Shown: piece by piece, positions 1 through 64,000 of the stretch
How the letters are laid out: every line of letters begins with the position of its first letter
How positions within the stretch are numbered: position 1 is the first letter of the stretch
Assembly (NCBI GenBank): GCA_050253415.1
Contig: JBFWJC010000002.1
Span: 384,001 to 448,000, forward strand
Reading direction: 5' to 3'
Source: Pedobacter sp.
GTDB taxonomy: Bacteria; Desulfobacterota; Desulfuromonadia; Desulfuromonadales; Syntrophotaleaceae
DNA length: 64,000 nucleotides
Translations under genes and position numbers: made by a program
Notes under the pieces: model-generated
The model's input: only the letters and a program-made list of their open reading frames with translations
Told to the model about the DNA's origin: nothing
Databases searched by the model: none

Positions 1-32
1 TCGGCGAGAGCGGTTACGTGGATGGTTTATGA
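1..32 (+). CDS. 3' end of upstream MSHA-type pilin gene (probably MshC-like), partial
   Basis: Frame reads ..GESGYVDGL* with TGA at 30-32 overlapping the next ATG (ATGA coupling). Identity inferred from operon position only. Confidence 0.45.
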   Translation, partial: GESGYVDGL

Positions 33-493
33 GCAGGGTTAACGGCAGCGGGAATAGTCGGGGTTTTACCCTGATCGAACTGGTGATCTCCATGGTGGTG
101 GTCTCCATCGCCCTGGGCGGAGTGCTGATGGTGATGAATTATACTGTGCAGCACAGTGCCGATCCCATGTTGCAACACCAGGCAGTGGCCATTGCCGAGG
201 CCTATCTTGAGGAAGCGATGCTACGCTCGTTTGCGGATCCGGATGGGATAGATGGTGAAACGGCCCGCGATTTACTGGACGATGTGGACGACTATGACGG
301 TCTGAGCAATGTCGGTGCCCGCGATCAGGAAGGCACGGCGATTGCCGGTCTTGAGGCTTATACTATTTCTGTGGCTGTGGCCAATGCGGCTTTTAACGGA
401 ATCTCGGCCGCCGATTGCAAAAAAGTGACGGTGACGGTTACTCATCCCAGTGGGATTAACATAACGCTGAGCGGTCATCGCACCAATTATTGA
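29..493 (+). CDS. mshD: MSHA-type minor pilin, MshD-like
   Basis: Prepilin cleavage/N-methylation motif RG|FTLIEL plus hydrophobic helix; DDVDDYDG motif typical of MshD; followed by mshO/P/Q-like genes. Confidence 0.8.
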   Translation: MSRVNGSGNSRGFTLIELVISMVVVSIALGGVLMVMNYTVQHSADPMLQHQAVAIAEAYLEEAMLRSFADPDGIDGETARDLLDDVDDYDGLSNVGARDQEGTAIAGLEAYTISVAVANAAFNGISAADCKKVTVTVTHPSGINITLSGHRTNY

Positions 494-516
494 TGGCCTT
501 TGAAATAAGGCGATAT

Positions 517-754
517 CACCGCGGAGTACGCTGAGTTCGCTGAGAAAAACCCCTTTACATCGTGTAATAACAGGGATGTACAGGATACACAGGATGACAA
601 CCAAGAACTATGTTCTTAAGACTTTATCCTGAACATCCTGATTATCCCTGTTGGATTAGGTGGTAAGGATTTATGGTTTTTTTCCAAAGATTTCTATTTT
701 TGATAATTGTTTGGGTGTTAGGAACTTTTCCGCGCCCTCTGCGAGCTCAGCGGT
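517..754. repeat. Nested inverted-repeat element built from 9-bp units (copy 1)
   Basis: Outer arms 518-544 (accgcggag tacgctgag ttcgctgag) and 728-754. Inner arms 569-595 (aacagggatgtacaggatacacaggat) and 626-652 (atcctgaacatcctgattatccctgtt). AT-rich spacer. Confidence 0.8.
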
Positions 755-795
755 AAAAAAACAGTTTCTACTTTCCATTTTATACTGAGGTCCCG

Positions 796-1602
796 ATGCA
801 GCAGCTTTTTGCCCGCCATGATTCCGAACACGGCTTCACCCTGGTGGAGATGATCGTGGTGATGGTGATCATCGGAATTCTGGCGAGTCTGGGGGGGCTG
901 TTCATTGCGCGCCCCATCGAGGGTTTTCTCGATCTGTCACGGCGCGCGACCCTGGTCGATGCCGCAGAAAGCTCTTTGCGCCGCATGCAGCGCGATGTAC
1001 GCCAGGCACTGCCCAACAGTGTGCGTATCGGCTGCGGGGATCAGTGTCTTGAAGTTTTGCACACGGTTGACGGTGGTCGCTATCGGGCCTATGGTCCCGG
1101 CAATGTCCTTGATTTCATCCAGTCGGACGCCGACGGATTCGACGTGCTCGGTACCTTATCCGCCACTCCAAGCGTCGGCGATGACCTGGTGATTTACAAC
1201 CTGGCTGCTGGCGGAGTAAGCGGCAATGCCTATCTGGGTGACAACCGTCGGTCGGTGGCGTCAGGCAGCAGCGAAACGCACATCAATTTTACTCCTCAGG
1301 ATCGTTTCCCTCGTTCCTCCCCCTATCAGCGGTTTTTTCTTGTGGATGAAGCGGTCAGTTACGTGTGCGACCCGGTTGCCGGCACATTGACCCGTTATGC
1401 CGGGTATGCCATTTCCACCTCGCAATCGGTCGCTCCAGGCGGCAGTGCCGCCATCATGACCCGGCATCTGAATGCCTGTTCCTTCGTTTATCATCCCGGT
1501 ACACCGGAGCGGGCCGGATTGGTCACCATGCGATTGCAGCTCGCCGAAGAGGGCGAATCCGTCACACTTATGCAGCAGGTACACGTGGAGAACGCGCCAT
1601 GA
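796..1602 (+). CDS. mshO: MSHA biogenesis pilin-like protein, MshO-like
   Basis: G|FTLVEM prepilin motif; RDVRQALPNSVR and C-terminal QQVHVENAP typical of MshO. Confidence 0.8.
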   Translation: MQQLFARHDSEHGFTLVEMIVVMVIIGILASLGGLFIARPIEGFLDLSRRATLVDAAESSLRRMQRDVRQALPNSVRIGCGDQCLEVLHTVDGGRYRAYGPGNVLDFIQSDADGFDVLGTLSATPSVGDDLVIYNLAAGGVSGNAYLGDNRRSVASGSSETHINFTPQDRFPRSSPYQRFFLVDEAVSYVCDPVAGTLTRYAGYAISTSQSVAPGGSAAIMTRHLNACSFVYHPGTPERAGLVTMRLQLAEEGESVTLMQQVHVENAP

Positions 1603-2003
1603 TCGATAGGGGCCTGCTCGGTTCGCAAAAAGGGTTTTCCATCGTGACCGCCCTGTTCATCCTGCTGGTGCTGGCGGTGCTGGGTGGCTTCATGGTAACC
1701 ATGAGTGGCGTGCAGAGTCGTACCTCCCTGTGGGCGTTGCAGGGGGCGCGGGCCTATCACGCAGCCCGCAGCGGGCTGGAGTGGGGTGTTTTTCAGGATC
1801 TCTCCGCCGGTGCCTGCGTGTCTGATACCTTTACCGTTGATGGTTTTACCGTGAGCGTGACCTGCAGCGAGGAGTCGTTTACCGAGGGCGGACAGAATTA
1901 CAAGGTCTATAGCTTGACCTCCTTGGCGCAAACCGGAATTTATGGCAGCAACGATTATATCTCAAGGCAGTTGCGGGCCAGGATTACGGGAGCTACGCCA
2001 TGA
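1599..2003 (+). CDS. mshP: MSHA biogenesis protein MshP-like (PilX-type N-terminus)
   Basis: Start reassigned to ATG 1599 overlapping the mshO stop; QKG|FSIVTALFILLVL and ARAYHAARSGLEWG motifs. Confidence 0.8.
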   Translation: MIDRGLLGSQKGFSIVTALFILLVLAVLGGFMVTMSGVQSRTSLWALQGARAYHAARSGLEWGVFQDLSAGACVSDTFTVDGFTVSVTCSEESFTEGGQNYKVYSLTSLAQTGIYGSNDYISRQLRARITGATP

Positions 2004-5000
2004 TAGATAATAGTTTTTCAAAAGATGCAAGGTGGGTCCCAACTCTACTGGCGCTGGCAGTCATGTTCCTTGTTATCGGATCAGGTATTTCCCCGCCTTG
2101 TGTTTATGCCGCTGGCTGCTCCCCCCATATCGGGGATATGACCATCAATGAGGTTTATGAACTGGGCAGTGAGTCGTGGGTGGAGGTGCGCCTTCTGGAT
2201 ACCTCGTTGTCTTCGACTGTTTATAATCAGTGGTACATCCAGGTGTGTGCGAAAGGGGGATCCTGCGGTACCTATTCCATTTCCAGTGGGGAGGTTTTAT
2301 TGCCGGATAGTTATCCATCCTGGATCACGCTGGATGTAAGCTCGCAGGATGTCAATCTCCAGTCCAATGGCGGTATGGAGGTTCTTCTGTTTGATGAAAA
2401 CGGTGATGTGATCGATTATCTGTCGGTCAATAACCTTTATTCGCAACAGCCGGATTGCTCAAGTTTTCTGTATCCCACCGCGACTGGCAAACTCTTGTCC
2501 AGCCTGAAAGGCATTTACCGTTCCCCCGACGGAACCGGCGATTGGGAGGAGCTTGGTTCGCCAGGTGCTACGGGGGAACCCACAACCGGTTATGATAACG
2601 ACACACAAGATGCCTTCCCTGTTGTTCCCGTTGCCGAATGGCGTTTTGACGAGTGTGGGTATGACGGCACTTTGGCAATGGACAGTCAGGGATCCCATGA
2701 TGCTGTCGCTTATAATGCAGTAACCAGCGAAGCGGACGCTGTGGTGGGCCGGTCTGCGGTTTTAAGCTCTTCGAATCAAAAGTTTATCGCCAACAGCGAT
2801 GTGCCGATGACATCTCTGTGGACCGTCAGTGTCTGGTTCCAATGGCCGTATTCGACCAGCGAGGGTTCGCGCTATCATATTCTGGGGGCGATGGCCGGCG
2901 GCGGCGATATCATGTGGATAGATGACCATACTGACCGGTGGGGCATCTGGGATGGAAAGACATCTTACGATGGAACTTATCAGTTCTCTTCATTGTCCGA
3001 AGGCTGGCACCATATGGTTGTGGTGGGTACCAGGGAGTGGATTGGAGGGAAATGGTGGGGGTATTGGGTCGAACGTAGCGACCTTTACATCGATGGGAGC
3101 CGAGTTGATTCAATTAATGCCAGAAGTAATGGTAATTTGCATTATATCGGTACTTCGTATGATACCTATCTCGGAAACCAGGGGTTCCGCGCGTCGCTGG
3201 ATGAATTTCTGGTTTTTGATGAGGCTTTGGAGAGTGATGAAATTCGGGATCTCTATGATCTGCAAGTAGCTGGTCGCAACCTGGACGGGACTTATCGGTC
3301 GGATATCCTATGTGGGGCAGGCATCGATCATTTCGAGATCGTGCATGACGGCTCGGCTTTGACCTGTGCTCCGGAAACAGTGACGGTGCGGGCCTGTGCC
3401 GATGACGCTGATCCCTGCACCCTGTATACCGATGATGTGCAGATTACTTTGTCGCCTTCCGTTTGGATCAATGGAAATAGTCAAACCCTTGTCAACGGTA
3501 GCGATACTTTTCGCTTGCGGCATACCACCGCGGAGACCGTGACCCTCTCCGTTGTCGGGAATCCGGCCGCGGATCAGCCTGTGCAGTGTGTGGATGGCAG
3601 TAGCGGGGATTCCTGTAGCATGGTGTTCCATGAATCCGGATTTTTGTTCGATGTGCCCGATATGCAAGCCTGCACCGATAAGGAAAGCATCACCTTTTCC
3701 GCTGTTCGCGCCGATGCCACGGCTGAACATTGTATCGGTGACGACAGTTTTGCGGATACGACCCGCAATGTGGCTTTCTGGTCCACTTACCAGGAGCCGG
3801 ATACGGGGACCCTGGCTTTGGTGGTAAACGATACGGTGATCGGCGGGGCGGATCCCGGCACCGGGGTGTCTTTGACTTTCGATTCGGCAGCCAACAGTAC
3901 GGTCAAGGTCCGATACTCTGATGCGGGACGGTTGCTGTTGTCTGCCCGCTTTTCCGGCAGTGGCGAGGAAGCCGGTCTGGTGATGGAGGGTAGTGACAGT
4001 TTTGTTGTGGCGCCAGATCATCTGCGGGTGCGTGCCAGCACCGATGGGACAACCTTGTTGGATAATACCACCTCTACGGGTGATCCGTTTTGGCCGGCGG
4101 GAGGGGCTTTTGAAGTCGAGGTCGCCGGAGTATGCGCCGATGGTACGGTGACTCCAAACTTTGCTGCGTCGACCATTATTGCTGCCACGGCGGGAAATCC
4201 TGCGGCCGGGACTTTCACCGGTGGGCCGTTTGCCGCAGGCGATTACATCGATGGGGTCGTTAGTGATAGCGCCACCTACAGTGAGGTCGGTACCGTTACC
4301 CTGCAAGCGGAAGCAGCCAACTATCTCGGCAGTGACATCGATGTGAGCGGCAGTGTGACCATCGGTCGTTTTACACCGCATCACTTCAGCACCTCTGTTA
4401 ACAGCCCCTCGTTTGCCACGGGTTGCAGTGCCGGTGGGTTTACCTATGTCGGACAGGCTTTTAATTATGCCGATGTCCCGGTAATTACGGTCACCGCCAA
4501 AAATAAACAGGGAGACACGACGGCCAACTATACCGGCGAATGGTGGAAGATTACCGGTGCTACCCTTACGGGGAAAAACTACAGCGCTGCGGAAGGTTCC
4601 CTCGATGTCTCCGGCATCCCGACCTCGGATCCGGTGGTCTCAGATATCGGTGGTGGTTTGGGTCTGCTGACTTTTGACTCCGGCAGTGGCCTGAGCTTTG
4701 TACGCAGTGATCCGGTGGCGCCTTTCGATGCGGATATTAGTTTGGCCATTAATATATTCGATGCGGATGGCATAGCTGCCGATGCCAACCCGGTATCCTT
4801 CGGTGAGGCGACTGCCGGAAATGGTATCGCCTTCGATGCCGGCAAGGACATGCGCTGGGGGCGCCTTGTTATGAAAAATGCTTACGGCTCGGAGTTGCTG
4901 GCCCTGTCCATGCCTCTGCGCACCGAGTATTTTGACGGCACCGTTTTTGTGCAGAATCTGCAGGATGCTTGTACGGCGTTGGCACTTACTGACCTGGTGT

Positions 5001-5293
5001 TGAACAACGGCACAACAATTGTCCCCGGCGATCAACCCATCGCCGTCGGTAGCGGAAGCAGTCAGGCCACCCTGGGCAATATCCCCATGCTGACCGGCGA
5101 TGCAGGTCTGATTTTCAGTGCTCCCGGCTCTGACGGTTATGTTCAGATGCGGGTCGATCTGTCGCTGCTGCCCTGGTTGCATTACGATTGGGACGGGGAT
5201 GGCAGTCACGATGACGATCCGACTGCGCGTGCCAGCTTCGGTCTGTACAAGGGACGGCCCGGGATGATCTATATGCGGGAGAGCTTCCGCTAA
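2000..5293 (+). CDS. mshQ: MshQ-like large pilus-associated adhesin (LamG/ConA-like domain plus conserved MshQ-type C-terminus)
   Basis: Signal peptide; LamG-like stretch (WRFDE..WHHMVVV..LYIDG..F.ASLDEF); C-terminal GRLVMKNAYGSEL..PWLHYDW..ASFGLYKG..IYMRE; last gene of msh operon. Confidence 0.75.
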   Translation: MIDNSFSKDARWVPTLLALAVMFLVIGSGISPPCVYAAGCSPHIGDMTINEVYELGSESWVEVRLLDTSLSSTVYNQWYIQVCAKGGSCGTYSISSGEVLLPDSYPSWITLDVSSQDVNLQSNGGMEVLLFDENGDVIDYLSVNNLYSQQPDCSSFLYPTATGKLLSSLKGIYRSPDGTGDWEELGSPGATGEPTTGYDNDTQDAFPVVPVAEWRFDECGYDGTLAMDSQGSHDAVAYNAVTSEADAVVGRSAVLSSSNQKFIANSDVPMTSLWTVSVWFQWPYSTSEGSRYHILGAMAGGGDIMWIDDHTDRWGIWDGKTSYDGTYQFSSLSEGWHHMVVVGTREWIGGKWWGYWVERSDLYIDGSRVDSINARSNGNLHYIGTSYDTYLGNQGFRASLDEFLVFDEALESDEIRDLYDLQVAGRNLDGTYRSDILCGAGIDHFEIVHDGSALTCAPETVTVRACADDADPCTLYTDDVQITLSPSVWINGNSQTLVNGSDTFRLRHTTAETVTLSVVGNPAADQPVQCVDGSSGDSCSMVFHESGFLFDVPDMQACTDKESITFSAVRADATAEHCIGDDSFADTTRNVAFWSTYQEPDTGTLALVVNDTVIGGADPGTGVSLTFDSAANSTVKVRYSDAGRLLLSARFSGSGEEAGLVMEGSDSFVVAPDHLRVRASTDGTTLLDNTTSTGDPFWPAGGAFEVEVAGVCADGTVTPNFAASTIIAATAGNPAAGTFTGGPFAAGDYIDGVVSDSATYSEVGTVTLQAEAANYLGSDIDVSGSVTIGRFTPHHFSTSVNSPSFATGCSAGGFTYVGQAFNYADVPVITVTAKNKQGDTTANYTGEWWKITGATLTGKNYSAAEGSLDVSGIPTSDPVVSDIGGGLGLLTFDSGSGLSFVRSDPVAPFDADISLAINIFDADGIAADANPVSFGEATAGNGIAFDAGKDMRWGRLVMKNAYGSELLALSMPLRTEYFDGTVFVQNLQDACTALALTDLVLNNGTTIVPGDQPIAVGSGSSQATLGNIPMLTGDAGLIFSAPGSDGYVQMRVDLSLLPWLHYDWDGDGSHDDDPTARASFGLYKGRPGMIYMRESFR

Positions 5294-5417
5294 ACCGAGC
5301 GCATAAATTGGTTAGACTTGCCTCGGGTTCAAAGGGTGTGGAGGTAGATCGAAAATCAAAAACAGACTATGGTCTCGTCCACTCCTTTCAGGCACCAAGG
5401 ACGGCATGCAATGTTTT

Positions 5418-5463
5418 CTTGGCGTCTTTGCGGTTTTAGTGAGCAAAGCGAACGAGCGTGAGA
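5418..5463. repeat. Lone arm resembling the 9-mer-unit repeat family
   Basis: cttggcgtc tttgcggtt ttagtgagcaaagcgaacgagcgtgaga; periodic like the outer arms at 728-754; no partner arm seen. Confidence 0.4.
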
Positions 5464-5662
5464 TGCTTTCTGTGGACTCTGATTGAGTATATTCCAAAGG
5501 TATAATGCCCTGTAGATTTCGCGGCAATTGCTGTTCCCTCCAGAAAATACAGGTGTCTTACATTGAAGGCGGACTTGACCAAGGGCCATGATTCGTCTTT
5601 ACTTGAGAAAAACTTTGCAACTTTCAATACATGACAAACCAACGGGAAAGGATCCCCTTATC

Positions 5663-6475
5663 ATGACAGCACTGGGCAATATCGGTTTTATCGGTGGCGG
5701 CAATATGGGCGAGGCTCTTATCAAGGGATTGATCAAATCCGCGGTTCCGGCACACAACATTCGGGTGGCGGAGCCTAATGAGTCGCGCGCCCGGCAGTTG
5801 ACGGAGCGTTACGGCGTCAATTGCAGCAGCGATGCCGCCGAGGTGGTGCAGCACAGCAACCTGATCGTGTTGGCGATCAAGCCACAAGTCGTACCAGCCG
5901 CCATGCCGGGCATCGCCGCGGCGTTCAGCGATGCCAAGTTGCTGGTATCGATCGCGGCCGGTGTGACCAGCCGCTCCCTTGAGGAGTATTTTGATGGTGC
6001 GCCTCGCGTGGTGCGCGTCATGCCCAATACCCCGGCATTGGCCGGCGCGGGCGCTACCGCTTTGTGTGCCGGTCTTCACGCCACCAAGGAGGATCTGGCC
6101 ACTGCCATCCACCTGTTTGAGGGCGTAGGGACGGTTCATGTGGTCAGCGAAACCCAGATGGACGCCGTCACCGGTCTGTCCGGCAGCGGCCCGGCCTACG
6201 TTTATATGGTGATCGAGGCGATGGCTGCCGGTGGTGTTCTGGAAGGTTTGCCCATGGATACGGCATTGGCCCTGGCGACCCAGACGGTTTTTGGCACGGC
6301 GCAGCTGGTGAAGGAAAGCGGCGAGCATCCGGCAGTGCTGCGCGACAAAGTCTGTTCACCCGGTGGCACCACGATCGCGGCGGTCAAGGAGCTGGAAGAG
6401 AAGGGGCTGCGCGCGGCGCTTATCAAAGGTGTCTCTAAGGCGGCGAAGCGTTCCCGGGAGCTTGGCAAGGGGTAG
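5663..6475 (+). CDS. proC: Pyrroline-5-carboxylate reductase
   Basis: IGFIGGGNMG, RVMPNTP, TGLSGSGPAY and VCSPGGTT motifs; ATG 5663 follows AAAGGA. Confidence 0.95.
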   Translation: MTALGNIGFIGGGNMGEALIKGLIKSAVPAHNIRVAEPNESRARQLTERYGVNCSSDAAEVVQHSNLIVLAIKPQVVPAAMPGIAAAFSDAKLLVSIAAGVTSRSLEEYFDGAPRVVRVMPNTPALAGAGATALCAGLHATKEDLATAIHLFEGVGTVHVVSETQMDAVTGLSGSGPAYVYMVIEAMAAGGVLEGLPMDTALALATQTVFGTAQLVKESGEHPAVLRDKVCSPGGTTIAAVKELEEKGLRAALIKGVSKAAKRSRELGKG

Positions 6476-6483
6476 TTTCTGCC

Positions 6484-6604
6484 CGGAAAAGGTGCTTTTT
6501 CACCCTGGCGGCGTCAATCTCGGGTTTGCTTGTGCGGCGTACTGATGTACGCCTCCGCGCAAAGCCTTGATTTCCTTGCCAGGATAAAAAATCCCCGCTT
6601 TCCG
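6484..6604. repeat. About 120-bp imperfect palindrome (REP/MITE-like)
   Basis: Central hairpin ggcgtac-tgat-gtacgcc (6536-6553) with imperfect symmetry out to cggaaa (6484) / tttccg (6604). Confidence 0.65.
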
Positions 6605-6659
6605 AATCAGAAACTATTCGGTTTCTATCCGACCGGAGTGGTTTCACGGGTTGCTACGA

Positions 6660-6700
6660 AACAAAGAAAGGCCGATCGTGCGATCGGCCTTTTCTTTGTT
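6660..6700. terminator. Bidirectional intrinsic terminator
   Basis: aacaaagaaaggccgatcg-tg-cgatcggccttttctttgtt between convergent genes. Confidence 0.8.
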
Positions 6701-6724
6701 CACAATAGCGCTGCCAAGGTGGCC

Positions 6725-7105
6725 TTAGAAGGTCATGGCCAGGTCGATGGCGATGGCGACCACCGACAGGACAAAAATGATCAGGTAGTTCAGGCCTTCC
6801 TTGCTGACGGTCAGGGATGACAGGATGTAGCGGATGGCTTCGCGATCTTCATCGCCGAGCGTGCCGGCTTTGAGTTTGGGCAGAAGCTCCATGCCGATGA
6901 TGGTGCGGCGGCGCTTAAGGGTAATGCGGTAACGATAAAGGAAAAACATGCAGTAGCCGATGACACCGACATACCAGATGGGGCGAAACAAAGCGGGCCA
7001 CAGGCTGTTGGCCATGGGCAGAACCCGAAAACACAGAGATGACAAAAGGCCGGTCAGAAAGAATCCGTAAATGACGTAGGGTGGTACTTCCTTGGGTGGG
7101 GTCAT
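6725..7105 (-). CDS. Hypothetical membrane protein (about 3 TM segments)
   Basis: Hydrophobic segments; likely start MTPPKEVP at 7105. Confidence 0.65.
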   Translation of the reverse strand: MTPPKEVPPYVIYGFFLTGLLSSLCFRVLPMANSLWPALFRPIWYVGVIGYCMFFLYRYRITLKRRRTIIGMELLPKLKAGTLGDEDREAIRYILSSLTVSKEGLNYLIIFVLSVVAIAIDLAMTF

Positions 7106-7201
7106 AGTGGTTAACTCAAGTTGTTTGACGTAAGATGAAAAACCGTGACCTTTTAGGCCACGGATACGATATGCCAAAGGCCGTTCCCGGGGGAAACGGC
7201 C

Positions 7202-7414
7202 TTATTTTTTACACCGGCAAGAAGTACAGGCCGAAGCTTCCCGTTCTTTTTTCTCCGCATATTCGCGGTTTACTTTTTCGTAAAGCTCGATCTGCTCGGC
7301 CATGGAGAGTTTCTTTTTGCTCGACCTGCCGTGGCCAAGACAGGCGGCACAGCGTATATCGGAACACCATTGGCAGAATTTGCAGTCGGGACAGGGGTGT
7401 TTTTTTTCTTCCAT
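7202..7414 (-). CDS. Small Cys-rich putative metal-binding protein
   Basis: CPDCKFCQWCSDIRCAAC cluster; GAGGTG ribosome site upstream. Confidence 0.65.
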   Translation of the reverse strand: MEEKKHPCPDCKFCQWCSDIRCAACLGHGRSSKKKLSMAEQIELYEKVNREYAEKKEREASACTSCRCKK

Positions 7415-7486
7415 AACTCTTCACCTCGATGTTTCATTGTAGGACCAGGCCTGAGACGTGGCAAGGTCTTTTTTGCTTTGTCTTCT

Positions 7487-8764
7487 TCAGCTGGCGAGGC
7501 GGTGGCGTTGATGGTTGAGATACCAGGCTTCGCAGAACTCGCAGGTGAGTAACAGGAAAATGGCCAGGGCGATACCCGGTATGGGAACGGGACTCAGCAT
7601 GGCCAATGGCCAGGCCACTGCCAGGTAGGCGACTTTGGCCACCGTAGCCCAACCAAGGACCCCGGTGCGGTGGCACTGCGCAAACACGCCACGCCATAGA
7701 TTAACCGCCCCATACAGGATGGGAAACAGCGCACAGCTGGCAAGGGGCAAAGCAATATAGGCGCGCAGATCGGCTTTCAGTCCCATGCACCAGCCCAGTA
7801 CCGGCACATTGAGAGGGTATGCCACAGCCAGCATGATCAGAGCCATTATCGCGGCTACCAGCCGGGAAAAACGCATCAGTACGCGATAGTCCCGCTGGTC
7901 GTGAACCAGTGCCTGGTAAGCCTGCTGCAGGTTGCGCATGGGGCCGGCCAACAAAAAAATGAAGCCGCGTATGACTCCGAAGGCCGCCAGGGCTATGGTG
8001 GCGTCGGGCAGGCGACTGACGATAGCGCTGATCATCAGGGGGATAATCTGTTGCATGGAAGACGAAAAGGCTAGTGGCAGGCTGTAGCGAAACGTGTCGC
8101 GTACGCCATGTTCAGCGCTGCCTGTAGGAATGATTCCGCATTTGCAGGCAAACCAGAGCATCATCAGGCTTTCCACCGCGATACATCCCAGCAGGCCCAG
8201 CGCGCCGAGTTGCGGACCCGGGACGTGTCCGCCTGCCAGTAGCAGGATGACAACCAGAGAACCAATTCGGATCAGAGTGGACAGGGATACCAGTTCGGTG
8301 CGATGGGCGCGCATGACTATCCCTTGACACAGGCCGCGTATTCCGGTGAAAAAGGGCAAAAAAGCCAGAATTGCAATGACCTCACGGGCCCGTTTTGCAA
8401 GATCGGGCGACACGCCGATGAGTTGCTCAAACATGAATTGACCAAAGGGGGTCCAGGCAATCAGGGCCAGCATCATCGAAATACCCGAAGAAGCAGCCAG
8501 CACGAACAACGTAACGCTTATCAGCGAGCGGCGACCGCGAACCAGGGCGAGGGCAATGGTGTGGTTCTGATAACCGGGGGAAGCCAGGAACAGGTGCAGG
8601 GCGATGGCGACCGCAAAGGCGGCCAGATTGGCCACGGCATCGGCCTGGCGTGCCAGGGCCATGTTGATAATGTTATGGGAAAAGCTCATCAACTGGACAT
8701 TGAGCATGAGCGGAAAGAAAAATCGCGAAATCTGTCGCAGGGACAGCGGCGTTGCTTGGTTCAT
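7487..8764 (-). CDS. MATE/MOP-superfamily (ANKH-like) multipass membrane protein
   Basis: About 12 hydrophobic segments with two-fold repeat (FFFPL..LAAFAV / YSLPL..LAAFGV). Confidence 0.7.
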   Translation of the reverse strand: MNQATPLSLRQISRFFFPLMLNVQLMSFSHNIINMALARQADAVANLAAFAVAIALHLFLASPGYQNHTIALALVRGRRSLISVTLFVLAASSGISMMLALIAWTPFGQFMFEQLIGVSPDLAKRAREVIAILAFLPFFTGIRGLCQGIVMRAHRTELVSLSTLIRIGSLVVILLLAGGHVPGPQLGALGLLGCIAVESLMMLWFACKCGIIPTGSAEHGVRDTFRYSLPLAFSSSMQQIIPLMISAIVSRLPDATIALAAFGVIRGFIFLLAGPMRNLQQAYQALVHDQRDYRVLMRFSRLVAAIMALIMLAVAYPLNVPVLGWCMGLKADLRAYIALPLASCALFPILYGAVNLWRGVFAQCHRTGVLGWATVAKVAYLAVAWPLAMLSPVPIPGIALAIFLLLTCEFCEAWYLNHQRHRLAS

Positions 8765-8803
8765 GAAGGAAATCAGTCCGGTAAAGGGTGACGCGTGCCT
8801 TGC

Positions 8804-9433
8804 TCAGGCCGGAAACAGGCGCAGCAGGTCCTGTGGGGTCTCGGCCAGATAGTCGTAAGGGAATCCATCCGTGCGGCCTATGCCCCAGGCGCAAAAGCAG
8901 GTTTTGACCCCGGCGGCGTGGCCGGCACGCAGGTCGGTATGGTGGTCGCCGATCATGACAGCGTGCTCGACATCGGCCCGCATGTCACGCAGCGCCATAA
9001 AGACGGGGGCAGGATCAGGTTTCTTGGGGAGATTGCCGTTGGCGCCGACGATGCTGGTAAAAAAGGCCGTAAGACCCAATTCGTATAGCAGTCGCAAAGT
9101 CATGTCGTAAGGTTTGTTGGTGACAACGGCCATGTTTTTACCCTGGTGGGCCATGAGGAAATCGCCGATTCCGGGATACAGGACGGTCTGGTCGAGCAGG
9201 TGTTCATTGTAAAGGTGCAGGAATCTTCGAAGATGCTGTTCTGAAAATACATTTTCAGGCAGTGCGCGGCGCACCAGCATGGTGGCCCCGTCGCCGACAT
9301 AGTCGCGCACCTGATCGATGGGCAGAGGCCCAAGATCGAGTTCTTCGCGCAGCAGGTTTACCGCGGTACCAAGGTCGGCGACCGAGTCAACGAGGGTACC
9401 GTCAAGGTCGAACAACAGAGTGTCAAAAGCCAT
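8804..9433 (-). CDS. gph: HAD-family hydrolase, phosphoglycolate phosphatase-like
   Basis: FDLDGTLVDS, VTNK, KPDP and MIGD motifs. Confidence 0.85.
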   Translation of the reverse strand: MAFDTLLFDLDGTLVDSVADLGTAVNLLREELDLGPLPIDQVRDYVGDGATMLVRRALPENVFSEQHLRRFLHLYNEHLLDQTVLYPGIGDFLMAHQGKNMAVVTNKPYDMTLRLLYELGLTAFFTSIVGANGNLPKKPDPAPVFMALRDMRADVEHAVMIGDHHTDLRAGHAAGVKTCFCAWGIGRTDGFPYDYLAETPQDLLRLFPA

Positions 9434-9489
9434 GGCGCGTACCTCCGGTGATGTTTTTGGTTTGCGCAGCGGGAAAAGAGAATTATTTT

Positions 9490-9809
9490 ACCACGAAGAG
9501 CACGAAGGACACGGAGAAGTTCCAATAACGACAAAGCTACCACGAACAGGGATATTCAGGATAGACAGGATGAAAACCAGGGGACTTGGGTTTATAGCCT
9601 GCATATTCCTGTAAAAGCAAGATTGACTGGGACAACGATCATCAACATATAAGATCACGAAAATAATAGGGAGCTTCTTTTGCTTCTGCTAAAAAGAGAT
9701 TTTTCGATGTATTGTCCGAGAACTTCAAATTCTTGGAGAAATTCTATCTTATCCGGATTGGTAGGATCTTCGCCTTGGTTCTCTTCGTGTTCTTCGCGTC
9801 CTTCGTGGT
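9490..9809. repeat. Nested inverted-repeat element built from 9-bp units (copy 2)
   Basis: Outer arms accacgaag agcacgaag gacacggag (9490-9516) and cttcgtgtt cttcgcgtc cttcgtggt (9783-9809). Inner left arm aacagggatattcaggatagacaggat (9545-9571) with decayed right arm near 9594-9613. Confidence 0.85.
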
Positions 9810-9868
9810 GTGAAAAATACGACAAACCTGCACCTCGTTATTTGTGTCGAGGATGCTGAAACAAGTGA

Positions 9869-11275
9869 TTAAAAGAGGTTCTTGATATAAGCGAACAGGC
9901 CCGCCTCCTCGACCTTGTAATAGAGGATAATGCCGACCGCCACCGGTGCCACAAAGCGGATTAAAAAATGCCAGGTAGGATAGACCCAGGCGGAACCGCC
10001 GGCCAGCAACTCCTCCTTCTCCTCATGACCGCTCCAGAACCAGCCGACATACACGGCCGTGAGCAGGCCGCTGATGGGCAATAGGTAATTGGAGGCGATA
10101 AGGTCGATGGAATCGAAGACCCCCAGTTTTCCAATGGGGGTGAGATGGGTCAGCAGGTTGCTGGACAGGGCCGAGGGGATGCCGACGACAAACGCCAGTG
10201 CCGCCAGAACAGCGGTGGCGCGTTTGCGGTCCCAGCCCCGTTCGTCGATAAGGTAGGCGACCTGCGATTCGAGCAGCGAGATGGCGCTGGTCAAGGCGGC
10301 GAACGCCAAAAGCAAAAAGAACAGCAGGGCAAGTATGTTACCGCCTGGAAGACTGGAAAAAACCATCGGAATAGTTTTGAAAACCAGTCCCGGACCGGCT
10401 CCGGGTTGCATCCCGGCGGAAAACACGATAGGGAAAATGGCCAGTCCCGCCATGAGAGCGATGCCGGTATCGAGCAGTGCGATACGCAGACCGGCATCGA
10501 ACAGGTTCTCCTGCCGACTCAGGTAGGAGCCGTAGGTGATCATGGCTGCCATGCCGAGGGACAGGGTGAAGAAGGCATGCCCGAGTGCTTCCAGCACCGC
10601 GCCGGGGGTCAGTTTGCGGAAGTCGGGACGGAACATGAACTCAAGTCCTTGCCGGGCGCCATCGCTGAGCATGCCATTGATAAATAGCAGCACCAGCAAA
10701 CCAAGCAGTACAGGCATGAGGATCTTGCTCCAGCGTTCGATCCCCTTTTGCACACCGCCGATAACGATGCCCAGGCACAGCCCGATAAAGGTGAAATGCC
10801 ACAATACCTGGCGAAAGCCATTCTTTTCCAAACCCTCGAACATGGCATTGATCTGCGTGGCAATGTGCGAGGAGGCCGTGCCGGGAATGGCGGAGAAGGA
10901 GCCCGTCAGGGCACGAAACAGGTAGTCCAGGGTCCAGCCGGCGACCACCGAATAGTAGGACAGGATAACAAAGGCGGCAAGGATACTGACCCACCCCGCC
11001 AGTTGCCAGGGCGAGCGGCGGCCCTCCAGGCGTAAAAAGGCACCGACGGCGTCGCGCCGGGTATGTCTGCCTATCATCAGCTCCGCCATCATGATAGGCA
11101 GTCCGACCAGAGCAATGCAGACCAGGTAGACCAGCACGAAAGCGCCGCCACCGTTATTGCCGGTGATGTAGGGAAACTTCCAGATGTTACCGAGACCCAC
11201 GGCGCTGCCGGCGGCCGCCAGGATGAAGCCGAGGCGTGATCCCCACAGGGCACGGGGTTGGCTGGAATCTGACAT
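9869..11275 (-). CDS. Sodium-dependent transporter, NSS/SNF family
   Basis: GSAVGLGNIWKFPY..NGGGAF signature; AFFTLSLG. Confidence 0.95.
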   Translation of the reverse strand: MSDSSQPRALWGSRLGFILAAAGSAVGLGNIWKFPYITGNNGGGAFVLVYLVCIALVGLPIMMAELMIGRHTRRDAVGAFLRLEGRRSPWQLAGWVSILAAFVILSYYSVVAGWTLDYLFRALTGSFSAIPGTASSHIATQINAMFEGLEKNGFRQVLWHFTFIGLCLGIVIGGVQKGIERWSKILMPVLLGLLVLLFINGMLSDGARQGLEFMFRPDFRKLTPGAVLEALGHAFFTLSLGMAAMITYGSYLSRQENLFDAGLRIALLDTGIALMAGLAIFPIVFSAGMQPGAGPGLVFKTIPMVFSSLPGGNILALLFFLLLAFAALTSAISLLESQVAYLIDERGWDRKRATAVLAALAFVVGIPSALSSNLLTHLTPIGKLGVFDSIDLIASNYLLPISGLLTAVYVGWFWSGHEEKEELLAGGSAWVYPTWHFLIRFVAPVAVGIILYYKVEEAGLFAYIKNLF

Positions 11276-11284
11276 GCGGTTACC

Positions 11285-11971
11285 TCAATAGCGTGAACCG
11301 AAGATGGCGGAACCGACCCGCACCAGTGTGGCGCCTTCTTCGATGGCTGCTTCAAAGTCGTGGCTCATGCCCATGGACAACTCCCGCATTTCGACCCCCG
11401 CAAGCTGCAGTGCGGCTATGCTATCGGCAAGTTGGCGCAGGCGGCGGAAAAAAGGACGCACTTCCTCAGGATCATCCAGGTAAGGCGGCAGGGCCATCAG
11501 TCCGCGGATGCGCACGTGGGGCAGCTGTGCAACCTGGCGTACCAGATCCTGCAGGGCCGCCTCATCGGTACCCGATTTGCTCTCTTCTTCGCCGAGGTTG
11601 ACCTGAATCAGGATGTCTACGGGTTTGTCGAGCTTGCTCCATTGACGATCGATTTCCTTGGCCAGAGACAGCCGGTCGACGGAATGGATCATGGCCACTT
11701 TGCCGCGCAGGTACTTGACCTTGTTGGTCTGCAGGCTGCCGATAAAGTGCCACGTCACCGGGGTGGTGACTTCTTCGGTCTTGGCCACAAACTCCTGCAC
11801 GTAATTTTCGCCAAACAGGGTCTGGCCGCTTTCTGCTGCCTGGTCGATCATGGCGGCAGGCTTGGTTTTGGAGACTGCTACCAGCTGGACGTCGTCCGGG
11901 TTGCGGTTGGCACGCTTACAGGCAGCGTCTATGCGCTCATGGATGTTTTGCAGGTTTGTCTGGATACTCAT
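11285..11971 (-). CDS. yggS: PLP homeostasis protein YggS/PROSC
   Basis: LVAVSKT, FGENYVQE, WHFIGSLQTNK, LSMGMSHD and VRVGSAIFG motifs. Confidence 0.95.
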   Translation of the reverse strand: MSIQTNLQNIHERIDAACKRANRNPDDVQLVAVSKTKPAAMIDQAAESGQTLFGENYVQEFVAKTEEVTTPVTWHFIGSLQTNKVKYLRGKVAMIHSVDRLSLAKEIDRQWSKLDKPVDILIQVNLGEEESKSGTDEAALQDLVRQVAQLPHVRIRGLMALPPYLDDPEEVRPFFRRLRQLADSIAALQLAGVEMRELSMGMSHDFEAAIEEGATLVRVGSAIFGSRY

Positions 11972-12001
11972 GGCGGATCCTTCCGGTGACCGGCATGCGG
12001 G

Positions 12002-12664
12002 TCAAGATGGGGATTCCAAGTGGGCGGAGCGAGGCAACTCGGTCTCGAACAGGCGCACGGCGCCTAACCTCTCCAGGGTCTCGACCACCTCGCACAGTGG
12101 CAAACCGACAACGTTGGTGTAGCTGCCTTCAATTGCGGGAATCATGAAAGCACCTACCCCCTGGATGGCATACGCACCGGCCTTGCCGAACGGCTCGCCG
12201 GTGGCAATGTACCCCTGAATCTCCCGCTCTGTCAACTCCCGGAACCGTACCGCGGTCGTGACGGCCTGCGCCACTTCCTGTCCGGTTGCCCGGTCGATAA
12301 CGGCGTAGCCGGAAATGACGTTATGACTGCGGCCGGAAAGCGAACGCAGCATGGCAGCGGCATCGGCGGCATCGGTCGGTTTACCGAGGATGGTTGCGTC
12401 GCGCACCACCACCGTGTCGCTGCCGATGAACCAGCGCCCCGCAATCTCGGGGCGACGTGCCACCTCGCGTGCCTTGAGCAGGCTCAGGCGCGTGACGTGT
12501 TGCTGAGGGGTCTCCTGCGGCAATACCTCTTCCGGCGCGTCGCTGGGGATAACGGTAAATGAGATGCCGACTCCGGCCAGCAACTGGCTGCGACGCGGCG
12601 AGGCGGAAGCCAGCACGATGCCATTGTCCGTGGGGGCGGAATAAAAGAGAGGTTCAGTCTTCAT
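12002..12664 (-). CDS. maf: Maf-family nucleoside triphosphate pyrophosphatase
   Basis: [24 protein letters not shown] and NVVGLP motifs. Confidence 0.95.
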
Positions 12665-14033
12665 GGGGCTCTTCCTGGGGCAAGGGGCTGATAGCTGGGA
12701 GATGAGGCAATACCTGCTGCCGCCACGGTTCCAGATCGGTCAAGGCACGTTCGGCCATGGCCAGTCGTCGGTCAGCCCGCTTGCGCTTGCGTCCCTCCAG
12801 GGGCGGGAATAAGCCATAGTTGACATTCATCGGCTGAAAATCATCGGGGCTGGATAAAGACAGATGACCGAGCAGGGCGCCGAGGGCCGTGGTTACCGGC
12901 GGGAGAGCGACTGGTCGGTTCTGCAGTTGTCCCGCCGCGAACAGTCCAGCCAAAAAGCCGCAGGCGGCCGATTCGACATAACCTTCCACCCCGGTGATCT
13001 GCCCGGCAAAAAACAGCCGGTCATCGGTCTTCAGGCGCAAGTGGCTGTCCAGACAGCTCGGAGCGTTGATGAAGGTATTGCGATGCATGCTGCCGAGGCG
13101 TTCGAAGTTGGCGTTCTGCAGGCCGGGGATGGTGCGGAAAATGCGACGCTGCTCCGGGTAGGTTAACTTGGTCTGGAACCCGACCATGTTGAACAGGGTG
13201 GCGTGCCGGTTGTCCTGGCGCAGTTGTACCACGGCAAAAGCTTCGCGACCGGTGCGCGGATCGGGCAACCCCACCGGTTTCATGGGGCCGAAGGCAAGGG
13301 TCAGATCGCCGCGTTCCGCCATTTCTTCCACAGGCATGCAGCCTTCGAAGTGCACGACTTTTTCAAATTCTTTTCCCGGAACCTTTTCCGCAGATTTGAG
13401 GGCCTCGATGAAGTCAAAGTATTCCTCGCGCGACAACGGACAGTTGATGTAATCATCCCCGCCGCGCCCGTAACGGGAGGCTTTCCAGGCGATGCTGTAG
13501 TCGATGCTGTCGGCTTCGATTATAGGGGCGATAGCATCGTAAAAGTAGAGATGTTCACTGCCGGTCAGTCGGGCGATCTCCGCAGCGAGGGCATCCGAGG
13601 TCAGCGGACCGGTGGCGATGATGACCGTGCCTTCGGGCGGGATGCTGACTTGCTCGGCGCGTTGCAGGGTGATGAGGGGATGACGGTTGATGCGTTCGGT
13701 GATGGTGCAGGAAAAAGCGTCCCGGTCGACGGCCAGAGCACCGCCCGCAGGCACTGCGGTGGCATCGGCAGCCTGCATGAAAAGGGTCGCGCAGCGCCGC
13801 AATTCTTCTTTGAGGCAACCGACCGCATTGTTCATCCCTGCGCCGCGCAAACTGTTGGAGCAGACCAGTTCGGCCAGATCCGGATTGTGGTGCGCGGGGG
13901 AAAAGGTATGCGGTTTCATCTCCAGCAGGGTCACCTGCAGACCTTGTTCGGCAGCCTGCCAGGCAGCCTCGCAGCCGGCCAGACCGGCCCCGATGATAGT
14001 AAGGGTGGGTGACGTTTGATTTGTATGGCTCAT
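12654..14033 (-). CDS. trmFO: FAD/folate-dependent tRNA m5U54 methyltransferase
   Basis: [28 protein letters not shown] and GQITGVEGY motifs. Confidence 0.97.
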
Positions 14034-14074
14034 AGTCGTCTCGCGGCGCCTTTTGCAGGGGCGCCAATAATGCA

Positions 14075-14102
14075 GAAACGACCGGGCCGCAAAGCCCGGT
14101 CG
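14075..14102 (-). terminator. Putative intrinsic terminator after topA
   Basis: Minus strand reads cgaccgggc-tttgcg-gcccggtcg followed by tttc. Confidence 0.55.
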
Positions 14103-14133
14103 CTCGTAAGAATCGATGTGAAAAGCAACGGCA

Positions 14134-16656
14134 CTATTTGTCGTCGTCGGACTTCGCAGCTTTTTTGGCCGGGGCTTTTTTCGTTGCCGTCTTTTTGGTT
14201 ACGGCCTTTTTGGCGTCAGGCTTTTCAGCCTCTGCCTTTTTGGTGGTCTTTTTGGCTGTAGCCGGTTTTGCGGCCGTGGTTTTCTTTGTCGCGGTTTTCT
14301 TTTCCGCGGTTTTCTTTTCCGCGGTTTTAGCCGCGGCTTTTTTGGGGGCTGCCTTGGCCTTGGGGGCAGCTTTGACTTTCGGTTCCGGTGGAATCAACAC
14401 TTCGGTCCAGTCGCATGTCTCCTGGGGGCACTTGCGGAAGGTACCCTGGCGCTTGGTGACTTTTTCCACCACCAGCGGGAATTTGCACTTAGGACAAGGT
14501 TCCTCAATAGGCAGATCCCATAGGGCATATTTGCATTGCGGATAGCGGTTGCAGGAATAGAAAATCTTGCCGTAGCGGCTTTTCTTTTCCATCAACTCCC
14601 CTTCGCCGCACTGGGGACAGGTAATGCCGAGGGACTTGGGCTTGACCAGAGGTTGAATATTCTTGCACGCAGGATAGGCCGAACATGCCAGGAACTTGCC
14701 ATAGCGGCCTTCCTTGATAAGCATGGGGGCGCTGCATTTGTCGCATGTCTGATCCGACATGACCGGTTCTTCACGCTCGCCGCCATTCAGAGGTTCCGTA
14801 TAGCGGCATTCGGGGAATCCGGAACAGGCCAGAAACCGTCCTGCTCTGCCGAGTTTAATAACCAGCGGTTTGCTGCACTCGGGGCAGGTGCGGTCGGTCT
14901 TCTCGGTGGTCACATCCTGCTTGGAAATCTGGGTTTCCTTTTCTTTAAGCAGGGAGATGAACGGTCCCCAGAAATCGTGCAGAACCGGTTGCCATTCCCG
15001 TTCGCCGCGTGAGATGGCGTCAAGATCTTCTTCCATCTGGGCGGTGAAATCGTAATCGACGTACTTGTTGAAATGGTTGACCAGCAGATCGTTGACCACC
15101 ATCCCCACATCCTCGGTATAAAACGCACGTTTTTCAAGGCGCACGTATTTACGGGTCACCAACGTGTTGAGTGTTGAGGCATAGGTCGAGGGGCGGCCGA
15201 TGCCGTGCTCTTCGAGGGTTTTTACGAGACTGGCCTCGGTATAACGTGGCGGCGGTTGGGTAAAGTGCTGGGAAGGCAGCACTTCGCGGCAATCGAGGGG
15301 TTGTTCCTTGTCCAGCGCCGGCAGGGTGCTTTCCCCCTGATTGTCCTGATCTTCAGGGTTGTCGATATCCTCGATATACAGCTTCATGAAGCCGGGGAAT
15401 CGAACCACCTGGCCGGAAGCCCTGAATATGAAGCGTTCCCCGGCACCGATGTCGACGGTGGTGGCATCCAGAATAGCCGAAGCCATCTGTGAGGCCACGG
15501 TACGCTGCCAGATAAGCCGGTACATTTTGTACTGGTCGGAGCTTAAGTGAGGTTTGATCTTGTCCGGCAGGTTGGCCAATGACGTGGGGCGCACGGCTTC
15601 GTGAGCCTCTTGGGCGTTTTTGGCTTTGTTTTTGAAAACGCGCGGTTGGCTCAGAGCGTAATCCTCGCCGTACATACGGGTGATGACTTCGCGAGCTTCA
15701 TCGGTTGCAACCTGCGACAGGGCCACCGAGTCGGTACGCATATAAGTGATAAGACCCTCGAGCCCATTGCCGACGTCAATCCCTTCATAGAGTTTTTGCG
15801 CCACCGTCATGGTCTTGCGGGCGGAAAATCCGAGTTTTCGGCTGGCTTCCTGTTGCAAGGTACTGGTGGTGAAAGGAGCGGCAGGGTTGCGCTTTTTGGA
15901 GGTCTGCTTGAGGTTGTTTACCTGGAACGACTGGCTGGCGATGGCATCGACCAGTTCCTGCGCCTGGGCCTGCTGGGCGATGTCGAATTTATCGAGGGGT
16001 TGGCCATCGACGGCGTGCAGTCGGGCCTGAAAAACCGCGCCCTGTTCGGTGCCCATTTGGGCTTCGATGGTCCAGTACTCGCGCGGTTCGAAAGCCTGAA
16101 TCGCTTTTTCCCGTTCGCAGATCAGACGCAGAGCTACAGATTGCACACGCCCGGCGGACAATCCGTAGCGGATCTTCTTCCATAGAAACGGCGACAGGTT
16201 GAACCCGACCAGGTAGTCGAGCACCGAGCGGGCTTGCTGGGCATCGACCAGTTCGCGAGAAATATGCCCGGGGTGAGCGACCGCTTCCTGGATGGCGTTT
16301 TTGGTTATTTCATGAAATGTAACCCGTTTGACGATCGGGGTCTTGGCATTTTCGGGAATTTCCAGAGCTTCCAGCAAATGCCAGGCGATCGCTTCTCCCT
16401 CGCGGTCGGGGTCAGTGGCCAGAATCAGTTCGCGGCTTTTTTTGACCTCTTTTTTTAGAAGCTCTATGTGCTTCTGGCTTTCCGGGAGGATATGGTACAG
16501 GGGGGCAAAATCATGGTCCACGTCGACGGAACCTTGCTTGCTCGGCAGGGCTCGCACGTGACCGTAGGAAGCCAGGACCTTATAGCCCGGGCCGAGAAAT
16601 TTTTCGATGGTTTTCGCCTTGGCAGGCGATTCGACTATTACCAGGGATTGTGCCAT
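14134..16656 (-). CDS. topA: DNA topoisomerase I with C4 zinc ribbons and Lys/Ala-rich tail
   Basis: [45 protein letters not shown]-terminal Cys-paired ribbons then AKK/TKK repeats. Confidence 0.98.
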
Positions 16657-16723
16657 GAATGCCTCGATTTGAAGGTCTGTCTATTGAGGAGGGCATGCAT
16701 CTTGTCCCCGTGCCAACCATGAA

Positions 16724-16751
16724 ACAAAAGGCTGCAGAGTATCCGCAGCCT
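16724..16751 (-). terminator. Putative terminator between smg and topA
   Basis: Minus strand aggctgcgga-tac-tctgcagcct followed by tttgttt. Confidence 0.45.
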
Positions 16752-16761
16752 AAAGATAGTT

Positions 16762-17247
16762 TCAGTGATAAAGCCGAGTCCAGTCATCATCCATGAAGCA
16801 ATCAACCTCGCGCATCCATTCGTGGTGCGAATGGGAGAAGAGGGTCAGCGCCGTCAGGGTTTTGATGTCCTTAAGGCTGACTTCGTCTTCATCGGTGTGC
16901 AAAGCTTTCTGGATGATTTCCTCCAGAATGTTTTCGTCAATGATGCCCATCTCGCGCACACGCATCAGGAAACCGCGCGCATCCCTCTCGATGGCCTGAC
17001 ATTCTTCGGATGTGAAAATGCGCTGACTTGGGATTGACAGGGATTGAGCGAGCTGGTCGGAATTTTGATGCAAGGACAGGTTTTCCATCCAGTGAAAAGC
17101 TGCATCGATCTCCTCAGACTCAAACCCTATTGCCAGCAATTCCTCGACGAGGTCGCCGTTTGCCGGCAGTTGACCATCTTCCATGATGTAATGGGCGATG
17201 ATGCTAACGATGGCCAAGACCCGTTCTTTCAGAGGGTTTCCGGTCAT
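16762..17247 (-). CDS. smg: Smg/DUF494-family protein
   Basis: LLAIGFESEEIDAAFHW..RIFTSEE..RGFL; canonical dprA-smg-topA position; GGAGG before ATG 17247. Confidence 0.8.
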   Translation of the reverse strand: MTGNPLKERVLAIVSIIAHYIMEDGQLPANGDLVEELLAIGFESEEIDAAFHWMENLSLHQNSDQLAQSLSIPSQRIFTSEECQAIERDARGFLMRVREMGIIDENILEEIIQKALHTDEDEVSLKDIKTLTALTLFSHSHHEWMREVDCFMDDDWTRLYH

Positions 17248-17261
17248 AAACCTCCATCTGC

Positions 17262-18362
17262 TCAGGAGCTCCGTTTGCGCACGAAGCGCATGCCGGGAAG
17301 CTGAATTGCTCCGTTGGCAAGTTCCAAGTGGAGTAAAATAGCGGAAACCTCCATGGGTGTCAAGCCGCATTTCCTGGCCAGTTCGTCGACATGCATGGGG
17401 GAGTCCTGAAGTTCTTGATAGACCCTTAGCTCTTGGCCTGAGAGTTGATTTTCGAGAGGGTCCTCCTCGGGAGACGGCCTGCTGTCCGCAAATCCGGGAC
17501 GTAGAACATCGAGAATGTCGGCACTTTCGGTAACCAGGTGGGCACCGTCCTTGAGGAGTTGGTTGGTGCCGCAACTCGCGGGGCTATAGGCGGGTCCAGG
17601 AATAGCGAATACTTCACGTCCCTGGTCGAGGGCGAATCCAGCGGTGATCAGAGACCCGCTTCGAACGGCCGCTTCCACAACCAGGACGCCTTGACACATA
17701 CCGCTTATGATGCGGTTACGGCCAGGAAAATGCCTGGCCAGAGGTGCGGTGTCAGGCGGGTATTCCGACAGGATAGCTCCGCCTCGGGCCGGAATGTCCT
17801 CAAACAGATGGGCATTGTCCCGGGGATAGATACGGTCGATGCCGCAGCCGAGAACTGCCACTGTTGCGCCGTTTGCGGCCAGAGCTCCTTCGTGGGCGGC
17901 GCGGTCAATCCCCCGTGCCAGACCGCTGACAATGGCAATGCCCTGGGCGGCAATCTGTCGACAAAGGGTGTGTGTGAGTTGTTGGCTTGCGGTGGAGGCT
18001 TGCCGCGCTCCTACCACAGCGAGCCCGGGATGGCGGGGCAGACGGCCCCTGACATAAAGCAGCGCAGGTGGGTCGTAGATGGCGCGGAGCAGCGCAGGGT
18101 AATTCTCCGCATCCCATAAAGAGACGATGCGGACCTCGAATCGCGCCAGGTTCTCCAGGGTTTCTAAAAATAGTGGAGAGTTCTCTCCGGGCAAAGCTTC
18201 GGCAACGGTACCGCGTATGTTTGCGCGCCTTTTCCACTCAACGGGGCCGGCATCAAGCGCCGCCTCGGGAGAGCCGAAAGCTTCCATTAAGCTAATGATG
18301 CTGGCTCGCCCGAGCCCAGGGGTAAGATGCAGTCGAAGCCAGGATTGTTCTGTGGGAGTCAT
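17262..18362 (-). CDS. dprA: DNA-processing protein DprA
   Basis: YDPPALLYVRG, VSGLARGID..AH, FPGRNRIISG and SGSLITA motifs; C-terminal winged helix. Confidence 0.95.
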   Translation of the reverse strand: MTPTEQSWLRLHLTPGLGRASIISLMEAFGSPEAALDAGPVEWKRRANIRGTVAEALPGENSPLFLETLENLARFEVRIVSLWDAENYPALLRAIYDPPALLYVRGRLPRHPGLAVVGARQASTASQQLTHTLCRQIAAQGIAIVSGLARGIDRAAHEGALAANGATVAVLGCGIDRIYPRDNAHLFEDIPARGGAILSEYPPDTAPLARHFPGRNRIISGMCQGVLVVEAAVRSGSLITAGFALDQGREVFAIPGPAYSPASCGTNQLLKDGAHLVTESADILDVLRPGFADSRPSPEEDPLENQLSGQELRVYQELQDSPMHVDELARKCGLTPMEVSAILLHLELANGAIQLPGMRFVRKRSS

Positions 18363-18384
18363 GGTCGGTTCATCCTGCGCCAAG

Positions 18385-18418
18385 AAAAAAAGGATTGAAT
18401 GACTTCAATCCTTTTTTT
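18385..18418. terminator. Symmetric intrinsic terminator after the LysM gene
   Basis: aaaaaaaggattgaa-tgac-ttcaatccttttttt. Confidence 0.8.
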
Positions 18419-18443
18419 GTTCCGTTGGGTGGGGAGGTCCTCT

Positions 18444-19448
18444 TTATTGATCCACCGTACAAACCTGATCGCCGGTATAGATGGGGCTAACCGATTTCAG
18501 TATCAGTGCTGCCGAAGTTTGAGGCTGGGAACTCAAAATCACGGCGGCTCCAAGCAGTTCGTCGGGTAAATCGACCCGATGGCCCGGCAGGGTGCGATGG
18601 GTTGTTTGACGCGGGCGCGTAATATAAACCATGTTGCCGGGTTCGAGACCGTCTTCAAAACCAAGATCAAGATAGACAACGTCGTGTTGGCTCAAGGCGA
18701 TTTTTTCCCGACTGTTGGCGACAACGTAGCCCATCAGCGGGGCGGCGGATTTTTTGAGAACGATTTCGCGGCTGGCCGGTTCTTTAGGGATCAATAGGGC
18801 GCCGCGGGTAATCTCTTTGGTTACCTGGCTGATAACGGCGGTAGCCACAGGAGGGTTGACAGCGGTGATCCGGGCTTCGCCAAGATGGCTTATCCGGTGG
18901 CCGAGAACTTCCTTGCTGACGGGATGGGTGACTTTTTCGCCCACCTCGACCAGGGTATAGATATCCCCGGGTTGCAGGTTGGGGTCTTCGGTTTTTACAA
19001 ATATCTGGTCCTGGTAACTTAACAGGATACGGTCATCGGTGGCATCGACCAGGGTTCCGGCGCTCTCAATTTCGTCCAGAGTGACAAAGCCTTCGCTTCC
19101 CGCCATGCCTTTGACGGTGATTTCTTCAACCGGTTCGATGGGCATGCTGTCCATCGGGCTGTCAACAGGTTGCATTGCGGCTGCTTCAGCCTCACCCGGC
19201 AGGAGTACCAGTCTGCCATCGCGAATAGCGACTTTCTGTCCGGGGTAGATGAAGTGGGGGTTGGTAATAAAGGGGTTGTTGGCCCAAAGGTTAGGCCAGT
19301 AATAGGGGTCTTTGATGAATTTTTCCGAGACGCCCCACAGCGTATCGCCTTTTTTGATGGTGTAAATCTGCTCCGGCGTTTGCGCTGTGGCTGCAAGCGG
19401 AAACAGCAGCACACACATAACTATCAGTGCTTTGCAGATGGTCTTCAT
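18444..19448 (-). CDS. Exported LysM peptidoglycan-binding protein
   Basis: Signal peptide; YTIKKGDTLWGVS..W..NP.I.NPHFIYPGQ LysM motif; typical neighbour of dprA. Confidence 0.9.
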   Translation of the reverse strand: MKTICKALIVMCVLLFPLAATAQTPEQIYTIKKGDTLWGVSEKFIKDPYYWPNLWANNPFITNPHFIYPGQKVAIRDGRLVLLPGEAEAAAMQPVDSPMDSMPIEPVEEITVKGMAGSEGFVTLDEIESAGTLVDATDDRILLSYQDQIFVKTEDPNLQPGDIYTLVEVGEKVTHPVSKEVLGHRISHLGEARITAVNPPVATAVISQVTKEITRGALLIPKEPASREIVLKKSAAPLMGYVVANSREKIALSQHDVVYLDLGFEDGLEPGNMVYITRPRQTTHRTLPGHRVDLPDELLGAAVILSSQPQTSAALILKSVSPIYTGDQVCTVDQ

Positions 19449-19528
19449 GGAATATCCCCCGTGAGATGGCAGTCAGGGGAAAACCGTCACAGTTCTCCGC
19501 CTGAGCGATTGATGACAAATCTGTGGTG

Positions 19529-20197
19529 TCAGGGCTCGACCAGGGCTTTACGGGCCGCAGCACTGTTCGGGTAGCGTTGCTGCAGCGTTTGCAGGACCTG
19601 CCGGGCTTTTTCGTATTGATTGAGCTGCCGCAATGCCGGTGCCATGCGCAGCAAGGCATCCGGTGCTTTGCCGCTGAGCGGGTAATTGTCGACAACTTTC
19701 TGGAATTCCTGAACCGATCGCGCGTGTTGACCAAGTTTGTAGTAGCATTCTCCGAGCCAAAACTGGGCGTTGCCTGCATAATTATTGGAAGGAAAATGAT
19801 TTAAGAAGGTTTCAAAGCCTTCGATAGATTGACTGTAGCGGCCAGAAGCGTAATCACCAAAAGCCTTGAGGTAGGTTTCGGTCGGAGAAACGGCTGACTG
19901 TTCGGCCTCGGTTGCAGGAGTCTGGCCTGTATAACCGGTGTTTTCCCCGATGGGGGTGACTTTTTGTGCCGCCAGGGCGGTTTGCAGAACACCAATTTGT
20001 TGTTGTTGCTTGGCCAGTTGTTGTTCCAGTCTGTCCAAGCGTAAATTGTGTTGTTCTATGAGGCGGTTTTGATTCTCTGCACTTGCCTGAAGCGAAGATA
20101 AACGCTCATCGGCCTGCGGCGCATGGCCGGGAGAGGTCATGGCGCAACCGGAAAAAAGGAAGATGGCAAGGGCTGAAAAAGCAAAAAGGCGAGTCAT
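19529..20197 (-). CDS. cpoB: Tol-Pal associated TPR protein CpoB/YbgF-like lipoprotein
   Basis: LFSGC lipobox, coiled coil, TPR motifs NAQFWLGECYY and KAPDALL..YPNS.AA. Confidence 0.85.
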   Translation of the reverse strand: MTRLFAFSALAIFLFSGCAMTSPGHAPQADERLSSLQASAENQNRLIEQHNLRLDRLEQQLAKQQQQIGVLQTALAAQKVTPIGENTGYTGQTPATEAEQSAVSPTETYLKAFGDYASGRYSQSIEGFETFLNHFPSNNYAGNAQFWLGECYYKLGQHARSVQEFQKVVDNYPLSGKAPDALLRMAPALRQLNQYEKARQVLQTLQQRYPNSAAARKALVEP

Positions 20198-20266
20198 GGC
20201 AACATCCCCGGCTTGCGGAAAACCCGGAAGCCAAAAAAGAACACGGTAATGTGAAAATTTGCTAAA

Positions 20267-20295
20267 AAAGTATAGGCTTTTTAACACCTTGTCAA
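20267..20295 (-). promoter_or_regulatory. Putative sigma70 promoter for cpoB-lysM
   Basis: Minus strand TTGACA-17 bp-TACTTT about 70 bp before the start codon. Confidence 0.55.
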
Positions 20296-20468
20296 GCGGA
20301 AAGGTTTTCCTGACGGGGGAGAAGCTGTTTCGCAGAGAGGCTGTTTCATGTTAATGTCGATTGGTTTGACGTGAAGCAGGAAATCGAAATTTTTACCCGA
20401 TCGCGTTTATGCATTAAACTCGACAACTAATGAATTGCCCTGAAACGTGATGCTGCTCTGGAGTTGCC

Positions 20469-21689
20469 ATGAAATCGCAACCTGAATTGCTGGCACCTGC
20501 CGGTAATATGGAAAAACTTGAAACCGCCTTGCTGTATGGGGCTGATGCTGTTTATGTAGGCGGAGAGCAATTCGGTCTGCGGGCTCAGGCAGGCAACTTT
20601 ACTCTGGAACAGTTGGCCAGAGCGAGGGAGCTGACCCTGCGCTTTAACCGGCGACTGTATCTGACCCTGAACGCTTATCTCATGCCCGGTGAAACGGATG
20701 CCTGCGCCGCCTATCTTGAACAATTGCGCGACCTGGATCTGGATGCCTATATCGTGGCTGACCCTGGGGTTCTCGCCCTGGTGCGGGCTGGCGACCCCGA
20801 CCGGGAAATCCATCTCTCCACCCAGGCCAATACGACCAATGCCGAGGCGGCCCGGTTCTGGTCCCTGGCCGGAGTGCGGCGTATCAACCTGGCTCGCGAA
20901 CTGAGTATGGAAGATATCCGTGCTGTGCGTTCCGCAACCGATGTTGAACTGGAAGTTTTTGTGCATGGTGCCATGTGCGTGGCTTATTCCGGCCGTTGTC
21001 TATTGTCGGCAGCACTGACGGAGCGTGGTGCGAATCGGGGCTTATGCACTCAGCCCTGCCGCTGGAGCTACGCCCTGATGGAGAAAACCCGCCCCGGGCA
21101 GTATTTTCCCATCGAGGAGGATGCGCGTGGCAGTTATTTGATGAATAGCCGGGATCTGTGCCTGCTTGCCCAGCTGCCCCAGTTGATCGATGCCGGCGTC
21201 GATAGCCTCAAGATCGAGGGGCGCATGAAAAGCCGCTATTACGTAGCGGCGGTAACCCGGGTCTACCGGAAGGCGTTGGACAGTTACCTGGAAAACCCTG
21301 CCGACTGGCGTTGTCAAGCAAGCTGGCGCGAGGAACTGGAAAGTGTCAGCCATCGGCCTTACAGTACCGGTTTTTTCCTCGGTAAGGATGATCCGCAGTT
21401 GCAGACTGACCACGGTGGTTACATCCGTCGTTGCGATTTCGTCGGGGAGGTGTCCCGGGTGGATGTCGACGGACGTGGGCTGGTGATCGGGCGCAATCGC
21501 TTTTTCCCCGGGGAAAAGCTGGAGTTAATCGGGCCGGACATGCGTCAGGCCAGTTTCGAAGTGAGCGATCCTATGACCGAGGGGGGGGCACCGTTGTCGG
21601 TGGTGCAGCCCAATGCCCAAGCGCTGCTGCCTCTGCCTGCGGGAGCCCAGGCGGGGGATCTGCTGCGCCGCAATCGGGTGGAAGATTAG
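20469..21689 (+). CDS. U32-family protein (TrhP/YegQ-like tRNA hydroxylation)
   Basis: PELLAPAG, HLSTQAN, EVFVHGAMCVAYSGRC..NRG.C.Q.CR and SLKIEGRMK motifs. Confidence 0.9.
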   Translation: MKSQPELLAPAGNMEKLETALLYGADAVYVGGEQFGLRAQAGNFTLEQLARARELTLRFNRRLYLTLNAYLMPGETDACAAYLEQLRDLDLDAYIVADPGVLALVRAGDPDREIHLSTQANTTNAEAARFWSLAGVRRINLARELSMEDIRAVRSATDVELEVFVHGAMCVAYSGRCLLSAALTERGANRGLCTQPCRWSYALMEKTRPGQYFPIEEDARGSYLMNSRDLCLLAQLPQLIDAGVDSLKIEGRMKSRYYVAAVTRVYRKALDSYLENPADWRCQASWREELESVSHRPYSTGFFLGKDDPQLQTDHGGYIRRCDFVGEVSRVDVDGRGLVIGRNRFFPGEKLELIGPDMRQASFEVSDPMTEGGAPLSVVQPNAQALLPLPAGAQAGDLLRRNRVED

Positions 21690-21727
21690 GACTCTGTAGA
21701 CCAGCATGGTTCGGGAAAAGTATTTTC

Positions 21728-21988
21728 ACCACGAAGATCACGAGAAGATCAAAGACAAGGATTTAAATCGACATTTTAACCAAATTCATGACTCGTGTTT
21801 TTAACGTTTTTGATATGTTTGCTTACGGAAACCTTCAATTCATGTATCAACAGGGATATACAGGATACGCAGGATTAAAACCAAAGGCCTTTGGGGGTAA
21901 GATCTCATCCTGTCTATCCTGAATATCCCTGTTCGTGGTAGCTTTGTCGTTATTGGAACTTCTCCATGTCCTTCGTGCTCTTCGTGGT
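21728..21988. repeat. Nested inverted-repeat element built from 9-bp units (copy 3)
   Basis: Outer arms 21728-21744 and 21962-21988; inner arms 21849-21875 and 21907-21933 around the palindrome ccaaaggcctttgg. 21905-21988 is the reverse complement of 9490-9573 with one mismatch. Confidence 0.9.
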
Positions 21989-22038
21989 GAATAAGAGAAA
22001 AATCTTCAAGTATGCACGCGACTGAACAGACGTCTGGC

Positions 22039-22683
22039 TCAAAGGTTCGGCTCGCGCGTCTGCCAGATGCGGCGGGTGCCCAGGTCGCAGGCGGTCAGGG
22101 TGCCGCCATACACCGCACCGGTGTCCAGTCCGATGCGGCGCGATCCGAAATACGGTTTGCGCAGGGGAGTGTGGCCAAACACCACCGTTTTGCCCCAGTC
22201 GGTGGTCGATGTCAGAAACGTATCGCGGATCCACAGCAGATCGTCTTCGGTTTGCTGCCTTAGGGGATAGCCCGGGCGTAGGCCGGCATGCACGAAAATA
22301 TGCTTGCCCGTTTCGTGGAAGCGTTGCAAGCTGTTGAAAAAATGCCGATGGGCGGCAGGTAGCTGCAGATGGCCTTTGTCCAGATAGGCGAGCAGGGTGA
22401 CAAGCCCGCCGTTGGCCAGATACAGTGGCAGGTTGCGGCCGTCCAGCACATCGAGCAGCATGCGTTCGTGATTGCCCATTAAAAAGATGCTCCGCGGAAC
22501 TCTGCGGTGCAGGATCAGCAGGGTTTCCACTACCCCGCGCGGGTCGGGGCCGCGGTCGATATAGTCACCGAGAAACACGATACGGTCATGACGGGTCGGG
22601 TTTATTCGGGTCAGCAGGTTCTGCAGGGCGTATCGGCAGCCATGGATGTCGCCGATAGCCAGCAATCTTCCGCGCCGTTTCAT
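22039..22683 (-). CDS. Calcineurin-like metallophosphoesterase (PphA-like Ser/Thr phosphatase)
   Basis: GDIHG, GDYIDRG, GNHE, VHAG, FGHTP and DTGAV motifs. Confidence 0.92.
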   Translation of the reverse strand: MKRRGRLLAIGDIHGCRYALQNLLTRINPTRHDRIVFLGDYIDRGPDPRGVVETLLILHRRVPRSIFLMGNHERMLLDVLDGRNLPLYLANGGLVTLLAYLDKGHLQLPAAHRHFFNSLQRFHETGKHIFVHAGLRPGYPLRQQTEDDLLWIRDTFLTSTTDWGKTVVFGHTPLRKPYFGSRRIGLDTGAVYGGTLTACDLGTRRIWQTREPNL

Positions 22684-22772
22684 GGTGAACTCCTTTAGGG
22701 GCATGCTGATAACTTCCTGATATTACTATAGCTCCGGCCAAGGTATCCGGCAAGGCAGCTGAAGGATGTCTT

Positions 22773-24077
22773 ATGATTACCAGCCCGCGATCCCGGTCCG
22801 TATTTCTGGCCCAGAACGGTACCCTGCTATTTTTGCTGGTGCTGCTGTTTCTGTTCGCCCGTGGCCCTGATCTGTTGTATGGAGCCCTGAGCTTGTTGCT
22901 GCTGGCTGCCTATCATGCACTGGTGAATTATTACTTCACGCCTCGCCAGATCCTGCAGGCTCGCTTGATGACGGTGCATCTGGGGACCTATCTGCTGTTG
23001 TGTACCCTGGTTATCCGGGCTACCACGGAAGCGGATGAGGAAAGTCTCTATTGGATTGTTTACCTTCTTCCCATTACCACTGCCGCCGCCAACCTTAATT
23101 TGTTGCGAACCCTGGCGGTCTGCTGTCTTTCTTCGTTATTGTATGGCGCACTTTTCCCGCAAAGCCTCTATCTGAATCCGCAATCGCGCCCCGAAGAACT
23201 GCCGGAACTGCTGATCCTGGTGACGACCTTTTTTATTATCGGGGTGTTGGTGCAATCCTTTTCCGAAAGCCAGCGACGCAGCCTCGATCTGCAGGAAAAG
23301 CTCAACAGGCGTCTCATCAGTAATAGAAAGACCCTGCAGGACTCCCTGCGTAAACTGCGCAACGCAGAAGAAAACCTGCGGCGTAAGGACAGATTGTCTG
23401 CGTTGGGGCGGTTGTCCGCAGGCATGGCGCATGAAATTCGTAACCCGTTGGGCATTATTTCCTCATCGGTACAACTGTTGGCCAAGAAGCTGGGGCCCCG
23501 CACCGATGACATTCAGCAATTGGTATCCGTGGTGCAGGAAGAGGTTCAGCGCCTTAATGGCCTGATCAACGATTTTATAAAATTCGGCAGACCCGCTGCT
23601 CCGGATCGTCACGATTGCGATATCCGACAACTGGTGGAACGTACCGTGCAGGAATGTCAGCCCCTGGCGCAACAACGCGACGTGCAACTGGTATCGGAGT
23701 GTCCCACCGATCCTCTGGAGGCTTGGGTAGACAGCGGGCTGTTGCGGCAGGCGCTGCTCAATCTGGTTATCAATGCGCTGGAGGCCACCCCACCCCAAGG
23801 GCAAGTGAAAGTACGCTTGAGAGCCGCGGGACAGGGGGTAAGGTTCGAGATTCACAATACCGGTTCCATTATTCCCGAGGAGATGCAATCGCGCATTTTC
23901 GATCTCTTTGTCACCACCAAGGACCGCGGTTCCGGGCTTGGACTGGCCAATGCCCACCAGATCGTCATCGTCCATGGCGGTGAGATGCGCGTGCACAGCA
24001 CCCCGGAAGATGGCACGATGTTCAGTATATGGATACCCCTGCGTGAGGAAATCGATGAATCACATTCTCGTGGTTGA
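22773..24077 (+). CDS. Membrane sensor histidine kinase (NtrB/AtoS-like)
   Basis: N-terminal TM bundle; AHEIRNPL H-box; NLVINALEA; GSGLGL. Confidence 0.93.
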   Translation: MITSPRSRSVFLAQNGTLLFLLVLLFLFARGPDLLYGALSLLLLAAYHALVNYYFTPRQILQARLMTVHLGTYLLLCTLVIRATTEADEESLYWIVYLLPITTAAANLNLLRTLAVCCLSSLLYGALFPQSLYLNPQSRPEELPELLILVTTFFIIGVLVQSFSESQRRSLDLQEKLNRRLISNRKTLQDSLRKLRNAEENLRRKDRLSALGRLSAGMAHEIRNPLGIISSSVQLLAKKLGPRTDDIQQLVSVVQEEVQRLNGLINDFIKFGRPAAPDRHDCDIRQLVERTVQECQPLAQQRDVQLVSECPTDPLEAWVDSGLLRQALLNLVINALEATPPQGQVKVRLRAAGQGVRFEIHNTGSIIPEEMQSRIFDLFVTTKDRGSGLGLANAHQIVIVHGGEMRVHSTPEDGTMFSIWIPLREEIDESHSRG

Positions 24078-25419
24078 TGATGAAAAGAACTACCTGGTGG
24101 TTTTGTCGGCATTGCTCAGCGATGCTGGCTACAAAGTATCCACCGTTGACAATCCGTTTGCAGCCCTTGAGTTGTTATCCCGTGAGCCGATCTCACTGGT
24201 ACTGTCCGATTTGAAGATGCCGCGCATGGACGGCCTGGAGTTCTACCGTCGTGCCCAGCAGGAATGCGGCCCCGTGCCGTTTATTGTCCTGACCGCGTTT
24301 GCCACCGTGGAGAGTGCCCTTGAAGCGATCAAGGCCGGGGTTTTCGATTACCTCATGAAGCCGTTCAATAACGAGGAGATCCTCCTGACGGTCGCCAAGG
24401 CTCTCGATTTTTCCCGCTTGCAAACGGAGAACGCTTCCCTTAAACGCCAATTGGAACTGATCCGCAAGGGGGACCTCATCGGGGAAAGTTTGCCGATCCG
24501 CCAGTTGCTGGAGGATGTTGCCCGCGTGGCACCGGCCCGCACATCGATCATGATCATGGGCGAAAGCGGATCCGGGAAGGAACTTGTCGCCCGGATGCTG
24601 CATCATGCAAGTCCGAGGGCGGAAGGCCCGCTGGTGACGGTCAATTGCGCAACCTTTACGGAAACCTTGCTGGCGAGCGAGCTTTTCGGCCATGAACGCG
24701 GCGCTTTTACCGGTGCGGTGGAACGAAAGCGGGGCTTGCTGGAGATTGCCAACGGCGGCACCCTGTTTCTTGATGAAATCGGCGAATTCCCCTTAAGCCT
24801 GCAACCCAAGCTGTTGCGGGTCCTGCAGGAACGCCGCTTTCGCCGGGTTGGCGGCACCGTAGAGCTCGAAACCGATGTGCGTCTGGTGGCAGCCACCAAC
24901 CGTGAATTGCGGGCTATGGTCGAGGACGGCAGCTTTCGTGAAGATCTTTATTACCGCCTGAACGTGGTTTCGTTGCAGGTGCCGCCGTTGCGTGAACGCG
25001 GGGACGATATTTCCCTTCTGGCCATGTACTTTTTGCGGCGGTTTGCCCACGAACTGGGCCGGGGGGTGACGGCCATAGCGTCTGACGCACTGGCGATCAT
25101 GCAGCAATATCCCTGGCCGGGCAATGTACGGGAATTGCAGAATGCCATGGAGCGCGGTGTGCTGTTCTGCAAAGGGACCGTGCTGCAGGTGGACGACTTG
25201 CCAGATGCCCTCAGACCGGCAAAATCGGCCGACCCGGTAACGGAATGTATCCTTCCCGGTACCGACAAGCCCTTGCCCGATCTGTTGGAGGATGTCGAAC
25301 GTCAGCTTATCCATCAGGCCCTGGTAAAGGCCCGCGGTGTGCAGGCCCAGGCGGCCCAGTTGCTGGGCATCAGCCGTAGTAATCTGCAGTACAAGCTCAA
25401 AAAATATCAGCTGTTGTAA
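24055..25419 (+). CDS. Sigma54-dependent response regulator (NtrC family)
   Basis: Receiver ILVVDD..SDLKMP; GESGSGKE; ELFGHERGAFTGA; Fis-type HTH. Confidence 0.95.
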   Translation: MNHILVVDDEKNYLVVLSALLSDAGYKVSTVDNPFAALELLSREPISLVLSDLKMPRMDGLEFYRRAQQECGPVPFIVLTAFATVESALEAIKAGVFDYLMKPFNNEEILLTVAKALDFSRLQTENASLKRQLELIRKGDLIGESLPIRQLLEDVARVAPARTSIMIMGESGSGKELVARMLHHASPRAEGPLVTVNCATFTETLLASELFGHERGAFTGAVERKRGLLEIANGGTLFLDEIGEFPLSLQPKLLRVLQERRFRRVGGTVELETDVRLVAATNRELRAMVEDGSFREDLYYRLNVVSLQVPPLRERGDDISLLAMYFLRRFAHELGRGVTAIASDALAIMQQYPWPGNVRELQNAMERGVLFCKGTVLQVDDLPDALRPAKSADPVTECILPGTDKPLPDLLEDVERQLIHQALVKARGVQAQAAQLLGISRSNLQYKLKKYQLL

Positions 25420-25485
25420 TTTGAACCCCGTGCCGTTAATCCTGCCTTTTTGATTCCGGGGTTTTCAGACGCCGTCTGTGGGGGG

Positions 25486-25544
25486 TGTTGAAAACTTTTG
25501 ACATTTCCTCTTTGTGCCCCGGTAGATGTAAAGAAATTTATACA
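25486..25544. promoter_or_regulatory. Two TGT-N12-ACA dyads, candidate enhancer sites for the adjacent regulator
   Basis: tgttgaaaacttttgaca (25486-25503) and tgtaaagaaatttataca (25527-25544), upstream of a sigma54 motif. Confidence 0.6.
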
Positions 25545-25595
25545 TTCAGCGACCAACCACGTTCGTAACTTCCCGAATAAACATAGATTTCTTTC

Positions 25596-25611
25596 TGGCC
25601 CACAGCTTGCT
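25596..25611 (+). promoter_or_regulatory. Sigma54 (-24/-12) promoter
   Basis: TGGCCC-ACAGC-TTGCT matches TGGCAC-N5-TTGCW with exact GG/GC spacing. Confidence 0.75.
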
Positions 25612-25694
25612 AAACACCCTCTTGCGAAGATCGGCCGACCGGCCGGGTCTCATCAATAGAAATATTGATCAACCACGCTGTTGAGGGGGGATTT

Positions 25695-27629
25695 GTGGGT
25701 AAGGATGTTACGGATAAAAAATTTTCGATGACAGATCGATTACGGCCGCTGGTGCTGTTGGGTGCGGTTTACCTTGGTCTTTCGCTGCTGTTAAGGGTGG
25801 TGTTGTGGTGGCAGTTCGGCCTGAATGAAGGCGTGGCCCCGTTGGCCCTTCCGGCGGTTCTGGCCTTGGGTGTCTGGCAGGATGCTCTGGTTCTGCCATT
25901 TGTGCTGGGGCCTTTGGCGGTACTGCTGTGTCTGCTCCCCGCTGGATGGGCAGAGCGGCGCTGGTTGCGGTTCACGCTGGGTAGCCTGTTGTATCTGTTG
26001 TTGTTCGGCTTGATGTACCTGCCGTTTGTCGAATTCTTCTTCTTCCAGGAATTCGATGCCCGCTTCAATCTGGTGGCGGTCGACTATCTGATTTACCCCC
26101 ACGAGGTTCTGGTCAATATCTGGGAAAGTTATCCGGTCGGCTGGGTTTTGCTGGCGGTTGGTATGGTGGCTCTGTTGCTGCACCGTCTGTTATGGCCGGC
26201 GTTCCGGCGCGGCTTTCGTAGCCGCTGTCCGATCAAGCTGCGTCTGCGCATCGCGGGTGTCTGGCTGTTGCTGGCGTTTACCGCCGCGATGTTGCCCGGC
26301 CTTGGTGCCCGATCTTCCAATCGGGTCGCCGCCGAACTGAGCGCCAATGGTCTGCGTAGTCTGGTCCAGGCCTTCTGCACCAACGAACTCAGTTATGTCA
26401 AATATTATCGGACCGTCGAGGATTCGCAGGCGTTCGCCCTGATGCGGCGTCACTACGGGGTGCCTGAGGCCTCGGCTGCTCCATACGATCTCAACCGTTC
26501 CGTACCCGAAAGGGCCGACGGCTTCGGGCCTATGAATGTTGTGGTGATTGTCGAAGAGTCGTTTGGTGCAGGGTTCGTTGGCGCTTACGGCGATGAACGC
26601 GGCTTGACGCCGGCCTTTGACCGACTGGCCGCCGAAAGCTTGCGGTTCGGCAATGCCTTTGCCACCGGTACCCGTACCGTACGCGGTCTCGAGGCCATTA
26701 CCCTGTCTTTGCCGCCGATCCCCAGCGAATCGGTGGTTAAACGACCCGGTTGCGAAGGATTGGCCAACTGGGGACAGATCATGAAGACCCATGGCTATAA
26801 CACCAGCTTTCTGTATGGTGGTTACGGGTACTTCGACAACATGAATCATTTTTACGGCAACAACGGCTTTACCCTCAGCGACCGCACCGATATCGCCGAT
26901 CCCCGCTTTGCCAATATCTGGGGGGTGTCCGATGAGGATCTGCTGGAGCACGCGCTTGACTACTACGACGGTGAACATGCCGGCGGCAAGCCGTTTTTCT
27001 CCATCGTTATGACCACCTCAAACCATAGTCCGTACACCTTCCCCGCGGGTATTCCCGGCATTCCTGCCGAGGGCGGCGGCCGCAAAGCCGGGGTGAAGTA
27101 TGCCGATTACGCCCTTGGTCGGTTCATGGATGCAGCCAAGAAGCACGCCTGGTATGACAATACCCTGTTCGTGATCGTGGCGGACCACGACGCCCGCGTG
27201 TATGGCCGTGCTCAGGTGCCTGTTGAGCACTATCGTATTCCTTTGTTGTTTCATGCGCCGGCAAGATTGTCGCCAAAGGTTTGCGAGACGGCCATCAGCC
27301 AGATGGATATTGCTCCGACGGTGCTCGGCCTGCTGGGTATGGGTTATACGGCGCCGTTTTACGGCCAGGATGTTCTGCATCTGGCGCCGGGGGCGGATCA
27401 TCCGATTTTGTTGAATCATAACCATGATGTGGCGCTGCTTGATCAAGGACAGATGGTCGTACTGGGCCTGAACCACAGTGTCGATAGTTACAACTATGAT
27501 GCACAGCAGAAATTGTTGGCTCCGGCACCGCCGTTGTCGGAGTTGACCGATCTGGCGACGGCCTATTACCAGACCGCCTTCGAACTCTTTAAGCACCATG
27601 GATATATCCTGCATGATGAAAAAATTTGA
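25695..27629 (+). CDS. LTA synthase/phosphoglycerol transferase-family membrane protein (alkaline phosphatase superfamily)
   Basis: Five TM N-terminus; NVVVIVEES, catalytic Thr region TGTRTVRGLEA, TTSNHSPY, VADHD; likely GTG start after GAGGGG. Confidence 0.9.
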   Translation: MGKDVTDKKFSMTDRLRPLVLLGAVYLGLSLLLRVVLWWQFGLNEGVAPLALPAVLALGVWQDALVLPFVLGPLAVLLCLLPAGWAERRWLRFTLGSLLYLLLFGLMYLPFVEFFFFQEFDARFNLVAVDYLIYPHEVLVNIWESYPVGWVLLAVGMVALLLHRLLWPAFRRGFRSRCPIKLRLRIAGVWLLLAFTAAMLPGLGARSSNRVAAELSANGLRSLVQAFCTNELSYVKYYRTVEDSQAFALMRRHYGVPEASAAPYDLNRSVPERADGFGPMNVVVIVEESFGAGFVGAYGDERGLTPAFDRLAAESLRFGNAFATGTRTVRGLEAITLSLPPIPSESVVKRPGCEGLANWGQIMKTHGYNTSFLYGGYGYFDNMNHFYGNNGFTLSDRTDIADPRFANIWGVSDEDLLEHALDYYDGEHAGGKPFFSIVMTTSNHSPYTFPAGIPGIPAEGGGRKAGVKYADYALGRFMDAAKKHAWYDNTLFVIVADHDARVYGRAQVPVEHYRIPLLFHAPARLSPKVCETAISQMDIAPTVLGLLGMGYTAPFYGQDVLHLAPGADHPILLNHNHDVALLDQGQMVVLGLNHSVDSYNYDAQQKLLAPAPPLSELTDLATAYYQTAFELFKHHGYILHDEKI

Positions 27630-28329
27630 TAAAAAATTCTGGTGGTGGCATGCCGTGCTGCCGTTATTGCTGCTGGTGGCCGGAGTTGCGTTGTTTGAGT
27701 TGACCGATCTGGACCTGCGTTTTTCCGACCCTTTTTTTGATGCGGTGCACCATGTCTGGCCCGCTAAAAACAGCTGGTGGGCTGAAACGCTCATCCACCG
27801 CCGTGGACGGGATCTGGTTCTGATTACCGCCGTAAGTGCCTTGCTGTGCTGGGTGGTGTCGTTCGGCTGGGCGCGGTTGTGGCCGTGGCGGCGCATGGCG
27901 CTGTTTCTGGCCCTGTCCATCGGTATCAGTACCGGGCTGGTAGCCCTCGGCAAGGAGGTCACAAACCGCCATTGCCCTTGGGATTATCAACGTTACGGCG
28001 GGGATGTGCCTTATGTACGGATGTTCGAAGAGGCGCCACAGGCCTGTTCGAACGATGGCAATTGTTTTCCGGCCGGCCATGCAGCGGGTGGTTTCGCCAT
28101 GCTGAGCGGCTATTTCCTGTTTTATGGTCGCCGCCGTCGTTATGCCGTTGTCGCATTGCTGTTCGGGGTGTCTCTCGGTAGCCTTTTCGCGTACGGTCAG
28201 CTGGCGCGAGGTGCTCATTTCGTCTCGCATAACTTGTGGAGTGCCGCCCTTTGCTGGTACGTAGGGCTGGCATTATATGTTTGGGCCTTTCGAGGACGTC
28301 TTGAGACTGCCGGGTCCAGCCATGGCTGA
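27613..28329 (+). CDS. PAP2-family membrane phosphatase
   Basis: K...RHCPWD, CFPAGHA and QLARGAHFVSH motifs. Confidence 0.9.
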   Translation: MMKKFDKKFWWWHAVLPLLLLVAGVALFELTDLDLRFSDPFFDAVHHVWPAKNSWWAETLIHRRGRDLVLITAVSALLCWVVSFGWARLWPWRRMALFLALSIGISTGLVALGKEVTNRHCPWDYQRYGGDVPYVRMFEEAPQACSNDGNCFPAGHAAGGFAMLSGYFLFYGRRRRYAVVALLFGVSLGSLFAYGQLARGAHFVSHNLWSAALCWYVGLALYVWAFRGRLETAGSSHG

Positions 28330-28338
28330 GCGAAGGTT

Positions 28339-29136
28339 GTGGACGGTAGCCCGTCATGGGAGACGCGGATCATGATAGTTCGAAAATGGCTTGCTCGTTG
28401 CCGGGAACTCTGGCCGGAGGTATGTTTTGCCGGCAGCATCTATATCCTCCTGATCATGCTGTTCAGCCTGTTGCGCGGACTTTTGTTGTGGCGCAACCTT
28501 GGAGTCGCCGCCGATGTGCCTGCGGTCTTGCTGGCGCAAAGCTTCCGGGTTGGCTTGCGATTCGATCTGGCGGTTGCGGCCTATCTGGCCTTGCCTTTAC
28601 TGTTATTGCTGTTATGGCGTCGGGGACGCAGATGGCGTGTTCTTCTGCCGTGTTTTTATGTGCTGGTCGGACTAACGCTGTTGCTGGGGCTGGCAGAGAT
28701 AGAGTTTTATCACGCTGTTGGCAGTAGGTTTAATACCTTGGTGCTGAACGCCATGGGACACCCCTGGCGGTTGGTCCGGCTGCATTGGCAGGCATACCCG
28801 ATGTGGTCTTACCTTTCGTTATGGGGGGGGCTGATGCTTATTGTGATATTGGTCGGTCGCTGGGTGGAAAGAAGTCTACTGGGTTTTCGCGCCCGGCCCG
28901 GGGGGATAAGAGATGACATGCTGCATCTCATGGGATCGGTGGTGGTGCTGGCTTTGCTGGTGATCCTTTCGCGTGGTGGGGTCGGACATCAACCCTTGCG
29001 CCAGGGCGACGCGGTTTTTTGCAAGTCAACATTTGCCAATCAACTGGCCCTCAATGGTCTCTTTGCCTTGGGGCGGTGTGCGTGGGAAGAGCAAAAGCAG
29101 GCGGTACTTATTCCCACCCATCATGCAGCTTATTAG
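28339..29136 (+). CDS. Membrane protein resembling only the N-terminal domain of LTA synthase-family proteins (no catalytic domain)
   Basis: GLRFDL..AY, EIEFY....RFN and SRGG....PL....A.F....FANQLALNG motifs, then a stop codon; start uncertain (28339 or 28372). Confidence 0.65.
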   Translation: MDGSPSWETRIMIVRKWLARCRELWPEVCFAGSIYILLIMLFSLLRGLLLWRNLGVAADVPAVLLAQSFRVGLRFDLAVAAYLALPLLLLLLWRRGRRWRVLLPCFYVLVGLTLLLGLAEIEFYHAVGSRFNTLVLNAMGHPWRLVRLHWQAYPMWSYLSLWGGLMLIVILVGRWVERSLLGFRARPGGIRDDMLHLMGSVVVLALLVILSRGGVGHQPLRQGDAVFCKSTFANQLALNGLFALGRCAWEEQKQAVLIPTHHAAY

Positions 29137-29406
29137 TTGTCGTACCTTTCACGGGGCACATGCCGGGAAGGTATTTTGCTTGTATGCCAGCCTTGTATAG
29201 CTAAAATGCAATCTGTTATGCTGCATTTTCCGTAAAAATCGATTTAAGTTCGGCCAGATGCTCTCAACCGTGACTGTCGGTTGCGCAATCTTTCCTTTTT
29301 CTCCTCTCTTGCCCTTATTTATTCAGGCTGTTAGGGTGTTGAAATACGAAACTTGACGATCAGGGCTAGTGTGGACGGTTAACTGACTGCCAGAGACGAG
29401 ACATGT

Positions 29407-30303
29407 ATGAAGATCAAACTTATCGCCAATCCGGCAGCAGGTAGTGCCGCCCGCGATCGGATCAACCGGGCGGTCATGCTGCTTGAACAGCGTGGTGCGA
29501 TCGTCGATGTCGCCTTGACCGGAGCGCGTGGCGATGCCGTGCGGGCTGCAGCTGACGCCCGGCATCAGGACTATGACCGCATTGTAGCGGCCGGTGGTGA
29601 CGGCACTCTCAACGAAGTCATCAATGGCTTGGCGCCGAGCGCTATCCCCCTGGCTTTTATTCCTCTTGGCACCACCAATGTTTTTGCTTTGGAAACGGGA
29701 ATCCCGTTTGACTTGGAAAAGGCATGTGCCCTGGTATTGGATGGAACGTCGCGTTCTATATGTCTGGGGAAGGCTGATGGTCATCGCTTTCTGCTCATGG
29801 CAGGTATCGGATTCGATGCCGAGGTGGTGCGTGGAGTCAGTCTGCCTCTCAAACGGCTGGTTGGAAAAATGGCTTATGTTGTCAGCGGCCTGATCAGCCT
29901 GTGTCGCTATCGACCGCACCTGTTGGAGGTGATGACCGAGGCCGGGGTTCGCCGGCAGGCCTACGGGGTTATCATAAGTAACGGTCGTCTTTACGGTGGT
30001 CGCTTCGTCGTATCGCCCAGTGCTTCCCTGTATAGCAGATCTCTCAGCGTATGCCTGCTGCTGCGTAAAACCCGAATGGGCCTGTTGCGGACCATGGGTA
30101 AGATCGCCGCCGGCCGTCCGTTGCTGGTGGATGAGGCGATACAGTTGCGGGCGCGTAAAATCGTTGTTGGCGGCGCCGGGGTCCCCGTGCAGGTGGATGG
30201 GGATTATCTTGGAGAATTGCCGCACGTATTTCAGGCCACCTTCGGTGAGCTTCAAATGGTACTGCCGCCATGGTCTGCAGATTTGAAAGGCGAAATCCCG
30301 TGA
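29407..30303 (+). CDS. Diacylglycerol/lipid kinase (YegS/DgkB family)
   Basis: IANPAAG, AGGDGTLNEVING, PLGTTN, GIGFDA and QVDGD motifs. Confidence 0.92.
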   Translation: MKIKLIANPAAGSAARDRINRAVMLLEQRGAIVDVALTGARGDAVRAAADARHQDYDRIVAAGGDGTLNEVINGLAPSAIPLAFIPLGTTNVFALETGIPFDLEKACALVLDGTSRSICLGKADGHRFLLMAGIGFDAEVVRGVSLPLKRLVGKMAYVVSGLISLCRYRPHLLEVMTEAGVRRQAYGVIISNGRLYGGRFVVSPSASLYSRSLSVCLLLRKTRMGLLRTMGKIAAGRPLLVDEAIQLRARKIVVGGAGVPVQVDGDYLGELPHVFQATFGELQMVLPPWSADLKGEIP

Positions 30304-30815
30304 GCCGATGTCCCACACCCATATTTGATGGCCGGATTATTTCCGTGGCTCTGGAAGAACATCAACTTCCCGATGGCAGAGTTTCTACCTTTGAAATGGT
30401 CCGACACCCCGGTGGTGCGGCCGCATTGCCGGTGCTGGAAGATGGGCGTGTGATTCTCATTCGCCAGTTCCGGCCGGCAGCCGGTGGCCTGGTATGGGAA
30501 ATCCCCGCCGGACGTCTGGAGACGGATGAGGATCCGGCCGATTGTATTCGGCGTGAGCTGGAAGAGGAAATCGGCTACCGTGCCGGCTCGCTGGAGCCTC
30601 TTTGCAGCATGCTTTCCGCCATCGGCTTTTGTGATGAAAGGGTACACCTGTATATCGCCAGGGATTTGGTGCCGGTACCAAGTGCCCTGGAAGCCGATGA
30701 ATTTATTGAACCGGTCCCCATGCACATGGATACTGCCCTCAGGATGCTGGAAATCGGCGAAATCGTAGATGCTAAGACCCAGCTGGCGTTGTTGTTGGCG
30801 GATCGCCGCCGGTGA
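30300..30815 (+). CDS. NUDIX hydrolase, ADP-ribose pyrophosphatase-like
   Basis: VRHPGGA, WEIPAG..RELEEEIG, IVDAKT; GTG start overlapping the upstream stop. Confidence 0.9.
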   Translation: MSRCPTPIFDGRIISVALEEHQLPDGRVSTFEMVRHPGGAAALPVLEDGRVILIRQFRPAAGGLVWEIPAGRLETDEDPADCIRRELEEEIGYRAGSLEPLCSMLSAIGFCDERVHLYIARDLVPVPSALEADEFIEPVPMHMDTALRMLEIGEIVDAKTQLALLLADRRR

Positions 30816-30852
30816 TTGGATGAAAACCATTAAATAAAGTCAGGGGTCTTTT

Positions 30853-31764
30853 GTGAGCAGCACCGATACCTATTTTTCCTCCCCGTTGCACCTGCCCTTC
30901 AACAGCAGCTGTCTGCACGAACACTTCCATCACGGTACTCCTGATCAGGAACCCGGTGGGCCCGGATACTGGGTGCTGCTGCGTGGTTCCGAGTTGTTGC
31001 TGCAGCAACATGCCGATGGTGTGCAATTGCCATATGGCGTGCGCTCGCCGGACTGGCCGCTGTTGATCGGTGAATTGTTTGTCGGCATATGGAAGGGGGC
31101 ACCCTGCCGCCTGTTAAATTGGCCGGAGGACATTCCACTGGCGGAGGGTCTTGTTCCCTGCCAGTTGCGCGATTGGGGGACCAGCCTTCCCATTGAGCTG
31201 TTGTCGTTGGGTGGTTTGGCCAACCAGATCTGGCACTGGGAAAGCAATAGCTGTTTCTGCAGTCGCTGCGGCGGACCGATGGTGCGTCTGCCGCGCGAGT
31301 GGGGTAAACGCTGCGAAGCTTGCTCCGCAGTGCACTTCCCGCATATACACCCCTGCGCCATTACTCTGGTGCGCCGTCCCGGCGAAGTGCTTCTGACCCG
31401 CAAGGCGGAATGGCCCGACGGGCATTACAGCCTTGTAGCAGGATTCGTCAATTTTGGTGAATGTCTGGAAGAGACGGCCGTTCGCGAGATCGCCGAGGAG
31501 ACCGGGGTACGGGTCAAAAACCTTCAGTACGTCGGTAGCCAGTGCTGGCCTTTCCCCACCCAGTTGATGGCGGGCTTTATCGCTGATTACGCGGGCGGAG
31601 AGCTGGTTGTCGATTATGGCGAACTGGCTGATGCCCGTTGGTTTTCCGTCGATGCCCTGCCGCTGATGCCTCCGCGGCGCAGTATTTCCCGTTACATACT
31701 CGACAATTATCTGCATATGTCAAGATCCGGCTGCCGCACTGTGCTTCACCTTGACGGTCTGTGA
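30853..31764 (+). CDS. nudC: NAD+ diphosphatase
   Basis: Zinc finger FCSRCG..C..C, NUDIX box AGFV..GE.LEE...REIAEETG, SQCWPFP.QLM motif. Confidence 0.9.
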   Translation: MSSTDTYFSSPLHLPFNSSCLHEHFHHGTPDQEPGGPGYWVLLRGSELLLQQHADGVQLPYGVRSPDWPLLIGELFVGIWKGAPCRLLNWPEDIPLAEGLVPCQLRDWGTSLPIELLSLGGLANQIWHWESNSCFCSRCGGPMVRLPREWGKRCEACSAVHFPHIHPCAITLVRRPGEVLLTRKAEWPDGHYSLVAGFVNFGECLEETAVREIAEETGVRVKNLQYVGSQCWPFPTQLMAGFIADYAGGELVVDYGELADARWFSVDALPLMPPRRSISRYILDNYLHMSRSGCRTVLHLDGL

Positions 31765-31892
31765 AAATTCGTAGCAGGTGTCGGGTTTTCCGTCCTTGCG
31801 GGTTGCCGGATGATGAATCTCGGGCAAACTGTAATCAGTAAGATCCTGTTTGTGTGTTAATGGGGCTACTTGCTTGAAGGGGAGATCGGGAC

Positions 31893-32060
31893 ATGTTTAT
31901 GGATTCCATACGTGCGCTGCTGGGGGATAGTCTGTATGAATGGACTTTGCAATTGGGGCAAATGATGGACCGGCTCTGGAGTTCGCTGTTAGTCTGGCGA
32001 CTTCTGGTGCTCGTGTTGGTGATCTGTCTGGTTAGCAAAAGTTGTCGCCGCCCGAAGTAG
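31893..32060 (+). CDS. 55-aa putative single-pass membrane protein (below ORF-track cutoff)
   Basis: MFMDSIRALLGDSLYEWTLQLGQMMDRLWSSLLVWRLLVLVLVICLVSKSCRRPK*, preceded by GAAGGGGAG. Confidence 0.45.
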   Translation: MFMDSIRALLGDSLYEWTLQLGQMMDRLWSSLLVWRLLVLVLVICLVSKSCRRPK

Positions 32061-32103
32061 GGATCAGGATTTTTCGGATTTTAATCGCCCGGGAAAAAGA
32101 TCA

Positions 32104-32148
32104 AAAAGGTCATCCGAAGCAATTTTTTCATGCTTCTGGTGGCCTTTT
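32104..32148. terminator. Imperfect hairpin between convergent genes
   Basis: aaaaggtcatccgaagca ... tgcttctggtggcctttt. Confidence 0.45.
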
Positions 32149-32184
32149 GGCGTCTGTGGTGCCGATTTGGACACGATGTGGCGT

Positions 32185-34251
32185 TCACTCCTGAAGTTTT
32201 TCCACCTTGCACATGAAACAGCGATTGGACGGAGTGGCGGTGACCGGGTTACGGCAGGCGTCGTCGGTCAGGTTGTTGAGACTCAGCTGTGCATCGGCTT
32301 CCCCCCAGCCCCAGGCGATGAGGATGGAGCCGACGTGCACCACTTCCGAAATACGGGCTTTCATGCGGATGGAGCCGTTGGGGGTTGAAACCTGCAGCCT
32401 ATTGCCATCGTCAATGCCGAGTCTGGTTGCATCGTCGGGGTGGATATCGATGAATCCCTCCGGTTCCTGCTGCAGCAAGGATGGAATCTGATGGAACTGA
32501 CTGTGGGTATAGCGGTTGCTGCGTTCGCCGCTGATGCCGATAAAAGGGTATTCCGAGGCGCGGTCGGCAAAGCTCAGCGGGTTGCCGCCAAAGCCCTTCC
32601 CGAAGGGTACTGGTGGGAAGCCGTGTTCAGCGAGTCGGTTGGAGGAGAATTCCACCTTGCCGGAGGGGGTGCGCAATCCTTGTCGGCGAAATTTCTCGAA
32701 GGCCACTGCACCGGTGCGCACACCTTGGGGGGCTTCGCGCAGTTGTTCCACGGTGACGCCAGTCGGCTCCAACTGATAGTTGATGGCTTGTTCAACGGTT
32801 CGCCAGGGGAAGTCATCCTTCAGTCCGAGTCTGTGACCCAGCTCAAAGGTGATTTTCCAGTCCGGCCAGCTGTCTGCGATGCAGTCGATAACCTGGTCTT
32901 GCAAGACAATCAGGTTGTTGCGTAAAGCCGCCCGGTTGAGCTGGGTTTTCTCGAAACACCCCGCAGCGGGCAACACGATGTCGGCCAGCCGGGTGGTTTG
33001 GGTGGCAAACAGGTCGATGGCCACCAGACAATCGAGTTTTTGCAGCGCTTTGCGTACCCGATGAGCATCTGTCATGGTGACTGCCGGGTTGCCGGACTGT
33101 ACGATCAGCATGTGGATGGGGTAGGGGCGCTCCTCCAAAATGGCATCGATCAGGGCGGATTGGGCGTGCAGCCCCCAGTTGGGGTGGAAGGTGCTGAACA
33201 AGGGATATGCGTGGGTTACTGGAGGTGTATCGGTTTTTAATCGCTCGGTAAGTTGAATGTTGCGCGCCGGCACCGGTTGTGGAATCAGGTCGCCGCCTGG
33301 CCGGTCGAGATTGCCGGTCAAGGCGCGCAGCATGCACACCGCGCGGGTGGCGTCGAATACCTGCAGCTGCATGTCGAGACCGTTGCCGTCGATGATGCAG
33401 GCCGGTGAGGTCGTTGCGTACAGGCGTGCGGTTCTGCGGATGATGGCAGGATCCAGCCAGAGATCGGCGGCGACTTTTTCGGGAGCAAAGGCCTGCGCGG
33501 TACGCCGCAAATCGTCCAAGCCGGTGCACCACTTGCTCACGAAGTCCTGGTCGTACAGCCCCTCCTCGATGATTGTGTGGATCATGGCCATGGCCAGCAG
33601 TCCATCGTGGCCCGATTTGATTTGCAGCCAGATGTCGGCCATTTTTGCCAGCGGCGTGCGTATCGGGTCGATGACAATCAGGCGGGCTCCCTGTTGCCGC
33701 GCTTGCAGGATGGCTTCAAAGGCCGGAGGACAGGTGTTCTGGTCGTTTTTCCCCCAGACCATGATGCAGCGCGATTCCCTCGCCTGGGGGATGGTCATGG
33801 CGCCGTAGGTGAACGTGTGTGCCATTTCGCGCGCGACATGGCACACGGAGCCGTTGCCGATGGCGTTGGGAGAGCCGAAGGCATGCATCAGGCGGGTGGC
33901 GTAATCCCAGGGGGCGCCCCAGTCGGCGGCCATGCCGCGCAACCAGGCGACGGATTGCGCCCCATGACCCTGTTTAAAATGTTGCATGCGTTCGGCGACG
34001 GCGTCGAGGGCTTCGTCCCAGCTGGCTTCACGAAAAATAAGCTGGCCGCGGCGGCGGTCCCTGATCAGCGGTGTGGTCAAACGTTTGGGGGAGTAGGTAA
34101 TGTCAACGGCCGCCTGCAGTTTGGGACACAGCAGTTGTTGCTCCGGTGGCAAAGAGGATTTGCGCCGCGCAGCGGCCAGTCTGCCGTCGCGGATATCGGC
34201 TTCCACGGAGCAGCAGGCGGAACACAGACGGCAGACGGTAGCCTTTTTCAT
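32185..34251 (-). CDS. Cytoplasmic Mo/W-bisPGD oxidoreductase, acetylene-hydratase-like branch, with N-terminal 4Fe-4S motif
   Basis: CRLCSACC..CPK Fe-S motif, RLTTPL, SWDEALD, likely metal-ligating Cys in GSVCH, LTGNLDRPGG, ADIVLPA, TPSGKVEF, IHPDDA; no Tat signal; AAGGAGG ribosome site. Confidence 0.9.
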   Translation of the reverse strand: MKKATVCRLCSACCSVEADIRDGRLAAARRKSSLPPEQQLLCPKLQAAVDITYSPKRLTTPLIRDRRRGQLIFREASWDEALDAVAERMQHFKQGHGAQSVAWLRGMAADWGAPWDYATRLMHAFGSPNAIGNGSVCHVAREMAHTFTYGAMTIPQARESRCIMVWGKNDQNTCPPAFEAILQARQQGARLIVIDPIRTPLAKMADIWLQIKSGHDGLLAMAMIHTIIEEGLYDQDFVSKWCTGLDDLRRTAQAFAPEKVAADLWLDPAIIRRTARLYATTSPACIIDGNGLDMQLQVFDATRAVCMLRALTGNLDRPGGDLIPQPVPARNIQLTERLKTDTPPVTHAYPLFSTFHPNWGLHAQSALIDAILEERPYPIHMLIVQSGNPAVTMTDAHRVRKALQKLDCLVAIDLFATQTTRLADIVLPAAGCFEKTQLNRAALRNNLIVLQDQVIDCIADSWPDWKITFELGHRLGLKDDFPWRTVEQAINYQLEPTGVTVEQLREAPQGVRTGAVAFEKFRRQGLRTPSGKVEFSSNRLAEHGFPPVPFGKGFGGNPLSFADRASEYPFIGISGERSNRYTHSQFHQIPSLLQQEPEGFIDIHPDDATRLGIDDGNRLQVSTPNGSIRMKARISEVVHVGSILIAWGWGEADAQLSLNNLTDDACRNPVTATPSNRCFMCKVEKLQE

Positions 34252-34280
34252 GGCAGCCTCCTTGTTTTTCCTTCCGGCGG

Positions 34281-35219
34281 TTAGCGGTGGGCTTTAACGT
34301 AACAACTGCGGATCAGTTCAAAATGATTGGCATGGGTGCGGATTTTCCACCAGACATGCCCTTGCCGCTCGATCTGCCAGGCGGTTCGCAGGGCCTGCTG
34401 GTCTCCGCGCAGCAGGGCGGTAATATTGTCCAGTCCTCGCCCAGCAAACGGTTGGTTGGTTTTGCCGCCAAGCCAGTGGTGTTCTTCGGCCGCCTCCAGC
34501 GACCAGGAAAACGGGTCGGATACCAGGGCCTGGGCATCATTGCGGCGTGCGACGCGGTCCATTTCGGTCAAGTGCTGCAACGGACGGGGGAGTTTGTCCA
34601 CCAGATTGAGCGAGGCCAGGCAGGTAAAAATGCCGGAACGAAACGGCAGCGCCTGGGCATCCCCGACAATGAATTCGATGTTCTCGGAATGCCAGTCTTC
34701 AGGCAGTTTCAGCGTGACCTCGCGATTCAGCAGTCCCTCTTCCGGCAGCGATATGATTTTGCTACGCCGGGTTAATAGTTCCCGGGCTGCGCGGATAAAG
34801 GATTCGGATTTGTCGATCCCGATGACGAAGTCGCACTTGTTCTGCATTTCAAAGGCGAACCGTCCGACAGCCGCGCCGATATCAAGGGCCGGGCCGTTGA
34901 CGGGGGCGATCAGATCTGCCCACTGGCGGTATGCGTCAGAAGCCTCAGGATCGCCCAGCACATCGCCGTAATGGCTCCACAGGTAGGATGCCAGGGCTCT
35001 GGGGGATTCGTAACCGATGCCCTGTTGTCGTGGAGTCGCGGAAGGGGTATCCAGAAAGGCCAGCCCATCGCGGACCGGATACAGGCCACCGCACCGATCG
35101 CAGCGCAGCGCACCTTCCAGAATGTCATCCCGATCTTGCCGGTGGACGGTAGCGTCCAACGGGATTTCTTCGGGCAGGCACGCCGGGCAGACGAGCATCG
35201 TCAGTAGACGGCTTTTCAT
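34281..35219 (-). CDS. SAM-dependent methyltransferase of the OvoA C-terminal (mercaptohistidine N-methyltransferase) type with N-terminal Trm112-like Zn ribbon
   Basis: Start reassigned to MKSRLL (35219, AAGGA site). LVCPAC..LRCDRC..YPVRDG, then YES...SYLWSHYG, ALDIGAAVGRFAFE, GIDKS..FI, PEEG.L, GDAQAL, NLVDKL..P, PFSW, WLGG, IR....F. Confidence 0.8.
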   Translation of the reverse strand: MKSRLLTMLVCPACLPEEIPLDATVHRQDRDDILEGALRCDRCGGLYPVRDGLAFLDTPSATPRQQGIGYESPRALASYLWSHYGDVLGDPEASDAYRQWADLIAPVNGPALDIGAAVGRFAFEMQNKCDFVIGIDKSESFIRAARELLTRRSKIISLPEEGLLNREVTLKLPEDWHSENIEFIVGDAQALPFRSGIFTCLASLNLVDKLPRPLQHLTEMDRVARRNDAQALVSDPFSWSLEAAEEHHWLGGKTNQPFAGRGLDNITALLRGDQQALRTAWQIERQGHVWWKIRTHANHFELIRSCYVKAHR

Positions 35220-35230
35220 GGGGAGTTCCT

Positions 35231-35599
35231 TTAAGGTAGTAGCCGGAACAGGATGGCGGAAACCAGCAGCAGCAGCCCCGCAACAAACAGAGTGTGCGTC
35301 ATGTAGGCCAGCCTGGTCGGTACCGCCTTGTAATCCTGCGCGATGACCCGCGGTGGCAACTGGTTGAAATTCTCCAGTTCCTGCTGCGATATGCCCAGCG
35401 GTACGGCGTGGTCCCTGATCTGTTCGTGCCGCTCTTTGGCCGCCAGCAGCAGATGTTTCTGAACATGACCGCACAGCATCAGGTAGGTGATACCAAGCGC
35501 CAGGCAAAGCCAGAAAAGATCCTGGTGACCGATGCCGTACAAAGCGATAGTGGCCAACGTGTAGACAATGATGCCGGTTCTGCGCAGCCAGACAGACAT
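35231..35599 (-). CDS. Hypothetical membrane protein (3 TM), first gene of the operon
   Basis: Hydrophobic N- and C-terminal helices; GAGGTG site; ends 11 bp before the methyltransferase start. Confidence 0.7.
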   Translation of the reverse strand: MSVWLRRTGIIVYTLATIALYGIGHQDLFWLCLALGITYLMLCGHVQKHLLLAAKERHEQIRDHAVPLGISQQELENFNQLPPRVIAQDYKAVPTRLAYMTHTLFVAGLLLLVSAILFRLLP

Positions 35600-35880
35600 G
35601 GACTCACCTCGGAGGCAAGGGGTTCAGGAGTTTGTTGCTGCTACAAAAATACCATAAATTCAGGCCTCGCCTATCTGGAGGCGCCACATTGTGTCCGTTT
35701 GCAGCACAAACGGCGGGATTATTGACAATCGTGAAGACTGGGTTCAGGATTGCGCTTATAGGCAACCATAAATGTGCAAGATCGGGGTGCAGCTGTCTTT
35801 GTAAGGTACTTTGAAATCGCTGGGGAAGTGGCCGGTTGAGGCTCTTGACAGCCCGGATGCCTACCCGGCATTATCGTAAT

Positions 35881-36831
35881 ATGATGAGCATTCGCGAAAA
35901 AATAGCAAGTATGGCCGCAGTCTCACCGGTTGTCGGTCGTTTTGCGCCCAGCCCGACGGGAGCGTTGCATTTCGGGTCCTTGGTGACCGCAGTGGGCAGT
36001 TATTGTCTGGCCAAAAGTGCCGGTGGCTTGTGGCTGGTGCGCATGGAAGACCTGGACGGGCCGCGGGTGGTGCCGGGAGCGGCAGCGGAGATTTTGCGCA
36101 GCCTGGAGGCGCTGGATCTGCATTGGGACGGCGAAGTGCTCTACCAGAGTCAGCGTACAGCGGCTTACGAAGCGGCCTTGGAGAGGTTGCGCAAGGGAGG
36201 TCATGTCTTTCCCTGCGCCTGTTCGCGCAAGGAGGTATTGGCCAGCGCGCCTCATCGTGGCGAAGAAGGACCGATCTATGCGGGGAGTTGCCGCGAGGGT
36301 CTGCCTCCCGATCGCGAAGCGCGCGCCTGGCGCATGCGTGTGCCGCATCAAACGGTCGCGTTCCATGACTGTCTGGGCACGCACCATCAGCAGTGCCTGG
36401 CCAGCGAGGTCGGTGATTTTGTGCTGCGCCGGGCCGATGGCCTGTTTGCCTATCAGTTGGCAGTGGTGGTCGACGATGCGGAATCCGGTGTCACCCAGGT
36501 GGTGCGCGGTGCCGATCTGCTCAGCAGCACTCCCCGGCAAATTTACCTGCATCACTGCCTCGGTTATACGGTGCCCTGCTATGCGCACCTGCCCCTTGTA
36601 ATGGCCGCCAACGGTGAAAAGGTCAGCAAACGCCACGGTACGATTAAGCTGGATAGTGCCGGTGGCGGAAGATTGATATGGCAGGCGTTGCGGTTTTTGG
36701 GGCAGCCGGTCCCGGAAACGTTGCAAACAGCATCGGCCAGAGAGGTGTTGTCTTGGGGGGTGGCGCATTTCGACACGACGCAGGTGCCGAAGGAAGGTTC
36801 TGGGTGTCAAGGACAAGTGACTAGTGACTAG
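35881..36831 (+). CDS. gluQ: Glutamyl-Q tRNA(Asp) synthetase
   Basis: GRFAPSPTGALHFGS, RMEDLD, CACSR, YQLAVVVDD, VVRGADL, KVSK; short, no anticodon domain; start uncertain (35881 or 35911). Confidence 0.92.
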   Translation: MMSIREKIASMAAVSPVVGRFAPSPTGALHFGSLVTAVGSYCLAKSAGGLWLVRMEDLDGPRVVPGAAAEILRSLEALDLHWDGEVLYQSQRTAAYEAALERLRKGGHVFPCACSRKEVLASAPHRGEEGPIYAGSCREGLPPDREARAWRMRVPHQTVAFHDCLGTHHQQCLASEVGDFVLRRADGLFAYQLAVVVDDAESGVTQVVRGADLLSSTPRQIYLHHCLGYTVPCYAHLPLVMAANGEKVSKRHGTIKLDSAGGGRLIWQALRFLGQPVPETLQTASAREVLSWGVAHFDTTQVPKEGSGCQGQVTSD

Positions 36832-36862
36832 TGACTAGTGACTAGTGACTAGTGACTAGTGA
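36816..36862 (+). repeat. Perfect heptamer tandem repeat (AGTGACT)x6 plus AGTGA
   Basis: Read directly; contains the gluQ stop codon. Confidence 0.95.
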
Positions 36863-36900
36863 ACAAAGGCCGAAACCCGCGAGGGTTTCGGCCTTTGTTC
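36861..36900. terminator. Bidirectional intrinsic terminator
   Basis: gaacaaaggccgaaaccc-gcga-gggtttcggcctttgttc perfect stem. Confidence 0.85.
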
Positions 36901-36912
36901 TGATTCAAAAAC

Positions 36913-37731
36913 TTACCATCCTGCCGGCAGTTCGAAGGGAACGGTAAGTCCGGTGCGCAGGCTCCAGTCTTCGCTTCTGCTGACAAAGCCGACGGAGCCG
37001 CCCAGATCCCAGGTGAAGGGCCCTACTTGTGTCTGTACTCCGGCCCGCAGTGCACCGCGGTTGTTCACCGAGTCGTCCCCTTCCGTTCCTTCTATAGAGA
37101 GCAACGCGTCCATGGTGTCCTGCAGTACCGGAATGCGCACACCGACGCCGTACCTCCATACGTCGTCCTGTCCGTCGTTGCCGGAGCGCGGATCGCCAAG
37201 GATTGCCAGTCCGGCATTTACGTACAGTGTGAAGAGGGGGTAGTTGCGGGTAAACAGGGCATCGATGAAGATGTCGGCTTCGTCGGTGCCGAAATCATCC
37301 TCGTTGTCGGCGTTGGGCAACTTGGTGGCAAGGCGCAGGGCGATGGCCGGCAACCGCAGCGATTCCCGCCACAGACGGACCTTGAGGCCGAGGGTTACGT
37401 CGCCGCTACCCCATTTATCGCCCTGGCCATTTTCACGCAGATGCAGATAGCTGTATTGCAACTGTGCCTCCACCCGTTCAGCAAGACCCAGGTTGATAGT
37501 CAGAGACGGCACTTCCATAACGCGGCGGTCACGGTCCTCGCTCTGGAACTGGTTGCGCATGTCGTCTGCATAAGAAAAGCCGATGCGGAGCTCGGCCTGA
37601 TTTTTTTGCAGGAGTTGGCCATCCTGCAGGCCGGTTGGTTCGAGGCTGGTAGCCAGGACAGGGCCGGCGATCAGTAGCAGGGTGAAGGAAGTGAGAAACA
37701 TCTTGCGGATTGCGGCATATGGTGCGTTCAT
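36913..37731 (-). CDS. Putative outer-membrane beta-barrel channel
   Basis: Signal peptide; alternating beta-strand pattern; GSGDVTLGLK and KLPNAD....GTDE; C-terminal aromatic residues; GGAGG site before ATG 37731. Confidence 0.7.
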   Translation of the reverse strand: MNAPYAAIRKMFLTSFTLLLIAGPVLATSLEPTGLQDGQLLQKNQAELRIGFSYADDMRNQFQSEDRDRRVMEVPSLTINLGLAERVEAQLQYSYLHLRENGQGDKWGSGDVTLGLKVRLWRESLRLPAIALRLATKLPNADNEDDFGTDEADIFIDALFTRNYPLFTLYVNAGLAILGDPRSGNDGQDDVWRYGVGVRIPVLQDTMDALLSIEGTEGDDSVNNRGALRAGVQTQVGPFTWDLGGSVGFVSRSEDWSLRTGLTVPFELPAGW

Positions 37732-38047
37732 GGAGAAATCCCTCCTGGGAAAAATAAAAAAGTCTGAAACAACGTCAATGCCGAGGAATTTAACTCCTCC
37801 GTTCATGACTGTCAACCGTCCAATAAGAGAGTTTTATTAATGTTCATTCGTGTGGCGGTCGGCGCTGGCAGCAGGCGGGAGGCCGTTGCATGTGCGTCGT
37901 ATGAGGTTTCTCCTTTGGCATGGGTCGCTTTTCGGCGACGGATGGTTCGCGTAGGAGTTTTAGTGCAGATCGCCACTGAAAATTTCCAGGGAATGTGTTA
38001 ATGTTCGACAAAACATGTGTCCAATCTATTCAAGGAGAACAGAGTCT

Positions 38048-38839
38048 ATGCGTCGAGTGCTGTGGGCGGTGTTGGTGGTTTTTGTGGTTGCGATATCCTC
38101 CGGGTGTGCCGGTGGGGTTTATAACGTTCCCAAGGATCAGTATCAGTCGATAGTCAAGACCTTGGGGATTCTGCCATTGATGGTCGACAGTGGATCGGAA
38201 ATTCGCCATCCCGAAAGTGGGCAGGTAATCGATTTGCTGCGTCGTAACAATGTCGGAAAAGAAGCCGTCCTGATTGAATTGTTGCGGGAGAAGAAGGCCT
38301 ACTTCGATGTGCGCGAGGTAACTGGAGAGCCTTCCGGGTTGTTGCGCCAGATTGCTGTTTCGCGTAAGGCTGCAGACGACGAGGACGGTGGCTATCTCTA
38401 TCGTTTTCGCCCTGACGCGGTGGCAGAGTTGACGCGGGCTTCGGCGACCGATGCGTTGCTGGTCGTTATATTCAATGGTGCACCGCGACAGGAACGGCGT
38501 TGGGACCGTACCAAAATGAGTTATCTGGATGCCGTGTACGACAGCGTGCTGGTTTCGGCGGCGGTGGTTCTACCATCGGGGGAGATTGTGTGGGAATATC
38601 GCAGCCCGGTCGGTGGTCCTTTCCTTAATCTGCAATATCCTGATTTCGATGAAGCTTACTACAATAAGACCGACCAGATTGCGACCAAATACATAACGGT
38701 TCCGGGTCTTGAGCGTACTTTAAACGAACCGGACAACAGTTGGTTCGGCAAGAGTCAGGTTCCGGTCCCTTATCACGAGTTATTCAAGGAGCTGGCCTCC
38801 GGGCTCAAGCCCGGGTTTTTGAACCCTTTTGCCAAATAG
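38048..38839 (+). CDS. Hypothetical lipoprotein
   Basis: AAGGAG site; signal peptide ending ISSGC. Confidence 0.8.
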   Translation: MRRVLWAVLVVFVVAISSGCAGGVYNVPKDQYQSIVKTLGILPLMVDSGSEIRHPESGQVIDLLRRNNVGKEAVLIELLREKKAYFDVREVTGEPSGLLRQIAVSRKAADDEDGGYLYRFRPDAVAELTRASATDALLVVIFNGAPRQERRWDRTKMSYLDAVYDSVLVSAAVVLPSGEIVWEYRSPVGGPFLNLQYPDFDEAYYNKTDQIATKYITVPGLERTLNEPDNSWFGKSQVPVPYHELFKELASGLKPGFLNPFAK

Positions 38840-39300
38840 GCCCACTCGCAGGCCGCAGGTAAGCTTCAGGATGTGCCGAACAGGGTGCAGGGGACTGGCC
38901 GAGGACAGTTCCCTGCATTCCTTGCGTAAAAAGGCAATTAATCCATTGACAGACTGCATTAAACAAGGTAGATAGTATAGATATTCATCGTTCGATACTT
39001 CAGAACAGAAATCCCAAGCCAAGATACCTTTCGGAACATCATCCTGTAATCAAATAGAGCCTTTGTATAATTGCATAAATTTCCAATCGTTTGCCGCGGC
39101 AGTGCTTTTCCGCGTGCTGCATCCATAATAAGGAAAACCGTTCTACCCTTTCTGTAACCATTCCAATAGCTGTAACATCACGACGGTCCCCGTTGACCTT
39201 AACGACAGGCGAGGGTGGCAGGTGGCGTGCCCCGCAAGAGCCGGCAGGTATGACAACCTAGTAAGGCTTGTCATGATCGGCGTGCGGTTGAGGAGAAAAA

Positions 39301-40548
39301 ATGAATTTAAAAGAACTCAAAGAAAAGAAGATTACCGAACTGGCGGCCATCGCCAAGGAGCTCAGGATTGAGGGTGCTGCGGGGATGCGCAAGCAGGATC
39401 TGATCTTCTCCATACTCAATGGTACCGCTGAGAAAAACGGCGCTATCTTCGGCGAAGGGGTGCTGGAAATCCTGCCGGACGGATTTGGTTTCCTGCGGGC
39501 GCCAGACGCCAACTATCTGCCCGGGCCGGACGATATTTATGTTTCCCCATCGCAAATTCGTCGTTTCAACCTGCGTACCGGCGATACGGTTTCCGGGCAA
39601 ATTCGTCCGCCCAAGGAAGGCGAGCGTTATTTTGCTCTGCTCAAGGTTGCCGAGGTTAACTTTGAAAACCCTGCCGTCGCTCGCGACAAGACCCTGTTCG
39701 ACAATCTAACTCCTCTCTACCCCGAAGAACGCATTGTGCTGGAAGCTGCACCGGATAATCTTTCCATGCGCGTCATGGATCTGGTTGCTCCTATCGGCAA
39801 GGGGCAGCGTGGCTTGATCGTCGCGCCGCCGCGTACCGGTAAGACCGTGCTTTTGCAGAACATCGCCAATTCCATTGCGGTCAACCATCCGGAAGTGTAT
39901 CTCATCGTTCTGCTCATTGATGAACGCCCCGAGGAGGTTACCGACATGCAGCGGTCCGTCAAGGGCGAGGTTATTTCTTCGACCTTCGATGAGCCGGCTA
40001 CGCGTCACGTACAGGTTGCCGAAATGGTCATCGAAAAGGCTCGCCGATTGGTGGAGCACAAGCGTGATGTCGTGATTCTTCTCGATTCTATCACCCGTCT
40101 GGCACGCGCCTATAACACCGTGGTGCCTCCAAGCGGCAAGATTCTGTCCGGTGGCGTCGACTCCAACGCTTTGCATAAACCCAAGCGTTTCTTCGGTGCG
40201 GCCCGTAATATCGAAGAGGGCGGCAGCTTGACTATTATCGCTACCGCGCTGGTCGATACCGGCAGCAAGATGGACGAGGTTATTTTCGAGGAATTCAAGG
40301 GCACCGGCAATATGGAAGCGATTCTTGACCGGCGCCTGGTTGACAAGCGCACCTTCCCGGCCATCGATGTTAACAAGTCCGGCACGCGCCGCGAAGATCT
40401 GCTCATTGACCAGACCCAGTTGCAGCGATTGTGGCTGTTGCGCAAAGTACTTTCCTCCATGAACGTGGTCGACAGTATGGAATTCCTACTGGAGAAGCTG
40501 GGCTCTACCAAGAGTAACGACGAGTTTTTCGATACCATGAATCGCTGA
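39301..40548 (+). CDS. rho: Transcription termination factor Rho
   Basis: [27 protein letters not shown] and [13 protein letters not shown] motifs. Confidence 0.99.
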
Positions 40549-40793
40549 TGCCTGATGCCGTCCTCATGGATGGGAAGTCTGAAGCATTTGCGGTACAGCC
40601 AGGGTTCCATAGAGGGGATGCCGAAGCGCTGTTGGATAAAAAGATATGATTTGCCCTGCGGGGCGCCGGTCGCGGAGCGCAGAAAAGGCTTGCGGTCTGC
40701 TGTCTTAAATGTTAAAAGGTACGCTTTGCCTTGCGGTGTTCCCGCTTTATGTTTCGGCCCTGTACCAAGCCAGGGCAAAGAGGAGAAAATGTC

Positions 40794-41003
40794 ATGAAAG
40801 AAGGAATCCATCCTAAATACGAGGCGGTCGAGATCAAGTGCCATTGCGGTAATGTCTTGAACACCAACTCGACCAAGTGTCGCGATATGCAGATCGATGT
40901 ATGCTCGGCTTGCCATCCCTTCTTCACCGGTAAGCAGAAGATTCTTGATACAGCCGGTCGTATCGATCGTTTCCGCAAGAAGTACGCTAAAAACGACAAG
41001 TAA
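40794..41003 (+). CDS. rpmE: 50S ribosomal protein L31, zinc-binding type
   Basis: [29 protein letters not shown]. Confidence 0.97.
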
Positions 41004-41009
41004 TTGCCG

Positions 41010-41040
41010 GAGACGGCCCTCCGGGGCCGTTTCTTTTTTT
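41010..41040 (+). terminator. Intrinsic terminator after rpmE
   Basis: gagacggccc-tccg-gggccgtttc followed by a T run. Confidence 0.8.
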
Positions 41041-41164
41041 CTTTACAGGCAGAAGCGACACAGTGCGTTTCTGCCCTGTTGCATTTGGACTACCCGCTAC
41101 CCGTTATACGTTGGGGCGCTGCGCGCGGTCGGAGGGCCGTAGCGGGAAAAGGTTCGGGGAAGCC

Positions 41165-41851
41165 ATGCTTGTACAACTTTTGACCTATACTCCCGAACCC
41201 GAGCGGTTGGTGGCTGCCGCCGCCCGGTTATGTTATTCGGCTTCTTCCGTCGAGCAACTGTATCAGCAGGACAGTGCCCGTCGCGAGGCGCTGCTCGCCA
41301 AAATCTTGTCTGTCGGCCATCTGTCCACGCTGGAACATGTTTCATTCTCTTTCGGCATTGAAGGGATCAGTCGCGCCTGTTCCCACCAGTTGGTGCGTCA
41401 CCGCCTGGCATCCTATTCTCAGCAGAGCCAGCGTTACGTCTCTCATAAAGAGCGTTTTGCTGCCGTGACACCACCTTCCATCGCTGCAAAACCCGAGCTT
41501 AATGCACGTTTTGAGGCGGCATTGGAGCAGGTGCATCTGGTTTACGGCGAACTTATGGAGGCAGGGATTCCGGCGGAAGATGCACGTTTTGTGCTGCCCA
41601 ATGCAGCCGAAACCAAATTGGTCATGACCATGAATGCGCGTGAACTGCTGCATTTTTTCGCTTTACGCTGCTGCCGCCGTGCGCAGTGGGAAATACAAGC
41701 CCTGGCGAAGGAGATGCTTCGTCAGGTGCGTCTTGTCTCGCCGCGTTTGTTTGCCGTGGCCGGGCCGGGTTGTCTGCACGGAGCCTGTCCCGAAGGAGCC
41801 ATGACCTGCGGCCGGGCCGATGAAGTTCGCAAAGAGTTTGCCGATCTGTGA
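41165..41851 (+). CDS. thyX: FAD-dependent thymidylate synthase
   Basis: HLSTLEH, SHQLVRHRLASYSQQSQRY, EDARFVLP and AQWEI motifs. Confidence 0.96.
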   Translation: MLVQLLTYTPEPERLVAAAARLCYSASSVEQLYQQDSARREALLAKILSVGHLSTLEHVSFSFGIEGISRACSHQLVRHRLASYSQQSQRYVSHKERFAAVTPPSIAAKPELNARFEAALEQVHLVYGELMEAGIPAEDARFVLPNAAETKLVMTMNARELLHFFALRCCRRAQWEIQALAKEMLRQVRLVSPRLFAVAGPGCLHGACPEGAMTCGRADEVRKEFADL

Positions 41852-41892
41852 AGTCCGTCCGATAACCGTCTGGTGAGAGTGACCGAAAGTCA

Positions 41893-42963
<1,071 letters not shown>

Positions 42964-43818
42964 TTGGCACAAACCTGGACGGTGCTAAAAATCCTGCAGT
43001 GGACAGCGGACTATTTCCATGAAAAGGGCATCGAAAGCCCTCGGCGTGATGCCGAATTGCTCCTCGGGGCCAGCCTTGGACTGGACCGGGTCGGGCTCTA
43101 TCTGCATTTTGACCGCCCTCTGGAAGAGTCCGAGCTCAGTGCCTATCGCGCACTGGTTGTGAGACGGTCCAAACGCGAACCGCTGCAATACATTCTGGGC
43201 GAGACGGAGTTCTGGTCTTTGCCCTTCTGCGTATCGCCGGCAGTGCTGATCCCGCGCTCGGATACGGAAGTGCTGGTGGAAGAGGCGTTGCGGTTGGCTG
43301 GCGGACACCGGATTCTCGATGTAGGCACCGGCAGCGGCGCTATCGCTGTGGCCCTCGCTCATGAACTTGCCGATGCGCAGGTGGTGGCTCTGGATATATC
43401 TCCGGAAGCGCTGGCGGTGGCAGACAGCAATGCCCGGCGCAACGGTGTCGAGGGCCGAATCGCGTTCCTTCAGGGGGACTTGGCCCATCTGCCCGAGGGG
43501 CCTTTTGACCTGATTGTGTCCAATCCGCCTTATATTCCGGCTGCTGATGTGGAAGGTCTGATGCCGGAGGTCCGCGATTTTGAGCCACGACAAGCCCTTG
43601 TCGGCGGTCTCGATGGACTCAACCCTTACCGGGCGCTGGCGGCACAGGCCAGTTTTTGCCTGGCTCCGGGTGGCTGGTTGTTGGTAGAGGTTGGCATTGA
43701 CCAGGCGTCGGATGTGCAACAATTGTTTGCCGAAGCCGGGTTGAAGGATGTGTTTTGCCGCGATGATTATGGCGGCGTGCCGCGGGTCATCGGAGCACGA
43801 TCCGAGGTTGCTGGCTGA
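42964..43818 (+). CDS. prmC: Release factor glutamine N5-methyltransferase
   Basis: EPLQYILG, LIPRSDTE, LDVGTGSG and SNPPY motifs; TTG start directly after prfA. Confidence 0.96.
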   Translation: MAQTWTVLKILQWTADYFHEKGIESPRRDAELLLGASLGLDRVGLYLHFDRPLEESELSAYRALVVRRSKREPLQYILGETEFWSLPFCVSPAVLIPRSDTEVLVEEALRLAGGHRILDVGTGSGAIAVALAHELADAQVVALDISPEALAVADSNARRNGVEGRIAFLQGDLAHLPEGPFDLIVSNPPYIPAADVEGLMPEVRDFEPRQALVGGLDGLNPYRALAAQASFCLAPGGWLLVEVGIDQASDVQQLFAEAGLKDVFCRDDYGGVPRVIGARSEVAG

Positions 43819-43940
43819 GCTGGGTTATGAACCGAGCTGGAGCGCGTTCCTGCTGAATGTCCAGCGCAGGTCGGTTGGTGTTACGGGATAGCGATTTCGT
43901 TGAAAAATTACCCTTTCCTATAAATCTAGGTGGTAGCAGT

Positions 43941-45194
43941 TTGGAAAAGATTGTCATTCATGGCGGCAAACGGCTCAAGGGCGAGGTTAAGATCAGCGGT
44001 GCCAAAAACTCGGCCTTACCACTGCTGTTTGCAACCTTACTGGCCCCCGGGCAGCATTACCTGGAAAACGTCCCGGCGCTACGCGATATTACAACCGCTG
44101 AAAAACTTCTGACCATTCTGGGCGCCGATGTCACGCGCCAGGATGATACTTTTGCTGTCGATGCCAGCCGCATACAGAGTGTCGAGGCTCCCTACGACCT
44201 GGTACGCACCATGCGTGCCTCGGTGCTGGTACTGGGGCCTCTGCTGGCGCGTCTCGGCCATGCCCGGGTCAGTTTGCCCGGTGGTTGCGCTATCGGTGCC
44301 CGGCCCATCAATCTGCATCTCAAGGGCCTGGAAGCCATGGGGGCCAGCATAGATCTCGACCACGGGTATGTAGAGGCCAGGGCCAAGCGACTGCACGGTG
44401 CCAATATCTATCTGGATGTTCCCACTGTCGGCGGAACAGAAAATCTGTTGATGGCGGCATCGCTGGCACGCGGTACTACCGTGCTTGAAAATGCTGCTTG
44501 CGAGCCGGAAATCGTCGACCTTGCGGCGGCCTTGACCTGCATGGGGGCCCGCATTGAAGGTGCCGGGAGTGATCGTATCATTATCGAAGGGGTCGACGAG
44601 CTGCAGCCTCTGCGTTATGCGGTGATGCCGGATCGTATCGAAGCCGGTACTTTCATGGTGGCGGCCGCCATGACCCGTGGCGATGTCCGCTTGCTCGGTG
44701 CCCGCCAGGCCGATCTCGAGGCCTTGATCAGTAAATTGCAGGAAGCAGGCGTTCAAATCAGCGTCGAGGACCATGCTTTGCGTGTTCAGGGGCCACGGCG
44801 CATCGCCCCGGTTAACATCAAAACCCAGCCCCATCCCGGTTTTCCAACCGATATGCAGGCCCAGTTCATGGCTTTGATGAGCATTGCCGATGGTACCAGC
44901 GTGATAACGGAGAGCGTGTTTGAAAACCGTTTCATGCATGTGTGCGAATTGCAACGTCTTGGTGCCGATATCACCATTGAAGGCAAGTCGGCCACGGTGC
45001 GGGGTATCAAAGAGTTCCTGGGTGCTCCGGTCATGGCCACGGATCTGCGCGCCAGCGCCTGTCTGGTGCTGGCCGGTTTGGCAGCTGAGAATACCACAGA
45101 GATATCGCGTATTTACCATCTCGATAGGGGTTACGAGCGTATCGAGGAAAAGTTCCGTATGCTTGGTGCGCGTATTGAACGGGTCGAGGCCTGA
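43941..45194 (+). CDS. murA: UDP-N-acetylglucosamine 1-carboxyvinyltransferase
   Basis: [21 protein letters not shown] and PGFPTDMQ motifs; TTG start after AGGTGG. Confidence 0.98.
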
Positions 45195-45201
45195 TTTGTT
45201 C

Positions 45202-45291
45202 TTGGTCCCTGGTCATTGGTCATTCGTAAACGGCCAAGCCTACACGCCGAAAAACCGATGGCAAATGACAATTGACAAATGACAAAGGACT
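45202..45291. repeat. Inverted arrays of 7-bp units between murA and hisG
   Basis: Left arm tggtccc tggtcat tggtcat; right arm aatgaca attgaca aatgaca aaggact. Confidence 0.7.
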
Positions 45292-45298
45292 ACAATTT

Positions 45299-45958
45299 AT
45301 GAGCGACTACATAACATTTGCCCTGCCCAAGGGCCGTATCATGCAGGACTCCATGGAGTTGTTTGCCAGAATTGGCATTACCTGCCCGGAGATGAGCGGC
45401 GACAGCCGCAAGCTGGTATTCGAAAACCCTGAAACCAAATTCCGTTTCATGGCGGTGCGGGCCACTGACGTGCCGACTTACGTCGAATACGGTTGTGCAG
45501 ACCTTGGGGTGGTAGGCAAGGATACCTTGCTGGAGCAGGGCAAGGACCTTTATGAACCGCTTGATCTGAAATTCGGTTATTGCCGCATGGTCGTGGCCGA
45601 GCCCGGCGCATTGCTGCGTGATGAGGATCCGGCGAGCTGGTCCAATATCCGCGTGGCTACCAAATATCCTAATATTACCGAACGCTATTTTGCCGAGCGC
45701 GGCGTCCAGGTCGAGCTGATAAAGCTTTACGGTTCCATAGAGTTGGCCCCCCTGGTCGGTTTGGCCGAGCGTATTGTCGATCTGGTATCGACCGGCGCCA
45801 CCATGCGTGAAAACGGTCTGGTGGAAGTTGAAACCATCTCCGAAATCACCAGTCGTCTGATTGTCAATCGTGCCAGTCTCAAGACCAAGCATCAGCGCAT
45901 TACCCGTATTATTCAGGACCTGGAACGGGTATTGGCCGAGGATGCTGCAAAAGACTGA
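45299..45958 (+). CDS. hisG: ATP phosphoribosyltransferase, short form (HisZ-dependent)
   Basis: ALPKGR, DVPTYVEYG, VATKYP, GSIELAP and DLVSTG motifs; no C-terminal regulatory domain. Confidence 0.96.
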   Translation: MSDYITFALPKGRIMQDSMELFARIGITCPEMSGDSRKLVFENPETKFRFMAVRATDVPTYVEYGCADLGVVGKDTLLEQGKDLYEPLDLKFGYCRMVVAEPGALLRDEDPASWSNIRVATKYPNITERYFAERGVQVELIKLYGSIELAPLVGLAERIVDLVSTGATMRENGLVEVETISEITSRLIVNRASLKTKHQRITRIIQDLERVLAEDAAKD

Positions 45959-45969
45959 GGAGTAAGACG

Positions 45970-47265
45970 ATGATGCGATTGCTGTCCTTTGACGATCCCT
46001 GCTTCGAAGAGGCCCTTGGCGCTATCGTTATGCGTGGAGAAACACCTCCCGAAGGTGTTGAAGAAACGGTTGAAGCGATCCTTCAGGCGGTGCGCCTGCG
46101 GGGTGACCAGGCCTTGCTTGAATACACGGCTCAGTTCGATAATTTGACCCTGACAGCCGCACAGCTGCAGGTAACGCCGACCGAGATCGAAGCGGCGCTG
46201 GCGGCTGTCGATGCGGAATCGATGGCGGCCCTGCAGTTGGCGGCCGATCGCATCGCCGCCTTCCATCGCCGGCAAAAGACTCAGACTTGGCTGACCACCG
46301 ACGAACAGGATGTCATGCTGGGTCAGATGGTGCAGCCTCTGGAACGGGTAGGCATCTATGTCCCAGGCGGCAAGGCCAGTTACCCCTCGTCGGTGTTGAT
46401 GAATGCCATTCCCGCCAAAGTGGCCGGCGTGGAAGAAGTGGTAATGGTGGTGCCCATGCCGCGTGGGGAAGTGAATCCCCATGTGCTTGCGGCGGCTCAT
46501 CTGGCCGGTGTGGATCGCATTTTCAAGATTGGCGGCGCCCAGGCTGTGGCGGCTCTGGCCTACGGTACCGATACCATCCCGCGTGTGGACAAGATCACCG
46601 GTCCGGGCAACATTTATGTTGCCACCGCCAAGAAAATGGTATTTGGCCAGGTCGATATCGACATGATCGCCGGTCCGAGTGAGATTCTGGTGGTCAATGA
46701 CGGCACTGGCAACCCGGACCACATCGCTGTCGACCTGCTGTCCCAGGCCGAGCACGATGAACTGGCCGCTTCCATCTTCGTGACTACCGATGCGGAATTC
46801 GGCCGTCGCGTACAATCGGCAGTGGAAGAGCAACTGGTGACCCTGCAGCGGGCCGCCATTGCACGCCGCTCCATCGACGCGTTCGGTGCCATCCTGGTGG
46901 CCCGGGATCTTGACCAGGCCGTTGCGCTCAGCAACCGCATTGCTCCGGAGCACCTGGAACTGGCGGTAAACGATCCCTTCGCTTTGTTGCCGAAGATCCG
47001 CCATGCCGGCGCCATTTTTATGGGGCATCATTGTCCGGAAGCGGCCGGGGATTACCTGGCCGGGCCCAACCACACCCTGCCCACCGGAGGCACGGCACGT
47101 TTCTTCTCGCCGCTGGGGGTGGACGATTTCGTCAAGAAATCAAGCATCATTTCTTTTTCCCGGGCGGGCCTGGAACGGTTGGGTCCCTCGATCGTGCATC
47201 TGGCTGGATTGGAAGGCCTGGAGGCCCATGGGCGCTCCGTTTCCATCCGCCTGAAAGACAGCTGA
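45970..47265 (+). CDS. hisD: Histidinol dehydrogenase
   Basis: GIYVPGG, DMIAGPSE, SQAEHD, APEHL and GPNHTLPT motifs. Confidence 0.98.
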   Translation: MMRLLSFDDPCFEEALGAIVMRGETPPEGVEETVEAILQAVRLRGDQALLEYTAQFDNLTLTAAQLQVTPTEIEAALAAVDAESMAALQLAADRIAAFHRRQKTQTWLTTDEQDVMLGQMVQPLERVGIYVPGGKASYPSSVLMNAIPAKVAGVEEVVMVVPMPRGEVNPHVLAAAHLAGVDRIFKIGGAQAVAALAYGTDTIPRVDKITGPGNIYVATAKKMVFGQVDIDMIAGPSEILVVNDGTGNPDHIAVDLLSQAEHDELAASIFVTTDAEFGRRVQSAVEEQLVTLQRAAIARRSIDAFGAILVARDLDQAVALSNRIAPEHLELAVNDPFALLPKIRHAGAIFMGHHCPEAAGDYLAGPNHTLPTGGTARFFSPLGVDDFVKKSSIISFSRAGLERLGPSIVHLAGLEGLEAHGRSVSIRLKDS

Positions 47266-47393
47266 TCGTAGCGGTCCGGCTACCTTAGGGCAGCCGATCA
47301 TCTTGCAAACTGGTTCCGGCCTGGAACGGTGGAAAACAGCCTGTCCGGGCGGAAACAATCAATGTCAACCATCTGCTGGTAAAGGGGTTTGCC

Positions 47394-47981
47394 ATGTCCC
47401 GTAGCGCCATCATCGATCGACAGACCCAGGAGACCCAAATCCATCTGAGCTTGACCCTTGACGGTCGTGGCGAAGGCAGTATCGTCACGCAGGTGCCCTT
47501 TATGAGCCACATGCTCACCCTGCTCAGCCGGCACGGGTTTTTCGACCTGACGATCAGGGCCGAGGGCGACATCGAGGTCGACGGCCACCATTCGGTGGAA
47601 GATCTCGGCATCTGCCTGGGTCAGGCTTTTGCCAAAGCGCTTGGCGATAAGCAGGGTATTCGCCGTTACGGTTCCGCGACGGTTCCCATGGACGAGACCC
47701 TGGCGTCGGTACATCTCGATTTTTCCGGCCGGTCGTGCCTGGTCTTCAATATGGATATGCCCAAGGCCAAGGTCGGGACTTTCGATGTGGAACTGGTCGA
47801 AGAATTTTTTACTGCATTTTGCAACCACGCCGCCGCCAATGTGCATGTTAACCTGGCCTACGGCAGCAACCTGCATCACATGATTGAAGGCGTTTTTAAA
47901 GCCTTCGCTCGGGCATTGGATGAGGCAACCGGCCTCGATCCTCGCATCGAAGGGGTGCTGTCCACCAAAGGAAAGCTGTAA
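47394..47981 (+). CDS. hisB: Imidazoleglycerol-phosphate dehydratase
   Basis: [19 protein letters not shown] and STKG motifs. Confidence 0.97.
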
Positions 47982-47984
47982 CAG

Positions 47985-48608
47985 ATGATCGTTATTGTTG
48001 ATTACGGGATGGGCAATCTGCGCAGCGTGCAGAAAGGCTTTGAAAAAGTCGGTTTCGATGCCCGGGTGACCGATGATCCGGCCGTCGTGGCACAGGCCGA
48101 TAAGCTGGTATTGCCCGGTGTCGGGGCGTTTCGCGACTGCATGGAGCAACTTGAGCAAGGTGGTTTCGTCGAGCCGATTCTGCGGCATGTCGAGGCCGGC
48201 CGGCCGTTTCTTGGTATCTGCCTCGGCTTGCAATTGCTGTTCACCGAAAGCGAAGAATTTGGACATCACAAGGGGCTGAATATTATCCCCGGGCGGGTGG
48301 TTCGTTTCCAGGGTGATATGCATTGCCAAGGTGAGTTGCTCAAGGTCCCGCATATGGGCTGGAACCAGATTGATATCCGCAAGCCGGCACCTATTTTCCA
48401 GGGATTGGAAGGCGGCGAGTCGGTTTATTTCGTGCATTCCTATTATGTTGTGCCCGAGGATGAATCGGTGGTGGCTGCCACGGCCGATTACGGTCGGCCC
48501 TTCTGTGCTGCCGTATGGCGGGACAATGTCATGGCGACCCAGTTTCACCCTGAGAAGAGCCAGCGGGTGGGCTTGCGTATCCTCAAGAATTTCGGAGAGT
48601 TAAAATGA
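47985..48608 (+). CDS. hisH: IGP synthase glutaminase subunit
   Basis: DYGMGNL, LPGVGAF, GICLG, PHMGWN and QFHPE motifs. Confidence 0.97.
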
Positions 48609-49336
48609 TTGTTATCCCCGCCATCGATTTGAAGGAAGGCCGCTGTGTTCGTCTTGAACAGGGCCTGATGGAAAAGGACACGGTTTACAACGACGACCCC
48701 GGCGCCCAGGCCCGCAGCTGGCAGGAACAGGGCGGAGAATTGTTGCATATCGTTGATCTCGACGGTGCGTTTGCTGGCGTGCCGCGCAATCGTGAGGCCA
48801 TTCGCGCCATAGTTGAGGCCGTTTCCATTCCTACCGAGCTGGGCGGCGGCATCCGCGATCTGCCGACCATCGAGGCGTATCTGGAGCTTGGTATCGACCG
48901 GGTGATTCTTGGTACGGTGGCCAAGGAAAACCCGCAACTGGTGCGTGAAGCCTGCCAGCGGTTTCCCGGTCATATCGTAGTCGGCATCGACGCCCGCGAT
49001 GGGCTGGTGGCGGTACGCGGCTGGGCCGATGTGACGGAAAAACTGGCCACCGAACTGGCCAAGGAAATGGAAGGCTTCGGCGTCGAGGCGATCATCTATA
49101 CCGACATCGCGCGCGACGGCATGATGGGTGGCCCGAATCTCGAAGCCACCCGCGCGCTGGCCGAGGCGATCACGGTCCCGGTTATCGCATCCGGCGGCGT
49201 TTCCTGTCTGGACGATATCGCCAGCCTCATGACCATCGAAAAGTACGGCGTGACCGGCGTGATTACAGGTAAGGCGCTGTATACCGGCAGCCTCGATCTG
49301 CGTACGGCCGTGGCGCTGACCAAAGGCAAAGCCTGA
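48605..49336 (+). CDS. hisA: ProFAR isomerase
   Basis: [26 protein letters not shown] and ASGGV motifs. Confidence 0.97.
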
Positions 49337-49339
49337 TAG

Positions 49340-49401
49340 CGCGGAGCAAACTTACTTGTTTCATCAGGAAGTGTTCCGCGACTTCTGCGGTCTGCGCAGT
49401 G
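49340..49401. repeat. Decayed remnant of the 9-mer-unit inverted repeat
   Basis: ttccgcgacttctgcggtctgcgcagtg resembles the right outer arm at 728-754; short partner cgcggag at 49340. Confidence 0.4.
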
Positions 49402-49498
49402 AAAACCCCGGTTCCATTGTTTTTGGTTGTGTTCGAATTAATTAACCCGCAGGCCTTGTAATCGGGTCGCGGCGTTCTTATCTTGTGAAGGACGAGCC

Positions 49499-50266
49499 AT
49501 GCTGACGAAACGTATTATCCCCTGTCTGGATGTCAAAGACGGCCGGGTGGTCAAAGGGGTTCAGTTCCTGGAGTTGCGCGATGCCGGTGATCCGGTGGAG
49601 GCCGCCGAGGCTTACGATGCCCAGGGCGCCGATGAACTGACATTTCTGGATATCACCGCCTCCAGCGACAAACGCAATATCATCCTTGATGTCGTAGCGC
49701 GCACCGCAGAGCGGGTATTCATGCCCCTCACCGTCGGCGGCGGCATCCGCAAGATCGATGATATCCGCAACCTGCTCAATGCGGGAGCCGACAAGGTATC
49801 CATCAATACCGAGGCGGTGAATAACCCTGAATTCGTGAAGGAAGCGGCCGAACGTTTCGGTTCCCAGTGCATCGTGGTCGCGATCGATGCGCGCCGGGTG
49901 CCCGATTCCGATCCGCAGCGATGGGAAGTGTATATCCACGGAGGTCGCACCCCGACCGGCATAGACGCCATGGAATGGGCGGTGCGCATGGAAGCCTATG
50001 GCGCCGGTGAAATCCTGTTGACCTCCATGGACAAAGACGGCACCAAGGATGGCTACGACATCCCCTTGACCCGTACCATCAGCGACCTGGTCGGCATTCC
50101 GGTGATCGCTTCCGGTGGCGTCGGAAACCTGGAGCACATTTATCAGGGCTTGACCGAGGGGGGGGCCAGTGCTGCCCTGGCTGCCAGCATCTTTCACTTC
50201 CGCGAGTATACGATTCAGGAGTGCAAGGAATATTTGCAGCAGCGCGGCGTGCCGGCGCGTCTGTAA
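49499..50266 (+). CDS. hisF: IGP synthase cyclase subunit
   Basis: [34 protein letters not shown] and ALAASIFH motifs. Confidence 0.98.
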
Positions 50267-50295
50267 CCGGACCGGCCAGGCAGGAGACACAGACC

Positions 50296-50937
50296 ATGAC
50301 CGAATTAACCAGCTTGACATACGACGCTGCCGGATTGATTCCCGCGGTGGTGCGCTGCGCCCGTAGCGGCGAGGTGCTGATGCTCTCGCAACTGAACGCC
50401 GAAGCCGTACAACAGACTCTGGCCAGCGGACTTTTGTATCGTTATTCCCGTTCCAAAGGCACCCTGGTGGCGCCGGATGCCGATGCGCCCCAGCAGGTCA
50501 GGGACATGCGTATGAGCTGTGCCGGGGATTGCCTGCTGGTGTCGGTGGAGCAGGGCGGCTCTGTACGCAACTGTTTCCAGACCGTGCTTTTCCAACAGGA
50601 AGGCGCGACGGCCGCCTGTTCTGACGATATTCTGGAGCAGGTTTACCAGGTGGTGCTGCAGCGGCGCGACAACCCCTCGCAGAAGTCCTACGTGGCTTCT
50701 TTGTTTGCCAAAGGGCTGGATAAAATCCTCGGCAAGATTGGCGAGGAAGCTACTGAGACCGCCGTCGCCGGCAAAGGCGGCAATAAGGATGACGTGGTTT
50801 ACGAAACCGCCGATCTGTTTTTCCATGTGCTGGTGCTGCTCGGCTATTACGATATCCCGCCGGAGCGCATTTACCAGGAATTACGCCGCCGGTTCGGATT
50901 GTCCGGCATCGAAGAAAAAGCCAGTCGCAAGGCGTGA
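50296..50937 (+). CDS. hisE: Phosphoribosyl-ATP pyrophosphatase fused to a degenerate HisI-like domain
   Basis: Intact [23 protein letters not shown]-terminal GLIPAVV..GEVLML..YSRS resembles HisI but lacks its catalytic motifs. Confidence 0.88.
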
Positions 50938-51041
50938 TGGCCGGAGAGTGCCAGAGTCAGAATGTTTTCAACCTGTGGCACCCTGCAACCCATGTTTTGT
51001 GTTTTTGTTAAACAACCGAAATTCCCCGAGGTGGATATACC

Positions 51042-51488
51042 ATGAGTCTTAAACAGCAGTTGACCGATGCCATGAAAGCCGCCATGAAAGCCAAGGATAA
51101 TCTGCGCCTGACCACCGTGCGCAGTGTGCTTGCAGCCATCAAGAATCGTGAGATCGATCAGCGTAGCGAACTTGGCGACGAGGATATCATTGGTGTCTTG
51201 TCGTCTCTGGTCAAACAGCGCAAAGAATCGGTGCAGCTTTACCGTGACGGGGATCGCGTTGAACTGGCCGAAAAAGAAGAGGCGGAACTGGCTATCCTGC
51301 AGGAGTTTTTGCCATCACCTTTGACGCAGGAGGAGATAGCGGCACTTATCGAGCAGGCCGTTACGGAAACCGGTGCCTCCGAGCCTAAGGACATGGGCAA
51401 GGTCATGAAAATCGTTTCTGCCCAGGCGCGCGGTCGGGCCGACGGCAAACAGGTCAGTGACATGGTCAAGGCGCGTCTGAGCCGCTGA
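51042..51488 (+). CDS. GatB/YqeY domain protein
   Basis: MKAAMKAKD, KQRKES, DMGKVM and ADGK motifs. Confidence 0.93.
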   Translation: MSLKQQLTDAMKAAMKAKDNLRLTTVRSVLAAIKNREIDQRSELGDEDIIGVLSSLVKQRKESVQLYRDGDRVELAEKEEAELAILQEFLPSPLTQEEIAALIEQAVTETGASEPKDMGKVMKIVSAQARGRADGKQVSDMVKARLSR

Positions 51489-51505
51489 CCTTAACGAGGA
51501 ACTCT

Positions 51506-52003
51506 ATGAATGTTGTGGATATCGCTATCCTGGTAGTACTGGCTTTGTTTCTGATCAAAGGACTGGTGCGCGGACTGCTCAAGGAACTCTGTTCCCTGTT
51601 CGGGCTGTTCGGTGGGTTGGCGATAGCTCTGCGATTTCATCCATTCCTGGCGGAGGGAATGCTCAAAACCTTCTCTTTGCCGCCGCAGCTTTGCGTGGTG
51701 ATTGCCTTTGCTGCCCTGTTTCTGCTGACAGTTCTGGTCTTTGCCTTGATCGGGTTTGTTCTGTCGCGTTTCGTCAAACTGTTGTTTCTTGGCGGGTTTA
51801 ATCGGGTCGCGGGAGGGTTGTTCGGACTCATGCAGGGTGGCGTATTGCTGGTCCTGGTGTTGTTCGGTTTAAGTCGCAGCCCGATGCCGGATTCGGCACA
51901 AGATTTTTTGCGTCAATCGCGCCTGTCACCGCCCTTGGTGGATATGGGGGAAACTCTGTTCCAGCATGGTAAGGATCTCGGCACGGTTGGTCGCAGTAGC
52001 TGA
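51506..52003 (+). CDS. cvpA: CvpA-family membrane protein
   Basis: D...L....KGLVRGLLKE and NRVAGGLFG motifs. Confidence 0.88.
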   Translation: MNVVDIAILVVLALFLIKGLVRGLLKELCSLFGLFGGLAIALRFHPFLAEGMLKTFSLPPQLCVVIAFAALFLLTVLVFALIGFVLSRFVKLLFLGGFNRVAGGLFGLMQGGVLLVLVLFGLSRSPMPDSAQDFLRQSRLSPPLVDMGETLFQHGKDLGTVGRSS

Positions 52004-52028
52004 TCGAATTTGCAGGATTACGGAGTAC

Positions 52029-54395
52029 ATGAGCGAAGAGACCCCCAGGGTTCTTGAGTACGATAAAATTGTCCGGTTGCTGGCTGGAAACACCGTCACT
52101 GAGCCGGGCCACGAACAAGCGCTGGCTCTGCAGCCGCTGAGCGATCCGCGCCAGGTGGCAGAGTCTCTGGCTGAAGTAGCCGAAATGAGCGCCTTGTTCG
52201 TAAGTCAGGGACGACCTCCGCTGGGTGGTTGCCGCGATCTGCGCCCCGCGTTACGGCGCTTGCATGCAGATGGCAGCTGGTTGCCGGCCGAGGATCTATT
52301 GGCCGTGCTTTCCAGCCTGGAGGCAGCCACCGCCTGTCGCAGCTATTTTGCCGCGCAGCAGAGTGCTCCGTTGCTCGGCGAGCTGGCAACCGGTCTAGCC
52401 GGTTGCAACAGCCTGCAGCGCGAAATCCGCGCCAGTATCGGCAGCCATGGCGAAGTTTTGGATAGCGCTTCGTTTGAACTGGGCGACCTGCGTCAGTCTG
52501 CGCGTCACCTGCGGGGGCGCATTCGCAGGAAACTGGAGGATATGCTGCATGCCGAGGCGTTCAGCGGCGTCTTTCAGGATACCATCGTTACCGAACGTAA
52601 CGGCCGTTACGTGGTACCGGTGCGAGCCGATCACCGCGGGCGCATCAAGGGGCTGATCCACGACGAATCATCCAGCGGGCAGACCCTGTTCATGGAACCG
52701 AACTCGGTGCTGGAGTCGAACAACGAACTGCAGGCGCTGCGACGAGCCGAACAACGCGAAGAAGAACGCATTTTGCGGCGGCTGTCGGGGCTGGTTCGGG
52801 AACAACGCGCTGTTCTTCAGCAAAACCAGACGCTGCTGTCGCGCATTGATGTACGGGCCGCGGCGGCCCGTTTCGGGCAGGCATGCGGCGCTGTGGCTCC
52901 GCATCTGGTGGACACCCCGCTGATCGATTTGCGGGCGGCGCGTCATCCGCTGTTGATGTTTGAAGCCGACGGCAGCGTCGATACGGACAGGGCGGTAGCC
53001 GTCGATCTGAAACTGGGGCAGGACCGACAGATCCTGGTGATCAGCGGACCTAATACCGGTGGCAAGAGCGTTGCGCTCAAGACCATCGGCCTGTTGGTGC
53101 TCATGGTTCGTTCGGGATTGCCGATCCCCTGTCATCCCGACAGCAGGATATTCCTGTTTCCGTCGGTGCAGGCCGATATCGGCGATGAACAGAGTATTGA
53201 ACACCATCTTTCGACGTTTTCCGGCCATCTGACCCGGTTGCGGCGGATTCTGGAAGAGGCAGGTCCGGAAACCCTGGTGCTGCTTGACGAACTCGGCACC
53301 GGCACCGATCCGGCCGAAGGGGGCGCCCTGGCCATGGCCATGCTCGATCATTTGCGGGCTGCCGGAGTGCGTACCGTCGCCACCACCCATCTGAATCTGA
53401 TCAAAGGCTATGCCGCGACTCAGACCGGGGTGGAAAATGCCGCGGTTGAATTCGATCCTGAGACTTTGCTGCCGACCTACCGGTTGCATTACGGGATTCC
53501 CGGCGCCAGCCAGGCATTTGCCATCGCCCGGCGTCTCGGACTGCCGGACGAGGTTATGGCGCGGGCCGAAAGTTATCTGGGCGACGGCGAAAAAGCCGGC
53601 CTGGAATTGATGGAAAAAATCAATGCTCAGCAGCATGATCTGGAACTGGAATTGTCTGAAGCGCGCAAGCTGCGCGAACGGGCCAGCCAGGAACGGACGC
53701 GGCGTAAAAAACTGCTGGAAGAGTTTGAAGCGCAAAGGCAGGCTTTGCTGGATAAGGCCCGTCGACGCGGCGATCAGTTGGTGCGTGAAGCCGAACGCAA
53801 GATCAAGACGTTGCTCAAGGAGGCACGGGAAACCGGCCAGCAGGTACCCGAGCAGGCCAGACTGGCCGCCGAGGTACGGGAAATCCGCGAGGAATTGCGT
53901 CAGGGACAGGAGCCGGTACAGCCTCAAGGGCGGGCGCCCAAGACGGTTAAGGTCGGCGAATTGCTGCGTATTCCAACCTTGCGCACCGAAGGTGAGGTCG
54001 TGCGGGTGCAGGGCAATGATGTCGAAATGACGGTGCAGGGCAAGAAATTGCGACTCCCTCTGGCTTCTCTGGAGGCCTTTCGGCCAAGACGTTTCGCCGC
54101 CCGGACAACCGGCGGCGCGGTACGCGGAAAAGTGCAGCGTGATAGTTTCTCCCCGCGGTTGATGCTGGTCGGCAAGCGCGTTGATGAAGCTCTGCCGTTG
54201 CTGGAGCGTTTCGTGGACGACGCTCTATTGCAGAATGTGCTCGAACTCGAAATCGTGCATGGTTCCGGTGAGGGTGTTTTGCGCAAGATCGTGAGGGAGT
54301 ATCTGGCCGGACACCGCGAGGTGGCAGGGTTTCATGCCGCCGCTATCGGACAGGGGGGCGACAATGTGACCCTGGTCCAGTTGAGAAGGTCATGA
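52029..54395 (+). CDS. mutS2: Endonuclease MutS2 with C-terminal Smr domain
   Basis: HDESSSGQT, SGPNTGGK, DIGDEQS..STFSGH, LDELGTGTDP and IVHGSG.GVLR motifs. Confidence 0.96.
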   Translation: MSEETPRVLEYDKIVRLLAGNTVTEPGHEQALALQPLSDPRQVAESLAEVAEMSALFVSQGRPPLGGCRDLRPALRRLHADGSWLPAEDLLAVLSSLEAATACRSYFAAQQSAPLLGELATGLAGCNSLQREIRASIGSHGEVLDSASFELGDLRQSARHLRGRIRRKLEDMLHAEAFSGVFQDTIVTERNGRYVVPVRADHRGRIKGLIHDESSSGQTLFMEPNSVLESNNELQALRRAEQREEERILRRLSGLVREQRAVLQQNQTLLSRIDVRAAAARFGQACGAVAPHLVDTPLIDLRAARHPLLMFEADGSVDTDRAVAVDLKLGQDRQILVISGPNTGGKSVALKTIGLLVLMVRSGLPIPCHPDSRIFLFPSVQADIGDEQSIEHHLSTFSGHLTRLRRILEEAGPETLVLLDELGTGTDPAEGGALAMAMLDHLRAAGVRTVATTHLNLIKGYAATQTGVENAAVEFDPETLLPTYRLHYGIPGASQAFAIARRLGLPDEVMARAESYLGDGEKAGLELMEKINAQQHDLELELSEARKLRERASQERTRRKKLLEEFEAQRQALLDKARRRGDQLVREAERKIKTLLKEARETGQQVPEQARLAAEVREIREELRQGQEPVQPQGRAPKTVKVGELLRIPTLRTEGEVVRVQGNDVEMTVQGKKLRLPLASLEAFRPRRFAARTTGGAVRGKVQRDSFSPRLMLVGKRVDEALPLLERFVDDALLQNVLELEIVHGSGEGVLRKIVREYLAGHREVAGFHAAAIGQGGDNVTLVQLRRS

Positions 54396-56209
54396 GCGGC
54401 AGGATCGGGGAAGACAAGGTCGAGCAAATCCGCGCCCGGGCCGATATTGTCGAGGTGATCTCGAGTTACGTGAACCTCAAGCGTGCCGGCCGCAATCATG
54501 TCGGTCTGTGTCCGTTTCACGCCGAGAAAACACCCTCCTTCAATGTCAACGCGGACCGGCAGATTTACCACTGCTTCGGTTGCGAGGTTGGCGGCGATGT
54601 GTTTGCCTTTTTGATGAATATGGAAGGGCTGTCGTTTCCCGAGGCGGTACGTCGCCTGGGTGAACGTTACGGCATCGAAGTCGAGGAAGAAACCGTTACC
54701 CCTGAGGAGGAACAGCGTCGCGAAGAACGCGAACGCCTGCTGCGGGTGACGGAGGTAGCCTGTGAATTTTATCACCGCCTGCTGGTGGAGGATCCCGTCG
54801 GAAGGCCGGCACGTTCGTATTTGCGGCAGCGCGGCTTTGACGGTGAACTGGCTCGTCAATTTAAGCTGGGATGGGCGCCCGCCGCCTGGGAGGCGCTGGC
54901 CAAGCACCTGCAGGAAAAGGGCTTTGATCCCAAGTGGGCACGGGATCGACTGGGCCTGGTTCGCGCCAGCAATGAAGGGCGCGGGGATTACGATCTGTTC
55001 CGTCGTCGTCTGTTGTTTCCGATTCTGGACGAACGCGGCCGACCGGTGGCTTTCGGCGGTCGTATTCTGGAAGGTGACGGACCCAAATACATCAACTCGC
55101 CCGAATCGCCCATCTATCATAAGGGGCGGGTGCTGTACGGCCTTTATCAGGCGCGTGACGCCATGCGTCACAAAGGCGAAGCCATCGTGGTGGAAGGCTA
55201 TTTCGATCAGCTGGCGCTGTATCGGGCCGGTTTTCACAACACCGTGGCAACCTGCGGTACGGCTCTGACACCGGATCACGTACGGTTGCTCAAGCGTTTT
55301 TCTGATCGGGTATTGTTGTTGTTCGATCAGGATAGTGCCGGCCATAAGGCGACCTTTCGTGCCATGGAGGTGTTGCTGCCCGAAGGTCTGCAGGTGTCTG
55401 TGGTTACGCTGGAACCCGGTGAAGACCCAGACTCTTTTTTGCGCAATCACGATGCGCAACAGATGCAACAGCGCCTGGAGGCCGCCCGTTCGGTGGTTGA
55501 GGTGTTTATCGAGCAGACCCTGGCCGAGCATGGAGAGGATATCGAAGGCAGAGCCCGGGCGGTGGAAAAGATCCTGGTCAAACTGCAGCTGTTGCCGGGG
55601 GATATTCAGCGGGACCTGTATCTGAAAGATCTCGCTGTGCGTACCGGTCTGGACGAGCAACTGCTTCGGCGCAAGGCACTGCCGCAGGCAACCCCACAGC
55701 CTGTCGCTCAGCAGCCGGTTGTCGCTTCGCAGCCACCCCGTACTGTGCGGTCTGCAGCTCCGAGGGCATCTGCGCCGCCGGGTCTGGCGTTAAAGGCGCA
55801 GCGGATACTGTTACGACTGATCCTCAGTTATGAATCGACGCGCAACGACGCCCGTCAGCTAGGCCTGGACGAACTTTTTGAAGAAGGGGATTTGCGGGTT
55901 TTGGCCGAGCGCGCTCTGTCTCAACCCGTCGGAAACGCCGGTGCAGAAGAAAATATGCGAATAGATGACCTGAGTGAGTCCCAGAAGGGGCTGTTATCGG
56001 GTATTCTGATAGAAGATGAAGCATTGTTTGCAGAGAATTCCGATGAGCTGTTCCAGAAGTGCTATGAAACGGTGAAAAAGGAGCGCATGAAGCAGCAGTT
56101 GCAACAACTGCAGGAGCTGATGCGAGAGGCCGAGAGAGGCCATGATTTCACCCAGATGGCAACCTGGACGCGTGAGTTTCATGAACTTACACGTAAGCTT
56201 AAGGGATAA
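54392..56209 (+). CDS. dnaG: DNA primase
   Basis: CPFHAEKTPSF..CFGC, FGGR, KYINSPE, VEGYFD and DPD motifs. Confidence 0.98.
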   Translation: MSGRIGEDKVEQIRARADIVEVISSYVNLKRAGRNHVGLCPFHAEKTPSFNVNADRQIYHCFGCEVGGDVFAFLMNMEGLSFPEAVRRLGERYGIEVEEETVTPEEEQRREERERLLRVTEVACEFYHRLLVEDPVGRPARSYLRQRGFDGELARQFKLGWAPAAWEALAKHLQEKGFDPKWARDRLGLVRASNEGRGDYDLFRRRLLFPILDERGRPVAFGGRILEGDGPKYINSPESPIYHKGRVLYGLYQARDAMRHKGEAIVVEGYFDQLALYRAGFHNTVATCGTALTPDHVRLLKRFSDRVLLLFDQDSAGHKATFRAMEVLLPEGLQVSVVTLEPGEDPDSFLRNHDAQQMQQRLEAARSVVEVFIEQTLAEHGEDIEGRARAVEKILVKLQLLPGDIQRDLYLKDLAVRTGLDEQLLRRKALPQATPQPVAQQPVVASQPPRTVRSAAPRASAPPGLALKAQRILLRLILSYESTRNDARQLGLDELFEEGDLRVLAERALSQPVGNAGAEENMRIDDLSESQKGLLSGILIEDEALFAENSDELFQKCYETVKKERMKQQLQQLQELMREAERGHDFTQMATWTREFHELTRKLKG

Positions 56210-56280
56210 TATCAGTAGGTCGGTATTAATAAACCGATGACTTCCGGATGTTCCCGGGAGTCCAGAGGAGAGAATCGAGC

Positions 56281-58044
56281 ATGGCCAAGAAACATGGCAT
56301 GGAAGAAGTTCAGCAACTTATCGATATGGGCAAGGAAAAAGGTTACCTTACCTATGATGAGGTGAACGATTACCTTCCTGAAAGCGTTGTCTCTTCCGAC
56401 CAGTTGGACGATGTCATGAGCCTGTTTGGCGAAATGGATATCGAAGTGGTCGATTCGGAGCAGAAAGTTTCCCTGCCTAAGTCGCAGGGAGATGGCGACG
56501 AGGAGAGCGGTGATTCCGGGGAAGATGAAGAAACGGAATACGAAGCCGGAACCCTGGGGCGGACCAGTGATCCTGTACGCATGTATCTGCGTGAAATGGG
56601 GCAGGTCTCCTTGCTGACCCGCGAGGGGGAAGTGGAGATCGCCAAGCGCATCGAAGAAGGCGAGGCGCTTGTTGCCCGGGTTATCATGAAGACGCCCATT
56701 GCTTTTCGTGAAGTGATTCGCCTTGGAGAAAAACTCGTCAAGGAACAAATCGGCGTGGCGGAGATCACCAAGTCATACGAAGAGGAAGAAGGAACCGATG
56801 CAGAAGAAGTGCAGCGGGGGCGGATTCTCGGTCTGGTCGAAAAAATTCATGCAGAGAACGACAAGCTCATGGAGTTGTCCCAGCAACTTGCGGACTGCGG
56901 CGACAGGCAACAGCGCAATGCGCTGCGCGACCAGGTCGCCGAAAAGAAACTCGTGATTGGGGAACTGATGCGCGAAATTCGCCTGAAGGATTTTCAGGTG
57001 GATAAAATCGTCGACCGCCTCAAGGAGATGGCGCAGCAGGTTAAAAAGGGCCTTTCCGAAGTGCAGGCCTGCGAGCAGGAGTTGAAGCAGCCGCACAAGG
57101 AAATCAAGCGTCTGTTGCGTCGCATGCGCAAGAGTGACGAAGAGGCGCATCGTATTTCCCAGGAACTGGATGTGCCCATCGATACCCTGCTGTCCGTCGA
57201 AAAACGCCTCAAAAGCGCCCAGCGCAAATTCAATCGCGTAGAGGAAGAGTCGGGGTTTGCACCGGAAGAACTGCTTGAGTCCCTCAAAGAAGTCATGAAG
57301 GGCGAGTGGCGCGCCAAGGCGGCTAAAAGCGAGCTGGTCGAAGCCAACCTGCGGCTGGTCGTGTCCATTGCCAAAAAATACACCAACCGTGGGCTGCAGT
57401 TCCTGGATCTGATCCAGGAGGGCAACATCGGATTGATGAAAGCGGTCGATAAGTTCGAATACCAGCGTGGCTACAAATTTTCCACCTATGCCACCTGGTG
57501 GATCCGGCAGGCCATTACCCGTGCCATTGCCGACCAGGCACGTACCATCCGTATTCCTGTGCATATGATCGAAACCATCAATAAGCTGATTCGTACCAGC
57601 CGCCAGTTGGTGCAGGAGATGGGGCGCGAGCCGATACCGGAAGAGATCGCGGAACGTATGGAACTGCCGCTGGAAAAAGTGCGGCGGGTTCTTAAAATCG
57701 CCAAGGAACCGATCAGCCTGGAGACCCCCATCGGCGAAGAGGAAGATTCCTCGCTGGGGGATTTCATCGAAGATAAGGGTGTGGTCTCGCCTCTCGAGGC
57801 GGTCATTAAGGGCAATTTGTCCGATCAGACCTCGCGGGTACTGGCATCTTTGACTCCTCGCGAGGAGAAGGTTTTGCGCATGCGTTTCGGAATTGGCGAA
57901 AAGTCGGATCATACCCTGGAAGAGGTTGGTCAGGACTTTGCCGTTACCCGTGAACGTATTCGCCAGATCGAAGCGAAGGCGTTGCGCAAGCTGCGGCATC
58001 CAAGCCGTGCAAAACGTTTGAAGAGCTTTGTTGAAACCACTTGA
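56281..58044 (+). CDS. rpoD: RNA polymerase primary sigma factor
   Basis: [33 protein letters not shown] and TRERIRQIE motifs. Confidence 0.99.
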
Positions 58045-58069
58045 CAGACAAACGTTGAATACCTAAACT
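58041..58069 (+). promoter_or_regulatory. Sigma70 promoter for the tRNA, overlapping the rpoD stop codon
   Basis: TTGACA-17 bp-TAAACT, 13 bp before the tRNA. Confidence 0.7.
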
Positions 58070-58082
58070 GATGGACTATTCC

Positions 58083-58158
58083 GGGCCTATAGCTCAGTTG
58101 GTAGAGCCACCGGCTCATAACCGGTCGGTCCCAGGTTCGAATCCTGGTGGGCCCACCA
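58083..58158 (+). tRNA. tRNA with CAU anticodon, probably tRNA-Ile2 (otherwise elongator Met)
   Basis: Cloverleaf GGGCCTA..TAGCTCAGTTGGTAGAGC..CTCATAA..GGTTCGAATCC..GGGCCC-A-CCA; paired 1:72 base argues against initiator. Confidence 0.92.
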
Positions 58159-58215
58159 CTCGGATGGTTGATGAGGCCAGAACTCATACTCGCATATAGC
58201 AACACCCCTGTTACT

Positions 58216-58251
58216 GAAGAGTGCAACAATAGAGTTGCACTCTTCTTTTTT
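58216..58251 (+). terminator. Intrinsic terminator after the tRNA
   Basis: gaagagtgcaac-aataga-gttgcactcttc followed by a T run. Confidence 0.8.
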
Positions 58252-58265
58252 CAAAGCGATTGTTC

Positions 58266-59390
58266 ATGAAGGAACGTACCGTTCGCCTACAAGATCTGCT
58301 TGGTTTGCTGCATCGTCTCTATCCGCCGGTTCTGGCGGAAAACTGGGACAATGTCGGACTGCAGGTGGGTGACCCGGTTGCTTCCGTAAGTCGCATTCTG
58401 GTTTGTCTCGATGCGTCGGAGTATGCCCTCGACGAGGCGCTGCGTATCGGAGCCCAGGCGATTTTCTGCCATCATCCTCTTGTATTTCAACCCCTCAAGC
58501 GCCTGAGCCCTGTGGATGAAACCGGTCGTCTGTTGTTTCGCGCAGTGCGTGAAGGCATTGCCGTTGTCAGCGCCCATACCAACCTCGACATCGCCGTAAA
58601 CGGCATCAACGACTGGCTGGCTGCGGCTCTGGGGGTGGAAAAAGCACTGCCATTACAGGTCGGTGGCGGTGATCTGCTCAAGCTGGTGGTGTTTGTCCCC
58701 AGCGGTTACGAAGAGCGCGTGGCGGCAGCCCTGTTTGAAGCCGGAGCCGGAGCTATCGGGCATTACGACAGCTGTTCTTTCCGTACTGACGGGGTCGGAA
58801 CTTTTCGCCCTGACGAAACGTCCAATCCTTTTATCGGCGAGGCGGGTACTCTGGAACGTGTCCGTGAAATTCGCCTGGAGACCCTTCTGACCCGTGAGGT
58901 TCAGGGCCGGGCCATTCAGCGCATGCTCAAGGCGCACCCCTACGAAGAGGTCGCTTACGATCTGGTTCCGCTGGCCAATCGGCGCAGTGACGTCGGTCTT
59001 GGCAGAATCGGGTGTCTGTCGCAACCCACCACCCTGGAGGCGTTTACCGCCACGGTTAAACAGGCTCTCGGGGTCGCGCATGTGCGCATTGTCGGTGATC
59101 TCGACAAAAAGGTAAGCAAGGTTGCCGTGTGTGGCGGAAGCGGTGCCTCCCTGCTGGGCGAGGCCGATCGCCAGGGGGCCGATGTGCTGGTGACCGGTGA
59201 TGTAAAATATCATGAGGCATTCAGTGCCCGTTCCCGTAACATAGCTTTGATCGATGCCGGTCATTTTGGCACCGAACACATCATGGTTAAACATCTGGCC
59301 GAGGTACTGCGGCATGCGACGGCAACACGTCGCATGGACATTCAAATCGAAGAACTACAAGGGGAAAAAGATCCGTTTCTGACGGTCTGA
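58266..59390 (+). CDS. Nif3-like dinuclear metal-centre protein (YqfO type with inserted PII-like domain)
   Basis: WDNVGLQVG, HHPL, HTNLD, HPYEEVAYD, TGDVKYH and DAGHFGTE motifs. Confidence 0.93.
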   Translation: MKERTVRLQDLLGLLHRLYPPVLAENWDNVGLQVGDPVASVSRILVCLDASEYALDEALRIGAQAIFCHHPLVFQPLKRLSPVDETGRLLFRAVREGIAVVSAHTNLDIAVNGINDWLAAALGVEKALPLQVGGGDLLKLVVFVPSGYEERVAAALFEAGAGAIGHYDSCSFRTDGVGTFRPDETSNPFIGEAGTLERVREIRLETLLTREVQGRAIQRMLKAHPYEEVAYDLVPLANRRSDVGLGRIGCLSQPTTLEAFTATVKQALGVAHVRIVGDLDKKVSKVAVCGGSGASLLGEADRQGADVLVTGDVKYHEAFSARSRNIALIDAGHFGTEHIMVKHLAEVLRHATATRRMDIQIEELQGEKDPFLTV

Positions 59391-59456
59391 ACCCCTTTTT
59401 TTATTTAAGACAGCAGCAAAAAAAGTAATTCCGGAGAATCGATGGGAGGCAACAAC

Positions 59457-60170
59457 GTGCACGAACACATAGAACTTCTTAAGGCTTTGCAGGATCTTGA
59501 CCATGAACTGAACGGTATTCGCCAGGAGCGCCGCAGCCTCGAACAGGAGCTGGTGGAGCTGACCGGCGCCATGGTGCGTATCCAGGCCATGGTGGATGGT
59601 CTGGATGAAGAGATCGGTAAATTGCAAAGTCAAAACGATGAGCTAGAGCAGGGGCTTACGCAGGAAGAGGCGAATATCTCGCGTTCCGAAGGGCGGTTGC
59701 CTGAGATCAAGACCCAGAAAGAGTATCTGGCGGTTCTCAAAGAGATCGATACGGCGAAAAAGGTTGCCAAGGATCTGCAGACTGCTCTTGATGAAAAACA
59801 GGCGCAGATCGATGCTTTGAGCGTTGAAAAAGATGAAAAGCTGAAGCAACTGGAGGAACTCAAGGAGCAATCCTCCGCGCGTGAAGCCGAAATTTCCGAG
59901 GCACTCAATGAGTTTGACAAAACCCTGGAAAAAAAGGCCAGCCAGCGTAGTAAGCACTTCGACCCGCTGCCCAAGCAGATGCAGAAACGTTATGCCCTGC
60001 TGATGGAACGCCGCGGCGGCATCGCCGTTGTGGAAGCGCGTGAAGGCAATTGTACCGGCTGCAATATGCATCTGCCTCCTCAGCTGTTCAACAGCTTGTT
60101 TCTCGATCCGCAAATTCAGAGTTGCCCCCATTGCAACCGTTTGTTGTTCGTACTCAAAGCCGAAGCCTGA
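59457..60170 (+). CDS. Coiled-coil protein with C-terminal C4 zinc ribbon (DUF164-like)
   Basis: LQDLD, long coiled coil, CTGCNM..CPHCNRLL; GTG start after GGGAGG. Confidence 0.88.
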   Translation: MHEHIELLKALQDLDHELNGIRQERRSLEQELVELTGAMVRIQAMVDGLDEEIGKLQSQNDELEQGLTQEEANISRSEGRLPEIKTQKEYLAVLKEIDTAKKVAKDLQTALDEKQAQIDALSVEKDEKLKQLEELKEQSSAREAEISEALNEFDKTLEKKASQRSKHFDPLPKQMQKRYALLMERRGGIAVVEAREGNCTGCNMHLPPQLFNSLFLDPQIQSCPHCNRLLFVLKAEA

Positions 60171-60208
60171 GTCATTGGTTTTGCAGCAGGTCTGATTCAA
60201 AAATAGGA

Positions 60209-60610
60209 TGGTCGGAGAGCGCCAGGTGATCGCCGGCTCGCTTCGCTTCGGCGGTAGCGGGCGGGAGGAAAGTCCGGGCTCCGCAGGGCAGGATGGTTCC
60301 TAACGGGAACCGGGGGCGACCCTAGGGAAAGTGCCACAGAAAGTAAACCGCCCGTCAAGGCTTCGGCCATGGCGGGTAAGGGTGAAACGGTGAGGTAAGA
60401 GCTCACCAGTTCCGGCGGAGACGTCGGAAGCTCGGTAAACCCCATCCGGAGCAAGGCCAAATAGGGAAGTGTTTGAGGGCGGCCCGTCCGAGACTTCCGG
60501 GTTGGCTGCTTGAGGCCGTCGGCAACGGCGGTCCTAGAGGAATGATCATCGCCCCGCACACGGGCAACCGTCGCGGGGAACAGGACCCGGCTTACGGTTC
60601 TCTCCGGCCA
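60209..60610 (+). ncRNA. rnpB: RNase P RNA, bacterial type A
   Basis: GAGGAAAGTCCGGGCT, AGTGCCACAGAAA, GGGTGAAACGGTGAGGTAAGAGCTCACC, GGTAAACCCC..GAGCAAG and AACAGGACCCGGCTTA; P1 ends are complementary. Confidence 0.97.
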
Positions 60611-60692
60611 TCCTTTTTATCAGCGGCACGGGCCATCTGGACCGTGCCGTTTAGTTTTGATGGCCTCGCCATTTCAGGTTGTTTTTCGGAAT

Positions 60693-61253
60693 ATGATAAT
60701 TCAGCAACGACTACAGCTTTGGCAACGCACGGTGGCCGCCGTGACCGCCGAACTCGAGCAGTTGGAGCCGCAGCGACGGGCCTGGATCCAGGATGCCGTC
60801 GCGCGTATCGGGCAGTATCAGACCCAGATGCATGCGCTGTTTCTGGCCGCCGACGGGCCGGCCTTGTGCAGTCAATGCCTCGGTGCCTGTTGCGCATGTG
60901 GCACCCATCATTTCACTCTTGCCAACTTGCTCGCTTATCTGATCGAGGGGATAAACCCGCCGGAGCCTGACTTCGGGCAAACCTGTCCCTTTCTCGGTGC
61001 GTCAGGGTGTCTTCTGCCCGTGTCGCGGCGTCCTTTCAATTGTGTTATCTTCTTGTGTGAAGAGGTTTGGGCCAATCTTACGGAGCCCCAGCAATCCATG
61101 GCGCGGCAGCTTGAGGATGAACTGCGCCGGCAATACCTCGCATTTGATGATTGTTTCGCAGGTGCAAGCCTGCGAGGCCTGTTGATCCGTGCCGAACGGT
61201 TGGGGGGGCTGGCACTTCTGGCGCCACCCGCAGCTTCGGCACGATCGATTTAG
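60693..61253 (+). CDS. Cys-cluster protein (YkgJ/FliB-like putative Zn/Fe-chelating)
   Basis: CSQCLGACCAC..CPFL...GCLL....RPFNC..FLC. Confidence 0.7.
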   Translation: MIIQQRLQLWQRTVAAVTAELEQLEPQRRAWIQDAVARIGQYQTQMHALFLAADGPALCSQCLGACCACGTHHFTLANLLAYLIEGINPPEPDFGQTCPFLGASGCLLPVSRRPFNCVIFLCEEVWANLTEPQQSMARQLEDELRRQYLAFDDCFAGASLRGLLIRAERLGGLALLAPPAASARSI

Positions 61254-61290
61254 CGATGCCTTTATTTTGGATGACGGAGGACGGCAATCC

Positions 61291-62319
61291 ATGGATATCC
61301 ATTTTACGCAACCGAACGGCCGGGTCGATGATCTGGTCGAGGAACTGGTTAAAATTTCCGGGGTGCATCATCCTGGCATCATTCGCGAAATGATTCTCAG
61401 CGCGCTGGCCGCCGGTCAGGAGATCGACTACCTTGCCGATTTGAAGCTGATGCGCACGACCCTCAAGGAAATGAGCTTCACCAACCGCCTGTTCGGAGGC
61501 TACCGACATCGTAAGAAAGTCACCATTTTCGGCTCCGCCCGGACCTCCCCCGACGCTCCGATCTATCAGAAGTGTGTCGATTTTGCCCGCTCGTTGGCCG
61601 ACCATGGTTATATGGTGATTACCGGCGGTGGCGGTGGCATTATGCAGGCTGGCAACGAGGGAGCCGGTGCTGAAAATTCCTTTGCGGTTAATATCCGGCT
61701 GCCCCATGAACAGGAAACCAACCCGGTGATGACCCATAGCCCCAACGTCATCACCTATAAATATTTTTTCAATCGCAAGGTTGCTTTTCTCAAGGAAGCT
61801 TCGGCTGTAGCGCTGTTCCCCGGAGGTTTTGGCACCCTCGACGAGGCGATGGAAACCTTGACGTTGATTCAGACCGGCAAAAATGCGCCGATTCCGCTGG
61901 TGCTCATTGACGATGACGAGGGGGATTACTGGGAGCGGGTGCTGAGTTTCATGAAAGATCCGCTGCTTAAGCGGGGCCTGATATCCGGCGAGGACTTCAG
62001 TCTTTTCTCCATTACCCGCGATCCGGCTGAAGCTGTGGCTATTATCGATGCCTTTTATCGGATCTACCACTCCATGCGGTTCGTCGGAAAAACCCTGGTT
62101 ATTCGCCTGAATAAGCCGATTTCGCGGGAGCAGATCGAGATCCTTGAAGCTGAGTTTCCGGAAATCAAGGAGCCGAATAGCCGACTGCAGCTGACCGGAC
62201 CGCTTCCCAACGAAAAGGACCAGCCGGATCTTCTGCCTCTGCCGCGCTTGACGTTTGAATTCAATCGCCGCAGTTACGGGATGCTGCTGGCATTCATTCG
62301 ACGGCTGAATACCTTTTGA
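61291..62319 (+). CDS. LOG-family Rossmann-fold nucleotide-binding protein
   Basis: TIFGSAR, TGGGGGIM, YFFNRK and PGGFGTLDE motifs. Confidence 0.92.
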   Translation: MDIHFTQPNGRVDDLVEELVKISGVHHPGIIREMILSALAAGQEIDYLADLKLMRTTLKEMSFTNRLFGGYRHRKKVTIFGSARTSPDAPIYQKCVDFARSLADHGYMVITGGGGGIMQAGNEGAGAENSFAVNIRLPHEQETNPVMTHSPNVITYKYFFNRKVAFLKEASAVALFPGGFGTLDEAMETLTLIQTGKNAPIPLVLIDDDEGDYWERVLSFMKDPLLKRGLISGEDFSLFSITRDPAEAVAIIDAFYRIYHSMRFVGKTLVIRLNKPISREQIEILEAEFPEIKEPNSRLQLTGPLPNEKDQPDLLPLPRLTFEFNRRSYGMLLAFIRRLNTF

Positions 62320-62361
62320 GAGACGGTGCATGGCGTGCGGTCGCACAGCCTTGGAAAGGAT

Positions 62362-62877
62362 ATGCCCATGACCAAGAATTCTCACTGCTCCTTTTGTGGC
62401 CACCCCTTTGCCGAGCAGCAATCCTGGCCCCGCACCTGCGGCAACTGCGGGCAGACCAGTTTCGTCAATCCGCTGCCGGTTGTGGTGATGCTGTTGCCGG
62501 TTGAAGGCGGCCTGTTGCAGATTCGCCGCGGTATCGAACCGGGGCTCGGTAAATGGGCTTTTCCCGGCGGCTATGTGAACCTCGGTGAAACCTGGCAGCA
62601 GGCTGGTGCCCGTGAAGTGCTGGAAGAAACCCACGTGGTTATCGAACCCGATGAAATTCGCGAGTTTCGCGTGCGCAGTGCTCCCGATGGCACCCTGCTG
62701 ATATTCGGATTGGCTGCGCCGCGCAGGGCGTCGGAGCTTCCGGATTTTTTGCCGACGGACGAAACCACCGAGCGTGCGGTTCGCTGTGAGCTGAGCGGCA
62801 TGGCGTTTGCGTTGCACGCCGAGGCCGGCCGGGCTTTTTTTAACGACAACGGAGGGCAAGGCTGTTGCCGCTGTTGA
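62362..62877 (+). CDS. NUDIX hydrolase with N-terminal Zn ribbon
   Basis: HCSFCG..CGNCG..NPLPV and WAFPGGYV..GE....AGAREVLEET motifs. Confidence 0.88.
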   Translation: MPMTKNSHCSFCGHPFAEQQSWPRTCGNCGQTSFVNPLPVVVMLLPVEGGLLQIRRGIEPGLGKWAFPGGYVNLGETWQQAGAREVLEETHVVIEPDEIREFRVRSAPDGTLLIFGLAAPRRASELPDFLPTDETTERAVRCELSGMAFALHAEAGRAFFNDNGGQGCCRC

Positions 62878-62910
62878 TAACGACAATCCATTTTTACAAT
62901 TGAGGTTCCC

Positions 62911-64000
62911 ATGGACGAGGACAAGCGCGATTTCGAAGACATCAACGAAGAGGAGGATTTTGCCAATCTCCTGGAACAGAGTCTTGCAGGCATTAAGCCG
63001 CTGACACCCGGACAGCAGATCGAGGCGACGGTGCTGCAGGTCGGGGAACAGTGGATATTTCTCGATGTCGGGCAAAAAGGCGAGGGGGTGCTCGATGCGC
63101 GCGAGTTTCACGACGAGGAAGGCCATCCCACCGTCGCCGCCGGCGATCGCGTCAAGGTGTTTTTTCTCTCGCGGGCCGGAGGCGAATTGCAGTTCACCAC
63201 CCGTGTCGGTGGCGGTTCAGCGGGACACGCCCAACTGGAAGAGGCCTGGCGCAATGGCATCCCGGTGGAAGGTCGTCTCGAAAAAGAAGTCAAAGGTGGC
63301 TACGAAATCCGCCTGCCGGGCAATGTGCGAGCTTTTTGCCCGTTTTCGCAGCTCGGTTTGCGACGCGAAGAAAATGCTGCGGAACTGGCAGGACAGAGTC
63401 TTTCTTTTCAGATCGCCCAGTACAGCGAGCAGGGGCGCAACATTGTGGTGTCGCATCGCGCCGTGCTGGAGGAAGAACGCCGTGCGCAGCGTGACGCCCT
63501 GAAAAAGACCCTCAAAGAAGGCATGGTGGTCAAGGGTACGGTTGCGGCGATTCGCGAGTTTGGCGCCTTTGTCGATATCGGCGGTCTCGAAGGTTTGCTG
63601 CCCATCTCCGAAATCAGCTACGGACGCGTCGAGAATATCGAGGAAGTGCTGCATGTCGGACAGGAACTGCAGGTGGTGGTGAAAAGCTGCGACTGGGAGG
63701 CCGATCGGTTCTCTTTCAGCCTGCGCGATACGCTGGCCGATCCCTGGAGCGAGGTCGCTACCCTTTATGTCGAAGGCTCCACCCATACCGGTACCGTAGC
63801 GCGCCTGGCCAATTTCGGCGCATTCGTGACGCTGGAAGAGGGCATCGACGGACTGATCCATATCTCCAAGCTCGGCGCCGGCCGCCGTGTCAGCCATCCC
63901 CGCGAGGTACTCGAAGTCGGCCAACAGCTGCTGGTAACCGTGGAGCAGGTCGATCGCGAGGCGCGGCGCATTTCATTGGCGCCGGCCGGTGCCGGAGCCG
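62911..64000 (+). CDS. rpsA: Ribosomal protein S1-like multi-S1-domain protein, runs off window end
   Basis: Hand translation from ATG 62911: EEDFANLLEQS..LDVGQKGEG..RAFCPFSQ..FGAFVDIGGLEGLLPISE..FGAFVTLEEGIDGLIHIS; absent from the ORF track because no stop in window. Confidence 0.88.
   Translation, partial: MDEDKRDFEDINEEEDFANLLEQSLAGIKPLTPGQQIEATVLQVGEQWIFLDVGQKGEGVLDAREFHDEEGHPTVAAGDRVKVFFLSRAGGELQFTTRVGGGSAGHAQLEEAWRNGIPVEGRLEKEVKGGYEIRLPGNVRAFCPFSQLGLRREENAAELAGQSLSFQIAQYSEQGRNIVVSHRAVLEEERRAQRDALKKTLKEGMVVKGTVAAIREFGAFVDIGGLEGLLPISEISYGRVENIEEVLHVGQELQVVVKSCDWEADRFSFSLRDTLADPWSEVATLYVEGSTHTGTVARLANFGAFVTLEEGIDGLIHISKLGAGRRVSHPREVLEVGQQLLVTVEQVDREARRISLAPAGAGA

Follow-up and report, generated by a model that had tools for sequence, protein, structure and literature searches.

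To our knowledge, a metallopterin-dependent ergothioneine synthase (MES) provides the sole precedent for Mo/W-dependent formation of a C-S bond on an imidazole. The enzyme, from Caldithrix abyssi, shows that imidazole sulfurization is possible in the Mo/W superfamily, and the paper that describes it suggests that the same may hold for other orphan Mo enzymes (Beliaeva and Seebeck, 2022; PMC9516567). Imidazole-directed methylation is represented by OvoA's C-terminal domain (OvoC), OvoM and OvsM (PDB 8khq, 9bxl-n and 9bxh-k), which are N-pi-methyltransferases of 5-thio- or 5-selenohistidine. We analyzed a 64,000-nucleotide stretch of Pedobacter sp. contig JBFWJC010000002.1 (the window), in which a first-pass annotation had proposed an O2-free ovothiol-type pathway encoded by an OvoA-like methyltransferase (MT) and a Mo/W enzyme.

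Gene layout

The locus contains three minus-strand genes in the 5' to 3' order P0003, P0001 (the MT) and P0002 (the Mo/W enzyme). ORF coordinates and ribosome-binding sequences confirmed the close packing described in the first-pass annotation, with gaps of 11 bp (P0003 to MT) and 29 bp (MT to P0002) and a ribosome site before each gene: GAGGTG before P0003, an RBS-like AGGAA before the MT and AAGGAGG, with a 5-nt spacer to the ATG, before P0002. The features, in window positions, are:

35231..35599, minus strand: P0003, a hydrophobic protein of 122 aa whose gene lies 11 bp upstream of the MT
34281..35219, minus strand: P0001, a 312-aa SAM-dependent methyltransferase (MT) with an N-terminal Trm112-type zinc ribbon and an OvoM/OvsM/OvoA-Cterm-like catalytic domain
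35064..35216, minus strand: Trm112-like zinc ribbon of P0001, aa 2-52 (PF03966, E 1e-09; Cys11, Cys14, Cys40, Cys43)
34389..35012, minus strand: ovoA_Cterm-matching catalytic stretch of P0001, aa 70-277 (TIGR04345 model positions 1-213 of 242)
34257..34263, minus strand: RBS AAGGAGG of the Mo-enzyme gene, inside the 29-bp gap past the MT stop codon
32185..34251, minus strand: P0002 ("type A"), a cytoplasmic Mo/W enzyme of 688 aa with bis-pyranopterin guanine dinucleotide (bisPGD)
34090..34245, minus strand: N-terminal Fe4S4 (FS0) domain of P0002 (PF04879, aa 3-54, and alignments)
33841..33843, minus strand: Cys137 codon of P0002, predicted Mo/W ligand (alignments)

The MT length of 312 aa is counted from the ATG chosen in the first-pass annotation; the mechanical ORF extends to a TTG at 35507. 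P0003 had been called a small membrane protein, and three hydrophobic stretches, judged by eye, agree with this description, but profile searches returned no Pfam or NCBIfam family for it. Judged by sequence comparison, P0003 is a genus-level accessory outside the conserved MT-Mo pair, with homologs 5' of the MT only in locus L006 (83% identity) and in the same-genus genome G309 (64%) and none upstream of the MT in G333 and the remaining loci compared.

The methyltransferase

Sequence and fold searches with 34281-35219 both placed the MT with OvoA-Cterm, OvoM and OvsM, as the earlier reading of its motifs had predicted; all of the quoted motifs are present in P0001, with one slip in spacing (5 residues, rather than 4, between IR and F). 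The top match of P0001, and the best among 12 NCBIfam matches, was TIGR04345 (ovoA_Cterm; E 4.2e-25, 88.7 bits), which fell under the curated cut-off of 170 bits yet still led the next NCBIfam match by about 15 orders of magnitude. Weaker NCBIfam matches were to NF038101 (Trm112) and, at E 0.002 to 6e-05, to methyltransferases of the ArsM and UbiE types. The three top PDB sequence matches were OvsM (1.3e-17), OvoM (4.8e-11) and OvoA (4.1e-10). Further, Foldseek searches with an AF2 model of P0001 (pLDDT 91.1) returned OvoA, OvsM or OvoM as all 10 top PDB matches (E 1.6e-19 to 2.4e-18; TM 0.79-0.85, normalized on the target; rmsd 2.5-4.0 for single-domain chains), and the similarity included the non-Rossmann elements of the OvoM and OvsM crystal structures. 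The next match was nine orders of magnitude weaker, and later ones included the histidine N-methyltransferases CARNMT1 and METTL9.

These enzymes are thus the closest to P0001 in sequence and fold, and they have the class I MT core in common with it, along with additional N- and C-terminal motifs (Y70, Y79, H83, E161-G162, N205, P236-W239 and W249-L-G-G). Of the positions that are at least 95% conserved among 35 family MTs, 25 carry the same residue in 6 OvoA C-termini, and several of these lie outside the SAM motifs; another 20 family-conserved positions depart from the OvoA consensus. P0001 also differs from OvoM and OvsM in carrying the N-terminal Trm112 zinc ribbon, whose four cysteines (Cys11, Cys14, Cys40 and Cys43) are invariant across 36 aligned family members. 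Unlike OvoA-Cterm, OvoM and OvsM, members of the P0001 family are in no case fused to a non-heme-iron sulfoxide or selenoxide synthase or neighbored by a gene for one; they are partnered by a Mo/W enzyme or a B12 radical-SAM (B12-rSAM) system. Because the score lies below the NCBIfam cut-off, we classify the family, on sequence grounds, as a distinct sister family of OvoA-Cterm/OvoM/OvsM, and in the MT tree it forms a separate, well-supported clade on a long branch from OvoA. The long branch, the sub-cut-off score and the 20 differing conserved positions together suggest that the substrate of the MT may differ.

The Mo/W enzyme

The Pfam domains of P0002 (PF04879, PF00384 and PF01568) and its best PDB match, acetylene hydratase (2e7z; E 9e-81), bore out its identification as a Mo/W bisPGD enzyme. 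The protein begins at the Fe4S4 motif (Cys7) and leaves no room for a twin-arginine (Tat) signal, and it is therefore predicted to be cytoplasmic, as the first-pass annotation had it. The cluster cysteines are Cys7, Cys10, Cys14 and Cys42; an extra Cys13 and Lys44 are also conserved. Cys137 occupies the same alignment column as Cys141 of acetylene hydratase and the ligand Cys of the MES modules, and this ligand Cys is present in all type A (18/18), type A' (3/3; see below), MES (12/12) and representative (29/29) sequences.

P0002 resembles the acetylene hydratase of Syntrophotalea acetylenica in length, domain order, Fe4S4 cluster, Cys ligand, the equivalent of Lys48 and cytoplasmic location. 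That function was nevertheless ruled out by the replacement of the catalytic Asp13, adjacent to the second cluster Cys, with Ser11, a serine in 18/18 type A sequences, and by an identity to 2e7z of 28.8%. The positions that we take to form the hydrophobic ring of acetylene hydratase correspond in P0002 to Ala, His, a gap and Asp by alignment. One genome (G333) carries a true acetylene hydratase gene (1553 bits to 2e7z) as well as an MT-Mo pair, and the two Mo/W enzymes are thus paralogs. PsrA/PhsA, the catalytic subunit of polysulfide/thiosulfate reductase, provided the second PDB match (2vpw; 1e-65) and the top NCBIfam match (NF012032), and more distant NCBIfam matches included ArrA and YnfE/F. 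Although PsrA/PhsA has the Cys-x-x-x-Arg-Glu ligand loop in common with P0002 and is a precedent for Mo-S chemistry, this assignment was also ruled out, because P0002 scores 295.8 bits against a cut-off of 694, is cytoplasmic without a Tat signal and has no PsrB/PsrC neighbors. The formate dehydrogenase alpha subunit (TIGR01591) was rejected as well (288.8 bits against a 666-bit cut-off). No ferredoxin or membrane-anchor gene was conserved in the flanks of type A pairs.

MES and P0002 are alike in being cytoplasmic bisPGD enzymes of strict anaerobes with an N-terminal Fe4S4 cluster, a Cys metal ligand and an adjoining gene for a histidine-directed methyltransferase; Cys7, Cys10, Cys14, Cys42 and Cys137 all align with MES cysteines. 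However, MES ORFs of the same phylum span 1127-1169 aa and include a cysteine desulfurase domain (PF00266), whereas P0002 ends at 688 aa without this domain. P0002 has no EgtD partner either, and it departs from MES and A' in four active-site columns (His138 vs. Tyr; Arg141 vs. Phe/Tyr/Leu; Asp288 vs. Met; and the retained Lys44 vs. Leu/Val/Ile/Met). Its identity to the MES modules (30-32%) is about the same as to acetylene hydratase and to many uncharacterized relatives. In a tree of the Mo/W enzymes, P0002 lies outside the MES clade: type A falls in a separate 35-row clade of uncharacterized enzymes (97 SH-aLRT), and MES and A' form their own (100 SH-aLRT).

The sister clade of P0002 (46-53% identity) had no MT nearby in 9 metagenome loci. 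Among 6 annotated neighborhoods, 5 of them informative, three contained TAXI-TRAP transporters, one of these together with an IclR regulator and an aminotransferase; one locus encoded opine-dehydrogenase-like, enolase-superfamily and peptide/opine-type binding proteins, and another a PdaC-domain protein. The TRAP and catabolic neighbors suggest uptake and transformation of a small solute.

Conserved pairing and exchangeable partners

The MT and the Mo/W enzyme are co-conserved, as the annotation had supposed. In 19 of 25 genome loci, the gene immediately after the MT is a Mo-enzyme ortholog (57-90% identity), and 2 of the other 6 loci end at a contig edge. Syntrophotalea carbinolica DSM 2380, a culturable carrier, has homologs of the two proteins with 76% and 75% identity. 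Across 301 genomes of the phylum Desulfobacterota, the P0002 ortholog occurs in 12 and the MT adjoins it in all 12. Gaps in the type A loci measure 20-200 bp. The flanks of the pairs are otherwise unconserved, and our flank survey found no desulfurase, rhodanese or sulfur-carrier gene conserved beside them and no ars, ter or efflux genes.

The MT is present in 28 of the 301 genomes, which fall into 12 with the type A enzyme, 3 with a type A' enzyme, 8 of type B and 5 without such a partner (2 of these 5 have OvoA). The type A' enzyme, a Mo enzyme without the desulfurase, has 48-52% identity to the MES modules and groups as their sister (100 SH-aLRT); by phylogenetic placement, the A' enzymes are true MES-clade members and the window's enzyme is not. 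Type B loci encode a B12-rSAM protein, whose ortholog is found in 8 genomes, all with the MT, and a (CH[AS]P)4-9 peptide ORF between the rSAM and MT genes (9/9 loci covering that region). They further include a gene for an M19 dipeptidase, accompanied in 5 loci by one for a SufS/EgtE-like PLP enzyme. No such repeat peptide ORF was found in the A' or partner-less loci scanned. In the MT tree, the type A MTs branch from within the type B MTs, which indicates that they are the same enzyme. Hence, one MT has three mutually exclusive partner sets.

The oxygen-dependent route is missing from the source genome (100% complete), in which profile searches found no match to PF03781, TIGR04344 or PF10017. 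The earlier remark that the window lacks a sulfoxide synthase thus holds genome-wide, with no OvoA- or EgtB-type domain. EgtD (PF10017) is also absent from all 12 type A genomes, only one of which (G165) has OvoA, and 25 of the 28 MT genomes lack OvoA.

A candidate O2-independent pathway and its alternatives

We did not find the MT-Mo pair described in the literature searched. We give about even chances to the reading that the MT and Mo/W genes make up a self-contained module of two genes, through which an ovothiol-type thio- (possibly seleno-) histidine, methylated on nitrogen, is synthesized independently of O2. The product would be a sulfur-bearing histidine antioxidant made without O2 by an anaerobe. 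The family assignment, the gene pairing and the absence of OvoA, EgtB and EgtD came out as the first-pass annotation had predicted. Against the reading stand the sub-cut-off score of the MT, the placement of the Mo enzyme outside the MES clade with differing active-site residues, the transporter and catabolic settings of its sister clade, the lack of a sulfur-donor gene conserved beside type A pairs, the OvoA of G165 and the five MT genomes without a partner. Support also comes from the exchange of three partners around one MT, two of which point to sulfur-imidazole chemistry. In the proposed mechanism, the cytoplasmic Cys137-ligated Mo/W center would bear a terminal sulfido or persulfido ligand. 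As no desulfurase is fused or linked, the sulfur for this ligand would come from sulfide, polysulfide or a cellular persulfide. From the center, the sulfur would then move onto a carbon atom in the imidazole ring of free histidine, much as in the reaction of MES on trimethylhistidine; with sulfide as the donor, electrons would exit via the conserved Lys44 and the Fe4S4 cluster. Last, the OvoM-like MT would methylate a ring nitrogen with SAM. This presumed order of steps differs from that of MES, whose partner methylates the alpha-amine before sulfurization.

Several other functions could account for the pair. The Mo/W enzyme may instead act on a small heterocycle, such as an imidazole, by oxygen or redox chemistry (hydration, reduction or water-derived hydroxylation); the MT would then N-methylate the product, and no sulfur would be inserted. 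Most characterized members of the DMSO-reductase family do transfer oxygen or electrons, according to the MES report (PMC9516567); type A keeps Lys44 and the Cys-x-x-x-Arg-Glu loop, as do redox-active relatives and PsrA, the sister clade has TRAP transporters and catabolic-looking genes, and we found no sulfur-donor gene linked to the pair. We consider this function rather unlikely, however, given that the same MT is paired elsewhere with an MES-type enzyme or a Cys-His peptide system, that the closest relatives of this MT all have thio- or seleno-imidazoles as substrates and that one of them, OvsM, is reported not to methylate plain histidine (PMC11030361). An exchange of sulfur for selenium, with the Mo/W enzyme transferring Se and the pair producing an ovoselenol-like N-methyl-selenohistidine, would fit the better sequence match of the MT to the 5-selenohistidine methyltransferase OvsM than to OvoM and the presence in the source genome of selenophosphate synthetase SelD, above cut-off. 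Yet it appears improbable, because fold scores fail to separate OvsM from OvoM and OvoA and because the only precedent, MES, transfers sulfur. Sulfide is, in addition, far commoner than selenium in the habitats of these organisms.

The zinc ribbon raises the possibility of a macromolecular substrate, as Trm112 domains (NF038101 and PF03966 matches) usually go with methyltransferases of protein, tRNA and rRNA. The next structural neighbors of the MT include CARNMT1 and METTL9, and both a peptide substrate and a dipeptidase are encoded in type B clusters. The MT would then methylate histidine in a protein or peptide (METTL9/CARNMT1-like, or peptide-bound as may occur in type B), and the Mo enzyme would act on that macromolecular or dipeptide substrate or be only loosely coupled. 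The CH.P-repeat peptide is, however, absent from the A' and partner-less loci scanned, and the type A gaps measure 20-200 bp. The buried active site of the Mo/W family also usually takes small molecules, and we hold such a substrate to be quite unlikely. Detoxification or volatilization of a metalloid or chalcogen oxyanion, reduced by the Mo enzyme and methylated by an ArsM/TehB-like MT, is more improbable still: the distant ArrA and YnfE/F matches of P0002 and the weak ArsM/UbiE matches of the MT hint at it, but the latter trail ovoA_Cterm by about 20 orders of magnitude, nothing in the associations of this MT with A', B or OvoA concerns metalloids, and the flanks lack ars, ter and efflux genes.

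Returning to the thiohistidine pathway, we advance a broader scheme tentatively and with less than even confidence. Desulfobacterota would have at least three evolutionarily independent O2-free feeders of one ovothiol-type MT: an MES-clade Mo/W enzyme, a B12-rSAM enzyme that works on a ribosomal (Cys-His-Ala-Pro)n peptide, whose role in feeding the MT is putative, and the window's enzyme. The latter would represent a second, MES-independent clade forming C-S or C-Se bonds without a dedicated desulfurase, taking its sulfur from sulfide or polysulfide and sending electrons out via the Fe4S4 cluster. If true, methyl-thiohistidines would belong to the ordinary metabolism of anaerobes that reduce sulfur and metals.

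An OvoA-type methyltransferase in a short operon

The first-pass annotation described three tightly spaced minus-strand genes, and the coordinates, strand and gaps (11 and 29 bp, with AAGGAGG ahead of the Mo gene) of the ORFs agree with that description.

Features of the operon
35231-35599, minus strand: putative small membrane protein (P0003), 122 aa
34281-35219, minus strand: methyltransferase (MT; P0001, METHYLTRANSFERASE), 312 aa
32185-34251, minus strand: Mo/W enzyme (P0002), 688 aa

All the MT motifs listed in that annotation were also found in P0001. The operon is surrounded in the window by housekeeping genes (topA, dprA, rho, prfA, prmC, a his operon, dnaG and rpoD). No Rfam element, riboswitches included, was found near it, and promoter and terminator scans of the operon gave chance-level matches only. 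The hisG, hisD, hisA and hisIE genes (45272-50934) are on the strand opposite to the MT-Mo pair. Because they are ~10 kb away and separated from it by the unrelated rho, thyX, prfA, prmC and aroA, we did not count them as linkage; their closeness is probably a coincidence. Elsewhere in the window, positions 2000-5290 encode a 1097-aa protein with DUF6701 and laminin-G-like domains, preceded by two genes (29-490 and 796-1599) with type IV pilin-like N-terminal methylation motifs.

The MT combines a Trm112 zinc ribbon (aa 2-52) with generic class I methyltransferase domains (Pfam). Its top NCBIfam match by far was TIGR04345 (E 4.2e-25), the OvoA C-terminal 'putative 4-mercaptohistidine N1-methyltransferase', although the score was below the equivalog cut-off (88.7 vs 170 bits). 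The three top PDB sequence matches were the 5-selenohistidine N-methyltransferase OvsM (1.3e-17), the 5-thiohistidine N-methyltransferase OvoM (4.8e-11) and OvoA (4.1e-10). We searched the PDB with Foldseek using an AlphaFold2 model built from an alignment of 36 family members (pLDDT 91.1, pTM 0.90). The top ten chains were all OvoA, OvsM or OvoM (E 1.6e-19 to 2.4e-18; TM 0.79-0.85 on single-domain targets). The match after this set had an E value of 3.8e-10, and subsequent ones included the histidine N-methyltransferases CARNMT1 and METTL9. Thus, the best matches in both sequence and fold are in the OvoA C-terminal family to which the motifs had originally been assigned.

When 35 MTs of the family were aligned with the C-termini of six OvoA proteins encoded in the same phylum, 25 positions proved to be conserved in at least 95% of the family and to carry the same residue in every one of the six OvoA sequences. 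Those outside the SAM-binding motifs included Y70, Y79, H83, E161-G162, N205, P236, W239 and W249-L-G-G. Another 20 positions conserved across the family MTs differed from OvoA, and in an OvoA-rooted tree the family grouped together with 100% support, at the end of a long branch. Sequence and predicted fold suggest that P0001 works like an OvoM, and the alignment and tree point to a separate sister family rather than an equivalog of TIGR04345.

Conservation of the pair and distribution of oxygen-dependent enzymes

A P0002 orthologue (57-90% identity) lies directly downstream of the MT, on the same strand, in 19 of 25 genome loci; elsewhere, we recorded two ending at a contig edge just past the MT, four with another context and one with none. 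Across 301 evenly sampled genomes of the phylum, 28 encoded the MT and 12 the P0002 orthologue (E <= 1e-150), which was adjoined by the MT in every case (12/12). The neighborhoods therefore support the proposed partnership of the two genes as a co-conserved pair, hereafter type A. An apparent natural MT-Mo fusion (P0274, 550 aa) proved to be an artefact, a frameshifted read-through in which the MT C-terminus runs out of frame before the Mo start. P0003 has homologues in the closest relatives only (83% and 64% identity), which leaves it outside the core module; it was rejected as a conserved third gene because it is genus-specific. The type A flanks beyond the MT and Mo genes have nothing in common, and any other conserved third gene was rejected because no further flanking gene recurs. 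One type A locus carries after the pair, past a TspO/MBR gene, a second and distant bisPGD paralogue (L020:9941-11926; 32% identity). A homologue of the MT is found in a cultured organism, Syntrophotalea carbinolica DSM 2380.

The sulfoxide synthase domain reported as missing from the window is missing from the whole genome: neither an FGE-sulfatase/OvoA-EgtB domain nor the histidine trimethylase EgtD was found in this 100% complete assembly. OvoA is encoded in 8 of the 301 phylum genomes and EgtD in 27; among the 12 type A genomes the counts are one and zero, respectively. In this largely anaerobic phylum, full-length OvoA proteins of 701-742 aa (loci L065-L070), which combine an O2-dependent sulfoxide synthase with an MT, are encoded by genomes G071, G171, G140, G260, G107, G150, G165 and G239. 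Two of these eight also keep a stand-alone Trm112-fused MT, adjoined by an aconitase B gene.

The Mo/W enzyme belongs to a new clade

P0002 contains Fe4S4, molybdopterin and MGD-binding domains (Pfam) and begins right at the cluster motif, which indicates a cytoplasmic location. Every NCBIfam score was far under its cut-off. The best solved relative was acetylene hydratase (AH; PDB 2e7z, 9e-81), followed by PsrA/PhsA and formate dehydrogenases. P0002 shares with AH the four cluster cysteines, Lys48 (Lys44 in P0002) and the tungsten ligand Cys141 (Cys137), whereas the catalytic Asp13 of AH aligns with a serine. At what we take to be the positions of the AH hydrophobic ring, P0002 has Ala, His, a gap and Asp. 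Genome G333, which belongs to the same family, encodes both a gene matching 2e7z at 1553 bits and an MT-Mo pair (55% and 63% identity), which makes P0002 an AH paralogue. This coexistence and the Asp13 replacement rule out P0002 as AH itself. G333 (L100, L098/L099) has two AH genes besides the pair, 31% identical to P0002.

Close relatives of P0002 were confined to a single cluster (P0124; 50% identity, 785 bits) among 1.84 billion cluster representatives, beyond which matches fell to 495 bits and 36-39% identity. None of its 150 best 50%-cluster representatives was a Mo-desulfurase fusion. We rejected the metallopterin-dependent ergothioneine synthase of Caldithrix abyssi (MES) as one of the closest relatives; the candidate P0262 (1137 aa) is a Mo + FNR-like fusion. 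The genome encodes only one other bisPGD enzyme. An IQ-TREE phylogeny of 63 sequences placed P0002 outside the MES clade, in a 35-row clade (97) of uncharacterized enzymes. This clade of Mo/W enzymes is new.

Alternative partners of the methyltransferase

From the 16 MT genomes that lack a P0002 orthologue we fetched 14 MT loci. In three of them (type A'; MT 38-43% identical), a gene for a Mo enzyme of 735-741 aa follows the MT after a gap of 9-23 bp.

Type A' MT-Mo loci
L047:5762-8945, MT-Mo pair
L048:5752-8927, MT-Mo pair
L049:4049-7225, MT-Mo pair

The MES modules used for comparison came from EgtD loci of the same phylum: fusions of a MES-type Mo module and a cysteine desulfurase (1127-1169 aa) adjoin EgtD in 14 of the 16 EgtD loci fetched (L071-L086), so the known anaerobic ergothioneine route seems common in the phylum. 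The A' enzymes are 48-52% identical to these modules and form their sister group (100 SH-aLRT). They carry the MES residues at AH-numbered columns 113, 142, 179 and 293 and, like MES, lack the lysine at column 48 (Lys44) that P0002 keeps. Unlike the MES-type fusions, they have no desulfurase domain, and EgtD is absent from their genomes. The A' pair is arguably the strongest candidate for making a thiohistidine/ovothiol-type compound anaerobically. As A and A' are not sisters in the tree, we rejected the idea that the Mo enzymes found with the MT arose only once. In L047, an HdrD-like CCG/4Fe-4S protein and an M19 dipeptidase adjoin the pair.

In a third arrangement (type B), seen in six of the fetched loci and, among those of the first set, in L026, L027, L029 and L030, the gene order is B12-binding radical-SAM enzyme (rSAM; 675-750 aa, with a weak RRE-like tail), small ORF, MT and M19 dipeptidase; a SufS/EgtE-like class V PLP enzyme is present in five. 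The small ORF, previously unannotated, encodes M-x-K-I-x-K-V-E-K-K-x-S-x-A-A-S followed by 4-9 CH[AS]P repeats.

Type B peptide ORFs
L026:5679-5852, Cys-His repeat peptide
L027:5683-5856, Cys-His repeat peptide
L044:9021-9188, minus strand, Cys-His repeat peptide
L045:9023-9241, minus strand, Cys-His repeat peptide
L046, L052, L053 and L054, further loci with the peptide ORF

In all type B loci covering the interval (9/9), the (CH[AS]P)4-9 ORF separates the rSAM gene from the MT; none of the nine A' and partner-less loci that were scanned has it, nor does L030, where the contig is cut. Orthologues of the rSAM (E <= 1e-100) were detected in 8 of the 301 genomes, all with the MT and none of type A or A'; in two of these eight, which are fragmented assemblies, the rSAM and MT are on separate short contigs. 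No type B rSAM was found in the window's own genome. By sequence, type B looks like a peptide-templated Cys-His system.

The 28 MT genomes were thus 12 type A, 3 type A', 8 type B and 5 without a partner, two of which encode OvoA elsewhere. Since related genomes do not count as independent observations, the numbers are descriptive and do not amount to a statistical test. In the MT tree, the type A sequences make up a derived clade (96) that branches from within the type B sequences, indicating that the MT stayed constant and the partner was exchanged.

A candidate anaerobic thiohistidine route and its alternatives

The three mutually exclusive partners of one OvoM-like MT are most simply explained if each provides a thio(seleno)histidine for the MT to methylate. 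Characterized relatives of the A' partner sulfurize an imidazole, and type B formally parallels OvoA/OvoB, with an rSAM acting on a peptide with adjacent Cys and His, a dipeptidase and a C-S-lyase-like PLP enzyme. In type A, C-S bond formation by P0002 would take place directly on histidine. As no desulfurase is fused or linked to P0002, sulfide, polysulfide or a housekeeping persulfide would have to serve as the sulfur source. The retained Lys44 and a PsrA-like Cys-x-x-x-Arg-Glu loop would be in keeping with an enzyme that works on inorganic sulfur and passes electrons outward.

The surroundings of other members of the P0002 clade point elsewhere. The sister clade, from low-GC organisms (46-53% identical; contigs L102-L110, GC 32-36%), had no MT near the enzyme in nine metagenome loci with flanks of up to 4 kb per side. 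Six loci were annotated and five had usable context. Three carried a TAXI-TRAP transporter (NMT1_3 binding protein and fused DctM), in one case together with genes for an IclR regulator and an aminotransferase; a fourth locus (L109) had opine-dehydrogenase-like/octopine-dehydrogenase-like, enolase-superfamily and peptide/opine-binding genes; and in another a PdaC-domain gene was the sole neighbor. We predict that the sister-clade protein, an uncharacterized cytoplasmic Mo enzyme, acts on a solute taken up by the cell. More distant P0002 paralogues have TRAP or ferredoxin genes alongside. Together, these contexts suggest that enzymes of the wider clade act on small imported solutes, and that sulfur insertion is not a necessary part of their chemistry. 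Against a thiohistidine route also stand the MT score under the family cut-off and the lack of any sulfur-donor gene linked to the type A pair. We consider it improbable that the pair transfers selenium rather than sulfur, even with OvsM as the best sequence match of the MT and selD in the genome.

Sulfurization by P0002 followed by N-methylation by the MT, as the first-pass annotation proposed, is the best available interpretation, and we give it an even chance of being right. Three independent genomic lines support it. The MT family, the co-conservation of the pair, the absence of OvoA and EgtD and the other partners of the MT all favor an anaerobic thiohistidine route; the position of P0002 outside the MES clade does not.

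Significance

Two anaerobic routes to ergothioneine are known. To our knowledge, ovothiol and its relatives are known solely from O2-dependent iron enzymes. We found no anaerobic route to ovothiol-type compounds in the openly accessible papers searched. An October 2026 paper from a leading laboratory in this area still describes thio- and seleno-imidazoles as products of non-heme-iron synthases (PMC13674229). Only the MES paper (PMC9516567) names both ovothiol and AH in the literature searched. The MT-Mo pairing is not described in the accessible parts of the ovothiol, OvoM/5-thiohistidine and ovoselenol literature searched (PMC11030361, PMC12631010, PMC10696552, PMC3543383), nor is the pair mentioned where the S. 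carbinolica genome paper treats molybdenum and tungsten.

The module is small, it has a cultured carrier, and its mutually exclusive partner sets provide three comparator systems. If it makes a methyl-thiohistidine, it would offer a directly testable anaerobic route and would extend the C-S bond-forming range of Mo/W enzymes beyond MES. Such redox thiols would then be active in sulfidic, anoxic habitats, where an 'antioxidant' role is not obvious.
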